Positions 1 through 64,000 of a stretch of 64,000 bases of DNA are shown one piece after another; within the stretch, counting starts at the first letter, position 1; each line of letters starts with the position of its first letter. The notes under the pieces were generated by a model. The model had not been told where the DNA came from and did no database searches. It worked only from the letters and a program-made list of their open reading frames with translations. Source of the DNA: an uncultured Candidatus Saccharibacteria bacterium (GTDB lineage Bacteria; Patescibacteriota; Minisyncoccia; Phycocordibacterales; JAKAEA01); NCBI GenBank assembly GCA_964467325.1, contig CAYXSG010000001.1, positions 8,953-72,952 of the forward strand, given 5' to 3'. Both the position numbers and the translations under genes were made by a program.

Positions 1-338
1 AAGTTAATTCATATCTTAGTTGCAATGGTGTTTCAGCCACAAATAATGTAGTCCATTCGCTAAAGAATGTTTCCTTGGAAGATTTTCAGTTGGAAATGAA
101 AAATTCTCTTCCAGAAATTCTAAACAGTTGTTCAGAAACTGTTCAAAATATTGACAATTCTCCATTGCCCGACAAAAATTATACTGTTGATGAAACTTAT
201 GGATTCACAATAAATACAACACCAAATAATTACATCATTCTATTCCTAATTGTTTTTCTAGGCTCTTGTGCAATCCTCCCCGTTATTAGAGAAGGTATCA
301 AATTCTTTAAAAGTGGTTTCTCTTATTTTGGAGAATAA
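1..338 (+). CDS. hypothetical protein, 3' fragment (ORF open to the window edge); AT-rich
   Basis: Frame of the 75..338 ORF has no stop back to position 3; AT-rich codon usage; hydrophobic C-terminal segment. Confidence 0.3.
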   Translation, partial: VNSYLSCNGVSATNNVVHSLKNVSLEDFQLEMKNSLPEILNSCSETVQNIDNSPLPDKNYTVDETYGFTINTTPNNYIILFLIVFLGSCAILPVIREGIKFFKSGFSYFGE

Positions 339-434
339 CTATTCCGAAAATAGGGGTCAGGCACATTTTGTTCGATTAAATTCCAAGATCTGACCGGTTG
401 GGAAGTTTCAGGGACTTTTGTTATAATTCCTTGT

Positions 435-644
435 ATGATTCTCTTTATATTTTTTCTATTTTTAATATATTTCATTCCGACCATCATCGCTTTTTCTAAA
501 GGTAAAAGGAACAAAGGGGCAATATTCGCTTTAAATTTATTTCTCGGACTTACTTTTATAGGTTGGATAATTTCTCTTGTTTGGGCCCTTACTCAGGATG
601 GTATAGTTGTTGTTTCAAAAGAAAACACTATAAATACTAAATAA
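435..644 (+). CDS. Small two-TM membrane protein, superinfection-immunity (Imm, PF14373)-like
   Basis: Motif FIPTIIAFSKGKRNKGAIFALNLFLGLTFIGWIISLVWAL matches the Imm_superinfect family signature; AT-rich locus. Confidence 0.55.
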   Translation: MILFIFFLFLIYFIPTIIAFSKGKRNKGAIFALNLFLGLTFIGWIISLVWALTQDGIVVVSKENTINTK

Positions 645-902
645 ATGGAAAACATACCAAATTTTGAAAATAGAGAAAGAGAAGCGGAGATTGATAAGTT
701 GATTGGTGAACTTGCGGAAAAAGAGGAAATGAATCCGGAAGATGTTTTGTCTGATATTATCACTTTCGCGCCAGTAGAAGGAAATGAAGATCCGAATCTT
801 GAATATTTGGACATGGTGGCGGAAAAGATTGGGATTTCTCATGAGGAGATGCGGGAGTATGCGGTGAAGAAATGGGAGGAAGCACAAAATGAACATGAAT
901 AA
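645..902 (+). CDS. hypothetical acidic protein
   Basis: 85-aa ORF contiguous with the upstream gene; no recognisable domain. Confidence 0.35.
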   Translation: MENIPNFENREREAEIDKLIGELAEKEEMNPEDVLSDIITFAPVEGNEDPNLEYLDMVAEKIGISHEEMREYAVKKWEEAQNEHE

Positions 903-1455
903 AAAAATATTATATTGGGCCATTGGCGGTGTTGTTGGGGTTGTTGTGATTGGGATTTTTCTCGCACAGCCTTTTAGGAAAAATGTTGCGGTGACAGATG
1001 TTGACATGGCTGGCCCAAAGAATGCGACTTATGAAATTGATGGAAAACCTGTCACACTTGTTGACGGTGTGTCTGTCGTTGCTGCAGCGCCCGGCTCGGC
1101 GGCAAAAATCACAACTCAATATTTTGGCAACGAAGTGACGCACGATTTTGACGGCGATGGCCGGCCTGACACGGCGTTCATTCTGACGCAAAACACGGGC
1201 GGCAGCGGCACGTTTTTCTATGTTGTGGCGGCGTTAAACAAACCATCCGGTTTTGTCGGTTCAAAAGGTTTTCTTCTGGGCGACCGAATTGCGCCTCAAA
1301 CAACCGAAATTTCCAGGGATTTAAATAAAAATGTGCTAATCGTAAACTATGCAGACAGGAAAACCGGAGAAAGTTTTGCTGTGATGCCGTCGGTTGGAAA
1401 AAGTGTTTGGCTTTTGCTCAATGTTAAGACTGTGCAATTTGAAGAAATTGATTGA
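889..1455 (+). CDS. hypothetical membrane-anchored (signal-anchor) protein
   Basis: N-terminal TM helix followed by a soluble domain; 14-nt overlap with the upstream ORF. Confidence 0.45.
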   Translation: MNMNKKILYWAIGGVVGVVVIGIFLAQPFRKNVAVTDVDMAGPKNATYEIDGKPVTLVDGVSVVAAAPGSAAKITTQYFGNEVTHDFDGDGRPDTAFILTQNTGGSGTFFYVVAALNKPSGFVGSKGFLLGDRIAPQTTEISRDLNKNVLIVNYADRKTGESFAVMPSVGKSVWLLLNVKTVQFEEID

Positions 1456-1514
1456 GCGCATTTTTATTTTTGCTATAATCATTCGGCGGGAGCTAGCGAT
1501 AATAAAATTCTAAA

Positions 1515-1979
1515 ATGCCTGAACCGAAAATTGGTGTTGATTATGTGGGCGTGACAACGCCGTTTTACTGCCACGACGGAAAGGGAAATTTGCTTTTGCA
1601 TAAACGCAGCAAAGCCTGCCGAGACGAACATGGGCGCTGGGATGCTGGTTCGGGCAAACTTGAACACAATCTTTCCTTGGAAGAAAATGTTTTGCAAGAG
1701 GTTTTAGAAGAATACGGTTGCAAAGGAAAAATTCAAGATAGACTTCCAGCGCATGATATTTTTCGGGAGCAAAATGGCCTCATGACGCATTGGGTGGCGG
1801 TTTCTTTTTTCATCAAGGTCAATCCTAAAGAGGTGAAAAACTGCGAGCCGCACAAGATTGAAGAGCTGGGCTGGTTTACTTTGGATAATTTGCCGGAGCC
1901 GCTTCACACCGGTTTTGCGCAATCTTTAAAAACCTACAAAGCTTATTTTGATAAAAACATAAAAGGGAAAGTTTCATGA
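1515..1979 (+). CDS. NUDIX hydrolase
   Basis: Nudix box-like GKLEHNLSLEENVLQEVLEEYG (Gx5Ex7REUxEExGU pattern). Confidence 0.65.
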   Translation: MPEPKIGVDYVGVTTPFYCHDGKGNLLLHKRSKACRDEHGRWDAGSGKLEHNLSLEENVLQEVLEEYGCKGKIQDRLPAHDIFREQNGLMTHWVAVSFFIKVNPKEVKNCEPHKIEELGWFTLDNLPEPLHTGFAQSLKTYKAYFDKNIKGKVS

Positions 1980-2386
1980 AAATCTTCATCATTTGCAGCA
2001 AAAGGTTTTACGGCAATATTCCGGAAATTCAAAAAGTTTTGGAGAAAAACGGCCACAAAATAACTTTGCCGAATTGCTATGAAGATCCGGCGACGGAAGA
2101 CCGGAAACGCAATCTTGGACGGAAAGCTCACGCAAAATGGAAAGCGGAAATGCTGAATAATAGCGCGAAAGTGATGGGTAAGCAGGACGCCGTACTCGTT
2201 TTAAACTTTGAAAAAGATGGCATGAAAAATTATGTTGGCGGCGCAACGTTTTTGGAAATGTATGATGCGTTCCGACTGGGCAAGAAAATTTTCCTTTACA
2301 ATGACATTCCGGAAGGGATTCTTAAGGACGAAATTGTCGGATTTAACCCTGTGATCATCGGCGGCAATTTGAAAAAAATTAAGTGA
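1976..2386 (+). CDS. nucleoside 2-deoxyribosyltransferase-like (Rossmann) protein
   Basis: Pattern KIFIICS...DAVLVLNFEKDG...VGGATFLEMYDAFRLGKKIFL resembles the Nuc_deoxyri_tr2 family; ATGA overlap with the NUDIX gene. Confidence 0.4.
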   Translation: MKIFIICSKRFYGNIPEIQKVLEKNGHKITLPNCYEDPATEDRKRNLGRKAHAKWKAEMLNNSAKVMGKQDAVLVLNFEKDGMKNYVGGATFLEMYDAFRLGKKIFLYNDIPEGILKDEIVGFNPVIIGGNLKKIK

Positions 2387-2882
2387 GAACTTCTTTCTTC
2401 CAAGAATAGTAAATGGCAAGGGCTGAGCCGACGGAAATGAAAGTGAGACCAGAGTTGTAAATAATTGAGGCAATAAAGGAGGCGTTTTGAAGCTGACCGA
2501 GACTAGATAGAATATAATTCCAATCGTGAATTACGGAATCGCCGCCAAGAAGTTCAAGCTGCATTTTTGCCGCGTCGGCAGCGTAGATGGAAACGTTTAA
2601 AAGATTTTGGCCGACCCAAAGCAGGCAGAGTGCGCCGGAAATTTTTTGATTTTTGCAGAAAAAGTAAATTGAAATCAGGAGCGGCAAAGCAACCTGAAAG
2701 GCGCTGCCGGCCAAGACGTTTACGAACATGCCAAAAACGGAAGAAGGAAAAATGCTGTGCCCGGCCTCATGAAAGATGAGGTTTGCGCTGTCAATTATGG
2801 TGTGCCATTTTGTGTAGGTTTGGACGTAATACCAAAAATAGGCGCACACAACGAGGCTCATCATTACGCGAAAATATTTCAT
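2379..2882 (-). CDS. membrane protein with HExxH motif (putative zincin peptidase, DUF3267-like)
   Basis: Multi-TM protein; FHEAGHSIF HExxH motif embedded in hydrophobic context. Confidence 0.45.
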   Translation of the reverse strand: MKYFRVMMSLVVCAYFWYYVQTYTKWHTIIDSANLIFHEAGHSIFPSSVFGMFVNVLAGSAFQVALPLLISIYFFCKNQKISGALCLLWVGQNLLNVSIYAADAAKMQLELLGGDSVIHDWNYILSSLGQLQNASFIASIIYNSGLTFISVGSALAIYYSWKKEVLT

Positions 2883-3028
2883 CGTTAATATAATTATAGC
2901 AAAAGCTCTTCAGTTTTTCTTTATTTTTATTTTAAAAAGATTTTAACCCCTGTGTGAAAGAATGGCGGAAGAGCCGCGCTATGTGGCGCAGCGAAGGTCT
3001 TTAGTAATTCTCTCGAAAGGAGAATGGT

Positions 3029-3631
3029 ATGAAACGGTTCTGCTTTTTGGCGGCGGTTCTATTTTTCGCGGCAATGTCTGGAGTTCGGCCAGCTTCGGCA
3101 AGCATCATCTGGAGCGACGGCTTTGAGTCGGGGAATTTCTCGGCTTGGAGCGCCACCTCCGGAGGTTGGACGGTGGTCACTTCCACGCTCGCGGCTCATT
3201 CGGGCCTCAAAGGTGCAGACGTGAAAGGCGCGAGTTTGGCAAATGGCGACATGCTTGCTGTTTCGGTTTCTTCTGCGGGCAGCGAAAATTTGCACTGGCA
3301 ATATTGGTTCAAAGTGCGCGATGCGCTTGAATCGGCTGATTCGGTTTTTGCCGAATGGACAGCAAATGGCGCCGACTGGCAAACTTTGACGCAATACACG
3401 AACGTGGCGACGGGCGATTGGCAATTTGCCGATTTCACTTTGCCGATTGGGGCGAACAATAATCCAAACTTAGGATTTCGTTTTCGCGCCACGCTCGGCA
3501 GCGCGACCGACCGAATGAATTTCGACGACGCCGCACTTTCCGGCACGCCGATTGCGGCTGTACCTGAGCCGTCAAGTTTGCTTGGTCTTGGCGTCTCAGC
3601 CTCTTTGCTCTTTTTCCGCCGGCGGAAATAA
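3029..3631 (+). CDS. PEP-CTERM sorting domain secreted protein
   Basis: Signal peptide; C-terminus VPEPSSLLGLGVSASLLFFRRRK (PEP motif + TM + basic tail); RBS AAAGGAG upstream. Confidence 0.7.
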   Translation: MKRFCFLAAVLFFAAMSGVRPASASIIWSDGFESGNFSAWSATSGGWTVVTSTLAAHSGLKGADVKGASLANGDMLAVSVSSAGSENLHWQYWFKVRDALESADSVFAEWTANGADWQTLTQYTNVATGDWQFADFTLPIGANNNPNLGFRFRATLGSATDRMNFDDAALSGTPIAAVPEPSSLLGLGVSASLLFFRRRK

Positions 3632-3654
3632 TTTCGCGATTGTTCTGTGTTATT

Positions 3655-3689
3655 AAGACTTGGTTGGCGCTGCCACCAAGTCTTTTTTT
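3655..3689 (+). terminator. rho-independent terminator
   Basis: AAGACTTGGT-loop-ACCAAGTCTT hairpin followed by TTTTTTT. Confidence 0.6.
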
Positions 3690-3694
3690 ATAAT

Positions 3695-3723
3695 AAAAAA
3701 CTGCCCGACAACAAGTCGGGCAG
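3695..3723 (-). terminator. rho-independent terminator for the minus-strand gene 3767..4150
   Basis: CTGCCCGAC-aacaa-GTCGGGCAG hairpin with a T-run on the minus strand. Confidence 0.55.
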
Positions 3724-3766
3724 CTAGGCAAGATGCTTGGCTTGGCACCTTGCCTAAGCGGGGAAT

Positions 3767-4150
3767 TCAGGCAGCGCGCTTGCGCTTTCGCTCGGGGAAA
3801 ATGCTTTGACCATCGGCAGTTTTGATTCTGTTGATCGCGGCTCGAAGCTGGCGAATCAGCAGTTCCTTCCTGCTCGTCTTGGGATAGATTTTCCGCGCGA
3901 GTGAGTTTGTATCGTCCCTGATCCAAACTTCATACTCAAGACCGCCGTCTTCAATGCTGTTGTGGAAGACGGCGAGGTCCTTCTCCTCACATCGCCAAAC
4001 GTCGATATAACTGCCGTTTGGTTTGGAGCGGACCTGAATGAGTTGTGATGCGTCGAGAGCATTGGCCGCAGCTCGATTTGTACGCAAACCAATCGGTCTG
4101 AGTAGAAGCTGCGGACGGTCACGAAGCGACATTGCTTTGGGCATTTTTGG
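3767..4150 (-). CDS. hypothetical protein
   Basis: Internal Met of the 260-aa ORF preceded by strong SD (AAAGGAGG, 6 nt); the upstream part of the long ORF is low-complexity antisense shadow. Confidence 0.45.
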   Translation of the reverse strand, partial: PKMPKAMSLRDRPQLLLRPIGLRTNRAAANALDASQLIQVRSKPNGSYIDVWRCEEKDLAVFHNSIEDGGLEYEVWIRDDTNSLARKIYPKTSRKELLIRQLRAAINRIKTADGQSIFPERKRKRAA

Positions 4151-4373
4151 TGCCTCCTTTCTTCTGATGGTTAAACTAAACCAAAAACCGGATTTTGGCA
4201 AGAGCAAGCTTTTAGTGTATAGTGCATGGATGGCAAAACGAATGGCGGTAAATACGAAGAATAAAGCGTCGCGGTCCAGAAAAACGAAAAAGCGCCTTGA
4301 AATCAAGCGCGCCATGCTCGCGGCGAAGAAAAAGTGATACAATGTTTGTATTAGCAATAATATAGGAATAATC

Positions 4374-4592
4374 ATGTCAAACGAACTTGAGCATTTGGAG
4401 CAGGAAGAGGAAAAAATAGAAAGAGAGATTGAAGAAGTAAAAAAAGATGAAATGGAAGCAAGAAGTAAAGAAGTAAAACTCGGAGTAGATTTGCAAAAAG
4501 TTAAACAGGAACAGTTTGCACTTAAACAAAGACAATTGGCTGAAGACAAGAGAAAGATGGAAGAAGATCAGAAAAAAAGAAAAGCCGCTTAA
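4374..4592 (+). CDS. K/E-rich coiled-coil small protein (hypothetical)
   Basis: Charged heptad-like repeats; no SD. Confidence 0.3.
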   Translation: MSNELEHLEQEEEKIEREIEEVKKDEMEARSKEVKLGVDLQKVKQEQFALKQRQLAEDKRKMEEDQKKRKAA

Positions 4593-4596
4593 TTTT

Positions 4597-4920
4597 ATGG
4601 AAAACTTTGAAAAAGGTCCGGAACAGATTCCGACAAAAGAAGAGGTGATGGAAGTTATTGGGCGTTTAGTGGAAAATGCTGTAGTTGCTCGTGAATTGTC
4701 TGATGAGCAAGGTTTGTATCTGCTTGAAGCCAGAGTTGAAGGCAAAGAAAAAGGTGAAGTCACGGAATATGGCTATATGAGAAAAGGTCGTTTTCCAAAT
4801 CATAACGAAGCTTCAGAAACTGCAATTAACGTCGTTTATTACCAAGATGAAATGCCTGTGGGCGGAGATAAGGTGGCTGTTTACAATTCTGAAACAGACG
4901 AGTGGGAAGTAGCAAAATAA
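4597..4920 (+). CDS. hypothetical protein
   Basis: Internal Met (MENFEKGPEQ) of the 4516..4920 ORF, after the stop of the upstream ORF. Confidence 0.35.
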   Translation: MENFEKGPEQIPTKEEVMEVIGRLVENAVVARELSDEQGLYLLEARVEGKEKGEVTEYGYMRKGRFPNHNEASETAINVVYYQDEMPVGGDKVAVYNSETDEWEVAK

Positions 4921-4926
4921 TTTTTT

Positions 4927-6027
4927 ATGGTTTTCAGGAGAATTGTCGGCTGGTATGAAAAGTACGAGCGACTCGTGTCGTCCGTTTCGCTCGTGGGCGG
5001 TTTCGTCTTTGACGCGATTTTTCTCAAGCGTGTGGATTTGTTCATTGAAAATTTCTGGATTGTCGTGCATCTTTCCATGGCCGCTGTCGGCATTATTGGG
5101 CTCAATATCGTGGAAAAGCGCCGGACGCAAAGCGCGGAAGGCCAGCAAAGTAAAAGCCGCTGGCATTTCTGGCTCATCATTTGGACGCAGTTTGCCTTCG
5201 GCGGCTTGCTTGCGGCCTTTTTGGTTTTCTATTTTCGCAGCACGACTTTTCTGGTCAACTGGCCATTCATCTTCATTTTGGCTGTAGCTTTTGCCGCCAA
5301 TGAAATTTTCAAGAAGCATTATGTTCGGCTGAGCTTTCAAATCAGCTTGTTTTTTCTTTCGGTTTACGCTTTTGCCATCTTTCTCGTGCCGATTCTCATG
5401 CACCGGATCGGCGCTGACGTGTTCGTTATAAGCGGTGCGGCGAGCCTTTTTGTCCTCGGTTTGTTTTTGGCCGGCTTGCGCTTCATTGCCAGAGAGCGCT
5501 TCGTCCAGAGCCGGAAAATTTTATGGTTTAGCATCGCTGGCATCGTCCTCGTGGTGAACTTTTTATATTTTGCCAACTTGATTCCACCGATTCCGATTTC
5601 GCTCAAAGACGCTGGCATTTATCATTCTGTTTTAAAAAACTCAGCCGGAGGCTACACTGCGACAGAGGAAAATCAAACCTGGCTTGGTATTTTTAAGCAA
5701 TATGAAGACTTTAATGATTTTTCCAACGCGCCGGTTTATGCTTACACCGCAATTTTTTCGCCGACCAATTTCGGCGTCAGCGTCATCCACGATTGGCAAT
5801 ATTATGACGAAACAAAAAAGCAATGGATTTCGGTAAGTAAAATTAGACTGCCGATTGTTGGCGGACGAGACGGCGGCTATCGCACCTACTCCAAAAAGAG
5901 CGGCATTTTTCCTGGTCTTTGGCGTGTGGATGTGAAAACTATAGGCGGCCAGCTCATCGGCCGCTTGAAATTCAACGTCATAGAATCTTCTGCACAGCCT
6001 GCGCTTTCCGAAGTTCGGCTGGAATAG
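4927..6027 (+). CDS. hypothetical polytopic membrane protein with C-terminal extracytoplasmic domain
   Basis: About 6 predicted TM helices followed by a roughly 150-aa soluble domain. Confidence 0.5.
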   Translation: MVFRRIVGWYEKYERLVSSVSLVGGFVFDAIFLKRVDLFIENFWIVVHLSMAAVGIIGLNIVEKRRTQSAEGQQSKSRWHFWLIIWTQFAFGGLLAAFLVFYFRSTTFLVNWPFIFILAVAFAANEIFKKHYVRLSFQISLFFLSVYAFAIFLVPILMHRIGADVFVISGAASLFVLGLFLAGLRFIARERFVQSRKILWFSIAGIVLVVNFLYFANLIPPIPISLKDAGIYHSVLKNSAGGYTATEENQTWLGIFKQYEDFNDFSNAPVYAYTAIFSPTNFGVSVIHDWQYYDETKKQWISVSKIRLPIVGGRDGGYRTYSKKSGIFPGLWRVDVKTIGGQLIGRLKFNVIESSAQPALSEVRLE

Positions 6028-6041
6028 GGTATAATGTTTCC

Positions 6042-7019
6042 ATGATTCAGCCTCAATCTCCAAAGGACAAAGCTTTTATGATTGTCTCGGGAGTGATTGC
6101 TTTTGTAATTATCGGCGGCAGTTTGTATTTTTATTTGTATTCTCAAAAAAAGCAGGACGCGGACAGTGCACTTATCAATTCGCTCAAAGATTCTTTGGAC
6201 GCTTCGTCGCCGCAGCTTCAGCTCCACTCAAGCCTTCTCAAAGCTCAGGCCAATCTCCAAATGCAAACCAATCGCTTGACCGATATGCAAAACGCGCTCA
6301 TTACCCAACAGCAATTTTCTTCGGCAATGAAAAGCGGCTATGACATTGTGGACAGCGCTGTGAAAAAAACTGATGTCATTTCCAAAAAAATCCAAGATGA
6401 AGTGACGACGAAGCGTCAGCAGGTGACTGACGCGCTCAATCTGTGGAAAGATTTGATTGCAAGAACTCCCAAAGATGGCGCCACCGACGAAGTACGTGCT
6501 TTGGCTCAAGCTTATGCTGAAACCGCGCAATCGTATCTGGCCGAACTTCAGGATGTGGTTGATAATCTTACGCCGGAAACTTCTGGTTTGACGCAAAGCC
6601 AGATTGATTCTTACGTAGCGCTGGTGCAAGACGCTTCGCGGTCGGTTGACAGCGTGGTTCAAACTTTGTTGCCGCCCCCGCCGCCAGCAGCACCGCAAAC
6701 CACCGTCGTGGTTGCGGCCGGCAATGATTACGTGCCGCCAGCCCCAATTGTGACGCCGGTGGCGCCGGCGGACGTTGTACACCAGGAGACAGTGGTGGCT
6801 GATGCTCAAAACCAAGTGGAAATTTTGCAGGATCAGATTAATCAAGAGCAACAAGCATCTTCTACCAATCAAAATCCGCCACCACCGCCGGCCGGAAACG
6901 GGCAACAAGACATTTACACCACGCCGTATTCCGACTATTCCACCGCGCAAGGGATTGTCACTCAGCCGGGAGACCCAGAGCTTGTGCCAGGTGCCAACCG
7001 CTACGACAATCCGCAGTAA
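6042..7019 (+). CDS. membrane-anchored coiled-coil / proline-rich protein (hypothetical)
   Basis: Start MIQPQSPKDKAF...; one TM helix; Q-rich coiled coil; PPPPP tracts; TATAAT 8 nt upstream of ATG (leaderless-like). Confidence 0.45.
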   Translation: MIQPQSPKDKAFMIVSGVIAFVIIGGSLYFYLYSQKKQDADSALINSLKDSLDASSPQLQLHSSLLKAQANLQMQTNRLTDMQNALITQQQFSSAMKSGYDIVDSAVKKTDVISKKIQDEVTTKRQQVTDALNLWKDLIARTPKDGATDEVRALAQAYAETAQSYLAELQDVVDNLTPETSGLTQSQIDSYVALVQDASRSVDSVVQTLLPPPPPAAPQTTVVVAAGNDYVPPAPIVTPVAPADVVHQETVVADAQNQVEILQDQINQEQQASSTNQNPPPPPAGNGQQDIYTTPYSDYSTAQGIVTQPGDPELVPGANRYDNPQ

Positions 7020-7051
7020 TTTAAAAATAAAAGGTATAATAAAGTCACGAC

Positions 7052-7477
7052 ATGAAAAATCACCACTGGTACAGAGTTTTGCGAAAGCCGTCGTGGGCGC
7101 CGTCGGAGCGACTGTTTGCGCCGGTGTGGGCTGTGCTCTACCTCCTCATAGCGATTTCTTTCGGTTACGTCGGTTGGCTTTTTTTCAAGCATGAAATTTT
7201 GCCGGCCATCGCTTTCGTTTTCCTTTTAAATCTTGCCTTAAACTTGGCTTTCACGCCGATTCTGTTTGGCTTTCACCATCTCGGTTTAGCTTCGGTTGAT
7301 GTTTTTCTGACATTGGTTACGCTCGCTCTTTGCATGATTCTCATTTATCCTTTTGCCCCGTGGGTGGCACTTGTCAACATTCCATATTTGCTTTGGACCG
7401 CTTTCGCCACTGTCTTGCAGTTTAGAATTACGGCTCTAAACAGGGAAGAGCGACAAGCCGAATTCTCATTCGTATGA
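7052..7477 (+). CDS. tspO: TspO/MBR family (tryptophan-rich sensory protein)
   Basis: N-terminal WYRVLRKPSWAPSERLFAPVWAVLYLLIAISFGYV matches the TspO/MBR signature; 5 TM helices. Confidence 0.65.
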   Translation: MKNHHWYRVLRKPSWAPSERLFAPVWAVLYLLIAISFGYVGWLFFKHEILPAIAFVFLLNLALNLAFTPILFGFHHLGLASVDVFLTLVTLALCMILIYPFAPWVALVNIPYLLWTAFATVLQFRITALNREERQAEFSFV

Positions 7478-8550
7478 GCGACGACATTTTATTCCTGATA
7501 GGGTTTCTTTTTGTGGTGCTTTTGGCTTTCACTTTTTCCCATAGCGGCACGCCGGCTCAAAACGTCGGCATTCTTGGAAATATTTCAAGCAATCCGAGCG
7601 GCTCGGTTTATACTACTTCACCGGTGAGCGTTTCAAAAAATTCCGCACCGACGATTTCCTATTTTTCTCAAAGCGCTGGTCCGGTTGGGATGAGTACCAC
7701 TGTCTATGGCACTGGTTTTCTCAAGAGTAACACTGTGCATTTTGGCGCGACCAATGTTTTCGCCAGTTCCGACGACGGCACCACGCTCGTTTTCAAAGTT
7801 CCTTCTCTCCCAGTGCAAACTTGCGTCGGCAATTCTCAAAACTGCGTGATTCCGGCGCAAAATACCCAAACCAATTTGGGCACGTATCAAGTTTTTGTTT
7901 CAAATACTAACGGTCAGAGCAATAATTTATCTTTTACCATCGGCGATTATGGAACCAATTACGGCTTAAGTCGGCCGCAGATTACCAATGTAGTTGGGCC
8001 GCAGAAACTTTTGCCGAACGATTCTGGAGTGTGGTCGATCACAGTCAGCGTTTCAAATCCGACGACGCTCATCGTGTCGGCCGATTGGGGCGATGCCAAC
8101 GTTTCCAACAATGGCGGGTCGGGCACAAGGCGAATCAGTATTTCAAAAACTCAGACGATCGCTTTGAGCCACTCTTACCACACACTCGGCAGCTACAACA
8201 TAAATTTTAACGTGATTGATGATGATTCTTCTTTGGCCACTTCTTACACGCAGCCGGTGACTGTCGTTTACGCGCCGCCGGTGGATGTTTCGCAACTTAA
8301 GATTTCTTATTTGTCACAAGGCTACGGTCCGGCCGGCACGCAGATTGCTATAATTGGCGGTGGTTTTTCCGCTTCGCCGGTCACCATTCACTTCGGCAGC
8401 ACGGCTTTGCGCGCCACACCGCAAAATTACGGCACCGCGCTCTATTTCAACGTCCCAGCCAATACGCCGGTCGGCTCATATCAAATTTACGTTTCCAACG
8501 ACCTCGGCCAAATCACCGACACAAATTATTTCTCCGTGACGAACCCTTAG
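7474..8550 (+). CDS. secreted/anchored hypothetical protein (beta-rich, possible IPT/TIG-like repeats)
   Basis: N-terminal TM/signal sequence; S/T/N-rich beta-strand composition. Confidence 0.45.
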   Translation: MSDDILFLIGFLFVVLLAFTFSHSGTPAQNVGILGNISSNPSGSVYTTSPVSVSKNSAPTISYFSQSAGPVGMSTTVYGTGFLKSNTVHFGATNVFASSDDGTTLVFKVPSLPVQTCVGNSQNCVIPAQNTQTNLGTYQVFVSNTNGQSNNLSFTIGDYGTNYGLSRPQITNVVGPQKLLPNDSGVWSITVSVSNPTTLIVSADWGDANVSNNGGSGTRRISISKTQTIALSHSYHTLGSYNINFNVIDDDSSLATSYTQPVTVVYAPPVDVSQLKISYLSQGYGPAGTQIAIIGGGFSASPVTIHFGSTALRATPQNYGTALYFNVPANTPVGSYQIYVSNDLGQITDTNYFSVTNP

Positions 8551-8577
8551 TCGTTTGATACAATATTTATAAATCAC

Positions 8578-9213
8578 ATGAAACAATCTCGCCTTGACTC
8601 TCTTTCGGACGGCATTTTCGCAATCATTCTGACGCTCATGACTTTTGAATTCAAGATTCCTTTCATGGCTGGCATGGTCAATGATGAAAAACTTTGGACG
8701 GCGCTCACCACACTCTGGCCGGTTTTCCTCAGCTTCATTTTGAGTTTTGCTTTGCTTTTCACCTACTGGCATGCGCACCACTACATTGTTTCGGTGTACG
8801 CCAAAAGTGTGGACCGCCGACTCACCAGCATCAATGCCATCTTTTTCTTTTTCATTTCGCTCATTCCTTTTTCCACCAGTCTCATCGGCACCTACAGCCA
8901 AACCAAGCTCGCCATCATTATCTACGCCCTAAACGTTTTGGCCATCGGTTTTTCGCTTTTGTGGATGCGCAGCTACGTTTTGACTTCCGGCCACATTGAT
9001 CACGCATTCGTTTTGGTTTCAGAAAAGCGCCGCGGCTTCATTCGAGTAATTGCGCCCATGACTTTCGCTGTCATTGCCATCATTGCTTGCTTTTACAGCA
9101 CATGGTTTGCTTTTCTCCTTCTCACTTTAGCGACGATTTTCAATTTGTTTTCAAGAAGCACGCGTTTCGTAAACTGGCTCATCAAAAAGACGAAAGAGGA
9201 GATTGCCGGCTAG
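8578..9213 (+). CDS. TMEM175/DUF1211 family putative potassium channel
   Basis: N-terminal RLDSLSDGIFAIILTLMTFEFKIP matches the DUF1211 RxxxFSDGxxAIxxTLLxLE signature; 6 TM helices. Confidence 0.65.
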   Translation: MKQSRLDSLSDGIFAIILTLMTFEFKIPFMAGMVNDEKLWTALTTLWPVFLSFILSFALLFTYWHAHHYIVSVYAKSVDRRLTSINAIFFFFISLIPFSTSLIGTYSQTKLAIIIYALNVLAIGFSLLWMRSYVLTSGHIDHAFVLVSEKRRGFIRVIAPMTFAVIAIIACFYSTWFAFLLLTLATIFNLFSRSTRFVNWLIKKTKEEIAG

Positions 9214-9229
9214 CTTTTTAATTGAGAGA

Positions 9230-11554
9230 TTAGACCACTTCGCAGACGCCGGAGGCGCAGGCGAGTTCTTTTTTGAGTTCGGTTTCGTCTACTTTTTCGT
9301 AAGTGATGATTTTTGAGAAATCAATGTGCGCCATTCTTTTCGCAAGCTCTTCGTAGCGCTTTTCGTCGATGGCTTCGTAAGGTGCGAGTTGGTAGACGTG
9401 GTTGTCGCGAGGCAAGAAGGACAGGCCGCCGACGATTTCCCAGTTGGCGTAAACCCAGTTGGCGACTTCAATCCATTCGCTGTCGCCGACGGAAACGGTC
9501 ACAGAAGGATTGTGTTCGGTGTAATTGACTTTTACCAGTTTCCAATATTCAAGTTGTTTAATGGCCGAAACACTGTCTTTGAAAACGGAATTTACTGGCG
9601 CTTTAACAGGAAATTCTAGAACGTAAGTGTTGGCGCTCTCAGCATTCTGACCGACCTCTGGAAAGTACGGCACGCCTTGATCTTTGAGCATCTTGAAGAG
9701 TGCGTCGGTGGCGGAAATGCGGACGCGGCGAATGTAGAAAGCGGAATTGCGAGCGTGCATGCCGCTGGCGCAGTCCACCATTTGCGAAAGGGTGCCGGAC
9801 GGCTTGACGCAGGTGATGGCTGTGGAAGCGCTAATTCCAAATCGCTTTGCGTATGTCTGGTTTACTTTGATGGATTCTTTTTTGAGTTTCAAAAGCGTTT
9901 CGGCATTTTGCACGGCTGGGCAATCCCACTGGCCGGTGATGGATACGCCGAGTAAGCGTTCAGCGTCGCAGTGCTCTTTCCATTCTTTTGAAAGGTAAGG
10001 GAAATGGGTGAGGCTGGATTGATATGTGCCGAGAATCGTGGCGATGCGGATTTTTCGCAAGAGCGACTTTTCCGTGTCGGTGGAACGTGCTACGACTTCC
10101 GAGAGGTTGCAGAATTGTTTTGATTGCAAAATGATTTCGCCGCAAGGGTTCGTGCCGATTGAACCGATGATGTGCTTGCCTGATGCGTCGAAATAGCCTT
10201 TGTAACCTTTCAAATGGTCAATGCGGCGCTTCGGCAGAGTTTGAGCGAGCGAGCCGCGGTTGAAGATGCCTCGTTCGCCGGCATGGCTTTCAATGAGCGC
10301 CATCCATTCTTTCAAAAATTCTTCGTTGGTCGGCTTGGAAGTGTAAACGGCGGAGTTGTTCGCGAGCGAGCGGTGCGGATGAGTGACATAAAATGCACCT
10401 TGCTTTGAGTCGCGAATGTCCATATCGTCCAAATCGGAAAGGGAAATCATCGCGCTTCGGCGTACGCCGCCGGAAACGACGCAATCGCCAATCATGCAGA
10501 TGATGTCGTGCACGTCAATGTTGCGCAGGCGCTTGCCTTGTCGATTCATCATCGTTTCTCGAGTGAAAGAAAGTAGTCGGCGAAGCGGATCGGGACCGGA
10601 AGACTTGCCGCCCATAGTCTTGAGGCGAGTACCAGCGGCGCGCAATTGTGAAAAATCAAATGCGATATCTTTGCCAGCGGCCCAAGTTTTCATACCGAGC
10701 GTGAGTGCATCGGCCCAGCCTTCTTTTGAGTCAGGAATGACGTGCGTCGGTAATTTTTCCCCAGTTTGAGGGAGAATTTGCGGAAATTTTTGAACGTTTT
10801 GGCTTTCCACCGACCAACCAGCGCCGGTGCCGCACATGGAAATGTACATAATCTCTGCCAAATCTTGAAAACTTTCTGGCGCGATGTATGAGCAGTTGTA
10901 AGCGCAAACATTTGTCGCGCGCGCCGCTTTGCCAGAAAATTGCAAAAGGCGCATGGAAGGCATGGCTTCTTGTTTCAAAATGCCCTGACGCACTTCTTCA
11001 TATTCGGCATCCGTGAGTTTCTTGCCGAGATTTTCTTTCATGAAAGTCATGTAGCGGTCAATGGTTTCAATCCAAGTTTCGCGGCGCGATTCATTTTCAA
11101 TCCAGCGAGAATAGCTTCTATAATAGACAAATTCGCCCAAAGGACTGGCAAAATACTTCTTGCTGTCGGTGGCCAGCTTCTTCACATGCTCCGGCACCTC
11201 AATGCCGCGGGCGCGGAGCTTGGCGCGTTCCTCTCGGTACAAGATGAACGCTTTCGAAGTCTTCACATATTCGCTCAAAATGAGTTCGCGCTCCACGCTG
11301 TCCTGAATGCCTTCAACGGTAGGCACAAAATTTTTGTATTTTTTGGAAATTCTCACCAAATCGGCGAACACTTTGTTGGCCACCATGCTCGCTTCCATGT
11401 CGCTGCCTTCGTTCACAGCAATCATGGCTTTGTGGATGGCGTTTGCAATCCGACTTAGGTCAAAAGGCACAATGGAGCCGTCTCGCTTCTGCACTGTTTT
11501 GATAAAATCCGACGGCTTCGTTGATCGCACCTCAGACTTTTTTGTCGTATTCAT
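9230..11554 (-). CDS. nrdJ: adenosylcobalamin-dependent (class II) ribonucleotide reductase with N-terminal ATP-cone
   Basis: ATP-cone (KTVQKRDGSIVPFDLSRI...); catalytic NPCGEI motif; C-terminal CASGVCEV redox cysteine pair; 774 aa. Confidence 0.8.
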   Translation of the reverse strand: MNTTKKSEVRSTKPSDFIKTVQKRDGSIVPFDLSRIANAIHKAMIAVNEGSDMEASMVANKVFADLVRISKKYKNFVPTVEGIQDSVERELILSEYVKTSKAFILYREERAKLRARGIEVPEHVKKLATDSKKYFASPLGEFVYYRSYSRWIENESRRETWIETIDRYMTFMKENLGKKLTDAEYEEVRQGILKQEAMPSMRLLQFSGKAARATNVCAYNCSYIAPESFQDLAEIMYISMCGTGAGWSVESQNVQKFPQILPQTGEKLPTHVIPDSKEGWADALTLGMKTWAAGKDIAFDFSQLRAAGTRLKTMGGKSSGPDPLRRLLSFTRETMMNRQGKRLRNIDVHDIICMIGDCVVSGGVRRSAMISLSDLDDMDIRDSKQGAFYVTHPHRSLANNSAVYTSKPTNEEFLKEWMALIESHAGERGIFNRGSLAQTLPKRRIDHLKGYKGYFDASGKHIIGSIGTNPCGEIILQSKQFCNLSEVVARSTDTEKSLLRKIRIATILGTYQSSLTHFPYLSKEWKEHCDAERLLGVSITGQWDCPAVQNAETLLKLKKESIKVNQTYAKRFGISASTAITCVKPSGTLSQMVDCASGMHARNSAFYIRRVRISATDALFKMLKDQGVPYFPEVGQNAESANTYVLEFPVKAPVNSVFKDSVSAIKQLEYWKLVKVNYTEHNPSVTVSVGDSEWIEVANWVYANWEIVGGLSFLPRDNHVYQLAPYEAIDEKRYEELAKRMAHIDFSKIITYEKVDETELKKELACASGVCEVV

Positions 11555-11686
11555 ACGGAGAAAATAAAAAAATTATTTATTAAAATTAAAATAAAACTGC
11601 TTACGTATTTTACTGCACATGCGACATTGATTGCAAGCGCAAAACTACTTGCGCTTTTAAAAAAAACAAGTCATACTCAGATTCTC

Positions 11687-12223
11687 ATGAAAAATCGTTC
11701 GCAAATCGTGCTCGCCGTCATTTTTATCGTCCTTGGCGTCTCGGTGCGCTTCGCGCCGCACGTTTGGAACTTCGCGCCGGTGGCCGCCATCGCTTTGGCC
11801 GCTTCGGCTTACCTCGGTCTCGCTTATTCCGTAGCGATTATTTTTGCCATCATGATTTTGAGCGATATTTCGCTCGGTTTTTACGAATGGCAAATCATGC
11901 TTGCGGTTTACGCCAGCTTTTTGGCGAGCGCGCTCATCGGTTTGGCGCTTCGGAAAAATAAAACCGTGCTGAAAATCGCGGGTGCTAGCATTGCTTCGTC
12001 CTTGGTTTTCTTTTTTGCAACCAATTTCGCTGTATGGCAATTTTCCGGCATGTATTCTAACACTTTCGCCGGTTTAGAAGCGTGTTTCATCGCCGCGTTG
12101 CCGTTTTTCCGCGGCACGTTCTTCGGTGACCTCTTCTTCTCGGCTTTTTTCTTTACTGTTTTTGAATTTGCACTGCGTTTCGTGTCATCTCAATCTTCCA
12201 AAAAAATTTCTGTTACCTATTGA
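11687..12223 (+). CDS. polytopic membrane protein, possible ECF-type vitamin transporter S-component (divergent to nrdJ)
   Basis: 6 TM helices; WNFAPVAAIAL...G motif reminiscent of ECF S-components; start MKNRSQIVL inside the 11627 ORF. Confidence 0.35.
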   Translation: MKNRSQIVLAVIFIVLGVSVRFAPHVWNFAPVAAIALAASAYLGLAYSVAIIFAIMILSDISLGFYEWQIMLAVYASFLASALIGLALRKNKTVLKIAGASIASSLVFFFATNFAVWQFSGMYSNTFAGLEACFIAALPFFRGTFFGDLFFSAFFFTVFEFALRFVSSQSSKKISVTY

Positions 12224-12315
12224 CTTAAAAACCTATCTATGTTATTGTGGTGTGAGAACGGTCATTTTGACCGCGTAATATAAAGGTTTCTCAACTCTCT
12301 AACAAGGAGCTTCAA

Positions 12316-12984
12316 ATGAAGCGATTGGTTTTGATTGTGGCGATTTTGTTGTTGTCTCGAGTGGCTGATGCTTCGCTGGTTGTCGGTTCCATTTCTGACA
12401 AGCCCGATGAGTTTGGTCATCTGCAGAACATTCTGCAAGTTGACTTTCCGTCTGGCGGATCGGCAACAGCATCCTACTGGATGGATTCGGGAAATCCAGG
12501 ATTTGCCGGCGTTCAAATGAAAACGCCACACTGGATTGATAGTGTGACCAGCGTCATTATGCCGAATGACTTCCCGATAAATTCGGATTCCGACCTTTAC
12601 GATTTCAAGACGGTCATTACTGGTCGTGAAGTGCCTGCATCTGGCTCTGGACTTGGCGCGAGTGTAACGCCGAGTTTGCAAGATGATGCTGCGTTTCTCG
12701 TCGGACGTGTGTCTCTAGAACACTACAATGATGTATACGGCATTCGCGATTATGCGGATAGCCATATATACGTGGCTCCGGACTCTGTCGTCGGCGCTCG
12801 GCTGACTTACGAGGGGGAATTGGGAGCGGACAGACTTGGCTTTGTGATAACTTACGATTTGGTTTTCTCAGCCGATTCGGGGTTTGTTACAGAGCCGGTG
12901 ATGCTCGGAACGGTTCCGGAGCCAACCTCAATGGGAATTATCGGTATCGGCACTATCGGACTTCTTTTCCGCCGCCGACGATAA
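12316..12984 (+). CDS. PEP-CTERM sorting domain secreted protein
   Basis: Signal peptide; C-terminus VPEPTSMGIIGIGTIGLLFRRRR. Confidence 0.7.
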   Translation: MKRLVLIVAILLLSRVADASLVVGSISDKPDEFGHLQNILQVDFPSGGSATASYWMDSGNPGFAGVQMKTPHWIDSVTSVIMPNDFPINSDSDLYDFKTVITGREVPASGSGLGASVTPSLQDDAAFLVGRVSLEHYNDVYGIRDYADSHIYVAPDSVVGARLTYEGELGADRLGFVITYDLVFSADSGFVTEPVMLGTVPEPTSMGIIGIGTIGLLFRRRR

Positions 12985-13049
12985 CTTGCGTTCTTTCTCG
13001 AAAACAGAAATCTCAGGCCTCACTGCATCAGCGGTGAGGCCTTTTCATT

Positions 13050-13967
13050 TTAATTTGAGAATGAAAATGTGGAACTAATCTGATTGAAGAAGTTTAATCC
13101 TCTTTGACTGTCTTCAAAGCTGTTTTCTGGGGTCACCGTAACTATTCTATATTCAAACCCATTGTGTACCAGCACGTTGTAATAAAAGGACTGATTTTGT
13201 CCTTGCACAGCTGTGCCTACTGATAAAAATAAAGCCTTATCGCCACCAACAGTCACATCTTTGATTGTGAGTTGCTTCTGAAGATTCTGGCGTATGGTTT
13301 CAAATGACTCGCCAGCATGAAGAGGTCTAACTGTTACAGCTCCAAGAGTTTTTCCATCCGGACTATATGCCTCTACCGCTTTCACGGTGCCAAAAGTATC
13401 AACTGTGCTGTCGTATGCTTGTTTTGAACCCTCCGGAAAAGTTATTTCAAAGCCGTATTTTTGATCTGTCCAATTCAGACTGGTGGCGGTTTCAATTCCG
13501 TATTTTTGAGATACGATTTGAGAATTAATAACCGTTTTAAAAACCGAAACACTAAAGTAACCAATCACAATGACAGCAATAAGACTCATTAGAAACACCA
13601 ACTGAACCACCAGCTTTAAATATTCACCGCTTAGAAAATTCCGCTTTAAATAGGCTAGAAGAGTTATTCCTGCCAAAATGAGGAAAATTATCAGGGCACC
13701 AATACTAAAATTAAACGGTAAAGACAATAAATCTAGTGCACAAATTAAAACAAACAACGGCAATATCCATTTTTTAATAGTAAACCAGCCATAACCGGCA
13801 ACAATCGTCATGCAGAAAACCCCTAGCGGCAAAATAACAATCCATAAAGGATAGGCTGAACGTATAGAAGGAACAAAAAACCAAATGCAAATTACAAGAG
13901 CAAGAAAAGAAAAAATAAAGTAGATAATACCAAGAAACTTCCAAAATAAACGCAAGGATTTAGGCAT
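13050..13967 (-). CDS. hypothetical membrane protein (N-terminal TM bundle + C-terminal soluble domain)
   Basis: 4-5 TM helices, then a beta-rich domain. Confidence 0.45.
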   Translation of the reverse strand: MPKSLRLFWKFLGIIYFIFSFLALVICIWFFVPSIRSAYPLWIVILPLGVFCMTIVAGYGWFTIKKWILPLFVLICALDLLSLPFNFSIGALIIFLILAGITLLAYLKRNFLSGEYLKLVVQLVFLMSLIAVIVIGYFSVSVFKTVINSQIVSQKYGIETATSLNWTDQKYGFEITFPEGSKQAYDSTVDTFGTVKAVEAYSPDGKTLGAVTVRPLHAGESFETIRQNLQKQLTIKDVTVGGDKALFLSVGTAVQGQNQSFYYNVLVHNGFEYRIVTVTPENSFEDSQRGLNFFNQISSTFSFSN

Positions 13968-14005
13968 GAAATTATGTTAGATGATAATGTTTCTATTATA
14001 CAGCA

Positions 14006-14248
14006 CTAATTGGTAGTATAAAATTCCTTGTCAGCTAAATCAGCACCAAAAGAAATTTCAAAATCTTTAATAATTCCTCTTAAGGTGCCTTTTTTCAGCT
14101 CTTTGTGTAAAGGTATTGTGATGTGGCGACTGTCACCGTCAATTTTAATTCTCACGTGACTGCCGACAGTTCTTAAAACTTCACAGCCGTACTTTTCAAA
14201 AATTCTGACGACTTCTTTACCGGACAAAACCTTGAGCCTGTGCGGCAT
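14006..14248 (-). CDS. hicA: HicA family toxin (mRNA interferase)
   Basis: GKEVVRIFEKYGCEVLRTVGSHVRI...IPLHKELKKGTLRGIIKD matches the HicA/YcfA fold. Confidence 0.75.
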   Translation of the reverse strand: MPHRLKVLSGKEVVRIFEKYGCEVLRTVGSHVRIKIDGDSRHITIPLHKELKKGTLRGIIKDFEISFGADLADKEFYTTN

Positions 14249-14259
14249 GGGATTTTAAT

Positions 14260-14481
14260 TTAAGCAAAGCTTGGAATTTCAAAATTGGCCAAGATGGGCA
14301 AGTTGGTATGGTTTTTTGAGGCAGAAATGCCAAAATGGCAATCAACGGCTTCTCGGATGTTTCGCATAGTTTCGTCAATTGTTTCGCCTTGAGTGTAAAT
14401 GGAAGCGCCAATGGCTTCAGCGTAATAGCCGCCTTCTTCTGCTTCTCGGATGACAAATTGGAGTAAGTTCGGCTTTTTCAT
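14260..14481 (-). CDS. hicB: HicB family antitoxin (UPF0150)
   Basis: FVIREAEEGGYYAEAIG...QGETIDETMRNIREAV typical of the HicB N-domain; 11-nt gap to hicA. Confidence 0.65.
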   Translation of the reverse strand: MKKPNLLQFVIREAEEGGYYAEAIGASIYTQGETIDETMRNIREAVDCHFGISASKNHTNLPILANFEIPSFA

Positions 14482-14526
14482 AACGCAGATATTTTACCAC
14501 TGTTTTATGGCTTATGCAATCGTAAT

Positions 14527-15213
14527 TTACGACGGATCCGGTCGAGCAATATCAAGAGTATAGCCGCGGCCGGGGATGGTGTGAAGAAGCTTTTTCTTAT
14601 TAGCAATGTCGATTTTTCGGCGCAGATTTAAAATGTGCGCTTCAACGGTGTTGGAAAACGGATCGCTGTCGGCGTTCCAAACGTGTTCCATAATCGTGCC
14701 GCGCGAGAGCACAAGGCCGCGGTGGCGCATGAGGTATTCCAGCAAGGCAAATTCTTTGCGGGTCAGGTAAATATTTTTCTTGCAGCGCGTCACCCTTTGC
14801 TTCACGAGATCAAGCTTCAGATCGTCCAGCTCAAACGTGTTTGATTCCAGCGTTTTCGGCCGGCGCATGAGCGCGCGGATTCGGGCTAGCAGTTCTTGGA
14901 AGACGAACGGCTTGGTGAGATAGTCATCGGCACCGGTGTTGAGCAAATCCACTTTTGATTCAAAGGTGGAACGCATGGTGAGCATGATAATTGGTGTGTT
15001 TTTGCCGGCTTTGCGGATTTCGGCGCAAATCGTTTTGCCGTCTTTCTTCGGCAGCATGAAATCCAAGATAATGAGATCATATTCGTTAGTTCTGGCCAAA
15101 TATGAGCCTTTTTCGCCATCGCCAGCAATATCCACACTGAAAGTCTCTTCCTCAAGATTGGTCTTCAGAATTTTTTGAACCTCTTCATCATCTTCAACAG
15201 CGAGAATGCGCAT
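14527..15213 (-). CDS. OmpR/PhoB-family two-component response regulator (orphan, no adjacent kinase)
   Basis: Receiver domain (DD...D...K) plus winged-helix C-terminal (LTRKEFALLEYLMRH..., RGYTL). Confidence 0.85.
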   Translation of the reverse strand: MRILAVEDDEEVQKILKTNLEEETFSVDIAGDGEKGSYLARTNEYDLIILDFMLPKKDGKTICAEIRKAGKNTPIIMLTMRSTFESKVDLLNTGADDYLTKPFVFQELLARIRALMRRPKTLESNTFELDDLKLDLVKQRVTRCKKNIYLTRKEFALLEYLMRHRGLVLSRGTIMEHVWNADSDPFSNTVEAHILNLRRKIDIANKKKLLHTIPGRGYTLDIARPDPS

Positions 15214-15342
15214 ATGAGTGTGAATTAAGGATTAATTGACGCCATTATACATGCGAGAAAAGAAAGTCAAAGGCAAAGTGTGAATTGGTCTTCAGAAAGA
15301 TTTTATCACCCAGATCTTGTGCTATAGTATAATTTAAGCCAA

Positions 15343-15762
15343 ATGATTTCCCGATTCTCTTTCCACATAAAGAAAAAAGCCGATGAAGACGTGAATTTCT
15401 GGATTCTTCTGTCTTTTTTGCCCACTTTCATTCTTTCCAGACTGCTTGTCTATAATATGCCCTGGCTGTTTCTCAACATCAGAGGAGTGCATATCCACCA
15501 TTTCACTTACGGCATTTTCATTCTGGCAGTTTCGGGATTGCTCGCGCAGAACGTTAAAGATTATAAATGGAAAAGTCTCACGGCGTTTTTGTACGGGGCG
15601 GGTTTGGCGTTGGCTTTTGACGAATACGGCATGTGGATTCGCCTGCAAGACAATTACTGGGTTCGTCAGTCATACGACGCGGTGATTATTGTTTTTGCCA
15701 TTCTTGTAAATATTATTTACTTGTCTATTTTCTGGAAAAAGCTGTTCAGTAAAGTGCTTTGA
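15343..15762 (+). CDS. hypothetical small membrane protein
   Basis: 4 TM helices; TATAAT about 10 nt upstream of ATG. Confidence 0.4.
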   Translation: MISRFSFHIKKKADEDVNFWILLSFLPTFILSRLLVYNMPWLFLNIRGVHIHHFTYGIFILAVSGLLAQNVKDYKWKSLTAFLYGAGLALAFDEYGMWIRLQDNYWVRQSYDAVIIVFAILVNIIYLSIFWKKLFSKVL

Positions 15763-15796
15763 TTTTAAGCGGTTTTGCGGTAAGATAGCTTCCAAC

Positions 15797-16435
15797 ATGA
15801 CCCTCGTCAAGAATATGGTGGCTGGAGCGCTAGCTAGCATAATGGTATTTTTTGGCGCGGGCTTTTTTCATTCTGGCAATGGGACGCCGAGTCCAAGCGT
15901 GGCGCCGGCGAGCAAGGTGAAATCGGCGGTGGACAGTCGCAATCCGGACACCGAGCTTGAAACGAAAGTGCCGCCGAAGCAAATTAAAATTAATCCGAAC
16001 GTGCAAATTGTGGTGGCGCTCGACGGCGCTTATGAAGCGGCACTTGAAGCGATTCATGGCAACGCCGATAATTTTTTTGAAAATCCGCGCACTTCGTCGC
16101 CGAGCTTGGTTTTTTCTTCAACTTCCACTTTGGAAATTAGTCTTGAATCCGGCCGAGCGGAAGTGGAGACCAGGCTCATTTCCATGGGCGACTCGATCAA
16201 AACTCTTGGCACAACCAGTTCTTCTGACGATGTTGCTTCGGCGCTGACTGAAGCCAAGCTTGATTTGGGTGAGATTAATCTTTTCATGGACAACCTTTCT
16301 TTTTCTATTAACGCGCTTACGTCAATCCAGTCTGTCCCAACTTCAACTCTCGTGGAATGGAAATCCGGTCTCGCCAAATCTAAAAATAATTTAAATAAAG
16401 CGGTTTCGGCGGTGCTTGCTAGCGAATTAAAATAA
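15797..16435 (+). CDS. hypothetical secreted/anchored protein
   Basis: N-terminal TM/signal, S/T-rich. Confidence 0.4.
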   Translation: MTLVKNMVAGALASIMVFFGAGFFHSGNGTPSPSVAPASKVKSAVDSRNPDTELETKVPPKQIKINPNVQIVVALDGAYEAALEAIHGNADNFFENPRTSSPSLVFSSTSTLEISLESGRAEVETRLISMGDSIKTLGTTSSSDDVASALTEAKLDLGEINLFMDNLSFSINALTSIQSVPTSTLVEWKSGLAKSKNNLNKAVSAVLASELK

Positions 16436-16439
16436 TTTT

Positions 16440-17198
16440 GTGAAAAAAGACACTTCTTGGGGCAGGGTGGCGCAGTGGTACGGCGAGCATGTCTCGGGCG
16501 AAGAAAGCTATCATCAGAAAGTGATTTTGCCGAATTTACTTCGGCTTATGGAGATTAAATCTGACACGAGCGTGCTCGACCTCGCGTGCGGCAGCGGCTT
16601 TTTCACGGAAGAATTTCGGAAAGCCGGCGCGACGGCGCGGGGTTTGGATATTTCGCCCGAGCTCATCGCGCTCGCCAAAAAGCAGTATTCGCTCGGCGCG
16701 CAGTTTGCCGTCGCACCGGCCCACGCTTTTCCGGAAGTGAAAGCCGAAAGTGTTGATTTGGTGACTTTAATTTTGGCGATTCAAAACATTCGCGAAGTCA
16801 AAGAAACGCTCGCCGAATGTTCCCGCGTGCTCAAAAAAACCGGCAAAATGTTCATTGTGATGAATCATCCGGCGTTTCGGATTCCGGGCGGCTCGGCTTG
16901 GGGTTGGGACGAAAAAGCGGGGAAACAATACCGTCGCATTGACCAATACCTTTCCGAAAAAACCGTGCCGATTGCCATGCATCCGGGCGCCAAGCCGGAC
17001 GAAAAAACCGTTTCTTTCCACCGACCACTTCAGTTTTATATGAAGCTGCTGCGCGGCGCCGGCTTTGCCGCGACTCGCATTGAAGAATGGATTTCCCATA
17101 AAGAAAGCGAAAAAGGCCCGCGTCAAAAAGAAGAAGATCGGATGAGAAAAGAAATTCCGTTGTTCATGGCTTTGGAATTTGTTAAAATTAACTCATAA
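16440..17198 (+). CDS. class I SAM-dependent methyltransferase
   Basis: Motif I VLDLACGSGFF; GTG start. Confidence 0.75.
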   Translation: MKKDTSWGRVAQWYGEHVSGEESYHQKVILPNLLRLMEIKSDTSVLDLACGSGFFTEEFRKAGATARGLDISPELIALAKKQYSLGAQFAVAPAHAFPEVKAESVDLVTLILAIQNIREVKETLAECSRVLKKTGKMFIVMNHPAFRIPGGSAWGWDEKAGKQYRRIDQYLSEKTVPIAMHPGAKPDEKTVSFHRPLQFYMKLLRGAGFAATRIEEWISHKESEKGPRQKEEDRMRKEIPLFMALEFVKINS

Positions 17199-17202
17199 AA
17201 TT

Positions 17203-17469
17203 ATGCAACCCCACTTTGTGTGTTCTGAATGTGGTTTTTCTTCCAAGCTCATCAGGACTTGTCAGAACGAGTCTTGCCTAAAACAAGGCGAACCGATGCA
17301 AGAATGCCTTTGCGAAGACGGCCGGCACGCACTCATTCTGAAAAATTCTGCGGGTGAAGATGGCGAAGCAAAAGAAAATTCGGAAAATGGCGAAAATTTT
17401 GATGAAGAATCCGAAACCAAAAATTCTTCAAGCAAATTCATTGATTTGGACAACGAAGAACAGGAGTAG
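17203..17469 (+). CDS. small Cys-rich (zinc-ribbon-like) protein with acidic tail
   Basis: CSECGF...C..C...C.C cysteine pattern, then E/D-rich C-terminus. Confidence 0.3.
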   Translation: MQPHFVCSECGFSSKLIRTCQNESCLKQGEPMQECLCEDGRHALILKNSAGEDGEAKENSENGENFDEESETKNSSSKFIDLDNEEQE

Positions 17470-17474
17470 GAAAA

Positions 17475-18629
17475 TTAAAACCGAGCTTTATAGGTGGCGC
17501 TTACGCCCACCAAAAGACAAAGGGAAGTTAAGATGAAAAGCGTCGTGACTGGCAGCGCTGGCACGATGACGCTGCCAAGAAGTGGGGTAATGATGTAGGC
17601 CGCAGGCACAGAGAGGCGGAAAAGGCCGATGAAGCTCGCGTCTTTGTCGGTAATTCGCCGGAAGAATGCCGCTTCACTTCCAACTTCCACGAAACTAGCG
17701 CCGATGCGGGACAAAAACAGCAGTGCGGCCCACAAAAATACGCTTGGCACTTGCGTGTAAGCCATGCAAAGTAGTGAAGCGCTCATGATTAGGAAACCGG
17801 CCATGATGATATTTTTTTCGTCGTGAAAACGGTTGAAAAGTTTGCCGAGCGGCGCTTCAAACAGCACGAACGGCAAAAGCATTATCGTGTAAATGAGGCC
17901 GATAGATTCCCAGCTTAGGCCGATGGTGTTGTGAAGATACGGCGCCATGAAAATGACCATGAGGACGTAAAAGCATTGGAGCAGGAAATTTAAAAAGAAA
18001 ATCACGGAAAGAAATTTTCGGCCCAAAAACATTTTCACGTTTCGGAAAGATTCCGTTTCGCGGTAGCGCACCGGCTCAACGTTTTTAAATACGTCAAAAA
18101 CCAAAAGCCATAAAATGCCTAGAAATAAAGTTGAAACCAGATAAACGCTGCTGAAAGAAATTTTCTCAATCATGAAGCCAACGGTGAGCGGCGCGAAGAC
18201 GAAAGCGAGATTCATGAAAGTCAGATAGTAAGCGCGAGTTTTTTCTGTGTCTTTCACTGTTACTAAAATGCCTTCTAGGAAAATGTCCAAGCCGAAAAGA
18301 ATCAAGGGCGGTAGCGCTTGGTGGGCGAGAAAAGCGATTTTGATAATTGTTGGATTGTGCGAAAAGGCGAGCGTGAGCAGGGTACCAATTTCCAAAATGA
18401 TTCCCGAAAGCACAAGGCGCCAATTGCCGAAGCGTTTTAGAAATCTGCCACTCACAATCAAACAAAAAGCGGTGATGATGGCGCCGGCCACGTATAAATT
18501 ACTGATAGTTTGGCTATCAAAATACTGTCCGAGAAACGAAGAGTTTATATAAATCGTGAAAGCGTACTGAAGCGAAAGCAAAAGCGCCGCGATATAAATG
18601 AACCGATATCTCGGCTTGTGAAAGTTCAT
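17475..18629 (-). CDS. MFS-type transporter
   Basis: About 12 TM helices, 384 aa, MFS-like topology. Confidence 0.55.
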   Translation of the reverse strand: MNFHKPRYRFIYIAALLLSLQYAFTIYINSSFLGQYFDSQTISNLYVAGAIITAFCLIVSGRFLKRFGNWRLVLSGIILEIGTLLTLAFSHNPTIIKIAFLAHQALPPLILFGLDIFLEGILVTVKDTEKTRAYYLTFMNLAFVFAPLTVGFMIEKISFSSVYLVSTLFLGILWLLVFDVFKNVEPVRYRETESFRNVKMFLGRKFLSVIFFLNFLLQCFYVLMVIFMAPYLHNTIGLSWESIGLIYTIMLLPFVLFEAPLGKLFNRFHDEKNIIMAGFLIMSASLLCMAYTQVPSVFLWAALLFLSRIGASFVEVGSEAAFFRRITDKDASFIGLFRLSVPAAYIITPLLGSVIVPALPVTTLFILTSLCLLVGVSATYKARF

Positions 18630-18686
18630 GCGCCTATTATACCAACCAAAGCGCGAAAGCTGGTGTTGATAAAATAAAGAAATAAA

Positions 18687-19193
18687 TTACTGAGTGATTT
18701 CTGGATGTTCCTGCAAGTATTTGTCTCTTATATACACACCGAGCGTAGGCGCAGTATCTTGCATGCTGCGTTTTGGATTATTGTAGAAAAAAACCTTAAG
18801 AAAGCTCATGTATTCTTTATCGTACAGCACTGAAACGGATTTAATGGCTGCAATTTCGATATCGTATTTCAATTTTGGGTTCTCACTCTCGATGCACTTG
18901 TAAAAATCATCTTTATTTTTTTCAAAGATATTATCAAATCCGATTTTAGTTATGAGATTTTCTCCCTCGGTTGTTAATTTGAGAGGACTGTAAGCCTGCA
19001 ATTCTGAAGGATTGAAGTTCGTATTATTGCGAGTCAAAAAATCACTGACAACCTTCACGTTTGATTTGATTTTATGAGTCGTTATTTTCAAATCATCCAA
19101 AATCTGCAGTTTTCTGCCTATGTAGAGAACTGCACCAAGAATTGTTGCGATGCCTATTGTTGATAAAATATTATAAATCATATTCATAACCAT
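18687..19193 (-). CDS. hypothetical membrane-anchored protein, AT-rich (likely acquired)
   Basis: GC far below flanks; N-terminal TM helix plus soluble domain. Confidence 0.4.
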   Translation of the reverse strand: MVMNMIYNILSTIGIATILGAVLYIGRKLQILDDLKITTHKIKSNVKVVSDFLTRNNTNFNPSELQAYSPLKLTTEGENLITKIGFDNIFEKNKDDFYKCIESENPKLKYDIEIAAIKSVSVLYDKEYMSFLKVFFYNNPKRSMQDTAPTLGVYIRDKYLQEHPEITQ

Positions 19194-19288
19194 TATATAT
19201 TAATCAATAAAAAACACCCGTATTATTGCATAACACAGATAAAATATTTTTAAAGGAAAAATAAAGTATTTCTGAAGATTTTTACTAA

Positions 19289-19318
19289 TAAAAAACCGAA
19301 CGGGGAAATTCCGTTCGG
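19289..19318 (-). terminator. rho-independent terminator
   Basis: CCGAACGG-ggaaatt-CCGTTCGG hairpin with a T-run on the minus strand, downstream of gene 19373..19684. Confidence 0.6.
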
Positions 19319-19372
19319 GGGCAGTGTGAACACTGCATTCACGATAATGCTCTTGGTATTTATGGACAGTAA

Positions 19373-19684
19373 TTAGACTGGGAAGACGGGGAAATCTTCC
19401 GTGATCTGCTCGACTAATGCTTCCAAAAAGGCATTTAGATTTAACCTTGGAACCCCTTGAATTTGCTGGAGTTTTCCCTTCTCGAAGGAAAAAGCCTGGA
19501 GGCACAAAGTACCTTGTGTTCTGCAGGTTTTTGCAAATAACTCCAAGTTGAACTCATGGGCGCGCAAGAATTCCTCGACCTCTTTATCTTGGACCAGCTT
19601 ATATCCACAACCATCACTACCAAAATAAAAGTGCTTTTGAAGTGCGCCTCGAACCGCAAAATAGTTCTTCAAAACTTGATGCAT
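19373..19684 (-). CDS. hypothetical protein
   Basis: 103-aa ORF ending before the terminator hairpin; divergent from dinJ. Confidence 0.4.
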   Translation of the reverse strand: MHQVLKNYFAVRGALQKHFYFGSDGCGYKLVQDKEVEEFLRAHEFNLELFAKTCRTQGTLCLQAFSFEKGKLQQIQGVPRLNLNAFLEALVEQITEDFPVFPV

Positions 19685-19793
19685 AAAAGCTCCTTTCGGT
19701 TGGGGTTTTGTACTGAACTCGGCTTATCCTAGCAGAAGTTTTTTGGAAGACAAGTATGTTGACAATGTCATGACGTTGTAATAGGCTAGGGGC

Positions 19794-20069
19794 ATGAACT
19801 CAACAATCCAAATTCGCATAGACAAAAAAGTGAAAAAAGAAGCCGACAAGACTTTCAAGGACATGGGTCTTGATCTCTCTTCCGGCATCAAGCTCTATTT
19901 ACACCAAGTCATCAAGTCGCGCTCGGTGCCTTTTACCATCCGCACGGCGAACGGTTTTACTCCGGCGCAAGAGGAAAAAATGCTTAAGGAAATAGAACAT
20001 ACCATAAAATATGGCAAAAGTTATAAAACCGTACAAGAAATGCATGACGATATTATAAATTCCAAGTAA
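19794..20069 (+). CDS. dinJ: RelB/DinJ family antitoxin
   Basis: IQIRIDKKVKKEADKTFKDMGLDLSSGIKLYLHQV resembles the DinJ RHH antitoxin. Confidence 0.7.
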   Translation: MNSTIQIRIDKKVKKEADKTFKDMGLDLSSGIKLYLHQVIKSRSVPFTIRTANGFTPAQEEKMLKEIEHTIKYGKSYKTVQEMHDDIINSK

Positions 20070-20072
20070 CAT

Positions 20073-20351
20073 ATGCTGTTAGTCAGACATTCGTCAGCCT
20101 ACAAAAAATCATTTAAAAAACTGTCAAAATCAGGAAAATTTCCCAGAGAAGAACTTGAATCTATTATCACAAAAATACAAAACAGCGAGGTTCTGGAATT
20201 AAAATACCAAGATCATTATTTGTCAGGCCCGCTTTCAGATTGCCGAGAGTGTCATATCAAGTCTGACTTATTACTAGTCTATAAAATAGAAAACAACAAT
20301 CTGGTTTTGCTGCTAGTAAACCTCGGCAGTCATTCCGACTTGTTTGATTAG
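20073..20351 (+). CDS. yafQ: YafQ/RelE family toxin (type II TA mRNA interferase)
   Basis: KYQDHYLSGPLSDCRECHIKSDLLLVYKIENNNLVLLLVNLGSHSDLF matches YafQ; 3 nt after dinJ. Confidence 0.7.
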   Translation: MLLVRHSSAYKKSFKKLSKSGKFPREELESIITKIQNSEVLELKYQDHYLSGPLSDCRECHIKSDLLLVYKIENNNLVLLLVNLGSHSDLFD

Positions 20352-20375
20352 CAAAAGGTGCCTGACCCATTATCT

Positions 20376-22241
20376 CTACACTCCCAAGAGCACGGGAATG
20401 ACAATCGGGCGCTTGGCGGTTTGTTGGAAGAGATATTTGGCCACGGCGTCGGTCACCACTTGCTTGGCGTAGTCAAAGTTGATGGGATTTTGGCCGCGCA
20501 CGGTGTCTTCAATGGTTTTCTTGATGATGTAGCGAGTTTGCTGGAGCAAATCTTGTGATTCGCGCAGGTAAACGAAGCCGCGCGAGATGATGTCGGGCGA
20601 TTTTTTCAATTTGCCGGTGGTGACGTTGATGGATGCGATGATGACGAACATGCCGTCTTGTGCGAGCATTTGTCGGTCGCGAATGACCACTTCCTGAATG
20701 TCGCCGATGGAGAAGCCGTCAACCAAAACTAGACCGGACGGCGATTTTTCTTTAAGCTTCACGATTTTTTCGCCTTTGTTTTGGATTTCAATGATGGAGC
20801 CGTTGTCAGGGACAATCACGTTGGCTTGCGGCATGCCTAAAGATTCAACGAGATCGGCGTGCAGCTTCAAGCGGTAATGGTTGCCGTGAATCGGCATGAA
20901 GAATTTTGGATTGATTTTCTTGAACATCCATTCCAATTCGCCTTTGTTGCCGTGGCCGGAGCCGTGAATGTAAACATCCGAAGTGCGGTAGTGAATAATT
21001 TTTGCGCCTTGGCGGGCAATATTATCTTTGAGTTTTTCCACTGAGCGTTCGTTGCCAGGAATGATGGAAGAAGAAAGAAGCACAGTATCGCGATTATTTA
21101 ACTTTAAGGTTTTGTGAGCGCGATTGCTGATGCGCATGAGCGCCGCAAACTCTTCGCCTTGCGCGCCGGTCGCGAGGATGACGATTTTGTCCGGCGGATA
21201 ATTATCAATGTCAGCGGTGTTGATAATCGTATCTTTTTTGACGTGCAGCATGCCGGCAAGCGTGGCAATTTCAATGTTGACCTTCATGGATCGGCCTTCA
21301 ATTGCCACTTTTTTGCCGAGGTGTTCGCAGACATTGATGATTTTAATCATGCGCTCCATTTGCGACGCGAACGTGCCGATGATTAAACGCCCTTTAATAT
21401 TCTTGATAATTTCCTCAAGATTTTTGTGAACCAAACTTTCCGGCGTGGAAAAGCCCGGATTTTCAATGTTGGTTGAGTCGTTCATCATGAGCAAGACTTT
21501 CATGTCTTGGAACTTTCCGTACTCGCGCTCTTCGTTTTCCGTGAGCTTCATGTCAATGTGGTCGAGCTTCGGATCGCCCGGATTCACAATGTTGCCGTAC
21601 GGCGTTTCAATGATGATGCCCATGGAGTCGGGAATGGTATGCGTGACGGCGAAAAATCTGACGGTCAAAGCGCCGAGGCGGATGTGATCATCTTTTTCCA
21701 CGATTTTAATATCTAAAGGTTCCAAATTTGGAAATTCTTCTTGGCGCTTGCGAATCATGAGCGCGGTCAGGTTGCGCGTGTAAATCGGCGGATTGCCGAT
21801 GCGCGGCATGATGTAGGGAATACCGCCGGTGTGGTCCAAGTGGCCGTGCGTAATGAGCACGGCGCGGATTTTGGATTTGTGTTCTTCAATGTATTTCGTG
21901 TTTGGCAAAATGTAATCAATGCCGGGCGTCGCTTCGTCTTGAAATTGGAAGCCGAGGTCAATGACGATGATGTCGTTGTTGTATTCAATCATCGTGCAGT
22001 TCTGGCCAATTTGCTCCACGCCACCAAGGGGAATGATGCGAATAGTGTCGGGCGCGAGCGGCGGAATTTTGTCCGCCACCTTTTTTTCGCCGACGTGAGC
22101 GCGCGGCGCGCTTGAAGCTCCGCGCGGCCGATCCATCTTGCGAGTGCTAGTTGCGGTGGCGCGCGCCGGAGAGTGGTGCTTATGGACGGCATTTACTCTC
22201 GGCAGCCGGTCCGAATGAAAAACGTTTTTTTCTGAAGACAT
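20376..22241 (-). CDS. rnj: ribonuclease J (beta-CASP metallo-beta-lactamase) with basic low-complexity N-terminal extension
   Basis: LITHGHLDHTGG motif; beta-CASP; C-terminal IHGSGHG...PIHGNHYRL; the true start may be internal (MDRPRG...). Confidence 0.85.
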   Translation of the reverse strand: MSSEKNVFHSDRLPRVNAVHKHHSPARATATSTRKMDRPRGASSAPRAHVGEKKVADKIPPLAPDTIRIIPLGGVEQIGQNCTMIEYNNDIIVIDLGFQFQDEATPGIDYILPNTKYIEEHKSKIRAVLITHGHLDHTGGIPYIMPRIGNPPIYTRNLTALMIRKRQEEFPNLEPLDIKIVEKDDHIRLGALTVRFFAVTHTIPDSMGIIIETPYGNIVNPGDPKLDHIDMKLTENEEREYGKFQDMKVLLMMNDSTNIENPGFSTPESLVHKNLEEIIKNIKGRLIIGTFASQMERMIKIINVCEHLGKKVAIEGRSMKVNIEIATLAGMLHVKKDTIINTADIDNYPPDKIVILATGAQGEEFAALMRISNRAHKTLKLNNRDTVLLSSSIIPGNERSVEKLKDNIARQGAKIIHYRTSDVYIHGSGHGNKGELEWMFKKINPKFFMPIHGNHYRLKLHADLVESLGMPQANVIVPDNGSIIEIQNKGEKIVKLKEKSPSGLVLVDGFSIGDIQEVVIRDRQMLAQDGMFVIIASINVTTGKLKKSPDIISRGFVYLRESQDLLQQTRYIIKKTIEDTVRGQNPINFDYAKQVVTDAVAKYLFQQTAKRPIVIPVLLGV

Positions 22242-22261
22242 ATTATTTGTTAATTTTTAAT

Positions 22262-24007
22262 TTAATTATGAGCGAAAATTTTCCAAAGATGTTCTTTGTT
22301 TATATACCAATCGTAAACGCTGTTGAATCGGTCGCTCGGCGTGGATAAGTTGTCAACGCTCAAGTTCAAGATGTTCGGCGAAACGATATAGATGAAATCC
22401 GGAGCGTAAAGGAAAACTGCTGGCTTGTCGCTGTCCACTTGCGCTGCAAATTTCAAATACTCGGCTTTTCTCGCTTCTTTGTCGCTCAAAGTTCTGATAT
22501 TCTCAAGGCTTTTGTCGGCTTTCGGATTGCTATAAAGCGCAATGTTGAGGCCGGGATCGGCTCGTTGCGACGAATGCCAGAAAGCGTATAAATCAAAATC
22601 TTTGTTCACAATCTGGCCGAACAGCAATGCGTCATATTTTCTCGGGCGGATGATGCTCTGGTTGAGGTAGCCGCCCTCAAACACTTTCACGCTCACATCT
22701 GCGCCGATTTTTCGCCACTGCGTTTTCAAAATGTCGGCGATTTCTTTAAGCTCGGAAGTGTCGCCGGTGGAAATTGAAAAAGCGAGCGTCGTCGTGCCTT
22801 TGTCGGTTTTTTTCTCGCGAATGCCGTCGGAATTTAGATTCCAGCCGGTTTTATCAAGAATCGCATTGGCCTGATTCAGCAAATCTTCTGTGGAAGATGC
22901 AACAGCCGGTTCTTTTTGGGTTGAACTGCCAACGAAGCTTTCTGGCATGGGGCCGGAAAGCTTTGCGGCGAAACCATGGAGAACAGTGCGGATAATGTAA
23001 TCTTTATCCACACTCATGTCAAGCGCTTGCCGAACGGTTTTGTCCGCGAGCGCTGCATTTTGACTTTGATTGAAAAAGACGCCGAACACGCGCGGCAGCA
23101 GCGCGGTGAGAATTTTCGCGCCGCCGTTTTGGAGACTAAGCGCAGTGTCGGCTGAAACACCACTTAGGTTTAAAATCTCGCCAGCGGCATAAGCGTCAGT
23201 CAGCGCTTTTTCGTTGGAATAAAAAGTGAAGACGATGGCGCTGACATGTGGTGCGCCGAACGCAAAATTTTTATTCGCCTCAAGTGTGTAAGAAAGCGGT
23301 ATGCCGTCGCTATTTTTGGCAATGGATTTCAGTTTGTAAGGGCCAGTGCCCACCGGCGAAGTGTTGAGGACGCTTAAAGAAAAAGTGTCGTCGGAAGTGT
23401 TGGTCCAAGCTTTTTCAGACAAAATGCCGACGGTGGTATTTTCCAAAAACGGCGCGTAAGCTTGATGCAAAATAAATTTTACCGTGCGCTCATCCACTTT
23501 TTCCACCGAAACGCCGTCCCAGTTGGCGCGCTTCGGACTTTTGATGCTAGCGGTTTGAATTTTGCCGATGGTAAAAACCACGTCGTCGGCGGTGACCGGC
23601 GAGCCGTCGTGAAAAGTTAGATATGGCTTCAAAGTGAAAGTGTAAACTTTGCCGTCCGGCGAAAGAGTGTAACTTTCCGCGAGGTCGGGCACGATGTCGC
23701 CTTTGGGTGTTTGGCGCATGAGGCCAGAATAGACCAAAGCGGAAATATCTTTATCAGCTTCAGTGACGGCGAGCACCGGATTGATGTATCTAGGCAAGCC
23801 GATTATGCCTTCGGTAATTTTGCCGCCGTCGGCTGGCACTTCCACCATGAATGAATTGTTGACGTGCCAAGCAAGTGACAGCGCCGACAAGCCGAAAATC
23901 GTTAGGAGCGTGAAGAAAACCAGCTTGCCGGTAAGCGAAAGGGAATGGATGGTGGCATTCGCGCGGGCGCGCCACGACGTCTGATTATTGGAAGAGTTTT
24001 GCGTCAA
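22262..24007 (-). CDS. ABC transporter substrate-binding protein, family 5 (peptide/nickel-like), orphan
   Basis: SBP_bac_5-like N-terminal region (LTFHDGSPVTADDVVFTI); signal anchor; no adjacent permease genes. Confidence 0.7.
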   Translation of the reverse strand: MTQNSSNNQTSWRARANATIHSLSLTGKLVFFTLLTIFGLSALSLAWHVNNSFMVEVPADGGKITEGIIGLPRYINPVLAVTEADKDISALVYSGLMRQTPKGDIVPDLAESYTLSPDGKVYTFTLKPYLTFHDGSPVTADDVVFTIGKIQTASIKSPKRANWDGVSVEKVDERTVKFILHQAYAPFLENTTVGILSEKAWTNTSDDTFSLSVLNTSPVGTGPYKLKSIAKNSDGIPLSYTLEANKNFAFGAPHVSAIVFTFYSNEKALTDAYAAGEILNLSGVSADTALSLQNGGAKILTALLPRVFGVFFNQSQNAALADKTVRQALDMSVDKDYIIRTVLHGFAAKLSGPMPESFVGSSTQKEPAVASSTEDLLNQANAILDKTGWNLNSDGIREKKTDKGTTTLAFSISTGDTSELKEIADILKTQWRKIGADVSVKVFEGGYLNQSIIRPRKYDALLFGQIVNKDFDLYAFWHSSQRADPGLNIALYSNPKADKSLENIRTLSDKEARKAEYLKFAAQVDSDKPAVFLYAPDFIYIVSPNILNLSVDNLSTPSDRFNSVYDWYINKEHLWKIFAHN

Positions 24008-24012
24008 GCGAT

Positions 24013-24255
24013 TTACTTAATGATGAGAGCAACAAAAGCGGATGCGGCAAAAAGAATGCCGACAACTATGGTGGCGACGAAAATGTTCCGTTCGGCGCCG
24101 CGGCGAGTGCGCGATGCGTTCTGGTTATCGCTGCCTCCGAAAGAACTGCCGAGGTCGGCGTCTGATTGCTGAACCAAGACAAGGCCAACGAGGATGACCG
24201 ATAGCAAAATCTGGATGTAAGGCAGGATTTGGACGATATTTCTCATGAAGAACAT
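24013..24255 (-). CDS. secG: preprotein translocase subunit SecG
   Basis: 80 aa, two TM helices, VLVQQSDADLGSSFGG...RG motif typical of SecG. Confidence 0.7.
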   Translation of the reverse strand: MFFMRNIVQILPYIQILLSVILVGLVLVQQSDADLGSSFGGSDNQNASRTRRGAERNIFVATIVVGILFAASAFVALIIK

Positions 24256-24282
24256 GCTAGCACAATTCAGGATTTGCGCAAA

Positions 24283-24310
24283 TTGACATTGAAGCTTTTT
24301 GCCCTATAAT
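24283..24310 (+). promoter_or_regulatory. sigma70-like promoter for groES-groEL
   Basis: TTGACA (24283-24288), 16-nt spacer, TATAAT (24305-24310); ATG at 24320 only about 10 nt downstream. Confidence 0.5.
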
Positions 24311-24319
24311 ATCCACACT

Positions 24320-24676
24320 ATGAAAAACGCAAAAAACCAAAAGAAGACAGAAAATAAAGCAGAAAAAACAGCAGAAAAAATGAAAATTATGCCGCTTGGC
24401 GATCGAGTTTTGGTGAAGCCAAAAGGCGAAGATAATGTTGAGAAAACCAAATCAGGTATTTACATTCCGGAAACCGTGGAGAAAGAAAAACCTGAAGAAG
24501 GCACGGTGGTGGCGGTGGGCGCCGGCCGGTTTGAAGATGGCAAAAGAGTGCCGCTCTCGGTCAAAGTGGGCGATACAGTTATGTTTTCCAAATACGGTTA
24601 CGACGAAGTGAAAATTGACGGCGCAGAATATTTTATTTTGAAAGAAGACAGCATTTTGGCAGTCATTAACAGATAA
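24320..24676 (+). CDS. groES: co-chaperonin GroES (possible N-terminal extension; core starts MKIMPLGDRVLV at 24380)
   Basis: MKIMPLGDRVLVKP...GIYIP...GTVVAVG...VKVGDTVMFSKYG canonical GroES. Confidence 0.85.
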   Translation: MKNAKNQKKTENKAEKTAEKMKIMPLGDRVLVKPKGEDNVEKTKSGIYIPETVEKEKPEEGTVVAVGAGRFEDGKRVPLSVKVGDTVMFSKYGYDEVKIDGAEYFILKEDSILAVINR

Positions 24677-24695
24677 TTTCTCTATATAAAATAAA

Positions 24696-26396
24696 ATGGC
24701 AAAAAATATCATTTGGAGCGATGAAGCGAGAATGAAACTCAAGGCGGGCGTGGACAAAGTGGCGAATGCGGTGAAAATCACCGTGGGTCCGCGCGGCCGG
24801 AACGTGGTTTTGGACAAAGGCTACGGCAGTCCAACCATCACAAACGACGGCGTGTCCATTGCGAAAGAAATTTCTCTCAGCGACAAATTTGAAAACATGG
24901 GCGCGGAAATCGTGAAAGAAGTGGCCAGCAAGACCAATGAAATGGCAGGCGACGGCACTACTACTTCGGTTATCCTCATGCAAGCCATTGTTTCCGAAGG
25001 TATGAAGCACACCGCGATGGGCGTAAATGCGATGGCGCTCCGAAACGGCATTGAAAAAGCGGCGAAGCTCGTGGTGGAAAGTTTGAAATCTATTGCCAAG
25101 ACGATTAAAACGAAAGATGAAATTCGACAGGTCGCGACCATTTCCGCCGAGTCGCAGGAAATCGGCACGATTATCGCTGACACAATTGAGAAAGTCGGCA
25201 AAGATGGCGTGGTGACGGTGGAAGAATCGCAACTTTTGGGCATTCAGAGTGACGTGGTGGAAGGTTTGGAATTTGATAAAGGTTACGTTTCGCCTTACAT
25301 GATTACCAATGCCGAGCGGATGGAAGCCGAGTATCGCGACGCGGCTATTCTCATTACCGACAAGAAAATTTCGGCCGTGAAAGAAATTTTGCCGTTGTTG
25401 GAAAAAATCGTGCAGACTGGCAAGAAAGACATTGTGCTCATCGCCGAAGATATTGAAGGCGAAGCGCTTACCACTTTCATTTTAAATAAATTGCGCGGCG
25501 GCTTGAACGTTTTGGCGATCAAAGCGCCGGGCTACGGCGATCGGAAAAAAGAATTGCTCGCCGACATCGCGCTCACGGTGGGCGCGCAGGTGATTACCGA
25601 CGACGTTGGCCTGACTTTTGAAAAAGCCGGCATGGCAGTTCTGGGTCACGCAGCGAGAGTGCTTTCGAACAAAGACCGAACCATTATCGTGGACGGCAAA
25701 GGCAAAAAAGCCGACATTGAAAAGCGCGTGGCTCAGCTGAAAGTTCAGCGCGACTCGGCTGACAGCAAGTTTGATAAAGAAAAGTTGGACGAGCGTATCG
25801 CCAAACTTTCCGGCGGCGTGGCGGTCATCAGAGTTGGCGCGGCGACTGAAACCGAGATGAAATATTTGAAACTCAAGATTGAAGACGCGGTGAATGCGAC
25901 CAAAGCCGCGATTGAAGAAGGGATTGTGGCCGGCGGTGGCGTGGCGTTCATTCAAGCGGGCAAGAAAATTGAGAGTTCAAAAGAAATTACCGGCATGATT
26001 GACGAAGAAGAAATCGGTTTCGGCATCGTGTTCAAAGCTTTGGAAGCGCCGATTCGCCAGATTGCTTTCAATGCTGGCCGAGATGACGACTCGATTGTGA
26101 AGAAAATTAAAAATCCGTACGAAGCGGCCGACAAGAAAAACGATGTGCCCACGGCTGACGCGAAAAAACGAAAAGAAAATTTTGGCTTCAACGCACTCAA
26201 GAACGATTGGGAAGAAGACATGATTAAAGCAGGCATCATTGATCCGGTAAAAGTGGCGCGCTTGGCGCTCCAAAACGCCGCTTCGGCCGCGTCCATCCTT
26301 TTGACCACCGAAGTCGCCGTTGCCGATGAACCAGAAGAAAAGAAACCAGCCAGCATGGGCGGTATGCCAGGCGGTATGGGCGGCATGGATTACTAA
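24696..26396 (+). CDS. groEL: chaperonin GroEL
   Basis: AKNIIWSDEAR...VTVGPRGRNVVLDK...AGDGTTT...C-terminal GGMGGMDY. Confidence 0.95.
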   Translation: MAKNIIWSDEARMKLKAGVDKVANAVKITVGPRGRNVVLDKGYGSPTITNDGVSIAKEISLSDKFENMGAEIVKEVASKTNEMAGDGTTTSVILMQAIVSEGMKHTAMGVNAMALRNGIEKAAKLVVESLKSIAKTIKTKDEIRQVATISAESQEIGTIIADTIEKVGKDGVVTVEESQLLGIQSDVVEGLEFDKGYVSPYMITNAERMEAEYRDAAILITDKKISAVKEILPLLEKIVQTGKKDIVLIAEDIEGEALTTFILNKLRGGLNVLAIKAPGYGDRKKELLADIALTVGAQVITDDVGLTFEKAGMAVLGHAARVLSNKDRTIIVDGKGKKADIEKRVAQLKVQRDSADSKFDKEKLDERIAKLSGGVAVIRVGAATETEMKYLKLKIEDAVNATKAAIEEGIVAGGGVAFIQAGKKIESSKEITGMIDEEEIGFGIVFKALEAPIRQIAFNAGRDDDSIVKKIKNPYEAADKKNDVPTADAKKRKENFGFNALKNDWEEDMIKAGIIDPVKVARLALQNAASAASILLTTEVAVADEPEEKKPASMGGMPGGMGGMDY

Positions 26397-26457
26397 GTTT
26401 GTGTTTTGATTGCGAGTGTAGTAATTTTGTTCCAGAAAGAAAAAGAAAGGAGATAGT

Positions 26458-26830
26458 CGTGAGGAAAAAATGGCCATTTCTCGATTATTATGGAGTCGAA
26501 ACTCCACGAGACTTTGCGGTGAAGTGTGTGGAAACTCTTATCGGCAAAACGCTTCAGCAGCAGCTCCAAGAAAGAAATGTTATTTTTTTGGAGTTTTTCA
26601 GGACGCTTTATTCCGGCAACTTAGCAGCCTGTTTTGACAAGTCTCGTCATGGGTTTTCCGGTGGTTTTGGCATCGTTCTCAGCGTTTACAGTTCATCGGA
26701 AAGCCAATCAATCGCGTTTGCCCATGAACTGGCCCACACGTTCCAGTACGACGTGCAAACCGGAAAGTTGCTTTGTTGCGACAGCATTCACGGAAAAAAA
26801 GACTGGCGGGGTGAAGATTTTGCCGAGTAG
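26458..26830 (+). CDS. small HExxH-motif protein (ImmA/IrrE-like metallopeptidase fragment?), hypothetical
   Basis: RBS AAAGGAG 7 nt before GTG; IAFAHELAHTF motif. Confidence 0.3.
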
Positions 26831-27025
26831 TTTGCTCACCTATGGCTTTCTTACGGGCGACATCGCCATAATCTGGAAGAGCTTTTTATGGTGTATGAAG
26901 AACTGCACCCAGAAATAAACGAAGAATACGTGGTAGATTTTAAATCCCTCTGGCCCGCCTAGGGGGATTTTAATATGTATTTTTAAAACGTGTTATAATA
27001 GCCGCAATCAGTTAATTTAAAATCT

Positions 27026-27574
27026 ATGATGTTTATTATTTTTGCAATTATTGCGGTGCTGGTGGTGTGGTTTGTTGTTATTTACAACGGTTTTGTGACG
27101 CTCTCGGTGAGAGCGAAGGAAGCTTGGTCCGACATCGACATTCAGCTCAAGCGCCGCTACGATCTCATTCCAAACCTTGTGAACACGGTGAAAGGTTACG
27201 CCGCGCATGAGTCTGGCACTTTGGAAAAGGTGACAGCCGCGCGCAATGCGGCGATGGGCGCGCAAAGCATTGAAGAAAAAGCTAAAGCCGAAAATATGCT
27301 CGCTGGCACTTTGAAAAGTTTGTTCGCGGTTTCTGAAGCATATCCGGATTTGAAAGCCAACCAGAATTTTTTGTCGCTCCAAAGCGAACTTTCCGACACG
27401 GAAGATAAAATTCAGGCGGCGCGTCGCTTTTACAACGGCAATGTCCGAGACTTAAACACGAAAGTGGACGCGTTTCCTTCAAATATTTTGGCCAACATGT
27501 TCCATTTTCAAAAAATGGCGTTCTTCGAGCTCGACGACGCGGCGGCGCGCAATCCGGTGGAAGTGAAGTTTTAA
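27026..27574 (+). CDS. lemA: LemA family protein
   Basis: N-terminal TM; NGFVTL...EAWSDIDIQLKRRYDLIPNLV...FYNG typical of LemA. Confidence 0.8.
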   Translation: MMFIIFAIIAVLVVWFVVIYNGFVTLSVRAKEAWSDIDIQLKRRYDLIPNLVNTVKGYAAHESGTLEKVTAARNAAMGAQSIEEKAKAENMLAGTLKSLFAVSEAYPDLKANQNFLSLQSELSDTEDKIQAARRFYNGNVRDLNTKVDAFPSNILANMFHFQKMAFFELDDAAARNPVEVKF

Positions 27575-27608
27575 CCTTATTTTTTAATCATTAATAAATA
27601 TAAATTTT

Positions 27609-27986
27609 ATGGCCGTACTTGAATTTAATCCGGTGTTAGCGCTTAGAAACCACGATGAGTATCAGTCTGGTCGCCGGAAAGTGGAAGAATGTTTTCCAGA
27701 AAGTCCTGAAACCGGAAAAATTTACCCATTTTTAAAACACGGACAGCGGAGTTTTTGGATGAGCGGCGAAGTGCCGGTGGTGGAAACCAACGGCAAGGAA
27801 ATTTCTCGTCCTTTGGGCAGCGTTCAAATTTTAGAGACGACCCAATTTCTTGATAATGGTCAGATAAATACCAGAGGCTTGTACAAGTTCGTTGAAATCT
27901 TTTCCGACAAAGACGTGCACTTTGATGCGTTGGAAAAAATCAATTCTTCTTCTTGGACTTCCAAACTAAAAAATCTGATTTCATAA
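27609..27986 (+). CDS. hypothetical protein
   Basis: 125-aa ORF between lemA and htpX. Confidence 0.35.
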   Translation: MAVLEFNPVLALRNHDEYQSGRRKVEECFPESPETGKIYPFLKHGQRSFWMSGEVPVVETNGKEISRPLGSVQILETTQFLDNGQINTRGLYKFVEIFSDKDVHFDALEKINSSSWTSKLKNLIS

Positions 27987-27993
27987 TCAGTTC

Positions 27994-28875
27994 ATGAATA
28001 TTTACCACGAGCAATCAAAAAATGTTTGGAAAACTTGGGGGCTCATGGCGCTTTTTTGCCTAGTGATTGTCGGCCTTGGCTGGTTTTTCGGAATGGTTTA
28101 CGACAATACCGGCATTCTTATTTTCGCGGTGATTTTCAGCCTGTTCATGAATTTTTTTAGCTATTGGTATTCCGATAAAATTATTCTCGGCCTGCATCAC
28201 GCGCAGCCAATTGTTAAGGAAGACAATCCTGAGCTGTGGAACGCAGTTGAAAATTTGGCCATCACGGCCGGTTTGCCGATGCCGAAAGTTTATATTATTC
28301 CCGACAATGCGCCGAACGCTTTTGCCACCGGCCGCGACAAAAATCACGCGGCAGTCGCCGTCACTTCCGGACTGCTGCAAATCTTAAACCGAAATGAGCT
28401 TGAAGGCGTGATTGCGCACGAGCTTTCCCACATCGGCAACAAAGATATTTTGCTTTCCACGATTGTCGTCGTGCTGGTCGGCTTCGTCAGCCTCTTGTCC
28501 CAAATTTTCATTCGCGGTTCTTTCTTTCGCAGTTCCAAGCGCGATGGCGAAGGCGGGGGAATTTTGGTTTTAATTGGCATCATTCTCGCCATCCTTTCGC
28601 CGATTGCCGTCACGCTCATCCAACTTGCGATTTCCAGAAAAAGAGAATATCTCGCCGACGCTTCCGGCGCGCTCCTGACGCGCTACCCAGAAGGCTTAGC
28701 TTCCGCTTTGCAAAAAATTAGCGCCTATGCGGCGCCTTTGAAAACGGCGAGCGCGACCACTGCGCATCTTTTCATCGCCAATCCTTTCGGCTCGGCCGGC
28801 AAAAAACTTTCCGGCCTTTTTTCCACCCATCCGCCCACCGAAGAGCGCATCAAAATTTTGCGCGGGATGGAATAA
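27994..28875 (+). CDS. htpX: HtpX-like M48 zinc metalloprotease
   Basis: 4 TM helices; HELSHIGNKD HExxH; M48 topology. Confidence 0.85.
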   Translation: MNIYHEQSKNVWKTWGLMALFCLVIVGLGWFFGMVYDNTGILIFAVIFSLFMNFFSYWYSDKIILGLHHAQPIVKEDNPELWNAVENLAITAGLPMPKVYIIPDNAPNAFATGRDKNHAAVAVTSGLLQILNRNELEGVIAHELSHIGNKDILLSTIVVVLVGFVSLLSQIFIRGSFFRSSKRDGEGGGILVLIGIILAILSPIAVTLIQLAISRKREYLADASGALLTRYPEGLASALQKISAYAAPLKTASATTAHLFIANPFGSAGKKLSGLFSTHPPTEERIKILRGME

Positions 28876-28905
28876 GTGGTATAAAACAGCAGTCGGTTTA
28901 ATATT

Positions 28906-28992
28906 GGAGGGTTCGCATAGTGGTCTAGTGCACACGCTTGGAAAGCGTGCGTGGGGCAACCCACCAAGAGTTCGAATCTCTTACCCTCCGCC
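28906..28992 (+). tRNA. tRNA-Ser (anticodon GGA), long variable arm
   Basis: Acceptor GGAGGGT/ACCCTCC; D-arm GCATAGTGGTCTAGTGC; anticodon loop TTGGAAA; T-arm GGTTCGAATCC-like; about 87 nt. Confidence 0.75.
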
Positions 28993-29032
28993 TTCGTTTC
29001 TGAAGAATTTAGTTGTATCATTAAACTCAATA

Positions 29033-30114
29033 TGAAAAACTCACAAAAAGGTTTCGTTGTGCCTTTATTAATAGCGATTATTGCGGTGTTGGTGGTAGGT
29101 GGCGTGGTCTATATTTATTCACAGAAAAAATCTGAGGTTCCTCAGGCTAATCAGCCTTTGGATAATGTACAGACAAATCAAAATCCTCAAAATAATCAAC
29201 AACCCCCTCATATTGATTCAGTTACTCCTTTTGTTGATCCAAATGGAAACACTCAATTTTCTGTTAAAGGCAGCGGGTTTTTGGGTTCAAACCCATATGT
29301 TGATGGACAAAGCGCAACGTACAGTGCAAGTAGTCTAACTGATACAGAAGTTACTTTGCTTTCTGTTAAGCAACTCGCAGTTCCAGGGAATCATTCCGTT
29401 TATTTAACAAATCCTACAACTGGGAAAAGCAATGTTTTTTCTTTTCAGTCTGGAGCGGTAAATTCTAATTCTCATTCGCAAAATAATGTCGCCAAAACTG
29501 TAAGTGTATCCGGTATGTTGCAATATACTGACTCAATTTTTGGGTTTTCGTTTTGGTACCCGGCGACATGGAGTGTTCAAAAAAAAGAAGCATTTGACAC
29601 AAATCCAGAAAAAACATATGAAGGAGGTTCGCTCATTGAGACTATAACAGTATCTCCTCCTCAAGGTTCAAGTTATGGTATTGCTATAGAAGAATTTGTC
29701 TCAGCAGATAAAAGTATTAAAGATAATTCTGTCTGTGGACCAGCAGATGGATGTCCTTCGGCTATACGTTATTATTTCGACAGTAGCATCCACACATGGA
29801 TGAAGGATTCATATTTTGACTATGGCCAATATTCGTCACCGACAAAAACCGCACCAGCCGATGTCTCAGTCAATTCAATGGGCGGACTTCATATACTACG
29901 AGGTAATGCTAGATTTGGTGATAACGTCATAGTACCACTCAGTGCGAAGAACTTTCTGGTTGTACACAATGTAGGCGTAGGAACAAATAGTATAAAATTT
30001 TTGGCGAATACGATTCTTGCTCTTGATCCGGCAGTTGCTACTCCAGTAAGTTCGGCACAGCAAATACAAACTATTCAGGCCGAGGGAAATGAATACGCTT
30101 CTTATAAATGGTAG
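29033..30114 (+). CDS. membrane-anchored secreted hypothetical protein (Q/N-rich linker, beta-rich domain)
   Basis: Start MKNSQKGFVVPLLIAIIAVLVV (signal anchor); the ORF start at 28951 overlaps the tRNA and is rejected. Confidence 0.5.
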
Positions 30115-30118
30115 ACCC

Positions 30119-30754
30119 ATGCAAATCACAAAATATGGTCATTGTTGCTTGCTAGTTGAGATACGAGGTGTGAGGATTTTGACGGATCCGGGGAATTTTT
30201 CGACTGGGCAGAATGAGGTAAAAGAGATTGATTGCGTGGTGATTACGCACGAGCATGCCGATCATTTGCACGTTGAATCCTTGAAAATGGTTTTGAAAAA
30301 TAATCCGAGCGCGACGGTGGTGTGCAACGCTTCGGTTGGAAAAATTCTTGAGAAAGAGGGAATTGGTTTTACGAAAGTTTCCGAAGGTGAGAAGTTTTCT
30401 ATTAAAGGTGTGGAGATTGCGGGCTTCGGCACAAAACACGCGACTATATATAAAGAATTTGGCCAAGTAGAAAACACTGGCTACTTTTTTGACGACAAGC
30501 TGTTTTATCCGGGCGACGCTTTTACCGATCCAAAACGGCCGGTGGATATTTTAGCTTTGCCTGTGGCTGGTTCTTGGATGAAACTTTCCGAAGCGATTGA
30601 ATATGTTTTGACTCTGAAACCAAGAATTGCGTTTCCGGTGCACGATGGCATTCTTCTAAATCCGACTATGATGCACCGAGTGCCGGCTTTGGTTTTTGAA
30701 CAGTCGGGAATAAAATTTGTGCCGCTTGATATTGGCAAAGCTGTTGATTTTTAG
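30119..30754 (+). CDS. MBL-fold metallo-hydrolase
   Basis: MQITKYGHCCLLVE...VVITHEHADHLH metallo-beta-lactamase motifs. Confidence 0.7.
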   Translation: MQITKYGHCCLLVEIRGVRILTDPGNFSTGQNEVKEIDCVVITHEHADHLHVESLKMVLKNNPSATVVCNASVGKILEKEGIGFTKVSEGEKFSIKGVEIAGFGTKHATIYKEFGQVENTGYFFDDKLFYPGDAFTDPKRPVDILALPVAGSWMKLSEAIEYVLTLKPRIAFPVHDGILLNPTMMHRVPALVFEQSGIKFVPLDIGKAVDF

Positions 30755-31542
30755 AACCCGAACATGTGGCCGAAGAATTGGCCGATGCCGCCGAGGAAGC
30801 CGAAGTGGTTTTGCGTGGCTGCACCTGCCGAAGCGGAAGCATTTACGCTGGCTGGTTTGGTTTGATCAAAAACAGTGGAGGCGGTGACGGAATTGCCGTT
30901 CACTGCGCCTTGAACGAGCACCATGTCGCCCACTTTTACGTCCGAAAGCGTCATGGTTTTATTGCCCTCAAGAATTTTGGCGCCTGAGGCATCAACGCTG
31001 TAAGTTACGTTGCTTTTGTTCATAATGGTAATAGTCGAACCGCTCACTGCGCCCACCGCTCCAGCGACAATCGGCTGGCCGTTGCCTTGAACTGTTGGAT
31101 TTTCTTTTTCACCGCGATTTGCGCTGGGCATTTTTGTGTTCATCATCACGCCGTCTCTAATCGTGGTGGCGACGACGTTGGTGCCGGAGATTGTGCCCAT
31201 GATTACCACCGTGTCATTGACCGCAATACTTGAAACGCTGCTGTTCGCATTATTTTTCATCACTTTTGCGTTTGTCGCGTCCACAGAAAAGGTAGTTACA
31301 GGCGTCGTGGTGCTGAAGCCTTGCCGGCCACTAACGGTGACTGTGTTGCTGCTCACCGCGGTAACCGTGCCAACCACGACCGGCCTCATCATTCCTCTTA
31401 AGTTTCCAATCGGGCCGCCGCGCATCGGCCTTGATTGGCTTGACGGCGGAGTGTTTGTGTCGGCATATACCGGAATGCCGGCGCTAAAGGCCGCAATTGT
31501 TGCTAAAACCACACCCAAAGAGACATGTTTTCTAATATTCAT
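30751..31542 (-). CDS. secreted repetitive hypothetical protein
   Basis: Signal peptide; repeated V/S/T-rich beta segments (VSSNTVTVSG...). Confidence 0.45.
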   Translation of the reverse strand: MNIRKHVSLGVVLATIAAFSAGIPVYADTNTPPSSQSRPMRGGPIGNLRGMMRPVVVGTVTAVSSNTVTVSGRQGFSTTTPVTTFSVDATNAKVMKNNANSSVSSIAVNDTVVIMGTISGTNVVATTIRDGVMMNTKMPSANRGEKENPTVQGNGQPIVAGAVGAVSGSTITIMNKSNVTYSVDASGAKILEGNKTMTLSDVKVGDMVLVQGAVNGNSVTASTVFDQTKPASVNASASAGAATQNHFGFLGGIGQFFGHMFGF

Positions 31543-31610
31543 TTTTTTATTTGTTATAATAAGTGTAGGTTTCGTATTCCTACAAGATGACTACGTTGTC
31601 GGAACTATAA

Positions 31611-32012
31611 TTGGTTCACTTTATAACCATGAAAATATCTTCAAACCAAAAAATAAAAAGATTTCTTGAGATTGTCGCTGTCATTATGGCGCTGTTTTTA
31701 GTGACGCTCTTAATTGTTCTTGTAAATAGTAATAAAAACTTCGGCCGTTTTAATAGGTTTACGCTGCTGCATACCAGTGGGCCGGTCACTGCCGACGATG
31801 TGGTTTTCATCCAAACATGGATGACTTTTGATTATGTCAATCACATTTTCAACCTTCCCAAAGAATATTTAATGACGAAACTTTCCGTGAGTAACGGTAG
31901 TTATCCGCGACTGACCATTGAAAAGTACGCTAAAACAAAAGGCCTAAAATCTTCAGTGGTGTTGCTTCAAGTTGAAGACGCGGTGCGGGCGTATTTTGCA
32001 TCCAAACAATGA
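31611..32012 (+). CDS. hypothetical membrane-anchored protein
   Basis: One TM helix. Confidence 0.35.
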   Translation: MVHFITMKISSNQKIKRFLEIVAVIMALFLVTLLIVLVNSNKNFGRFNRFTLLHTSGPVTADDVVFIQTWMTFDYVNHIFNLPKEYLMTKLSVSNGSYPRLTIEKYAKTKGLKSSVVLLQVEDAVRAYFASKQ

Positions 32013-32632
32013 ATGATTTTTTGGGGACACTGCTTTCCTTACTTCTTCTGTATAAATATTTTGCGCTTTTTGCCGTAATTTTTTCTGCCGCGGTAATCGT
32101 GCCGCTGCCGACCAACAGTCTGCTTCTTGCTGCGGGCGCTTTTGCCAGCCAAGGCTATTTCAGTTTCTCAATTTCTTTAATTGTTTCGGTGGTGGCAAAT
32201 ATCGCCGGAGATTCATTTGGTTATTTTCTCGCGCGCAAGTACGGCCGGCTGGCCATCCGCTTTTTGCATGTACGAATGCCATCTTTTGTGGAAAAGCTAG
32301 AACAATATCTGAGAAGTCACACCGGCCTCACGATATTTGTCACGAGATTTTTCGGCTCACTAGACTCAGTTGCCAATATTTTCTCCGGCCTGGTTGGGAT
32401 ATCTTTCAAAAAATTTCTTTTTTACGATTTTCTCGGCAATTTTGTTTCTATTTGTGGTGTTTTATATGCCGGCTATCTTCTTGGTGTTCACTGGCAAGAT
32501 TTTTCAAAATTTTTCGATGTGGGCGAATGGGTTTTGTGTGGCGTCATCATTATTATTTTCGCTGGCTACTTTTTTTGGAGCGCTCGGCGCCGTAAAAGAA
32601 AGCTTCTTGCCAAGCAGCATGAGCGGGAGTAG
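32009..32632 (+). CDS. dedA: DedA/SNARE-associated (VTT domain) membrane protein
   Basis: PLPTNSLLLAAGAFASQG...GDSFGYFLARKYGR typical of DedA. Confidence 0.75.
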   Translation: MNDFLGTLLSLLLLYKYFALFAVIFSAAVIVPLPTNSLLLAAGAFASQGYFSFSISLIVSVVANIAGDSFGYFLARKYGRLAIRFLHVRMPSFVEKLEQYLRSHTGLTIFVTRFFGSLDSVANIFSGLVGISFKKFLFYDFLGNFVSICGVLYAGYLLGVHWQDFSKFFDVGEWVLCGVIIIIFAGYFFWSARRRKRKLLAKQHERE

Positions 32633-32635
32633 GCT

Positions 32636-32902
32636 TTGGGTATGGAAAAAGCCGTTCTCAAAAATTTGCAGACGATTCCGGGTGTGGGAAAAAGCATTGC
32701 CGAAGATTTATATGATTTGGGCTATCGCTCTGTTTCCGAATTGGCCAATTGCGATCCGAACATGATGTACGAAAGATTGTGCATGAAAGCGGGGAAGCAT
32801 TTGGACCGGTGTTTGCTCTACACTTTTCGTTGCGCGGTCTACTTCGCCACAAACGACAAGCATGAAGCGAAAAAATTAAAATGGTGGAATTGGAAAGATT
32901 AA
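32636..32902 (+). CDS. helix-hairpin-helix DNA-binding domain protein
   Basis: LQTIPGVGKSIAEDLYDLGYRSVSEL HhH motif. Confidence 0.45.
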   Translation: MGMEKAVLKNLQTIPGVGKSIAEDLYDLGYRSVSELANCDPNMMYERLCMKAGKHLDRCLLYTFRCAVYFATNDKHEAKKLKWWNWKD

Positions 32903-33348
32903 AATATTTTTTTCTTTGGATTTTTACGGCGCTGGTTCTAGCCGGCTTTTTGTTTTATTTTCTTTCCCAAAATTCTCAAAATAAATCGGCGGCGCAGCTA
33001 AATATAAACGACGAGGTTATCAATCTGGCAATTGCGCGAACGGACGCGGAGCTTGAGCACGGCCTTTCCGGACGCGCAGCGCTTGCGAGCAATGAAGGCA
33101 TGCTTTTTATTTTTCAGGCAGATGGATTCTGGCAATTTTGGATGAAAGACATGAATTTTCCGATTGATATGATTTGGTTGGATTCAAGCGATAAAATTGT
33201 GGGGATTAAAGAAAATGCCACGCCGGATTCTTATCCGCAAACTTTCACCTCGCAGGCGCCGGCGCGCTACGTGCTCGAGTTGCCGGCCGGTTTCGCGAAA
33301 GCGCACGGCTTGATATATAATGAACCCATTAATGTAATTCAAAAATGA
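32881..33348 (+). CDS. DUF192 domain protein
   Basis: GLSGR...MLFIF...FWMKDMNFPIDMIWLD...RYVLELPAG matches DUF192. Confidence 0.65.
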   Translation: MVELERLKYFFLWIFTALVLAGFLFYFLSQNSQNKSAAQLNINDEVINLAIARTDAELEHGLSGRAALASNEGMLFIFQADGFWQFWMKDMNFPIDMIWLDSSDKIVGIKENATPDSYPQTFTSQAPARYVLELPAGFAKAHGLIYNEPINVIQK

Positions 33349-33352
33349 AATT

Positions 33353-34387
33353 ATGAAGAAACTGAAAGTGGCAATCAACGGCGCAGGCAGAATCGGGCGA
33401 GCGTTTTACAAAGTGGCGATGCTGCGTCCTGAGCTTGAAGTGGTGGCGCTCAACGACCTCGGCAGCATCGAAAGTCTTGCTTATCTTTTTAAATATGACA
33501 CAGCGTACGGCCCGAGCGAATTGGACGTTAAAGTGGCGAGCGATAAAAAAAGTCTCACGATCAATGGCAAAACTATCGCTTACGTGAGCGAAAAAGATCC
33601 TGCCAATTTGCCGTGGAAAGAGATGGATATTGATGTGGTGGTGGAATCCACTGGTTTGTTTACTTCGTACGAAAAAGCGCAGGCGCATATCAAAGCGGGT
33701 GCGAAAAAAGTGGTGATTAGCGCGCCGGTTAAAGACGAACCGACGGGCGACATTCGCGGCGGCACCATTTTGATGGGCATCAATGACGACAAGCTTTCCG
33801 TTTGCGACATTTCCTCAAACGCTTCGTGTACGACGAACGCCGGCTCGCCGCTCATGGCGATTTTGCACGAGAAAATCGGCATTGAAAAAGCGTTGCTCAA
33901 CACGGTGCACGCTTACACTGCAAGCCAAGCCATTGTGGACGGTCCTTCAAAAAAAGATTTACGTGAAGGCCGCGCCGCCGCGCAAAATATTGTGCCGAGT
34001 TCCACGGGCGCGGCGATTGCCGTGACTAAAGTTTTGCCCGACCTCGTTGGTAAATTTGACGGCATTTCCATTCGCGTACCGGTCATAGTCGGTTCCATTG
34101 TCGATATCACTTTCATTTCTAAGCGAGCTACTTCTGCCGAGGAAGTGAATTCCATTCTCAAAGCCGCCGCCAAAGAAAAACGCTGGCAAAATATTTTCTC
34201 CGTGACCGAAGAGCCGCTTGTTTCTTCCGACATCATCGGTTCGCGCTTCGCCTCCATTGCTGACCTCGCTTTCACTCGCGTCGCCGACAAAAACCTCGTC
34301 AAAGTTCTGGCGTGGTATGACAACGAGATGGGGTATACGTACACACTTGTTGACCACGTCATTAAAACCGGATTATCAATAAAATAA
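33353..34387 (+). CDS. gap: glyceraldehyde-3-phosphate dehydrogenase (type I)
   Basis: INGAGRIGR NAD-binding; active-site SNASCTTN. Confidence 0.9.
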   Translation: MKKLKVAINGAGRIGRAFYKVAMLRPELEVVALNDLGSIESLAYLFKYDTAYGPSELDVKVASDKKSLTINGKTIAYVSEKDPANLPWKEMDIDVVVESTGLFTSYEKAQAHIKAGAKKVVISAPVKDEPTGDIRGGTILMGINDDKLSVCDISSNASCTTNAGSPLMAILHEKIGIEKALLNTVHAYTASQAIVDGPSKKDLREGRAAAQNIVPSSTGAAIAVTKVLPDLVGKFDGISIRVPVIVGSIVDITFISKRATSAEEVNSILKAAAKEKRWQNIFSVTEEPLVSSDIIGSRFASIADLAFTRVADKNLVKVLAWYDNEMGYTYTLVDHVIKTGLSIK

Positions 34388-34414
34388 ATAAAATTACTAA
34401 ACTAACAAAAATTT

Positions 34415-34720
34415 ATGAATAGATTTTTTTTCATTTCCCTAATCATATTTATGTTGTTGGCTTTTCTTCTTGTCGGAAATACTTATGTAAAAGTTCTACG
34501 CTTTCCCGGTGGTAGTATTTGTAGTGAAGAATCAATGATTATTTGTCTACCCGTTGTTTCCACTCTTATTATATCTCTATTGGTTTCGCTATCCCTTGGT
34601 TTTATTAAAAGATCTAGAAATGTTACCCCTGTAAAACATAACTCCCTAAAATATAACCTATTAATAGTAGTTCTCGTGGTCCTAGCTTTGCAACTATTAT
34701 TTTGGTTGATTATGATATAA
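34415..34720 (+). CDS. small AT-rich membrane protein (hypothetical)
   Basis: 3 TM helices; AT-rich. Confidence 0.35.
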   Translation: MNRFFFISLIIFMLLAFLLVGNTYVKVLRFPGGSICSEESMIICLPVVSTLIISLLVSLSLGFIKRSRNVTPVKHNSLKYNLLIVVLVVLALQLLFWLIMI

Positions 34721-34781
34721 ATGTCTAAAATAAAGGTCAGCACTTTTTAGTTAATTGTTTGGTTTGTGCTAAAATTAGGAG

Positions 34782-35258
34782 GTGAAAATCTACATCGCCT
34801 CTGATCATGCAGGGTTTGAGCTCAAGAAACATTTGATTGGCTATTTTGCCGAGAGCGGCATTATTCTTATAGACAAAGGGCCGTTTGCCTATGTGGCGGG
34901 CGATGATTATCCTGATTGGATTGCTAAGGCGGCAGAAGAGGTGAGTAAAAATCCGAGCGAGGCGCGGGCGATTGTGATTGGACTTTCGGGGGAAGGCGAG
35001 GCACTTGTTGCCAATAAGTTTAAAAATGTGCGCGCTGGCGTTTTTTACACGCCGATTGGAAGCGGCAAGGACGCTTTTGAAATTGTGAAGCTCATGCGCG
35101 AGCACAACGATGCAAATGTGCTCTCGCTTTCCGCAAAATTTTTGAAGAGCGAAGAAGCCGAGCGCGCCACGGATGTTTTTCTGGAAACCGAGTTTAGTGG
35201 CGACGCGCGGCACGAAAGAAGAATTGAGAAAATTACCGATTTAGAACAAGGTCGATAA
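34782..35258 (+). CDS. rpiB: ribose-5-phosphate isomerase B
   Basis: KIYIASDHAGFELKKHL RpiB/LacAB signature; GTG start overlapping AGGAGG. Confidence 0.85.
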   Translation: MKIYIASDHAGFELKKHLIGYFAESGIILIDKGPFAYVAGDDYPDWIAKAAEEVSKNPSEARAIVIGLSGEGEALVANKFKNVRAGVFYTPIGSGKDAFEIVKLMREHNDANVLSLSAKFLKSEEAERATDVFLETEFSGDARHERRIEKITDLEQGR

Positions 35259-35264
35259 ATTTAT

Positions 35265-36074
35265 ATGTTTTCTGAAAAAAGCCTATTTGAAAAAGAGGGT
35301 TTACATTTAGAAAAAGAAAGAGTTTTAACCTACTCAAAACTTTTTTGTCCCCTAGGTTGTAAATACTGTTTTGCCGAAGATTTAGAAGGACGTTCAGGTG
35401 ATAAAGTATCTTATTTATCAGAAGATCAGTTGAATGCCTTAGAAAAAATTCCACCGGAAATTAGCTTGATAATGTTAGGCTGTGATACAGAGTTTTTTCA
35501 ATCAAAAGAAGGTTCATTGGAGATTTTAGAAAGATTATCCCATTCCGATAGAGATATTTCTATTGTAACTAAGATGGATTTAGATTCAGATTTTGTAAAA
35601 TCACTTAAAAATTTTGATGAGGTTTTAAATAAAAATAACAAATCACTTTTTGTTTCTTTTTCTATACCTTGTTTGGATTCTGCAAAAATTTGGGAACCAG
35701 GAGCTCCTGACCCAAACGCAAGAATTGAATCAATGAAAATAGTTCATGATGAAGGTATAAAATCTTTTGTAGCAATAAGACCATTGCTTCCTAGTGTTCC
35801 TGATGATGAATTAGAGAGAATAGTTGATATGACTAAAGGTTATTCGCAAGGTTATTATTCTGGGCCACTATATGTGAAAAATTTAGACCAAGGTTTAGTA
35901 GATACAAATAATCCGGAATTAAAAATTGAATTGGTTCGGCCAGATTGGATGCCTGAAGGTAACGAATTTTATAGAATCCAAAAAGATGGTCAAATGGAAT
36001 TTCTAAGAGACACAATAATTAAAAGCGGAAATATTTTGTTTGAAGGAGCTGCTGATGCCATAGCTCACATTTAA
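35265..36074 (+). CDS. radical SAM domain protein (CX3CX2C), AT-rich, function unknown
   Basis: FCPLGCKYCFA motif at residues 27-36; about 30% GC vs about 50% flanks. Confidence 0.6.
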   Translation: MFSEKSLFEKEGLHLEKERVLTYSKLFCPLGCKYCFAEDLEGRSGDKVSYLSEDQLNALEKIPPEISLIMLGCDTEFFQSKEGSLEILERLSHSDRDISIVTKMDLDSDFVKSLKNFDEVLNKNNKSLFVSFSIPCLDSAKIWEPGAPDPNARIESMKIVHDEGIKSFVAIRPLLPSVPDDELERIVDMTKGYSQGYYSGPLYVKNLDQGLVDTNNPELKIELVRPDWMPEGNEFYRIQKDGQMEFLRDTIIKSGNILFEGAADAIAHI

Positions 36075-36084
36075 GGTAAATAAA

Positions 36085-36600
36085 ATGAAAAACATAGAGT
36101 TAAAAGTCAAAGCACCGAATCTATCAAAAATTAAACCTGTTTTGAAAAAAATTGGTGCAAAATACGTTGAAACTCTTAAACAGGTTGATACCTACTATAA
36201 ATGCAATGAGGGTAGGTTAAAAACAAGGGAAATAAACAATAATAATTTTGAATTGATTTTTTATAGAAGAGAAAACAAAAAAGAATCAAAAATATCTGAT
36301 TATGAGATTCTTAAAATGAGCTATCCTCATAGACAGAAATATAAAAATATTTTAAATGAAATATTTGGGAAGGTCGTTGTGGTTAAAAAAGAGCGGTTGC
36401 TTTGGATTTACAAAAATACAAGAATTCATCTTGATTGCGTAGAAGATTTAGGAAATTTTTTAGAATTGGAAACCATAGTAAGTGATACTTTAAGCAAAGC
36501 CAAAAAAGAATATAAGGAAATTACAGATTATTTAAATATTAGCAATTTTAAAAAAATCGCCAGTTCATACAGCGATTTATTAATCTTAGCAAAACCATGA
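36085..36600 (+). CDS. CYTH/triphosphate-tunnel-metalloenzyme domain protein (CyaB/thiamine-triphosphatase-like), AT-rich
   Basis: IELKVKAPN...QVDTYY...RLKTRE...ELIFYRRE...LELETIV pattern of the CYTH fold; stop overlaps rpe start (ATGA). Confidence 0.55.
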   Translation: MKNIELKVKAPNLSKIKPVLKKIGAKYVETLKQVDTYYKCNEGRLKTREINNNNFELIFYRRENKKESKISDYEILKMSYPHRQKYKNILNEIFGKVVVVKKERLLWIYKNTRIHLDCVEDLGNFLELETIVSDTLSKAKKEYKEITDYLNISNFKKIASSYSDLLILAKP

Positions 36601-37292
36601 TTGAAATTATTCCGGCGATAATGCCGCGCAGTTGGGAAGATTTGGAAGGGGAAGTGGCGCGCGTGGCGCCTTTTGTTGGGAAGGTGCAGATTGACGTCAT
36701 GGATGGCAAGTTTGTGAAAAATAAAAGCTGGCCATACATGAAAGGCCGCGCCGGTGATAAATTTTTTAAGCTTCTTCAAGTGGAAGAAATTGGCTTGCCG
36801 AGCTGGCAGGATGTGGATTTTGAAGCTGATATGATGATTGATAAGCCGGAAGAGGAAATTGAAAAATGGATTGCGGCTGGCATGGCACGGATTATTGTGC
36901 ACGTTGAAAGCACGAAAAAACTGTCAGAAATTATCAAAATTTTTCAATTGCATAACGCACACGAAGTTGGAATTGAGCTTGGACTTGCCTTAAATCCAGA
37001 CACTTCAACAGACCAAATTTTGCCTTTTCTTGAGGATATTCAGTTTGTGCAGTTTATGGGGATTGATCGGATTGGTTTGCAAGGCCAACCTTTTGACGAA
37101 AAAGTTTTGGATAAAATTCGCGAGTTTCACAATGCGCATCCGGAAATGGTGATAAGTGTGGATGGCGGCGTCAATTTTGAAGACGCGCACGCGCTGGTTG
37201 AAGCGGGTGCGCGGCACTTAGTCTCTGGTTCAGCAATTTTAGAAAGTACGGACATTGCCGAAGCTGTGGAAAGATTCAAAAAAATAGTATAA
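36597..37292 (+). CDS. rpe: ribulose-phosphate 3-epimerase
   Basis: IDVMDGKFVKN, VHVEST, LNPDT, ISVDGGV, SGSAI motifs. Confidence 0.75.
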   Translation: MIEIIPAIMPRSWEDLEGEVARVAPFVGKVQIDVMDGKFVKNKSWPYMKGRAGDKFFKLLQVEEIGLPSWQDVDFEADMMIDKPEEEIEKWIAAGMARIIVHVESTKKLSEIIKIFQLHNAHEVGIELGLALNPDTSTDQILPFLEDIQFVQFMGIDRIGLQGQPFDEKVLDKIREFHNAHPEMVISVDGGVNFEDAHALVEAGARHLVSGSAILESTDIAEAVERFKKIV

Positions 37293-37299
37293 TAGGCGA

Positions 37300-38166
37300 G
37301 TGAGTTTGACTGATTTTGAAATTAAAAGTTTGGAGAAAAAAGCCAACGAGATTCGCGTTTCAATAATTGAAATGCTTTTGGAAGCCGGCTCAGGCCACAC
37401 CGCGGGACCTTTGGGCATGGCGGACATTTTCACCGCGCTCTATTTTCACATTTTAAAACACGACGCAACTAATCCTTCTTGGAACGAGCGCGACCGACTC
37501 GTGCTTTCCAATGGCCACATTTGTCCGGTTTTGTACGCCGCGATGGCGCACGCCGGTTATTTTCCAATTAAAGAACTGAAAACTTTGCGCAAATTTGGCT
37601 CGCGCTTGCAAGGCCATCCGCATCGCGATTTTCTGCCGATGTTGGAAACGAGCTCTGGGCCACTTGGCTCCGGCCTTTCGCAAGCGGTTGGCTTGGCGCT
37701 TGCCGATAAAATTGACGACTACAAGCCGGCCGGCCGATTTATTTATTGTTTAATGAGCGACGGCGAGCTCGACGAAGGTCAAAGCTGGGAAGCGGCGCTT
37801 TTGGCGGGAAAAAACAAATTACACAATTTGATTGCGATTATTGACCGCAACAATATTCAGATTGACGGCTTCACCGAAGATGTGATGCCGCTTGAGCCGC
37901 TGCGCGCAAAGTGGGAAGCGTTCGGCTGGCACGTTTTGGAAATTGACGGACACAATTTCAATGAGATTGCTGGCGCGGTAGAGCAAGCGAAAGCGATTTT
38001 TGAAAAGCCGTCCATGATTATTGCGCATACCATTCCTGGCAAAGGCGTGAAAGAATTTGAACGCAAATACGAATGGCACGGCAAACCGCCAAACGCCGCC
38101 GAAGCCGCGATGGCGCTCAAAGAGCTCCGCACTTTAGGCGGCAAAATTAAAAGCGAGCATGAGTAA
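37300..38166 (+). CDS. tktA: transketolase, N-terminal (TPP-binding) subunit
   Basis: GSGHTAGPLGMADIF...SNGH...DGELDEGQSWEA transketolase N-terminal motifs; GTG start. Confidence 0.85.
   Translation: MSLTDFEIKSLEKKANEIRVSIIEMLLEAGSGHTAGPLGMADIFTALYFHILKHDATNPSWNERDRLVLSNGHICPVLYAAMAHAGYFPIKELKTLRKFGSRLQGHPHRDFLPMLETSSGPLGSGLSQAVGLALADKIDDYKPAGRFIYCLMSDGELDEGQSWEAALLAGKNKLHNLIAIIDRNNIQIDGFTEDVMPLEPLRAKWEAFGWHVLEIDGHNFNEIAGAVEQAKAIFEKPSMIIAHTIPGKGVKEFERKYEWHGKPPNAAEAAMALKELRTLGGKIKSEHE
38144..38162 (+). repeat. 19-bp direct repeat, copy 1 (3' end of tktN)
   Basis: aaattaaaagcgagcatga identical to 38804..38822. Confidence 0.7.
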
Positions 38167-38215
38167 CTGTGAATAGATCTTTATAAAGATTTTATCACTG
38201 GTTTGCTAAGCTGGT

Positions 38216-38740
38216 GTGATGAAGGATTATATAAAAGGGCGAGCGGGAGTTTTCATTGATGCTGCCAATATTTTGTATTCACAACAAACTCTTGGCTGGA
38301 AAGTTGATTATAAAAAACTCAAAGACTATTTAATAAACCAATCATTTTCTGCGGTTTTTTATTATTACACTGGAAAAGTTGGTTCACTTGAAAACCAACT
38401 GAAATTTATTAATAAGCTTGAGAATTATGGGTACGTTGTGATAGCAAAAGAAGTTAAGTTCATTAGAACAAAAGATGGCAAACAAATTCCCAAAGGTAAT
38501 CTTGATATTGAGCTTGCGCTAGACGCTTTTAGATTTAAAGATACGTACGATACGTTGCTTCTTTTTTCCGGTGATTCTGATTTCGCTTATCTTCTGGATC
38601 TTTTGAAGGAATACGGTAAGAAAACTTTGGTTTTTTCAACCAGAGGACACATTTCAAAAGAATTGCTAGAAAGAGCAAAGTATATTGATCTTCAAAAACT
38701 AAGAAGCTTTATTGAGCTAAAATTCAAAGAGCCACGCTAG
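38216..38740 (+). CDS. NYN domain (PIN-like) putative ribonuclease, AT-rich insertion
   Basis: VFIDAANILY...GNLDIELALDA...LFSGDSDFAYLLDLLKEYGKKTLVF match the NYN/LabA fold. Confidence 0.7.
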   Translation: MMKDYIKGRAGVFIDAANILYSQQTLGWKVDYKKLKDYLINQSFSAVFYYYTGKVGSLENQLKFINKLENYGYVVIAKEVKFIRTKDGKQIPKGNLDIELALDAFRFKDTYDTLLLFSGDSDFAYLLDLLKEYGKKTLVFSTRGHISKELLERAKYIDLQKLRSFIELKFKEPR

Positions 38741-38803
38741 GTGGCTCTTGAAGTATGACTTAATTAGTATAGCTGGTGTATAATATAAGTCAAGAGTTTT
38801 TGG

Positions 38804-38822
38804 AAATTAAAAGCGAGCATGA
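38804..38822 (+). repeat. 19-bp direct repeat, copy 2
   Basis: aaattaaaagcgagcatga duplicate of the tktN 3' end, 3' of the NYN gene. Confidence 0.7.
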
Positions 38823-38844
38823 ATAATTAATAAATTTAAATAAT

Positions 38845-39174
38845 ATGAATGAAAATAAAAAATGGTATCTTTCAAAAGGAGTTTTGTTCTTTGTTGGGTA
38901 TGTAGTTATAACAATAATATACGGATTTGTAACAGTGAATCAGGAACTAATTAATTCCTTACCATTATCACTTTTAACATTTCCTATGGGTATTTTAGGT
39001 GGTTTTTTGATTTTTGGTTGGCCAGCCATAATTATAACTGCAATAACTGCTCTTTTTATGGAAAGGTTTGTTTCTAAAAACCAAAAATTACCTATTTATA
39101 TTTTTTCATACCTAGTAGCGTTGCCTTTTATTTTCTGTTTCATTTATTATTTGTCGATTCATAATATTCGTTAA
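38845..39174 (+). CDS. small AT-rich membrane protein (hypothetical)
   Basis: 3 TM helices; TAATG overlap with tktC start. Confidence 0.4.
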   Translation: MNENKKWYLSKGVLFFVGYVVITIIYGFVTVNQELINSLPLSLLTFPMGILGGFLIFGWPAIIITAITALFMERFVSKNQKLPIYIFSYLVALPFIFCFIYYLSIHNIR

Positions 39175-40178
39175 TGCTAAATCCTCTTCTAAAACTCAAT
39201 CCTAAAATTTTTGACGAAAGTGTGGAGCAGACGCCGATTCGGCGCGGGTTTGGCGAGGGATTTTTGGCGGCGGGCGAAGCAGATAAAAATGTGGTGGGAC
39301 TGTGCGCCGATTTGACCGAGAGCACCCAGATGCATCTTTTCAAAGAAAAATTTCCGGAGCGGTTTATTGAGGTGGGCGTTGCTGAGCAAAATCTCGCGAG
39401 CGTGGCTTCCGGCTTGGTGGCGGCTGGAAAAATTCCTTTTATTTCTTCTTATGCCATGTTTTCTCCGGGCCGAAATTGGGAGCAGATTCGCACGACCATT
39501 TGCTACAACGACCGGCCGGTGAAAATTGCCGGCTCGCACGCGGGGATTTCCGTGGGACCGGACGGCGGCACGCACCAAGCGCTGGAAGATATCGCGCTTA
39601 CCAGAGTAATTCCGAGAATGGTGGTGATTTCGCCATGCGACGCGGTGGAAGCGCTCAAAGCCACTTTAGCAGCAGCGAAAACCAAAACGCCGGTTTACAT
39701 CCGACTCGCACGCGAAAAAACGCCGATTATGACTTCGGCGCACACGCCTTTTGAAATTGGCAAAGCGGAAATTTTTTTCCAGCCGATTGCCGGCCGTGCT
39801 GAAGTGGGGATTGTGGCGACCGGTGCACTGCTCTACAAAGCGCTGAAAGTGGCGCGCGATTTGGAAAAAGAAAAAATTGGCGTGACGGTTCTAAATCTCT
39901 CAACCATTAAACCTTTAGACGAAAAAGCGTTGCTTCGTCTTGCGGAAGACACGAAGGCAATAGTGACGGTGGAAGAGCATCAAATTGCTGGCGGCATGGG
40001 CTCAGCGGTGGCTGAGTTTCTCGCCAAGCACCGGCCAGTACTGATGGAATTTATTGGCGTGCACGACAAATTTGGCCAATCAGGCAAGCCGGAAGAACTC
40101 ATAGAATTTTACGGCATGGGAGAAAAAGCCATCAAAGAAGCGGTGAAAAAGGTTTTGAAGAGAAAATTACAGAAATAA
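39174..40178 (+). CDS. tktB: transketolase, C-terminal (pyrimidine-binding) subunit
   Basis: RRGFGEGFLAAGEADKNVVGLCADL...ISPCDAVE...HQIAGGMGS transketolase C-terminal motifs. Confidence 0.85.
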   Translation: MLNPLLKLNPKIFDESVEQTPIRRGFGEGFLAAGEADKNVVGLCADLTESTQMHLFKEKFPERFIEVGVAEQNLASVASGLVAAGKIPFISSYAMFSPGRNWEQIRTTICYNDRPVKIAGSHAGISVGPDGGTHQALEDIALTRVIPRMVVISPCDAVEALKATLAAAKTKTPVYIRLAREKTPIMTSAHTPFEIGKAEIFFQPIAGRAEVGIVATGALLYKALKVARDLEKEKIGVTVLNLSTIKPLDEKALLRLAEDTKAIVTVEEHQIAGGMGSAVAEFLAKHRPVLMEFIGVHDKFGQSGKPEELIEFYGMGEKAIKEAVKKVLKRKLQK

Positions 40179-40181
40179 TTT

Positions 40182-40406
40182 ATGAATGAAATTAAAATCG
40201 GCGCGCTTTATAAGCATTACAAAACAGAAAAGCTTTATAAGATTATAGGCATTGCTAAGCATTCGGAAACACTAGAGGATTTGGTAATTTACGAAGCGCA
40301 GTATGAAAATCCCACTTCAAAACTTTGGGCGAGACCGCTTTCAATGTTTCTGGAATCTGTTGAATTCAAAGGCAAAAAACAACCTCGGTTCAATTTGATC
40401 GACTAG
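40182..40406 (+). CDS. DUF1653 domain protein
   Basis: YKHYKTEKLYKIIGIAKHSETLEDLVIYEAQY...WARP matches DUF1653. Confidence 0.6.
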   Translation: MNEIKIGALYKHYKTEKLYKIIGIAKHSETLEDLVIYEAQYENPTSKLWARPLSMFLESVEFKGKKQPRFNLID

Positions 40407-40458
40407 TTTACATTTAACCAATAGTATTGTATTCTATAATAAGTCTCTAGGTCTTTTA

Positions 40459-40809
40459 ATGAAAGGGGTCGTCATGGCCTTTGGAATTGTGGATTGCGAC
40501 GTAGGCGCGCAACTTGATTGCGCGGTTGAGAGAATTCCAACTCGAGAGGAACAATGGAAGGTTGAGTATCCTGCGGGCGGCAAGCGAAAAGCTTTGCTGG
40601 CCCTGGCAAAACAGATTGAGTCCAAGGTGGCGAGAGTGGATTCGCCCAAACTCAATCTCGGGATTGTGGTTGGAATAGAAGCCATCAATACCGGCATCGA
40701 TTTGATTCGGGAATGGCAAACTCGCCATCGTGTCTGCCTCGGAAGGCGCTCATTCCAGTACTTGGTTTTGTTTGCAGCGCAAATCATTGCTTCGAACGAA
40801 GCGAACTGA
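40459..40809 (+). CDS. hypothetical protein
   Basis: ORF ending just before a bidirectional terminator. Confidence 0.3.
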   Translation: MKGVVMAFGIVDCDVGAQLDCAVERIPTREEQWKVEYPAGGKRKALLALAKQIESKVARVDSPKLNLGIVVGIEAINTGIDLIREWQTRHRVCLGRRSFQYLVLFAAQIIASNEAN

Positions 40810-40814
40810 CAAAA

Positions 40815-40849
40815 CCAAAACCCGCACTTGCACAAAGCGCGGGTTTTTT
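40815..40849. terminator. bidirectional rho-independent terminator
   Basis: AAAACCCGC-loop-GCGGGTTTTTT. Confidence 0.6.
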
Positions 40850-40862
40850 CATAAATTTAATC

Positions 40863-41873
40863 TCAGCTAATTTTTTTAATTTTGTAATCTGCTGGCGCGT
40901 TTTGGAGCTTGGCGGAAATTTTTTCATAGGAGAGCAAGCCTTCTTGCGCACCGATGTATTCCACAACTGAGGCAGAATTGATTGGACCCATGATGAGCGC
41001 TTCTTCCAAAGTTTTGCCCATGATAAGCGCGGCGGTGACGGTGGACGAAAAAGCGTCGCCGGCGCCGGTGCGCTCGTAAGCTTCTTGCGGATAGACGGGC
41101 ACGAACCAAAAGTTGGTGCCGTCGTAAGCATAGGCGCCGGCCATGCCGTCGGTGATGACGGCGATTTTCGGCCCGAGTGCGGCAATATTTTTAAGCAAAG
41201 TTTTAATGTCTTTTTCTTGGCTCGCCAAAATTCTTTTCGCTTCCTCCACATTGCAGAAGAAAATTTCGGTCCGCTCATAAATGCCTTTGAGTTCTTTCGT
41301 GCCAAATTTCATCTGATAAGTGCCAGGCTGAAACGCGAGTTTCACTTCCGGATGTTTGGAAAGGTAAGAAAGAATTTCGGTGTGATATTGCAAAGAATTT
41401 TCACCAAGCGAACTTAGATAAACCCATTTCGGCGCGTGTTTGATTTCCGGAAATTTATAAGGATAAGGCTGATGTTTCACCAGAATCGTGCGCTCCACAT
41501 CGTACCAAAGCACGTAATGATAATTGGTTTCCATGTCTTTATGAATCGCAATATGATTGGTTGCCACTTTATTGGCCACGAGCGATTCCAAACATTCTTT
41601 GCCGTTCTGGTCTTCGCCGATGTCGGCAATGAGGCCAACTCGCAGTCCGAGTCGCGCCGCAGACACCGCCGCGTTTGGGCTGTTGCCGACACTTCTTATC
41701 ACTTTCACAAATTCGTAAGGCACTTTGTCGCCGAAAGTCACGCATAATTCTTTTGAAGCATGGTCAACGCTGTCGATGACGTCGGCTTGCTTGAGGCGGA
41801 TAAAAGCGTCGGTGGTAATGTCGCCGATGGCGAGTAAATCCAGTTGTGTATGCATGAAAAAAGTATAACACAT
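40863..41873 (-). CDS. PfkB-family carbohydrate kinase (ribokinase-like)
   Basis: N-terminal LLAIGD...; C-terminal GAGDAFSSTV anion-hole/DTxGAGD motif. Confidence 0.75.
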   Translation of the reverse strand: MCYTFFMHTQLDLLAIGDITTDAFIRLKQADVIDSVDHASKELCVTFGDKVPYEFVKVIRSVGNSPNAAVSAARLGLRVGLIADIGEDQNGKECLESLVANKVATNHIAIHKDMETNYHYVLWYDVERTILVKHQPYPYKFPEIKHAPKWVYLSSLGENSLQYHTEILSYLSKHPEVKLAFQPGTYQMKFGTKELKGIYERTEIFFCNVEEAKRILASQEKDIKTLLKNIAALGPKIAVITDGMAGAYAYDGTNFWFVPVYPQEAYERTGAGDAFSSTVTAALIMGKTLEEALIMGPINSASVVEYIGAQEGLLSYEKISAKLQNAPADYKIKKIS

Positions 41874-41881
41874 CTTTTTAA

Positions 41882-42766
41882 GTGTGTTACAATGAGCTTA
41901 TGAAAACTTTACGCGAATGCATTGCCGACGCCGAATCAAAAAAAATTGCGCTCGGTCACTTCAATATTTCCAACTTAGAAGGTTTGTGGGCGGTGTTTCG
42001 TGCTGCACAGAAGCTCGATTTGCCGGTGGTGATTGGCGTTTCAGAAGGTGAGCGCGATTTTATCGGCGTGCCGCAAGCGGTGGCGCTTGTTAAAAGTATT
42101 CGGGAAGAATTTAATTATCCGATTTTCTTAAACGCCGACCACACTTACTCTTTTGAAAAGGTGAAAGAAGCGGTGGATGCCGGTTTTGACAGCGTGATTT
42201 TCGACGGCGCGCAGCTCAGTTTTGAAGAAAATATCAAACTCACGAAAAAATGCGTGGAATATGCGAAAAAAGTTAATCCGGCAATTTTGGTGGAAGGTGA
42301 GCTTGGCTACATTGGCACTTCTTCCAAACTTCTCGACGCCGTGCCGGAAGGCGTGGTGACTTCTGGTGCTGGTTTAACGAGTCCGGAAGATGCGGCAAAA
42401 TTTGTTAAAGAAACTGGCGTTGACCTTTTTGCGCCGGCGGTGGGCAACGTGCACGGCATGATGAAAGTGGGCCACGATCCGCGGCTAGACATTAAACGCA
42501 TTGCAGAAATCCGAAAAGCGGCCGGCGTGCCTCTGGTTTTGCACGGTGGTTCCGGCACAGTGGACGAAGATTTTACAGCGGCCATTAAAGTCGGCATTGC
42601 CATCGTTCATATTAATACCGAGTTGCGCGTGGCGTTTAAAAAAGCGCTTGAACTTTCGCTTCAGAAAAATCCGGAAGAAATTGCGCCGTACAAGTTTATG
42701 AAAGATTCCCTGAAAGCCATGGAAAAAGCCACTTCCGACCGGCTGTTGCTTTTTTCCGGCAAATAA
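41882..42766 (+). CDS. fba: class II fructose/ketose-bisphosphate aldolase
   Basis: LGHFNISNLE...VVIGVSEGERDF...LNADHTYS...LHGGSG class II aldolase pattern; likely start ATG at 41900. Confidence 0.8.
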   Translation: MCYNELMKTLRECIADAESKKIALGHFNISNLEGLWAVFRAAQKLDLPVVIGVSEGERDFIGVPQAVALVKSIREEFNYPIFLNADHTYSFEKVKEAVDAGFDSVIFDGAQLSFEENIKLTKKCVEYAKKVNPAILVEGELGYIGTSSKLLDAVPEGVVTSGAGLTSPEDAAKFVKETGVDLFAPAVGNVHGMMKVGHDPRLDIKRIAEIRKAAGVPLVLHGGSGTVDEDFTAAIKVGIAIVHINTELRVAFKKALELSLQKNPEEIAPYKFMKDSLKAMEKATSDRLLLFSGK

Positions 42767-42781
42767 GTATACTTTCAATCC

Positions 42782-43486
42782 ATGCAAACAATCCAATTTG
42801 AAACCCGAAATACCAAGCTTTCCGGCGCCGCTCTCAAGAAAGCTGGCAAAATTCTGGCGGTATTTTACGGCCCAAAAGAAAAATCCACGCCGATTACCCT
42901 CAAAGAAATTGAGTTTAAAAAGCTTTGGAAAGAGGCTGGCGAATCTTCCATTGTTGTTCTCAAAAATGCCGGCGAAGAACACGAAGCGCTAATTCAAGAC
43001 GTGGATTTGCACCCAGTTTCCGGTGCCATTCGTCATGCTGATTTTTACGTCGTGGAAAAAGGTAAGAAGCTCAAAGTCGCCATTCCGCTTGAATTCTCTG
43101 GCGTTTCGCCAGCGGTGAAAGATCTCGGCGGCATTCTCGTGAAAGTGCTCCGCGAAATCACCATTGAAGCGTTGCCGAAAGATTTGCCTCACAAAATTGA
43201 AGTAGACATTTCCAAGCTTGCCACGCTCGACGCTAAAATCTTGGCAGGCAGCTTGGCTTTGCCGGCGGGCGTTACCATTGTTACTCATGCCGACGAAGTG
43301 GTGGCGGCCATCGCGGTGGCGAAAGAAGAAGTGGAAGAAGTGACCAAAACTCTTGAAGATATTGAAGTGGTTGGCCAGAAAGGTAAAGAACCAGTTCCCG
43401 GTGAAGAAGGTGCGGCTGCCGCCGGTGCAAAAGCGCCAGCTGCCGACAAAAAAGCCCCAGAAAAGAAGGCGCCTGAGAAGAAATAA
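42782..43486 (+). CDS. rplY: 50S ribosomal protein L25/general stress protein Ctc
   Basis: Ctc-type two-domain L25 (EIEFKKLWKEAGESSIVVL...ADFYVVEKG...) with K/A/P-rich tail. Confidence 0.8.
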   Translation: MQTIQFETRNTKLSGAALKKAGKILAVFYGPKEKSTPITLKEIEFKKLWKEAGESSIVVLKNAGEEHEALIQDVDLHPVSGAIRHADFYVVEKGKKLKVAIPLEFSGVSPAVKDLGGILVKVLREITIEALPKDLPHKIEVDISKLATLDAKILAGSLALPAGVTIVTHADEVVAAIAVAKEEVEEVTKTLEDIEVVGQKGKEPVPGEEGAAAAGAKAPAADKKAPEKKAPEKK

Positions 43487-43504
43487 TTGTAGTATAATAG
43501 GCAC

Positions 43505-44836
43505 GTGTTTAGATATTTTTCTATATCAGCATTGTGCCTTTTTGCGTTTTTAGCCGGTCCGATTTTCGCGTTGGCGCAAACAGCGGATGCGGTGGCGGCG
43601 CGCCAAGCCGCACTTCAGGCCCAGCTTGATCAAGTGCTCAAAGACATTGACGCTCAGCAGCAAATTTTGAGTGCTGAACAGCAAAAAGGCCAAACGCTCC
43701 AAGGCGACATCAACATTTTGAACGCGAAAATCCAGGAAGCCAAACTAAAAATCAAAGCGCGCCAGATTGCGATTGAAGGTTTGGGAAAAGATATCAGCCA
43801 GAAAACCGACACGATAAACACTTTGGCCGGAAAAATCGACGACACGCACGATTCGCTTGCTCAGCTTTTGCGGCAGACGAATCAGATTGACGAATTTACG
43901 CTGCCGGATGTCGTTTTGAGCGATAAAGATCTTTCGGAATTTTTGGTGGATGTGGATGCTTACAATTCCATCAAAGAATCCATTCAGGTTGCGCTCGGCT
44001 ACATTAAGAAAACCAAAGAAGACACCGAAACCGCTCGGCAAACGCTCGACCGCCAGCGCTTAGAAGAAATTGACGCGAAAATTTCCATCCAAACCGAACA
44101 GGCCAACATTCAGAAAGATGAAACGGAAAAAGCTCGGCTCCTCGCGCTTTCAAAAGCTCAGCAGAAAACTTATCAAGCTGATATCGCGCAAAAGCAGGCG
44201 AAAGCGGCGGCCATCAGAAGCGCACTTTTCTCACTCCGAGATACGAGTGCGATTCCGTTCGGCAAAGCGCTTGAGTATGCGACCAATGCTTCAAAATCCA
44301 CTGGCGTTTCACCCGCATTTCTCTTGGCGATTTTGAGTCAGGAATCGGATTTGGGTGAAAATATCGGCACGTGCAACAGGCCGGGCGATCCAGCGTCGAA
44401 AAGTTGGCGGGTAATTATGAAACCGAGTCGCGACCAAACGCCTTATCTTCAAATCACTTCCGAACTCGGTCTCAATCCGGACACGATGCCGCTTTCTTGC
44501 CCGATGTCTGCCAGCAGCTACGGCGGCGCGATGGGTCCGGCGCAATTTATTCCATCCACTTGGCTGCTCTTTAAGCCGCGCGTCGCTTCCTCGCTCGGTA
44601 TTTCCACGCCTAATCCTTGGGAGCCGCGCGATGCGTTCATGGCCTCTTCAATTTACCTCGGCGACCTCGGCGCGGATTCCAACTCTTACAGCGACCAGCG
44701 CAACGCCGCCTGCCGCTACTATTCCGGCCGCGCTTGCGACAGCAAAAAGCCGTCCAATTCCTTCTACGGCAATTCCGTCATGGCCAAGGCGCAAAGCATC
44801 CAGACCAACATGATTGATCCGCTCTCGGGCGTGTAA
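43505..44836 (+). CDS. secreted coiled-coil protein with C-terminal lytic transglycosylase-like (SLT) domain
   Basis: Signal peptide; long Q/K-rich coiled coil; LAILSQESDLG and GAMGPAQFIPSTW SLT motifs. Confidence 0.6.
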   Translation: MFRYFSISALCLFAFLAGPIFALAQTADAVAARQAALQAQLDQVLKDIDAQQQILSAEQQKGQTLQGDINILNAKIQEAKLKIKARQIAIEGLGKDISQKTDTINTLAGKIDDTHDSLAQLLRQTNQIDEFTLPDVVLSDKDLSEFLVDVDAYNSIKESIQVALGYIKKTKEDTETARQTLDRQRLEEIDAKISIQTEQANIQKDETEKARLLALSKAQQKTYQADIAQKQAKAAAIRSALFSLRDTSAIPFGKALEYATNASKSTGVSPAFLLAILSQESDLGENIGTCNRPGDPASKSWRVIMKPSRDQTPYLQITSELGLNPDTMPLSCPMSASSYGGAMGPAQFIPSTWLLFKPRVASSLGISTPNPWEPRDAFMASSIYLGDLGADSNSYSDQRNAACRYYSGRACDSKKPSNSFYGNSVMAKAQSIQTNMIDPLSGV

Positions 44837-44876
44837 ATTTGCGCAAAAGCTGGCGGTCTGATATAGTGTCCGCACC

Positions 44877-45107
44877 ATGAAAGCCGAAATTCATCCAAAA
44901 TACAACGAAAAAGCGACAGTTACTTGCGCATGCGGCAACACTTTTACTGTGGGTTCAACCAAAGATAAACTCACTGTGGAAATCTGCAGCCAGTGCCACC
45001 CTTTTTATACCGGCACGGAAAAAACTCTTGACGCCGCCGGCCGCGTGGAAAAATTCAAGACTCGCGCCACGAAAGCTGCTCCAAAGAAAGCCAAGTCGGC
45101 GAAGTAA
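44877..45107 (+). CDS. rpmE: 50S ribosomal protein L31
   Basis: [11 protein letters not shown]...CACGNTF...[10 protein letters not shown]. Confidence 0.85.
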
Positions 45108-46082
45108 ATGGACATAGAAGTTTTTAAAAAAAATCCCAAGACGGCCTATTTGGCCGAAATGTATTTGAAACTCCAAAAAGAAGAGGAAGCGGTTTTAGCG
45201 ATGTCGAAAGATGATCCAAGAATGGAAGAGTTGGCCAAAACCGAACTCGCCGAACTCAAAGAGCAGAAAGACGCTTTGATGAAGCAGATGTCTGACATTC
45301 TCGCGCCGGAAGAAGACGAAGAGGATGAATTTCCAAATGAAGTGGTGCTTGAAGTGCGTGCGGGCGCGGGCGGAGACGAAGCGTCGCTTTTTGCCGCTGA
45401 ACTTGCCGCCATGTATCAAGGTTATGCACTCAAAAACGGCTGGGCTTGGAGCAAAGTGGACGCATCGGAGAGCGACCTTGGTGGTTATAAAGAAGCCTCT
45501 TTTGAAATTCGTGGTAAAGATGTTTACAAAAAATTGCGCCACGAAACCGGCGTGCACCGCATTCAGCGCATTCCGGCGACCGAAAAAGTGGGGCGCGTGC
45601 ACACGAGCACGGCGTCGGTGGCCATTTTGCCCATCCGTAAAAGCACTAAATTTGAAATCAATCCGGCTGACATTGAAATGGAAACGACGCGCTCCGGCGG
45701 CAAGGGTGGCCAAAACGTGAACAAGGTGGAAACGGCGGTCCGGCTCACGCACAAGCCAACCGGTCTCGTGGTGCGTTCCACCGTGGAGCGCAGTCAAAAC
45801 GCTAACAAAGAAAAAGCCATGGCCATTCTCTCGGCGAAAATTGAGGCGCTCAAAGAGGAAGAGGAAGCGAAAAAATTTGCCAGCGTCCGCAAAGACCAAA
45901 TCGGCACCGGCGACCGCTCGGAAAAAATCCGCACCTACAACATCCTTCAAGACCGCGTCACCGACCATCGTTTGAGGCGCTCTTGGCACAACATTGAAAA
46001 AATCTTCACCGGCAGCATTGACCAAATCATTGAAGCGATGACCGAACCCATTGACCCAAACGCGAAAGAAGAGGTGGAGTGA
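45108..46082 (+). CDS. prfA: peptide chain release factor 1
   Basis: GGQ motif ([21 protein letters not shown]); PAT tripeptide (RIPATE) indicates RF1. Confidence 0.85.
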
Positions 46083-46188
46083 AATACTTGACTTATACGG
46101 GAATATGATGTTATAATCTCAAAAGAGCTGGTATTTCGCCAGCATGTTCCTTTGGTTCTGTGGCCTATACGGCAGAAAGAGGTTCTAT

Positions 46189-46659
46189 ATGAACTTCGTA
46201 AAATTCTGGAAGTTGGTTAAGAAACATCCGTGGTTGCCTCGCATTTTTTGGTTTTTTTGGGAAAAGCTTGATTCTCGTGACGAGGATAGTTTTCTCAATA
46301 ATCCATCGGATGTGGGTGATTCATTGATTCGGATGGTAAGAGAGACGGGTTATATTTCTTTTCGTCCTTGGGGTAAGCTTGATTTGTCTGTCTCATCATC
46401 AACTCATAATAAGGTTATATCGGGGTGCAAGTTGGGTCGCAGTTTCTCCATATTGGTCTTCAGTCATAAGTTTGGCCAATGTGATTTTGTTCGCCGAGAT
46501 GTGTTGGGTAGTGATGTAATGAAGGTTGGTGGGGGTTCCTTGGAAGATTCCCTTACTCGTTTGGAGAGTGATGGCATGATTATTGATGCTATAGTTGTAG
46601 AATCGGATGAGTCTTATACGAAACGTAACTACAACATCTTCCTACCGCCACCACAGTAG
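46189..46659 (+). CDS. hypothetical protein
   Basis: ORF followed by a strong terminator. Confidence 0.3.
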   Translation: MNFVKFWKLVKKHPWLPRIFWFFWEKLDSRDEDSFLNNPSDVGDSLIRMVRETGYISFRPWGKLDLSVSSSTHNKVISGCKLGRSFSILVFSHKFGQCDFVRRDVLGSDVMKVGGGSLEDSLTRLESDGMIIDAIVVESDESYTKRNYNIFLPPPQ

Positions 46660-46688
46660 CCTTTATGTCTCGCTGAATTGGGTTTTCA

Positions 46689-46716
46689 AACCACCGGCCC
46701 GCGCGGTGGTTTTTTC
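46689..46716 (+). terminator. rho-independent terminator
   Basis: AACCACCG-gcccgc-CGGTGGTT + TTTTTT. Confidence 0.65.
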
Positions 46717-46755
46717 TTGCCTTTTTGGGCTAGCCATGATATCTTTGATTCCACT

Positions 46756-47466
46756 ATGCCAGAAGCAAAAACAGCAGTCGCGAATGATGTTGAACGGATG
46801 TTTAAGGCCGGAGCGCACTTCGGATTTTCCAAATCCCGCCGCCATCCTTCAGCTAAGCCTCTTATCTTCGGCGTGAAGAATAAAGTAGAGATTTTTGACT
46901 TGGAAAAGACCAAAACCTACCTTGAAAAGGCCAAAGCGTTCGTAAAAGAGATTGCGGAAAAGGGCGGGATGATGCTTTTTGTCGGCAGCAAGCACGAAGC
47001 GCTGGAAGCGGTGCGCGCCTCGGCGACCTCTTTGAATATGCCGTTTGTAGCCGGCCGATGGATTGGCGGCACCTTTACGAACTTTCCTCAAATCAGAAAG
47101 CGCGTTGAACGCCTTGAGATGCTCACTTCCCAGCGCGAAAAGGGCGAACTCACGAAATACACCAAAAAAGAGCGTTTGCTCATTGACCGGGAAATTGACT
47201 CCTTGAATCGCTTTTTTTCTGGTATAATTCCTATGAAGGAAATGCCAAAGGCGGTTTTCGTGGTTGATTCCAAGCACGAGAAGATTGCGGTGACCGAAGC
47301 TCACAAAGTGAAGATTCCGGTTATCGCCATTGCCGGTTCCGATTGCGATCTTGCTGAAGTTGATTACCCAATTCCGGGCAACGATGCATCGCGCGGCAGC
47401 GTGGCCTTTTTCCTAAGCGAAATCGTGGCGGCCTACAAGCAAGGCGCGAGTGCAAAGAAGAGTTAA
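46756..47466 (+). CDS. rpsB: 30S ribosomal protein S2
   Basis: MLKAGAHFGF...RRHP; GGMMLFVGSK; VIAIAGSDCD canonical S2. Confidence 0.9.
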   Translation: MPEAKTAVANDVERMFKAGAHFGFSKSRRHPSAKPLIFGVKNKVEIFDLEKTKTYLEKAKAFVKEIAEKGGMMLFVGSKHEALEAVRASATSLNMPFVAGRWIGGTFTNFPQIRKRVERLEMLTSQREKGELTKYTKKERLLIDREIDSLNRFFSGIIPMKEMPKAVFVVDSKHEKIAVTEAHKVKIPVIAIAGSDCDLAEVDYPIPGNDASRGSVAFFLSEIVAAYKQGASAKKS

Positions 47467-47472
47467 ATTAAA

Positions 47473-48081
47473 ATGATTACAACTGATCAGATTAAAGATC
47501 TAATAGACACCACTGGCGTGTCGGTGATGCAGTGTAAAAAAGCGTTGGAGGAAGCTGGCGGCGACACCGCGAAAGCGCTTATCATACTGCGAAAAATCAG
47601 CAAAGACGTAGCAACCAAAAAAGCCGACCGAAAGTTTGGTTCCGGCGCCATTCAGTCTTACGTTCACAGTAATGGTTCGGTTGGAGCAATGGTTGAGCTT
47701 TCCTGCGAAACCGATTTCGTGGCGAAAAACGAAGATTTCAAAAATCTGGCGCGCGACATTGCTATGCACATCACCGCAACCAACCCAGAGTTTTTGAAAG
47801 TTGATGACATCGACGCAGCTTCAAAGAAAACCGCGATGGAAGTTTTTGAAAAAGAAGTCGTTGGCCTGTCCGCGAAGGCGGGCAAAAAGCCGGAAGCCAT
47901 CAAAGCGCAAATTCTTGAAGGCAAGCTCAAAGCCTATTTCAAAGACAAAACTCTGCTCGAGCAAGATTTCATCAAGAATCCTGAAATGACGATTGCTGGC
48001 CTTGTAAACTCCGCCATTCAAAAGTTTGGCGAAAAAGTGGAAGTCGCGCGCTTTGTGCGCTTCTCAGTTTTAAGTAAATAA
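47473..48081 (+). CDS. tsf: elongation factor Ts
   Basis: UBA-like N-terminus (IKDLIDTTGVSVMQCKKALEEAGGDTAKA) plus EF-Ts core. Confidence 0.9.
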   Translation: MITTDQIKDLIDTTGVSVMQCKKALEEAGGDTAKALIILRKISKDVATKKADRKFGSGAIQSYVHSNGSVGAMVELSCETDFVAKNEDFKNLARDIAMHITATNPEFLKVDDIDAASKKTAMEVFEKEVVGLSAKAGKKPEAIKAQILEGKLKAYFKDKTLLEQDFIKNPEMTIAGLVNSAIQKFGEKVEVARFVRFSVLSK

Positions 48082-48082
48082 C

Positions 48083-48463
48083 ATGATATTATCATTTTCA
48101 ACATTTATATTATCAGGCTTGAGCATTGGCGTTTTCATGGGCTTGAAGATGCTTCAAGAAAAACTTGGCTTTCTTCTTTTCTGGCCAAACGCTCGTGCAA
48201 AATGCGAAAAGTTTCTTTCACATCTTTTCACCGCTGTGGCCGAATTTTTCCGCAGTTTCAACAAACAAACATTTTATATTGTTCTCCATTATTGCCTAAC
48301 TCACATCCGGACGTTCTTTGTTTATCTTCAGCACAAAATCGACAAGAAATTGGTACATTTGGTAAATCTTATCAAAGGCAAGAAAATGATTGAAACTTCA
48401 AGCCGAGCTTCGCGTTTTCTTTACGACATCAACCATTTCAAAGAGAAGTTCGGAAGGTATTAA
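48083..48463 (+). CDS. hypothetical protein
   Basis: 126-aa ORF directly after tsf. Confidence 0.3.
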   Translation: MILSFSTFILSGLSIGVFMGLKMLQEKLGFLLFWPNARAKCEKFLSHLFTAVAEFFRSFNKQTFYIVLHYCLTHIRTFFVYLQHKIDKKLVHLVNLIKGKKMIETSSRASRFLYDINHFKEKFGRY

Positions 48464-48486
48464 AAGTGTGCTAATATAACTTCTGC

Positions 48487-48561
48487 GCCGCCTTAGCTCA
48501 GTTGGTAGAGCAATAGTTTTGTAAACTATAGGTCCCCGGTTCAAGCCCGGGAGGCGGCTCC
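48487..48561 (+). tRNA. tRNA-Thr (anticodon UGU)
   Basis: Acceptor GCCGCCT/AGGCGGC; D-arm TAGCTCAGTTGGTAGAGCA; anticodon loop TTTGTAA; T-arm CCCGGTTCAAGCCCGGG. Confidence 0.8.
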
Positions 48562-48577
48562 GAGACATTTTTAACCT

Positions 48578-49456
48578 ATGCTAAAGTTGAAAAATAAGAA
48601 TTGGTATTTGGTTTTGGCAGGCATGCTAGTTTTGGTCTTTATATTTTTCATTTTTGCTTTCAGTAAAAAGGAAAATGTAAATCAGACAGTCAATATTATT
48701 TTGTCGCCGCATTATGACGATGCGGTGCTTTCGCTTGGCGGCTTTATCACCAAGAATAAAGCTTCAGAGCCGATAATTGTCGCGACGTTTTTTACCGGCG
48801 CGCCGACAGTTGCAACGTCCACAGCTTGGGACATTGCTTCGGGCTTTAAGGATAGCACCGAAGCCGTGAAGGCTAGGATAGCAGAAAACGCCAGAGCACT
48901 TAATGGAAAAAATATTACGCTGGTTGATTATGGCTACTTAGACAATCAATATAGAAATCAAAGCGATGATTCTGATTTGCTAGCGCAAAATATTTCTAAG
49001 GATATTCAAGCGCTCATCGCGTCGCAAGCTGGGAATGTCAATGTGTACGGGCCGGCCGATTTTGGAAGTGGAATTACGCATCCCGACCACAAATTGCTTC
49101 ACGATGCGTACGTTGATAGCATTGCTTCTTTCCCAAAAACCAATGTCTCATTCTATTTCTACGAAGATTTTCCATACATAGAAAAGTTTAACGCTTCTTC
49201 AACGCATTCAATACAAAATTATCTTGAACAAGAAACCGGCTTTTTGCTCGAACCGACTCCAGTTTTGCTTTCAGACGGACAGCTGGCGGAAAAGGAATCG
49301 CGCATCGGAGCTTATGATTCCCAAATTAAAGCTTTAGACAAAAGTGAAGATGCTTCCGTTTTGGCGCGCGCTCACGATTTTTTCAAAAATCGTTGCGGCA
49401 ACCAAGAATCTATACAGGCGTGTGAGATGACCTACAAAGTTTTCATCGCGCCTTAG
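48578..49456 (+). CDS. PIG-L/LmbE family N-acetylglucosaminyl deacetylase, membrane-anchored
   Basis: SPHYDDAVLSLGG and HPDH motifs. Confidence 0.75.
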   Translation: MLKLKNKNWYLVLAGMLVLVFIFFIFAFSKKENVNQTVNIILSPHYDDAVLSLGGFITKNKASEPIIVATFFTGAPTVATSTAWDIASGFKDSTEAVKARIAENARALNGKNITLVDYGYLDNQYRNQSDDSDLLAQNISKDIQALIASQAGNVNVYGPADFGSGITHPDHKLLHDAYVDSIASFPKTNVSFYFYEDFPYIEKFNASSTHSIQNYLEQETGFLLEPTPVLLSDGQLAEKESRIGAYDSQIKALDKSEDASVLARAHDFFKNRCGNQESIQACEMTYKVFIAP

Positions 49457-50868
49457 TCTTTTCTGATTTTAAATATTGCCAGCTCGCAATTGCTATTTTT
49501 AGCTATGACGTCAAAAACGGCTTCTTCTTTGGCACGCAGCGCGCCCAACAAACTATCTTTGGCGTTTTGGCAAGAAGCTTCACTGGTGGCGCATGATGTT
49601 TGACAAGAATTGTTAACGAAATAATCGGTTTTATTTTCGTAGCGGCCATAAGCACTGAGTCCGTTTTCCCAATTCTCATAAATTTCGTCTAGCTTAACGT
49701 CCGAAAGGCCGACAATCATCGGGTAGTTTGTGACGACGTGAACGCCGGTCTTGTCGTCAAAGAAATGTTCGAATCTTGAAAAATCAGCAAATGAATCGGA
49801 TGTGCCGGAATATATTTTAACCAATGCGAATGACGATGCGGCAAAGTATGCAATTAGAATCACAAGAGCTGCCCTCGTCGGCGTGCCAGAAGGTTTTTTC
49901 TCCGCCGAGTACGCAATAGCATAACCAGCAAGTAGCACGGCGTAAGGAAGAAATGCAATGGCGTAGCGTACTTCTCGGTGATGGTTTTGCGAGAAATAGG
50001 CACCGACGATGACTAGGCAAAACGAAAGCAGGATTGTCGCTCTGTGAAATTTTAGGCGCTTCCAAAAAGGTGTAGCAATGAGAACCAAATAGCCAAAAAT
50101 AATGAACCAATTTTGTCTCAGAAGTTCTTTGGCGTAAAAGAAATAATCTCCGGTGTCTTGTTCGTTTGGAATACTGGCAACGCTTGAAGCAGTTTTGATT
50201 GGAAGAAGTGCGTCGCCGTAGAATATTTTTGAATAAATAAGAAACGGAACGATGAGTACGGACGTGCCAAGAATAAGCAAGCCGGCGCGTTTCATAAATT
50301 CCCGCCACGCTTTCGTTTCACAAGCTTCAACGAATAGGAAGCAGATGATGGGTGCAAAAGTTAAAGCATGTGGAAATCGGAACGTGAAAGCAATTGAAAC
50401 CATGAGGCCGGACCAAAACCAGCGCTTGTTGAGCGCGAACCAGACGGCCAAAAGCGACCAAAAAACCGAAGGAATGTCGGTAATCGGAATGGCGGCAAAG
50501 GAAAAGAAGACCGGCATGGCGGCGAGAATAAGAGCCGCAAAAGCGCCGGCGTATTTTTTCATGGACTCGCCAATCAAATATACGAGACAGAAAACGCCGG
50601 CGCTGAAAATGATTTCGAGAATTTTGCCGCAGAAGTTTGGATCTAAACCGAGTCGCCAAAATCCGCCTTGAATGAGCGGCCAAAGGTAAGGGCGCAACAC
50701 CTCAAACACACCAATGCGACCGTGCGTGTAAACAAACTTGCCAATACCGATGTATATGGACGCGTCCCACCATTCGAGTGCCGGCTGAAAAATGAGCCAA
50801 ACTCTCATGAGGAGTGCGGCGGCAAGTGTGAAAATAAAAATTCTTTTAGGACTTAGTGCTTGTGGCAT
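49453..50868 (-). CDS. GT-C family glycosyltransferase (ArnT/PMT/GT39-like)
   Basis: About 11 TM helices, 471 aa, N-terminal loop with conserved acidic/aromatic motif. Confidence 0.65.
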   Translation of the reverse strand: MPQALSPKRIFIFTLAAALLMRVWLIFQPALEWWDASIYIGIGKFVYTHGRIGVFEVLRPYLWPLIQGGFWRLGLDPNFCGKILEIIFSAGVFCLVYLIGESMKKYAGAFAALILAAMPVFFSFAAIPITDIPSVFWSLLAVWFALNKRWFWSGLMVSIAFTFRFPHALTFAPIICFLFVEACETKAWREFMKRAGLLILGTSVLIVPFLIYSKIFYGDALLPIKTASSVASIPNEQDTGDYFFYAKELLRQNWFIIFGYLVLIATPFWKRLKFHRATILLSFCLVIVGAYFSQNHHREVRYAIAFLPYAVLLAGYAIAYSAEKKPSGTPTRAALVILIAYFAASSFALVKIYSGTSDSFADFSRFEHFFDDKTGVHVVTNYPMIVGLSDVKLDEIYENWENGLSAYGRYENKTDYFVNNSCQTSCATSEASCQNAKDSLLGALRAKEEAVFDVIAKNSNCELAIFKIRKD

Positions 50869-51505
50869 TTTTTTGTTGAATTAATTTTTTTAATGCATCA
50901 AGGGATGTAAAACCTTCGTGCGTTGTTCCGTTCACTATAAGAAACGGCAGTTTTTCTGGCAGCGACTGGATGGAAGTGTAAGCTCTGAGTGCAGAAATAT
51001 CATTTTCATAGTCAAAAGAATAGATGTTGACCTGTGGCTGCGTTTGGCGGATAGCACCAAGCGCATATTCTTCTTGCGCACATTGGCTGCAGGTTGAGTT
51101 CTGTTCGTAAAAATAAATAATGGTTGGAATGGTGATGCCGCACTGCTTGGCGATTTTTTGATTGACTAGGTAATTTTTGATTTGCAAAAGGCCGAAGTAG
51201 CGCTTGAGGCGGAAAATGGTTTGGTCGTTGGCGCTCACTTGTTTTTCCATAAAGTCAATTCGCGCCGAGAGGTCGGACAGTTCGCCGGCCACAGAGTCGG
51301 TATTGATTTTTTCGCAGTCGGACTCTTTGAACAAATCGGTTTTTGTTTCAAGGGCGAAAATGTCGATGGCAATTTTATCCTCGTCATCTTTAATTCTTTC
51401 AGTTTTAGCACTGTTTATGGCGATACTAGCATAGAGTGCGGCGCAAACCACGCAAAGCGTGATTAGAAAAACGATGATGTAAATGTGAAGGGGAATGCGT
51501 TTCAT
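50846..51505 (-). CDS. membrane-anchored thioredoxin/glutaredoxin-like CxxC protein
   Basis: TM anchor; TCSQC CxxC; C-terminal LPFLIVNGTTHEG glutaredoxin-like. Confidence 0.4.
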   Translation of the reverse strand: MKRIPLHIYIIVFLITLCVVCAALYASIAINSAKTERIKDDEDKIAIDIFALETKTDLFKESDCEKINTDSVAGELSDLSARIDFMEKQVSANDQTIFRLKRYFGLLQIKNYLVNQKIAKQCGITIPTIIYFYEQNSTCSQCAQEEYALGAIRQTQPQVNIYSFDYENDISALRAYTSIQSLPEKLPFLIVNGTTHEGFTSLDALKKLIQQKNATSTKS

Positions 51506-51514
51506 TTTATTTTA

Positions 51515-52798
51515 TTATCGCCAACTTTCGGTTCGGGAAAAGATTGTGTTCCAGATTGATTTTAAAACCCAGAGCGGTGAGATAAGCGGATAGAGGATGA
51601 GGTAGGCGAAAATGTGTCTGCCTGGTTTCATCGAACCTTCCACGAGTTTTTGTGCGTTCAGGAGAAGGAAAATGCTCAGGCATAAAACGACGGCGCTTAA
51701 GATGATACTGAGTTTCGCGCTCACGTAAAACCAGCTGAACGTGAAATGAGGAAGCAAGAAGCCGACAGTTTTCCACTGAATGATTTTTCGAAAAAGGAAT
51801 CTCACTGTTCGCCAAGCAATAAAGAAAAGAGTAAAGACCACTGCGATAATAAAAAGCAGAGCGGTGGGCAAGGTGAGAAGCGAAACGTTACCGTAGCGAG
51901 GATTTAAAAACATGCTTTTATAATCGCGGGCGTTTTCGAGGAAGCCGTGCGTCCAGCGTACGCGTTGTTTGTAGAGTTTGGCGAGTGTATTCGGTCCGAC
52001 GGTGTAAACCCAAGCGTGGTGAACGTTGCCGATTTTCATGTGGTTTTTCTGCATGCGAAAAGCCATTTCCATATCTTCAAGGTTGTGCGCTTTTTTAAAC
52101 GTGCCGATACGCTCGAAAACTTCGCGGCGGAAAATTGTAAACGGTCCGGGTGTGACGTGGATGGCACCGAGGAACGATTGCACTTTTTTCGCGAGAATCG
52201 CCAAGTAATATTCGGTGCGTTGGACCAGCTGGACAACCGAGCTCGGATTAAAAATCCGAATGGCCGGCGTAACCGCCATGGTTTCCGGTTCTTCTTCAAA
52301 TCGCTTCATGATTTTTTTGAGTGTCATTGAGTCAACAAATGAATCAGCGTCGAGACAGCCAATGAATTCCGATTGGCTCGCTTCAATGGCGGCGTTGAGC
52401 GCGGTAAACTTACCACCGTTCGGTTTATTGATTGCTTGGATGGATGGATATTTTGCTGCGTAAGATTGGATGATGTTCCAAGTGGCGTCGCTGCTGCCGT
52501 CGTTGACAGCGATCACGCTCAATTTGTCTTTCGGATAATCCAAATTGATGAGCGAATCAAGAGTTTTTCCGACTGTTTTTTCTTCGTTGTAGCAGGGAAC
52601 GATAATGGTCACGGTCGGATAATTTTTCAAATTGGCGCACGTTTCCAGCTTTTCTTTCTTGATTTCTCGCTGGCGGGAATAGAGCATCGTCAATATAAAA
52701 ATCTCCACGTACATCGTGACAAATAGAAAAAAGTACGTGACAATGTCTTGAAATATGGCCATAATTAAGGTCGGAATGTGGCTTTGAGTATAGCTCAA
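51515..52798 (-). CDS. processive family-2 glycosyltransferase (cellulose/chitin/PNAG-synthase-like)
   Basis: VPCYNEE, DAD (GCLDADSF), QRVRW motifs; C-terminal TM helices. Confidence 0.8.
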   Translation of the reverse strand: MSYTQSHIPTLIMAIFQDIVTYFFLFVTMYVEIFILTMLYSRQREIKKEKLETCANLKNYPTVTIIVPCYNEEKTVGKTLDSLINLDYPKDKLSVIAVNDGSSDATWNIIQSYAAKYPSIQAINKPNGGKFTALNAAIEASQSEFIGCLDADSFVDSMTLKKIMKRFEEEPETMAVTPAIRIFNPSSVVQLVQRTEYYLAILAKKVQSFLGAIHVTPGPFTIFRREVFERIGTFKKAHNLEDMEMAFRMQKNHMKIGNVHHAWVYTVGPNTLAKLYKQRVRWTHGFLENARDYKSMFLNPRYGNVSLLTLPTALLFIIAVVFTLFFIAWRTVRFLFRKIIQWKTVGFLLPHFTFSWFYVSAKLSIILSAVVLCLSIFLLLNAQKLVEGSMKPGRHIFAYLILYPLISPLWVLKSIWNTIFSRTESWR

Positions 52799-52865
52799 AT
52801 TGGGCGATTATTCAAGATTTCGCTCTGCCTTTATATTATTTCCATTTTGTTTATAATGAACCTAC

Positions 52866-53558
52866 ATGACTCCAGAAAATGGCCACTTACATCCAATCAC
52901 GCGCGCTATCCGAGAAATCCGGACGATTTTTGCCGAACTCGGTTTTGACATTGCCCTCGGACCGGAACTGGAAACCGAATTTTACAATTTTGACGCGCTC
53001 AATATTCCAGCCGACCATCCGGCGCGCGACATGCAGGACACTTTTTGGATTAAGAGCAGAGAACGAAAAGTTTTACGCACGCAAACTTCGCCGGTGCAGA
53101 TTCGTTATATGCAGTCTCATAAGCCGCCATTTCGGATTATTGTGCCAGGGAAAGTTTTCCGGAATGAAGCAACTGACTCAACACACGAAGCGCAGTTTCA
53201 CCAGATTGAAGGACTTTTGATTGACAAGGAAGTTTCGCTTGCTGAGCTCAAAGGCACTCTCCAATTTTTCTTCAAGAAATTTTTCGGGTCGGATGTGGAA
53301 ATTCGTTTTCGGCCAAGCTTTTTTCCTTTCACCGAGCCATCGGTGGAGGTGGATGTTTTTTTCCGAGGCAAGTGGCTGGAAGTGATGGGCGCAGGCTTGG
53401 TCAACCCTGTGGTTCTAAAATCTGCCGGCCTTGATCCAAAAAAGTGGCGCGGTTTTGCATTCGGCGCTGGTATTGATCGGCTGGTGATGGTCAAACACGG
53501 CATCAGCGACATCAGACATCTTTATTCTGGCGATTTGCGCTTGGTCAATCAATTCTAA
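52866..53558 (+). CDS. pheS: phenylalanine--tRNA ligase alpha subunit (short form)
   Basis: HPARDMQDTFWI, class II aaRS motifs 2/3; 230 aa. Confidence 0.85.
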   Translation: MTPENGHLHPITRAIREIRTIFAELGFDIALGPELETEFYNFDALNIPADHPARDMQDTFWIKSRERKVLRTQTSPVQIRYMQSHKPPFRIIVPGKVFRNEATDSTHEAQFHQIEGLLIDKEVSLAELKGTLQFFFKKFFGSDVEIRFRPSFFPFTEPSVEVDVFFRGKWLEVMGAGLVNPVVLKSAGLDPKKWRGFAFGAGIDRLVMVKHGISDIRHLYSGDLRLVNQF

Positions 53559-53570
53559 ATTTAAATTAAA

Positions 53571-55535
53571 ATGAAAGTTTCTTACAATCTTCTTCAAAGA
53601 TATTTCACGAAAAAATTGCCGCCGCCGGCGAAGGTCGCCGACCTGCTCACTTTTCACGCTTTTGAAATTGAAAGCATGGAAGAAAAAAATGGCGATACGA
53701 TTCTTGACGTAAAAGTGTTGCCGGACCGCGCGCATTACGCACTGTCTCACCGCGGCGTGGCGCGCGAGCTGTCTTTCATTTTAGACGAACATATGGACGG
53801 TCGGAATATTGCTTTGCCGGTCGTGCTCGATAAGCCGTCAAAAATTCTTGAACTCCAAATTGGCGACTCTCGATGCTTGCGCGACAGCGCGATTGTCATT
53901 GAAAATATTAAAAACGGCGCGTCGCCGAAGTGGCTCTCTTCGGTGCTCCAAAATCTCGGCGAGCGTTCCATCAGTCTCATTGTGGACGCAACCAACTACG
54001 TCATGCTCGACATGGGCCAGCCCTTGCACGCTTTTGATTTGGATAAGCTCGCGAAGCAAAATGGCCAAGTGAAAATTGCACTTAAAAAAGCCAAGCAAGG
54101 CCAAACCATTGCGCTTTTGGGCGGTAAAACTGCCACGCTCGACGATGATACTTTGGTTTTTGTCGATGCGAATAATAAAGACGCATTGCTTGATATTGCT
54201 GGTGTGAAAGGCGGGAAACTGGCCGAGATAGACTTGAATACGAAAAATATTGTGATGTTTGCCGCCAATTTTGATCCGTCTTACATTCGCAAAACTGCCA
54301 CGAGGCTTGGCGTTAAGAGTGACGCGTCCAAACGTTCGGAAAATGGCGTGCCGGTTGAACTCACTGTCGATGGCTTGATGCGCGCCACGGACATCATTCT
54401 AAACGAAAGTGCTGAAGCAAAAATTGAAGGCGTTGTAGATTTTTATCCGAAGAAAGCGCATGAAGTGAAAGTCTCTTGTTCGGTTTCAGAAATTAATGCT
54501 TTGCTCGGCGCCAATCTTACCGAAGAAGAATTTGAAAAAATGATTTTGCGGCTCCACATGACTTTTGAGAAAAAAGGCCAAGAGCTCCAAATTGCCGTGC
54601 CGTATTACCGGAAAGATATAAAAACCGTTGAAGATGTGGCGGAAGAGGTGGGACGAATTTATGGCTACGACAAAATCGCGCCGGTTTTGCCGAAAAAATC
54701 GGCGCACGTCATGCCAATAAACGTCGTCGCGTACTGGTCCGAAAAAATTAAAGATTGGCTCGCCGATGAGGGCTACAGCGAAGTTTTTACTTACAGTTTG
54801 GCTGATCAGGGTGAAGTGGAAATCCAAAATCCGCTGGCGGCCGACAAAAATTTTCTGCGGACGAATTTGCGCGAGGGGATTGAGAAAAGTCTCAAAGATA
54901 ATGCGCGCAATGCGCCACTCCTTGGTCTTTCGGAAATCAAAATTTTTGAAATCGGCAATGTGTTTGAAAAAGATATGTATGAGCATTTGAGCTTGAGCTT
55001 CGGCTACTGCGCTTTACCTTCCGCCAAAATGAAAGCTGGAAAAATTAAAGAGGCCAATTGGCAAGCGCTGGAAAATCTGGTGAAAAAGATTCAAACAAAA
55101 ATCGGCGTCGAAATGCAAGGTTTGATGGAAAGCACGGACTCCGGCGCGATTGTGGAGTTTAATTTAACAGCTTTGATAGACAAACTTCCCAAACCGAAAA
55201 TTTGGGACGTGCGCTCCGAATTTTCTCCTATTGCATACAAACCGTTTTCGCAATATCCTTTTGCGCTTCGCGACATTGCCGTGTTCGTGCCTGCCGATGT
55301 TTCCGAGAAAAAAGTTTTGGAAATTATTCTCAAAGAAGCTGGCGCGCTTCTCGTTCGCCACGATCTTTTTGATGTCTTTGAAAAAACTTTTCCCGACGGC
55401 GCCAAGAAAACTTCCTACGCTTTCCGCCTAGTTTTCCAATCCTTTGAGCGCACGCTAACCGACGAAGAAATCAACGCTGTAATGAAAAAAATCACCGACA
55501 CTTTAAACAGTCAGCCAAACTGGCAGGTAAGATAG
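53571..55535 (+). CDS. pheT: phenylalanine--tRNA ligase beta subunit
   Basis: B3/B4, B5 and FDX-ACB-like C-terminal regions; adjacent to pheS. Confidence 0.85.
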   Translation: MKVSYNLLQRYFTKKLPPPAKVADLLTFHAFEIESMEEKNGDTILDVKVLPDRAHYALSHRGVARELSFILDEHMDGRNIALPVVLDKPSKILELQIGDSRCLRDSAIVIENIKNGASPKWLSSVLQNLGERSISLIVDATNYVMLDMGQPLHAFDLDKLAKQNGQVKIALKKAKQGQTIALLGGKTATLDDDTLVFVDANNKDALLDIAGVKGGKLAEIDLNTKNIVMFAANFDPSYIRKTATRLGVKSDASKRSENGVPVELTVDGLMRATDIILNESAEAKIEGVVDFYPKKAHEVKVSCSVSEINALLGANLTEEEFEKMILRLHMTFEKKGQELQIAVPYYRKDIKTVEDVAEEVGRIYGYDKIAPVLPKKSAHVMPINVVAYWSEKIKDWLADEGYSEVFTYSLADQGEVEIQNPLAADKNFLRTNLREGIEKSLKDNARNAPLLGLSEIKIFEIGNVFEKDMYEHLSLSFGYCALPSAKMKAGKIKEANWQALENLVKKIQTKIGVEMQGLMESTDSGAIVEFNLTALIDKLPKPKIWDVRSEFSPIAYKPFSQYPFALRDIAVFVPADVSEKKVLEIILKEAGALLVRHDLFDVFEKTFPDGAKKTSYAFRLVFQSFERTLTDEEINAVMKKITDTLNSQPNWQVR

Positions 55536-55600
55536 CTGGTTCAAATAAGGCAAATTTCACTTGGAAATAGAGCAGTTTTCTGATATAATAAGACCCACAT

Positions 55601-57679
55601 ATGGCAAAAACTGAAGAAAAAAAAGTGAAGAAAAATGGCTACAGTGCTGAGGATATTCAGGTTCTGGAAGGTTTGGAGCCGGTGCGCAAGCGCCCAGGCA
55701 TGTACATCGGCACCACGGGTCCCGACGGCTTGCATCATTTAATCACCGAAATTTTTGACAACTCCCGCGACGAAGCGATGGGTGGCTACGCGAACGACAT
55801 TGAAATTGCTCTTTTGCCAGGAAATATGGTGCGCGTTGTCGACAACGGCCGAGGCATTCCGGTGGATATTCATAAGCAGACGAAAGTTTCCGCGCTGGAA
55901 ACCATCATGACCACCCTTCATGCCGGTGGCAAGTTTGGCGGCGACGGCTACGCGGTGTCCGGCGGTTTGCACGGCGTCGGCGCTTCGGTCGTGAATGCGC
56001 TTTCCGAATTTACAAGTGTTCGAGTGCACCGAGACGGCGGCGAATATTTTCAAGAGTACGCGCGTGGCAAGCGCAAAGCTTTGGTTAAGAAACTCGGCGC
56101 GTCCAAACTTCACGGCACGATCACTTCTTTCATTCCCGACTTGGAAATTTTCAAAGAAATTAGTTTTGATTTCAACCGAGTTGTTACGCATATGCGCCAG
56201 CAAGCCTACCTCGTGAAAGGTTTGCGCATCAGCGTGATTGACGCGCGCGCTTATGCTGGGAAAATTGACGAGGCGTCAGTGTTCTATCTTCGCGAGCTTG
56301 GTCTCGAAGTGCCATCCATGTCTTTTTATTTCGAAGGCGGACTGCTTTCCTTCGTGGCTTTTTACAATCGCGTTTTGAAGCCGATTCACAAAAATATTTT
56401 TTACATTGAAAAGAAAACCAATGAGTACGAATCGGTGGAAGTGGCGCTTCAGTACGTGGACGACATTTCCGCGCGCATCCTGCCTTTCGCCAACAACATT
56501 TTCAACTCCGAAGGTGGCACGCACATCACCGGTTTCAAAACCGCGCTCACTCGCACGCTCAACGCTTACGGCCGCAAGAACGGTTTGATTAAAGAATCGG
56601 AGGACAATTTTACCGGCGAAGACGTTTTGGAAGGTTTGACTGCCGTGATTTCTGTGAAAATTCGCGAAATTCAATTTGAAGGTCAGACAAAAGCCAAACT
56701 CGGCACGGTGGAAGCGCGCGGCATGGTGGAAACGGTTTTCGGTGAAGCCTTTGACGCATTTCTGGAAGAAAATCCCGACGATGCAAAATCTATCATCAAT
56801 AAAGTGGTGCTCGCGCTCAAAGCGCGCAAAGCTGCAAAAGCTGCGAAAGATTCTGTGCTCCGAAAAGGTGCGCTAGAAGGCATGACTTTGCCGGGCAAAC
56901 TCGCCGACTGCGCGAGCGGCACCTCGGCAGAAGAATCTGAGCTGTTCATTGTGGAAGGAGATTCCGCCGGCGGCACGGCAAAAATGGGTCGCGACCGCCG
57001 CACCCAAGCCATCCTGCCTTTGCGCGGTAAAATTCTCAACGTGGAACGCGCGCGCTTGGACAAAATGCTCGGCTCGGAACAAATTAAAAATCTCGTGGTG
57101 GCGCTCGGCACGGCCATTGGCGACACTTTTGACATCAGCAAGCTTCGCTACCATAAAGTGATTATCGCCACCGATGCCGACGTGGACGGTGCGCACATTC
57201 GTACACTCATTCTCACGCTGCTTTACCGATTTTTCCGGCCGCTCATCGACGGCGGTTACATCTACATCGCTCAGCCACCGCTGTTCAAAATTAAGAAAGG
57301 CAAAGAAATTTTCTACGCCTACGACGAAAAAGAAAAAATCAAATTCGCCGGCGATGACGCGCCCACCTTGGAAGAAATCAGCGAAGACCAGGAGCCGAAT
57401 GAAGGCGACGAAAAAGCGGAAGACGAAGATGAAGCATCAGAAAAAGCTGTTAAGAGAGTTCCGAAAATTTCTGTTCAGCGCTACAAAGGTTTGGGCGAAA
57501 TGAACTCCGAAGAGCTTTGGGAAACCACGATGGATCCGAAGCATCGCGTCCTCAAGCGCGTCACTGTTTCCGATGCGCAAGACGCCGACAAAGTCTTTGA
57601 TATCCTAATGGGTACCGACGTTCCCGCCCGAAAATCCTTCATTCAATCCAACGCCAATAAGGCTAATATTGATATTTAA
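55601..57679 (+). CDS. gyrB: DNA gyrase subunit B
   Basis: GHKL ATPase (LHHLITEIFDNSRDEAMGG), TOPRIM (EGDSAGG), C-terminal QRYKGLGEM. Confidence 0.95.
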   Translation: MAKTEEKKVKKNGYSAEDIQVLEGLEPVRKRPGMYIGTTGPDGLHHLITEIFDNSRDEAMGGYANDIEIALLPGNMVRVVDNGRGIPVDIHKQTKVSALETIMTTLHAGGKFGGDGYAVSGGLHGVGASVVNALSEFTSVRVHRDGGEYFQEYARGKRKALVKKLGASKLHGTITSFIPDLEIFKEISFDFNRVVTHMRQQAYLVKGLRISVIDARAYAGKIDEASVFYLRELGLEVPSMSFYFEGGLLSFVAFYNRVLKPIHKNIFYIEKKTNEYESVEVALQYVDDISARILPFANNIFNSEGGTHITGFKTALTRTLNAYGRKNGLIKESEDNFTGEDVLEGLTAVISVKIREIQFEGQTKAKLGTVEARGMVETVFGEAFDAFLEENPDDAKSIINKVVLALKARKAAKAAKDSVLRKGALEGMTLPGKLADCASGTSAEESELFIVEGDSAGGTAKMGRDRRTQAILPLRGKILNVERARLDKMLGSEQIKNLVVALGTAIGDTFDISKLRYHKVIIATDADVDGAHIRTLILTLLYRFFRPLIDGGYIYIAQPPLFKIKKGKEIFYAYDEKEKIKFAGDDAPTLEEISEDQEPNEGDEKAEDEDEASEKAVKRVPKISVQRYKGLGEMNSEELWETTMDPKHRVLKRVTVSDAQDADKVFDILMGTDVPARKSFIQSNANKANIDI

Positions 57680-57684
57680 TTCGT

Positions 57685-58032
57685 ATGGAAAGAGAATATA
57701 AAGGCACAATAGTAGAGGAAAGTTTAGAAGACAATAGAATACTTAATGGTGTTGAAATTGTTGGATTCAGAATATCAAAAAACGAAAACCCGCAAGATAG
57801 ATGGCATCTTTACACTGTAAAAGTATCAAAAGAAGATATTAAGAAAATATCCAAATATATAAAATTGGGTAAGTGGTATATGCACTTTTGGAAAGATAAA
57901 GATGTTTTCGCCGTTTTTAAGAATAAAGTTTTTGGGTTCAAATATGATAACAAATCTACTTGGAAGGATGCGGTTGAATATGGATTATCACTTGGTATCC
58001 CTAAAGAGCAACTTGATTTTGTAATTGAGTAG
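57685..58032 (+). CDS. AT-rich hypothetical protein immediately 3' of gyrB
   Basis: 5-nt gap after gyrB; about 30% GC; no recognisable domain. Confidence 0.4.
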   Translation: MEREYKGTIVEESLEDNRILNGVEIVGFRISKNENPQDRWHLYTVKVSKEDIKKISKYIKLGKWYMHFWKDKDVFAVFKNKVFGFKYDNKSTWKDAVEYGLSLGIPKEQLDFVIE

Positions 58033-58076
58033 GTATAAGATATAACCACGTTCGCCACGACGGTGGCACCGGAGAT

Positions 58077-58260
58077 CCCCCCCAGTTTTCTGGGGGGAAT
58101 CGTTTTATAAAAAATCCGAAATCACCCCCAACTCAGAACCCCTGCGGCTCGCAGACTCGCCACTCCCCTTTATCTAAAGGGGAGATACCGACTTGCTAAC
58201 AAACTCTTATGCAAGTTCTTCTCTCCTCTTTAGACAAAGAGGAGTGGCCTTCTTAGGCCG
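58077..58260. other. hairpin-dense noncoding region (candidate structured ncRNA / operator array)
   Basis: Perfect hairpins CCCCCCAG-tttt-CTGGGGGG (58077-58097), CTCCCCTTTA-tc-TAAAGGGGAG (58163-58184), CTCCTCTTTA-gac-AAAGAGGAG (58223-58244), GGCCT-tctt-AGGCC (58246-58259). Confidence 0.3.
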
Positions 58261-58341
58261 AGGTGTTCTGAATTCTAGATAAAATCTTTCTAAAGCCTTG
58301 TAAACAGTCTGGCTGGTTTGGGCGTGGTAGACTGGGTGAAT

Positions 58342-59991
58342 ATGACTCAAAAGCAAGCGCTGGAGATTTTGAAGATGGGGAAAAATGTGTTTGTGACCGG
58401 CGCGGCGGGCAGCGGCAAGACACATCTGATCAATCAGTACATAAAATATTTGCGGGAGTTTGACGTGGACATCGGCGTGACGGCGTCCACAGGAATTGCG
58501 GCGACGCACATGGGCGGCGTGACGATTCATTCGTGGAGCGGCATGGGCGTGAAGGCCGATTTGTCGGCGTACGACTTGGAAGCGTTGGAAGAAAAATCTT
58601 ATTTATGGAAAAGGTTTGAGCGCGTGAAGGTTTTGATTATTGATGAAGTTTCCATGCTTCATCATTTCCGGTTGGATTTGGTGGACAAAATTTTGCGGAC
58701 GATGAAACGCAATGACGAGCCGTTTGGCGGGATTCAAGTCGTGCTTTGCGGCGACTTTTTCCAACTGCCGCCGGTCGCGCGCGCTGACGAGCCGGAAGCT
58801 AAGTTTGTGTACCGAGCAAAAGCGTGGCGCGAAGCCGGTTTTACAATTTGCTATTTGACGGAGCAGTTTCGCCAGAAAGACGATGCATGCCTTTCCATTT
58901 TAAACGAAATCCGGAGCGGCGAAGTGTCGGACGAAGCGCGTGAGAGTTTGAAAGAAAGATTTAATAAAAAAACTTTGAAGAATGTGGAGCCGACGCGGCT
59001 TTTTACGCACAACGTGGATGTGGATTCGGTGAACTCAAACGAGCTTGGTAAAGTGGAAGCTGAAGAAGCGAGCTACCAAATGGAATCGCGCGGGCGAGAA
59101 ATTTTGGTGGAAGCGCTGAAAAAATCCTGTCTCGCGCCGGAAACTTTGCGTTTGAAAAAAGGTGCTCGTGTGATGTGCGTGAAAAATCATCCGGAGGGCA
59201 TGTATGTGAACGGCACGCTCGGCATTGTCGTTTCCTGTGGCTTCGGCCGAGAATTGATTATTCAAAACGCCGCCGGCCGAAACATCACGATTGAAAAAGC
59301 GTCATGGAAAATTGAGGAAGATGGGAAAGTCAAAGCCGAAATTATTCAATACCCATTACGCTTGGCTTGGGCGATTACGGTGCATAAAAGTCAGGGTATG
59401 AGTTTGGACGCCGTCGAAGTGGATTTGTCCAAGTCATTTGAACCTGGGATGGGTTACGTGGCGCTTTCGCGCGTGCGGACTTTGGACGGTCTCACAATTC
59501 TTGGTATAAACGAAATGGCGCTTGCGGTGCATCCGGAAGTTTTGGAATTTGACGGCGATTTGCGCGCCGCTTCAAAAAAAGCGGAAGGCAATTTGGCTGC
59601 GCTTGAGACAAGAGAGATTGCCGAACAGCAGAAAAAATTCTTGGCGCGCATTCGGCCGCTCGTCAAAGAAAAGAAAATTTCCACTTATGAAAAAACCGCC
59701 ATACTCATTCGCGAACGCAAATCGCTTTCGCAAATGGCTAAAGTGCGGGAAGTGAACACTGAGACGATTCTAAGTCACATTGAAAAAATGCTGGAAGAAG
59801 GCATTTCTTTGGATATTGCCTACTTGCGTCACGATATTTCACCAGCGCATTTTAAAAAAATAGAAGAAGTAATGAAAGACATTCACAAAAAAACCGGCGA
59901 AGTTAAACTTTCGCCGGTGAAATACAAACTCGGCCCAAGCATTTCTTTTGCGGAAATCCGGTTGGTGAGATTGCTTTTAAATTTGAGCTAG
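58342..59991 (+). CDS. Pif1/RecD-like SF1 ATP-dependent DNA helicase
   Basis: Walker A GAAGSGKT, IIDEVSM, GDFFQLPPV, C-terminal VHKSQG motif. Confidence 0.75.
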   Translation: MTQKQALEILKMGKNVFVTGAAGSGKTHLINQYIKYLREFDVDIGVTASTGIAATHMGGVTIHSWSGMGVKADLSAYDLEALEEKSYLWKRFERVKVLIIDEVSMLHHFRLDLVDKILRTMKRNDEPFGGIQVVLCGDFFQLPPVARADEPEAKFVYRAKAWREAGFTICYLTEQFRQKDDACLSILNEIRSGEVSDEARESLKERFNKKTLKNVEPTRLFTHNVDVDSVNSNELGKVEAEEASYQMESRGREILVEALKKSCLAPETLRLKKGARVMCVKNHPEGMYVNGTLGIVVSCGFGRELIIQNAAGRNITIEKASWKIEEDGKVKAEIIQYPLRLAWAITVHKSQGMSLDAVEVDLSKSFEPGMGYVALSRVRTLDGLTILGINEMALAVHPEVLEFDGDLRAASKKAEGNLAALETREIAEQQKKFLARIRPLVKEKKISTYEKTAILIRERKSLSQMAKVREVNTETILSHIEKMLEEGISLDIAYLRHDISPAHFKKIEEVMKDIHKKTGEVKLSPVKYKLGPSISFAEIRLVRLLLNLS

Positions 59992-60710
59992 AAAGAAGTT
60001 GCGTTCAGGATGGGGAAGTAGACGTTTGCGCTGTTGTTGGCCTTTGAATTTTCGGAAATCGTGTTTGAGGGATTCGCGGTGATGGTGCCCACGTGATTTT
60101 GAGTGTTTGTTGGGTTGCGAAAACCGAGGGTGAATTCAATCCTGTCGCCCGGTCGGAGATTTTGCTGAAGCGGAGAATTGTAGAAAGAATCCGTAACGGA
60201 AGGCAAGTTCGCGGAAAATCCCCAAGCGCCTGTGTCGTTCGTGCCGACGTTTCCAATTTGGAATTTCACGGCTGCTTGCTGGTTGGAATAAATGGTATCT
60301 GAAGGAATGAAAATATTATTTTCGTTGAGAAAACCGGTGGCGATGATGCGCACTTCAAGATCAGGCAAGCCATAAGGATTTGAAACGACCGGCGCTATCG
60401 GTTTTGGTTTTGACACAACTGGTGCTGGAGCTGGCTCCACAACCGGCTCTGGATTTGACGCAATAGTTTCTGTGCTAGTTGGCGCTTGAATGAAAATGTC
60501 GGTGCTGGAGCTGGTTGGCGTAGTTTCGATAAGATTGGTTAATTCTCGAGGAATGAAAACCGATGAGATGGTACTCGAAAGCAGGGAAAGCGTTTGCGGC
60601 ACCACTTTGACTGGCAAAATGATGCAAATTATGAGCAGGACGACAAGCCCAATGAGCGTCAGCACTTTCGCCCAAGTTGGCACATCTTGCGGTTCGTTCG
60701 GTTTTTCCAT
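59988..60710 (-). CDS. membrane-anchored S/T/P-rich surface protein (hypothetical)
   Basis: Start MEKPNEPQD; TM anchor then P/T-rich linker and beta-rich domain. Confidence 0.45.
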   Translation of the reverse strand: MEKPNEPQDVPTWAKVLTLIGLVVLLIICIILPVKVVPQTLSLLSSTISSVFIPRELTNLIETTPTSSSTDIFIQAPTSTETIASNPEPVVEPAPAPVVSKPKPIAPVVSNPYGLPDLEVRIIATGFLNENNIFIPSDTIYSNQQAAVKFQIGNVGTNDTGAWGFSANLPSVTDSFYNSPLQQNLRPGDRIEFTLGFRNPTNTQNHVGTITANPSNTISENSKANNSANVYFPILNATSF

Positions 60711-60785
60711 TTGCACAATGATACAACATCCAATTATTAAAGTCAATTTGACTTATTATCCATTAAGTGATATAAGTGTTGCTTC

Positions 60786-61427
60786 ATGGCATTTTTAGAC
60801 ATCGTTTGGAAATACAAATATTTGCTGGCTTTTTACACGGTGGTGATTTCCTTTGGTTCTTTTACCGCACTTTACCTTGTTGGCTTGGTACCGAGCGAGC
60901 TAAAAATGGCAGACGCACCGGCCTACACCATGCTGGCCGCGCCGGCCGAGGTTTTGCCAGTAAATAATAAAGCATCAAAAACTGTAATTGGTCAATTGCC
61001 AAAACGCGTGATAATTTCTAAAATCGGCGTAGATTCTTATGTCAGTAATCCAACTTCGACTGACACGTCTATTTTGAACGAAGCTCTTTTATCGGGCGCA
61101 GTTCGCTATCCCGGCTCCGGCACGCTTGGCCACGGCAATATGTTTCTCTTCGGCCACAGCACCGGCATTCGCATCGTCAACAATCAAGCATACAAGGCGT
61201 TCAATCATCTCAATCAGATGGCGCTTGGCGACACGATTAGCGTGCAATCGTCAGACACGGAATACACCTATTCGGTCACTTCCGTGGCTTTGATTGATAG
61301 CGATGAAAAGCTAGTGGATTTTTCAAAAAATAAAGACATGCTGACGCTTTCTACCTGTGATGTCTTCGGCGAAAAGCAGGAGCGGTATGTCGTTGAAGCC
61401 AAGTTTATAAGTTCTAGAAAACTATAA
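60786..61427 (+). CDS. srt: sortase family transpeptidase
   Basis: N-terminal TM; catalytic His (LFGHSTG), TLSTC (TLxTC) Cys motif, conserved Arg (RYVVEAKF). Confidence 0.75.
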   Translation: MAFLDIVWKYKYLLAFYTVVISFGSFTALYLVGLVPSELKMADAPAYTMLAAPAEVLPVNNKASKTVIGQLPKRVIISKIGVDSYVSNPTSTDTSILNEALLSGAVRYPGSGTLGHGNMFLFGHSTGIRIVNNQAYKAFNHLNQMALGDTISVQSSDTEYTYSVTSVALIDSDEKLVDFSKNKDMLTLSTCDVFGEKQERYVVEAKFISSRKL

Positions 61428-61431
61428 AACC

Positions 61432-64000
61432 ATGACTAAAGTAAAAATATTTTTCATTTTCTTGACGATGATCGTGATTTCCAGCGCTTGGTTTGGCGCT
61501 TCTTTTGTGAACGCTTCGGGCAATGGCACGCTCACAGTTTGTCTCATGTTCACTGATCACGACAACGACATCGTTCACAGTTTCAATAATTCCAATGTGC
61601 CGAATACCAGTTTTAATGTGCCGATTACGGTTCATAACTCCGACGGCACGGTTAAAGTCATTAAAAATGTTTCGGTCAGCACGGCAGATTTTACGCCGAA
61701 CACACGGATTGTTGGCTTGTCGAACGATGCGCAATGCACCACTTACACTTTGCCGATTAGCGATTATTATTACCGCCGCGAAACAATTTCTGGCACGGGT
61801 GCGGACAAATGGGCGCTCGCTACTTACAACGACGAATACAACAGCCGAGTAAAAACCCTAAATGATTTCTACGATTTGGGTACGACCGATGTTGCTGACC
61901 ACACCATTGTGCTTCATGACGATCGGCCGGACCGCCGGCTGGTGGTGCTCAACCGGTTTAACGATTCTTTTGAAATCATTCCGCCACTTACGGCATCTTG
62001 CAGCGCATTGCCCGCCACAGTTTTTCCAAGCAATCCAGTTACTTGGAAAGCTAATGCTGCCGGCGGTGTTGGTGTGTATACATATTCTTGGATTGGCGCT
62101 TTTAGTTCCACTGCTTCCACAACGGTGACTTCTTTTAGCACAACAGGAGTCAAAAATGCCACGGTTAAAGTTACTTCCGGCACGATGACGGCAACGGCCA
62201 ATTGTAATGTTTCCGTGGTCGCTAGACCGGTTTCAACTGGTACTTTGGTTCTAGACAAAACTGTCTTCAATTCTCACGGCGGTACCAAACAACCATCAGA
62301 CTTTTCTTTCTTCATCGGCAACATCCAAGTACCCCTCGGCCAAGCCAACACTTTAACTCCAGGCACTTACACGGTTCATGAAAATAATTTGCCGGGCTAT
62401 GTTGCTGACGGTTGGACAGGTGATTGCACGGCTGATGGTCACGTGACCATTGCGGCTGGCGATGCAAAACACTGCTCGATTATTAACCGAGACGTGGCGC
62501 CGACCGTGACCACGGGCACGGTGACGCTTACGAAATTTGTAATTAATGACAATGGCGGTACCAAACAGCCTTCCGATTTCAGACTTTATGTTGGCACCAC
62601 TTCGGTAACGAGTGGCGTTTCCACAACGTTCTCTGCGGGCACTTACTCGGTTCACGAAGACAATCTATCCGGCTACACGGCTGGCACTTGGATGGGCGAT
62701 TGTACTACAGACGGTCATGTCACAATTGTTGCGGGCCAAAATAAAAATTGTTCAATAACTAACAACGACATTCGTCAAAATCCTCCGCCTCCGCCACCAC
62801 TATCCACCGGCACTCTCACTCTAGACAAAACTGTCTTCAATTCTCACGGCGGTACCAAACAACCATCAGACTTTTCTTTCTTCATCGGCAACATCCAAGT
62901 ACCCCTCGGCCAAGCCAACACTTTAACTCCAGGCACTTACACGGTTCATGAAAATAATTTGCCGGGCTATGTTGCTGACGGTTGGACAGGCGACTGTGCG
63001 GCTGATGGTCACGTGACCATTGCGGCTGGCGATGCGAAACATTGTTCGATTATTAACCGAGATGTGGAGCAAATTCTGCCACCGCCACCAACACCGCCAT
63101 TTTCCATTTCCTGCGCGGTGTTGAACAACCCAACATCGGTTGACCAAAATACTGTTGTGGCTTGGCAGGTTACGTTTGCTTTCCCAACTAGCAATTCCGA
63201 GGCGTATGTCTACAATGCCACGTATGATTGGTCTGGCACGGACGGTCTGACTGGTACAAATCAAACCGTTACCAAATTATATTCCACCCCAGGCACAAAA
63301 AATGCCAGTGTTATAGTTACGTCGCACAATTCTTCCGGCACGGGATACTACACCACTAGCGCCAGCTGTTCCATTCCGGTTAATCCTCCGCCACCACTGC
63401 CGCTTGGCTGCATCGCCATTCATAAAAGTGCTCTTGATTCCAATGGCGTTGCAATTACGCCAGTGCCAACTTTCGGTTTCAAAGTGGACAATGGCGCGGA
63501 ACTTTTCAACGATAACTCTGGCTTGGCCACCGTCTCTGGCTTAAGTGTCGGCACTCACACTGTGACTGAAACTACGAAAGACGGTTGGACCAATACCAAC
63601 ACTACGCCAACCAACGGCTCGGTCTCGGTAGTTGCAGGCAATCAGTGCGCAGATGTTACTTTTGAAAATAAACAAAATGCGCCGGCTGTGGTTCCGGATA
63701 TAATTGCTTCGTGTTCAGCCAATCCTTCCACTGCCAACATCGGCGACACAGTTACGTATTCGGCGAGTGCTTCCGGTGGCAATGGTTCATTCACCTACGC
63801 TTGGAGCGGCGATGAAAATTTGTCCGGTTCAAATAGTTCGGCCAGCGCCTCCTACACAACTGCCGGCACGAAAAGTGCTACCGTGATTGTGTCTTCAGGC
63901 GGCAAAACGGCCACGGCCAATTGTTCTGCTTCAATTGTTGAAGCCACGCCAACCTTAAATGGTTCATGTGCAGCCAATCCATCGGCAGTTAACACGGGCG
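61432..64000 (+). CDS. very large repetitive secreted surface protein (PKD-like and prealbumin/Cna-B-like repeats), 5' partial, runs off the window
   Basis: Uninterrupted frame from ATG 61432 to the window end (over 855 codons); signal peptide; repeated domains with poly-Pro linkers; immediately downstream of the sortase. Confidence 0.7.
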   Translation, partial: MTKVKIFFIFLTMIVISSAWFGASFVNASGNGTLTVCLMFTDHDNDIVHSFNNSNVPNTSFNVPITVHNSDGTVKVIKNVSVSTADFTPNTRIVGLSNDAQCTTYTLPISDYYYRRETISGTGADKWALATYNDEYNSRVKTLNDFYDLGTTDVADHTIVLHDDRPDRRLVVLNRFNDSFEIIPPLTASCSALPATVFPSNPVTWKANAAGGVGVYTYSWIGAFSSTASTTVTSFSTTGVKNATVKVTSGTMTATANCNVSVVARPVSTGTLVLDKTVFNSHGGTKQPSDFSFFIGNIQVPLGQANTLTPGTYTVHENNLPGYVADGWTGDCTADGHVTIAAGDAKHCSIINRDVAPTVTTGTVTLTKFVINDNGGTKQPSDFRLYVGTTSVTSGVSTTFSAGTYSVHEDNLSGYTAGTWMGDCTTDGHVTIVAGQNKNCSITNNDIRQNPPPPPPLSTGTLTLDKTVFNSHGGTKQPSDFSFFIGNIQVPLGQANTLTPGTYTVHENNLPGYVADGWTGDCAADGHVTIAAGDAKHCSIINRDVEQILPPPPTPPFSISCAVLNNPTSVDQNTVVAWQVTFAFPTSNSEAYVYNATYDWSGTDGLTGTNQTVTKLYSTPGTKNASVIVTSHNSSGTGYYTTSASCSIPVNPPPPLPLGCIAIHKSALDSNGVAITPVPTFGFKVDNGAELFNDNSGLATVSGLSVGTHTVTETTKDGWTNTNTTPTNGSVSVVAGNQCADVTFENKQNAPAVVPDIIASCSANPSTANIGDTVTYSASASGGNGSFTYAWSGDENLSGSNSSASASYTTAGTKSATVIVSSGGKTATANCSASIVEATPTLNGSCAANPSAVNTG
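62251..62497 (+). repeat. intragenic direct repeat, copy 1 (170 bp perfect, about 247 bp at roughly 95%)
   Basis: 62251-62420 identical to 62821-62990. Confidence 0.8.
62821..63067 (+). repeat. intragenic direct repeat, copy 2
   Basis: 570-bp period, encodes a duplicated Cna-B-like domain. Confidence 0.8.

Follow-up and report, generated by a model that had tools for sequence, protein, structure and literature searches.

A sortase gene and an adjoining gene for a modular, presumed sortase-anchored surface protein in a Patescibacteria genome

In a CPR/Patescibacteria (Paceibacteria-type) genome, a sortase gene is followed by a long open reading frame with internal repeats, close to the end of the window (the whole 64-kb stretch of DNA that was analysed). 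The locus raises the question whether the two genes are an enzyme and its substrate, what kind of surface protein is encoded, and what its nearly identical repeats represent. The window content alone amounts to a routine sortase and a stalk-like surface protein in an ordinary arrangement. Comparison with related loci uncovers a conserved locus of one enzyme and one substrate. The two genes likely form a unit of a membrane-anchored sortase and a dedicated modular surface-protein substrate, with a PYTG-type sorting signal and conversion between the repeats R1 and R3. The unit is probably a sortase-substrate pair of an already known sort whose sorting signal is non-classical. Surface proteins of CPR/Patescibacteria are likely tools of an episymbiotic life and are, to our knowledge, almost uncharacterised.

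The sortase and the adjoining gene

The first gene (Table 1) matches the Pfam family Sortase (PF04203) with an E-value of 1.7e-19 and 70.3 bits (cut-off 26.6). The original prediction of a sortase with a TLxTC motif was correct: TLSTC is found at aa 187-191, and the catalytic His and Arg lie in the motifs GHS (H124) and ERYVV (Arg200). The nearest solved relative is SrtA of B. anthracis (2kw8, E 7e-10), with the His, Cys and Arg motifs each aligned. Only the generic sortase model TIGR01076 was passed among the NCBIfam sortase models (43.7 bits vs 39.35), and the protein remained below every class cut-off (A-F and GN models). Class D was the top-scoring class model (45.9 bits vs 165), and the other scores were 39.4 vs 160 (class C), 37.6 vs 160 (class E), 16.2 vs 166 (class F) and 31.3 vs 158 (GN). 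Judged by these profiles, the enzyme is a member of an unclassified clade outside classes A-F. Because no curated class fits, its specificity is not readable from class membership.

The stop codon of the sortase gene (TAA, 61425-61427) and the next ATG (61432) are separated by a gap of 4 nt, and the two genes are probably co-transcribed because of this short distance. The second frame is open, as claimed, for 856 codons without a stop up to the window end. No feature of the locus was matched in Rfam and tRNA scans.

Table 1. Features of the sortase locus, in window coordinates
Feature	Position	Strand	Remarks
CARDB-domain protein, membrane-anchored, divergently transcribed, 252 aa	59988..60746	-	Pfam CARDB E 3.2e-05, above cut-off
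Sortase, 213 aa	60786..61427	+	N-terminal membrane anchor; catalytic His124, Cys191 (TLSTC), Arg200
Modular surface protein, 5' part, presumed sortase substrate	61432..64000	+	856 codons; gene leaves window
Signal peptide, aa 1-28	61432..61515	+	K-rich start, hydrophobic core, VNA/S; read from translation by eye
N-terminal domain, aa 29-186	61516..61989	+	No Pfam match; candidate distal or ligand-binding module
PKD-like repeat 1, aa 188-262	61993..62217	+	Cys190...Cys258
SpaA_2 (CnaB-type) domain R1, aa 266-355	62227..62496	+	Copy 1 of near-identical pair
Perfect repeat core, 171 nt, copy 1	62250..62420	+	Includes variant sites 62331, 62337
SpaA_2 domain R2, aa 359-448	62506..62775	+	Diverged middle copy, 55% aa identity to R1
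SpaA_2 domain R3, aa 456-546	62797..63069	+	Copy 2 of near-identical pair
Perfect repeat core, 171 nt, copy 2	62820..62990	+	Sequence self-comparison
PKD-like repeat 2, aa 559-648	63106..63375	+	Pfam PKD_4 best stretch aa 571-636
SpaA prealbumin-like domain, aa 659-748 (GCIAIHK...)	63406..63675	+	Pfam SpaA 7.3e-06
PKD-like repeat 3, aa 759-835 (GGNGSFTYAWSGDENLSG)	63706..63936	+	Translation, homologue comparison
PKD-like repeat 4, start only	63961..64000	+	Cut by window end; direct repeat D5, translation

The second protein has a Sec signal peptide (MTKVKIFFIFLTMIVISSAWFGASFVNA/SG, judged by eye from the translation). The claim of at least three Cna-B/prealbumin-like repeats is borne out by three SpaA_2 matches (PF19403, E 3.8e-19) and one SpaA match, and the SpaA domain is collinear with the same domain in the partner protein of locus L008 and in two further homologues (P0014, P0246). 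The PKD-like repeats that had also been reported number four. PKD_4 (PF18911) scores 24.0 bits, under the gathering cut-off of 27 bits, and the repeats are therefore named PKD-like only; repeats of homologous type in the protein P0009 pass the PKD cut-off at 42 bits. The fourth repeat was recognised by the direct repeat D5 (63701-63745 vs 63956-64000). Poly-proline linkers, claimed between the repeats, occur at aa 451-456, 550-553 and 652-655 and are absent from the R1-R2 linker. The N-terminal domain recurs inside P0379, a member of the tail family described below (30% identity, E 2e-11). The term 'giant' is not supported by the length of the partners in six syntenic loci (835-1090 aa) or of the closest complete relative (1492 aa). 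The product would be a Sec-secreted stalk of Ig-like modules: an N-domain, a PKD-like repeat, three SpaA_2 domains, a PKD-like repeat, a SpaA domain and at least two more PKD-like repeats.

The SpaA_2 domains combine a profile match above cut-off with a CnaB-type fold (AF2 model of R1, pLDDT 97), and their top structural matches are pilins. In the R1 model, strand 1, strand 5 and the last strand carry K276, E317 and N352, and Glu317 sits in an E-box-like YTVxExxLPGY motif. Across 485 SpaA_2 instances the three residues are 88-95% conserved, and alignment A2 shows no variation at them. From this conservation and the modelled positions, it is probable that each SpaA_2 domain is stabilised by an internal isopeptide bond formed by Lys276, Glu317 and Asn352.

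The duplication of R1 and R3

The near-identical intragenic duplication is real. The perfect run (62250-62420 = 62820-62990, offset 570) measures 171 nt, one base more than the 170 bp first reported, and the surrounding 247 nt, put at about 95% identity, are 96.8% identical; the values are 95.3% over 253 nt and 93% over 275 nt. Over the whole copy 16 codons differ, 12 of them synonymously. The differences between the copies are unevenly spread, with none in the 171-nt core and eight in the 77 nt 3' of it (Fisher p = 7e-5). The order of the repeats is confirmed by an independent assembly, the ENA contig L002, which reproduces R1 and R2 as well as the Pro-rich linker and R3 over its first 92 nt. 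An origin of R3 as an 'assembly loop' was ruled out by the 16 differing codons together with the junction in L002. The claimed recent duplication or recombination thus holds as a real duplication bearing the signature of recent homogenisation. The internal repeats of orthologues are only 62-81% identical. R1 and R3 would derive from an older duplication of a single domain, the central 171 nt of which would have been homogenised recently by non-allelic gene conversion.

Two bases of the core require separate consideration. The independent contigs L001 and L002 read G/G at 62331/62337, and the window carries the copy-2 bases A/C there. Compared over 2599-3059 nt, the window differs from these contigs only at these two sites and at one further site in L001. 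R2 was ruled out as the donor of the G/G variant by sequence inspection. Because the independent assemblies read G/G and the window A/C, the perfect run results either from gene conversion over a short tract or from the collapse of a bubble in the assembly, and the two window-specific bases may equally stem from a bubble collapse in the window assembly. In the case in which assembly or polishing produced the perfect identity, the true copy 1 would read G/G, the bubble having collapsed to the copy-2 allele, and the duplication would be real with a core of 169/171. This is a serious possibility that falls somewhat short of being favoured. It is consistent with the two independent k141 assemblies, which are otherwise identical and have G/G in copy 1, and with A/C in copy 2 of L002. 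The distance from the variant sites to the closest copy-specific bases is 81 and 83 nt, too far for k-mers or reads shorter than about 90 nt to place them, and all three short-read contigs end within the partner gene. On the other side, the samples differ, and a single short conversion tract that gave rise to a real strain difference would be just as parsimonious; the eight fixed differences kept in the rest of the copy indicate that the assembler separated the copies elsewhere. Even at 169/171 identity the core is significantly more similar than the 3' flank (p = 0.0017), so homogenisation took place under either reading. The repeat is a small, clean example of intragenic homogenisation and, at the same time, a caution that collapsed variants may lie behind 'perfect' repeats in metagenome assemblies.

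Synteny, sorting signal and cytoplasmic tail

In the window, the sortase locus is preceded by pheS-pheT-gyrB. The order gyrB, (CARDB), sortase, partner, thrS is found in six loci (L005/L006, L007, L008, L009, L010), with the CARDB gene at the equivalent position in L006, L007, L008 and L010. The six sortases are 48-64% identical. The window protein is collinear with the partner of L008. Small genes located 3' of the partner in L005 and L008 are without a sorting motif.

The frame leaves the window at codon 856, and the evidence for a sorting motif comes from the orthologous partners. All six carry V[YF]LSQ[VL]PYTG, a transmembrane helix and K/R, followed by a tail of 139-367 aa; the L010 partner has the canonical LPYTG. 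A textbook sorting signal is located at the extreme C-terminus and ends in a short charged tail. In the orthologues the signal is not at the extreme C-terminus and the long tail takes the place of the short one. Classical layout was observed in three of 18 PYTG-bearing homologues (P0043, P0065, P0066), which end 32-36 aa after the motif; for the tail-profile matches retained by the motif filter, the stretch from the motif to the protein end has a median length of 330 aa.

The 3' end of the gene was searched for in several ways. An exact look-up of the sortase returned three ENA contigs, all broken inside the partner gene; a scan of genome contigs yielded only a 43%-identical Paceibacteria locus, and in JGI metagenomes a scan for exact 40-mers returned 0 matches. 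A cluster look-up placed an identical sortase on an NCBI contig of 73,722 nt. Among 5.8 billion proteins searched there was no match above 60% identity and no near-identical full-length protein. No continuation of the window protein was found among the tail-family matches, the best of which is 52% identical. P0246, 51% identical to the window protein over 208 aa, has the order SpaA, three PKD, Gly-rich spacer, VFLSQVPYTG and tail. Extrapolated from the six orthologous loci and this one relative, the missing C-terminus would begin with one or two further PKD-like repeats and a Gly-rich spacer, continue with LSQ[VL]PYTG, a membrane helix and K/R residues, and close with a cytoplasmic tail of approximately 140-400 aa; the full-length protein is predicted to have about 1300-1450 aa. 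In place of a classical LPXTG at the C-terminus, the window protein probably has LSQ[VL]PYTG with a transmembrane helix and a long cytoplasmic tail. The sortase would cleave PYTG between T and G and join the ectodomain to the cell wall; helix and tail would stay in the membrane.

The original suggestion of a sortase substrate gains indirect support from the LPXTG-like [VL]PYTG adjoining a membrane helix in six of six syntenic partners. The protein might instead be an intact bitopic membrane protein in which PYTG is a structural juxtamembrane motif, with the sortase serving other substrates. Two observations speak for this alternative: no characterised sorting signal has a long tail of this kind behind the helix, and the NCBIfam models, LPXTG-anchor ones included, do not match P0014 or P0039. 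It is nevertheless improbable, given the adjacency of sortase and partner in 6/6 loci, the fit of the motif to [LVI]PxTG (exactly LPYTG in L010), the three relatives with the classical short-tail layout, and the lack of any other candidate substrate ([LIV]PxTG or PYTG followed by a helix) within the 64-kb window. The string LPYTG also gave a text match in a paper on the beta-antigen of S. agalactiae (PMC4457541). Otherwise, the literature search on CPR sortase substrates and on VPYTG, IPYTG and LPYTG returned only passing mentions of sortases. The probable recognition motif LSQ[VIL]PYTG is matched by neither Pfam nor NCBIfam models in the partners scanned.

For a dedicated sortase substrate, a long and conserved cytoplasmic tail after the signal is at odds with the textbook design and provides a directly testable hypothesis. 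The tail after PYTG and helix defines a family of 649 cluster representatives without a Pfam or NCBIfam model; there were no significant family matches, only concordant faint ones to lid and RFC-C domains (E ~0.1). The tail profile reached an E-value of 1.4 to the RFC4 lid among PDB sequences, and the predicted tail fold resembles an AAA+ lid plus clamp-loader collar. It is tentatively suggested that the window protein is a member of a large Paceibacteria family, as yet unannotated, with the architecture ectodomain, LSQ[VIL]PYTG, helix and AAA+-lid/collar-like tail. In this family, cleavage would have two simultaneous outcomes: the ectodomain would be anchored in the wall, and a membrane-tethered cytoplasmic module would be left behind or released. 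If true, the sorting signal would have a second, intracellular function, for example positioning of the precursor or reporting surface-protein processing to the cytoplasm.

Possible role and comparison with known systems

Attachment to a host by the surface protein is plausible. A phase- or length-variable adhesin had also been suggested. In such a protein, recombination between R1 and R3 would switch the stalk between three domains and one within a population. Two in-frame direct repeats of about 250 nt with 93-100% identity, 570 nt apart, are a workable substrate for RecA-dependent deletion or duplication, and in Periscope Proteins length variation is driven by high-identity domain repeats (PMC8201768). 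Variation of this type is nevertheless quite unlikely here. Only two high-identity copies exist, parted by the 55%-identical R2, and do not form a tandem array; L002, the one informative independent contig and the sole other assembly reaching copy 2, has the same R1-R2-R3 order as far as it extends. Simple-sequence tracts and inverted repeats are absent, and the orthologues possess diverged repeats only.

A sortase-polymerised pilus subunit in place of a wall-anchored monomer, in line with the 'pilus-like' wording of the original prediction, is very unlikely: the pilins among the structural matches and the VPxTG-type signals of streptococcal pilins would fit it, but a YPKN-type pilin motif (YPK or PK[ND]) is absent from the 856 aa, the single sortase stays below the class C cut-off (39 vs 160 bits), each locus has one substrate gene and a second pilin gene in 0/6 cases, and the protein is far bigger and more modular than known pilins.

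The preferred reading, a membrane-anchored sortase with a dedicated wall-anchored substrate, can be compared with several known systems. The sortase has the fold family, the TLxTC, His and Arg residues and the N-terminal membrane anchor in common with the class A and class D sortases of B. anthracis (PDB 2kw8 and 2ln7). It differs in failing the class D and the other listed class models, and its likely motif starts with Val, Ile or Leu and has Tyr invariantly at X. Streptococcal pilins (Spy0128/T-antigens, GBS52, RrgB) are several times smaller and come with a pilin motif, a pilus operon and a class C sortase. With the Periscope Proteins (SasG, Rib and the SHIRT arrays of Sgo_0707; PMC8201768) the protein shares a surface stalk, very high DNA identity between repeats, a candidate distal N-terminal domain and presumed sortase anchoring, whereas its high-identity copies are two and non-adjacent, no variation in repeat number was seen (one informative contig), and its domains are CnaB-type, not SHIRT, G5-E or Rib. 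Another related kind are the sortase-anchored fibrillar adhesins of Gram-positive bacteria, of MSCRAMM type with CnaB stalks (Cna, SdrD, TIE, the Mobiluncus adhesin). In contrast to these, the organism is a member of the CPR/Paceibacteria, the stalk mixes SpaA_2 domains with PKD-like repeats, the sortase lies outside classes A-F, and the orthologues use LSQ[VL]PYTG with a cytoplasmic tail of 140-400 aa instead of a short charged tail.

Sortase gene and locus

The sortase ORF at 60786-61427 comprises 213 codons, and its product, with a hydrophobic anchor at the N-terminus, matches the Pfam Sortase domain (E 1.7e-19). In an alignment with Bacillus anthracis SrtA (2kw8, E 7e-10), GHS (His124), TLSTC (Cys191) and ERYVV (Arg200) coincide with its catalytic motifs. 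NCBIfam models allocate the enzyme to a generic sortase family and to none of the classes A-F or GN. Its homologues number in the hundreds; the sole names among them are 'sortase' and 'LPXTG-site transpeptidase', and some are labelled Candidatus Parcubacteria. The TAA stop occupies 61425-61427 and the next ATG lies at 61432, from where the frame of the surface protein (the window protein) is open for 856 codons up to the window end. The sortase and open, repeat-rich ORF of the original prediction were thus borne out.

Upstream of the sortase are pheS, pheT, gyrB, a 115-aa ORF, a PIF1-like helicase and a divergent gene for a CARDB membrane protein. Six syntenic loci were retrieved (contigs L005/L006, L007, L008, L009 and L010), with sortases 48-64% identical. 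Gene order is the same in all: gyrB, (CARDB), sortase, a single large secreted protein (the partner) and thrS, with dnaE next in L007-L010 on contigs long enough to include it. The CARDB-domain protein (59988-60746, minus strand), divergently transcribed and N-terminally anchored, is a conserved sortase neighbour with the same position in L006, L007, L008 and L010, and could belong to the locus as its third component. The interval 57685-59991, lying between gyrB and the CARDB gene, holds the 115-aa ORF, whose stretch is low in GC (0.37), and the helicase with its C-terminal HTH_40; this segment may be a local insertion, since nothing is found at that position in L007 and L010. In some syntenic loci the gene after that of the partner encodes a small secreted protein (L005 5316-5927, L008 14178-14900) with a weak FN3/purple-acid-phosphatase-N-like domain, a low-complexity tail rich in Asn and Thr, and no sorting motif. 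Scans of the 64-kb window for RNA genes detected only tRNA-Ser(GGA) at 28906-28992 and tRNA-Thr(TGT) at 48487-48561.

Domain architecture and the near-identical repeat

Pfam identified three SpaA_2 domains (E 3.8e-19) and one SpaA domain in the window protein; a PKD_4 match is near threshold (24 vs 27 bits).

Features of the window protein, with domain borders in aa drawn from the translation
Feature	Position (aa)	Source
Signal peptide	1-28	translation
N-domain	29-186	translation
PKD-like	188-262	translation
SpaA_2 R1	266-355	translation
SpaA_2 R2	359-448	translation
SpaA_2 R3	456-546	translation
PKD-like	559-648	translation
SpaA	659-748	translation
PKD-like	759-835	translation
Fourth PKD-like repeat	from 844, cut by window end	translation
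Poly-Pro linkers	451-456, 550-553, 652-655	

The same modules make up the partner ectodomains: SpaA_2, a 'GCIAIHK' SpaA domain and PKD-like 'GGxGxYxYxWxG' repeats. Residues 357-842 are collinear with the L008 partner. The homologue P0246 (1492 aa), 51% identical over 208 aa, has the order SpaA, three PKD-like repeats, Gly-rich spacer and sorting module, and the otherwise orphan N-domain recurs in another homologue, P0379 (E 2e-11). Partners are 835-1090 aa long; by analogy, the full window protein should have about 1300-1450 aa, so the label 'giant' is unsupported.

Conservation over 485 SpaA_2 instances from 103 proteins is highest at K276 (88%), E317 (93%), Y323 (93%), C348 (95%) and N352 (95%). 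An AlphaFold2 model of R1, built on a 37-sequence alignment, reached pLDDT 97 and places K276 in the first strand, E317 in a central one and N352 in the last. This conservation and placement make a predicted intradomain Lys-Asn isopeptide bond likely. E317 lies within YTVHENNLPGY, which resembles the pilin E-box.

A run of 171 nt without a mismatch, in frame and displaced by 570 nt, is common to R1 (62250-62420) and R3 (62820-62990). The two copies are 96.8% identical over 247 nt and 93% over 275 nt, with identity falling off exactly at the domain borders. Over the whole copy 16 codons differ, 12 of them synonymously. The core contains no differences, against eight in the 77 nt immediately 3' (Fisher p = 7e-5), the mark of an older duplication of one domain with later homogenisation of its centre. 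Internal repeats of orthologous genes are only 62-81% identical, and the high-identity pair is thus specific to the window lineage.

An exact look-up of the sortase returned three independent ENA MEGAHIT (k141) contigs from other samples (L001-L003), identical to the window over 3059, 2599 and 1105 nt except at 62331, 62337 and, in L001 alone, 62217. The duplication is real, since L002 independently carries the R1, R2, Pro-linker, R3 junction. Both L001 and L002 have G at 62331 (window A) and at 62337 (window C), two synonymous sites in copy 1 (R1). At these sites the window carries the copy-2 (R3) bases, and copy 2 of L002 itself reads A/C; two strain differences would fall in the core and also match the paralogous base by chance with a probability of about 5e-4. 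Putting G/G back still leaves the core significantly more similar than the flank (p = 0.0017). The last two core differences were erased in the window sequence possibly by gene conversion over 7 to 171 nt, possibly by collapse of a variant bubble, as 81 and 83 nt separate the two sites from the nearest copy-specific bases. All three contigs end inside the surface-protein gene (L001 at window position 62840, L002 at 62911, L003 at 61890), which is therefore evidently an assembly breakpoint; the window end may be a contig end.

Probable sorting signal and cytoplasmic tail

The C-terminus of the window protein lies outside the window, and searches for it found no continuation; the signal was read from its relatives. 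The six syntenic partners, without exception, and 12 more homologues have V[YF]L[SDNT]Q[VI]PYTG at the end of the ectodomain, the L010 variant, LSQLPYTG, being a canonical LPxTG. Next come some five polar residues, then a helix of roughly 22 residues with K/R residues after it. LPYTG was also matched in the text of a publication about the S. agalactiae beta antigen (PMC4457541), which is not relied on here as precedent. A scan of the 64-kb window found no other candidate substrate. Given these motifs, the absence of another candidate in the window and the 4-nt gene spacing, a dedicated enzyme-substrate pair is the best reading, in which the sortase would cleave the window protein. Two SpaA_2-repeat homologues, P0068 (1044 aa) and P0101 (724 aa), carry LPATG or LPNTG and then a fused C-terminal sortase domain, with enzyme and substrate in one polypeptide chain.

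Three homologues have the textbook layout, ending 32-36 aa after the motif; all others continue 94-393 aa past it. A profile of this cytoplasmic tail (A3), likewise outside the window, matched no significant family in Pfam and NCBIfam. It retrieved 649 representatives of 50%-identity clusters (451 at E <= 1e-10), and among the hits listed the matched stretch reaches the C-terminus or close to it. Those that are named are 'hypothetical protein' of Candidatus Paceibacter or Paceibacteria. A strict filter (motif, helix, K/R) was passed by 106 of 142 new representatives, 103 of these with [VIL]PYTG; nearly all long 'misses' inspected also have the motif. The predicted fold of the tail resembles an AAA+ lid plus a clamp-loader collar (RFC), and in the model its first ~65 residues can be superposed on AAA+ lids at 1.9 A. 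Faint sequence matches (AAA_assoc_2, TIP49 lid, Rep_fac_C, RFC4 lid) point the same way. The model was built on a shallow alignment of 8 sequences, so that the AAA+ lid-like fold is a prediction, not a result.

Comparison with known systems

The original interpretation is supported in part. A motif search of the 856 residues of the window protein found no pilin motif, and the pilus-like reading was rejected. Periscope Proteins are defined by a tandem high-identity array with repeat-number variation (PMC8201768); the window protein falls outside this definition, and its description as a phase- or length-variable adhesin was not upheld. Judged from sequence, it is a putative sortase-anchored fibrillar adhesin of the Gram-positive type, which the system resembles in function and anatomy. 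The feature is ordinary inside the window, and the comparative picture of the locus is a modest new variation on a known system, with one clearly testable unusual property. Compared with a classical sortase system, the sortase lies outside the curated classes, the signal in orthologues is V/I/L-P-Y-T-G with a conserved LSQ prefix and, by analogy with the relatives, the helix is most likely followed by a long structured cytoplasmic tail.
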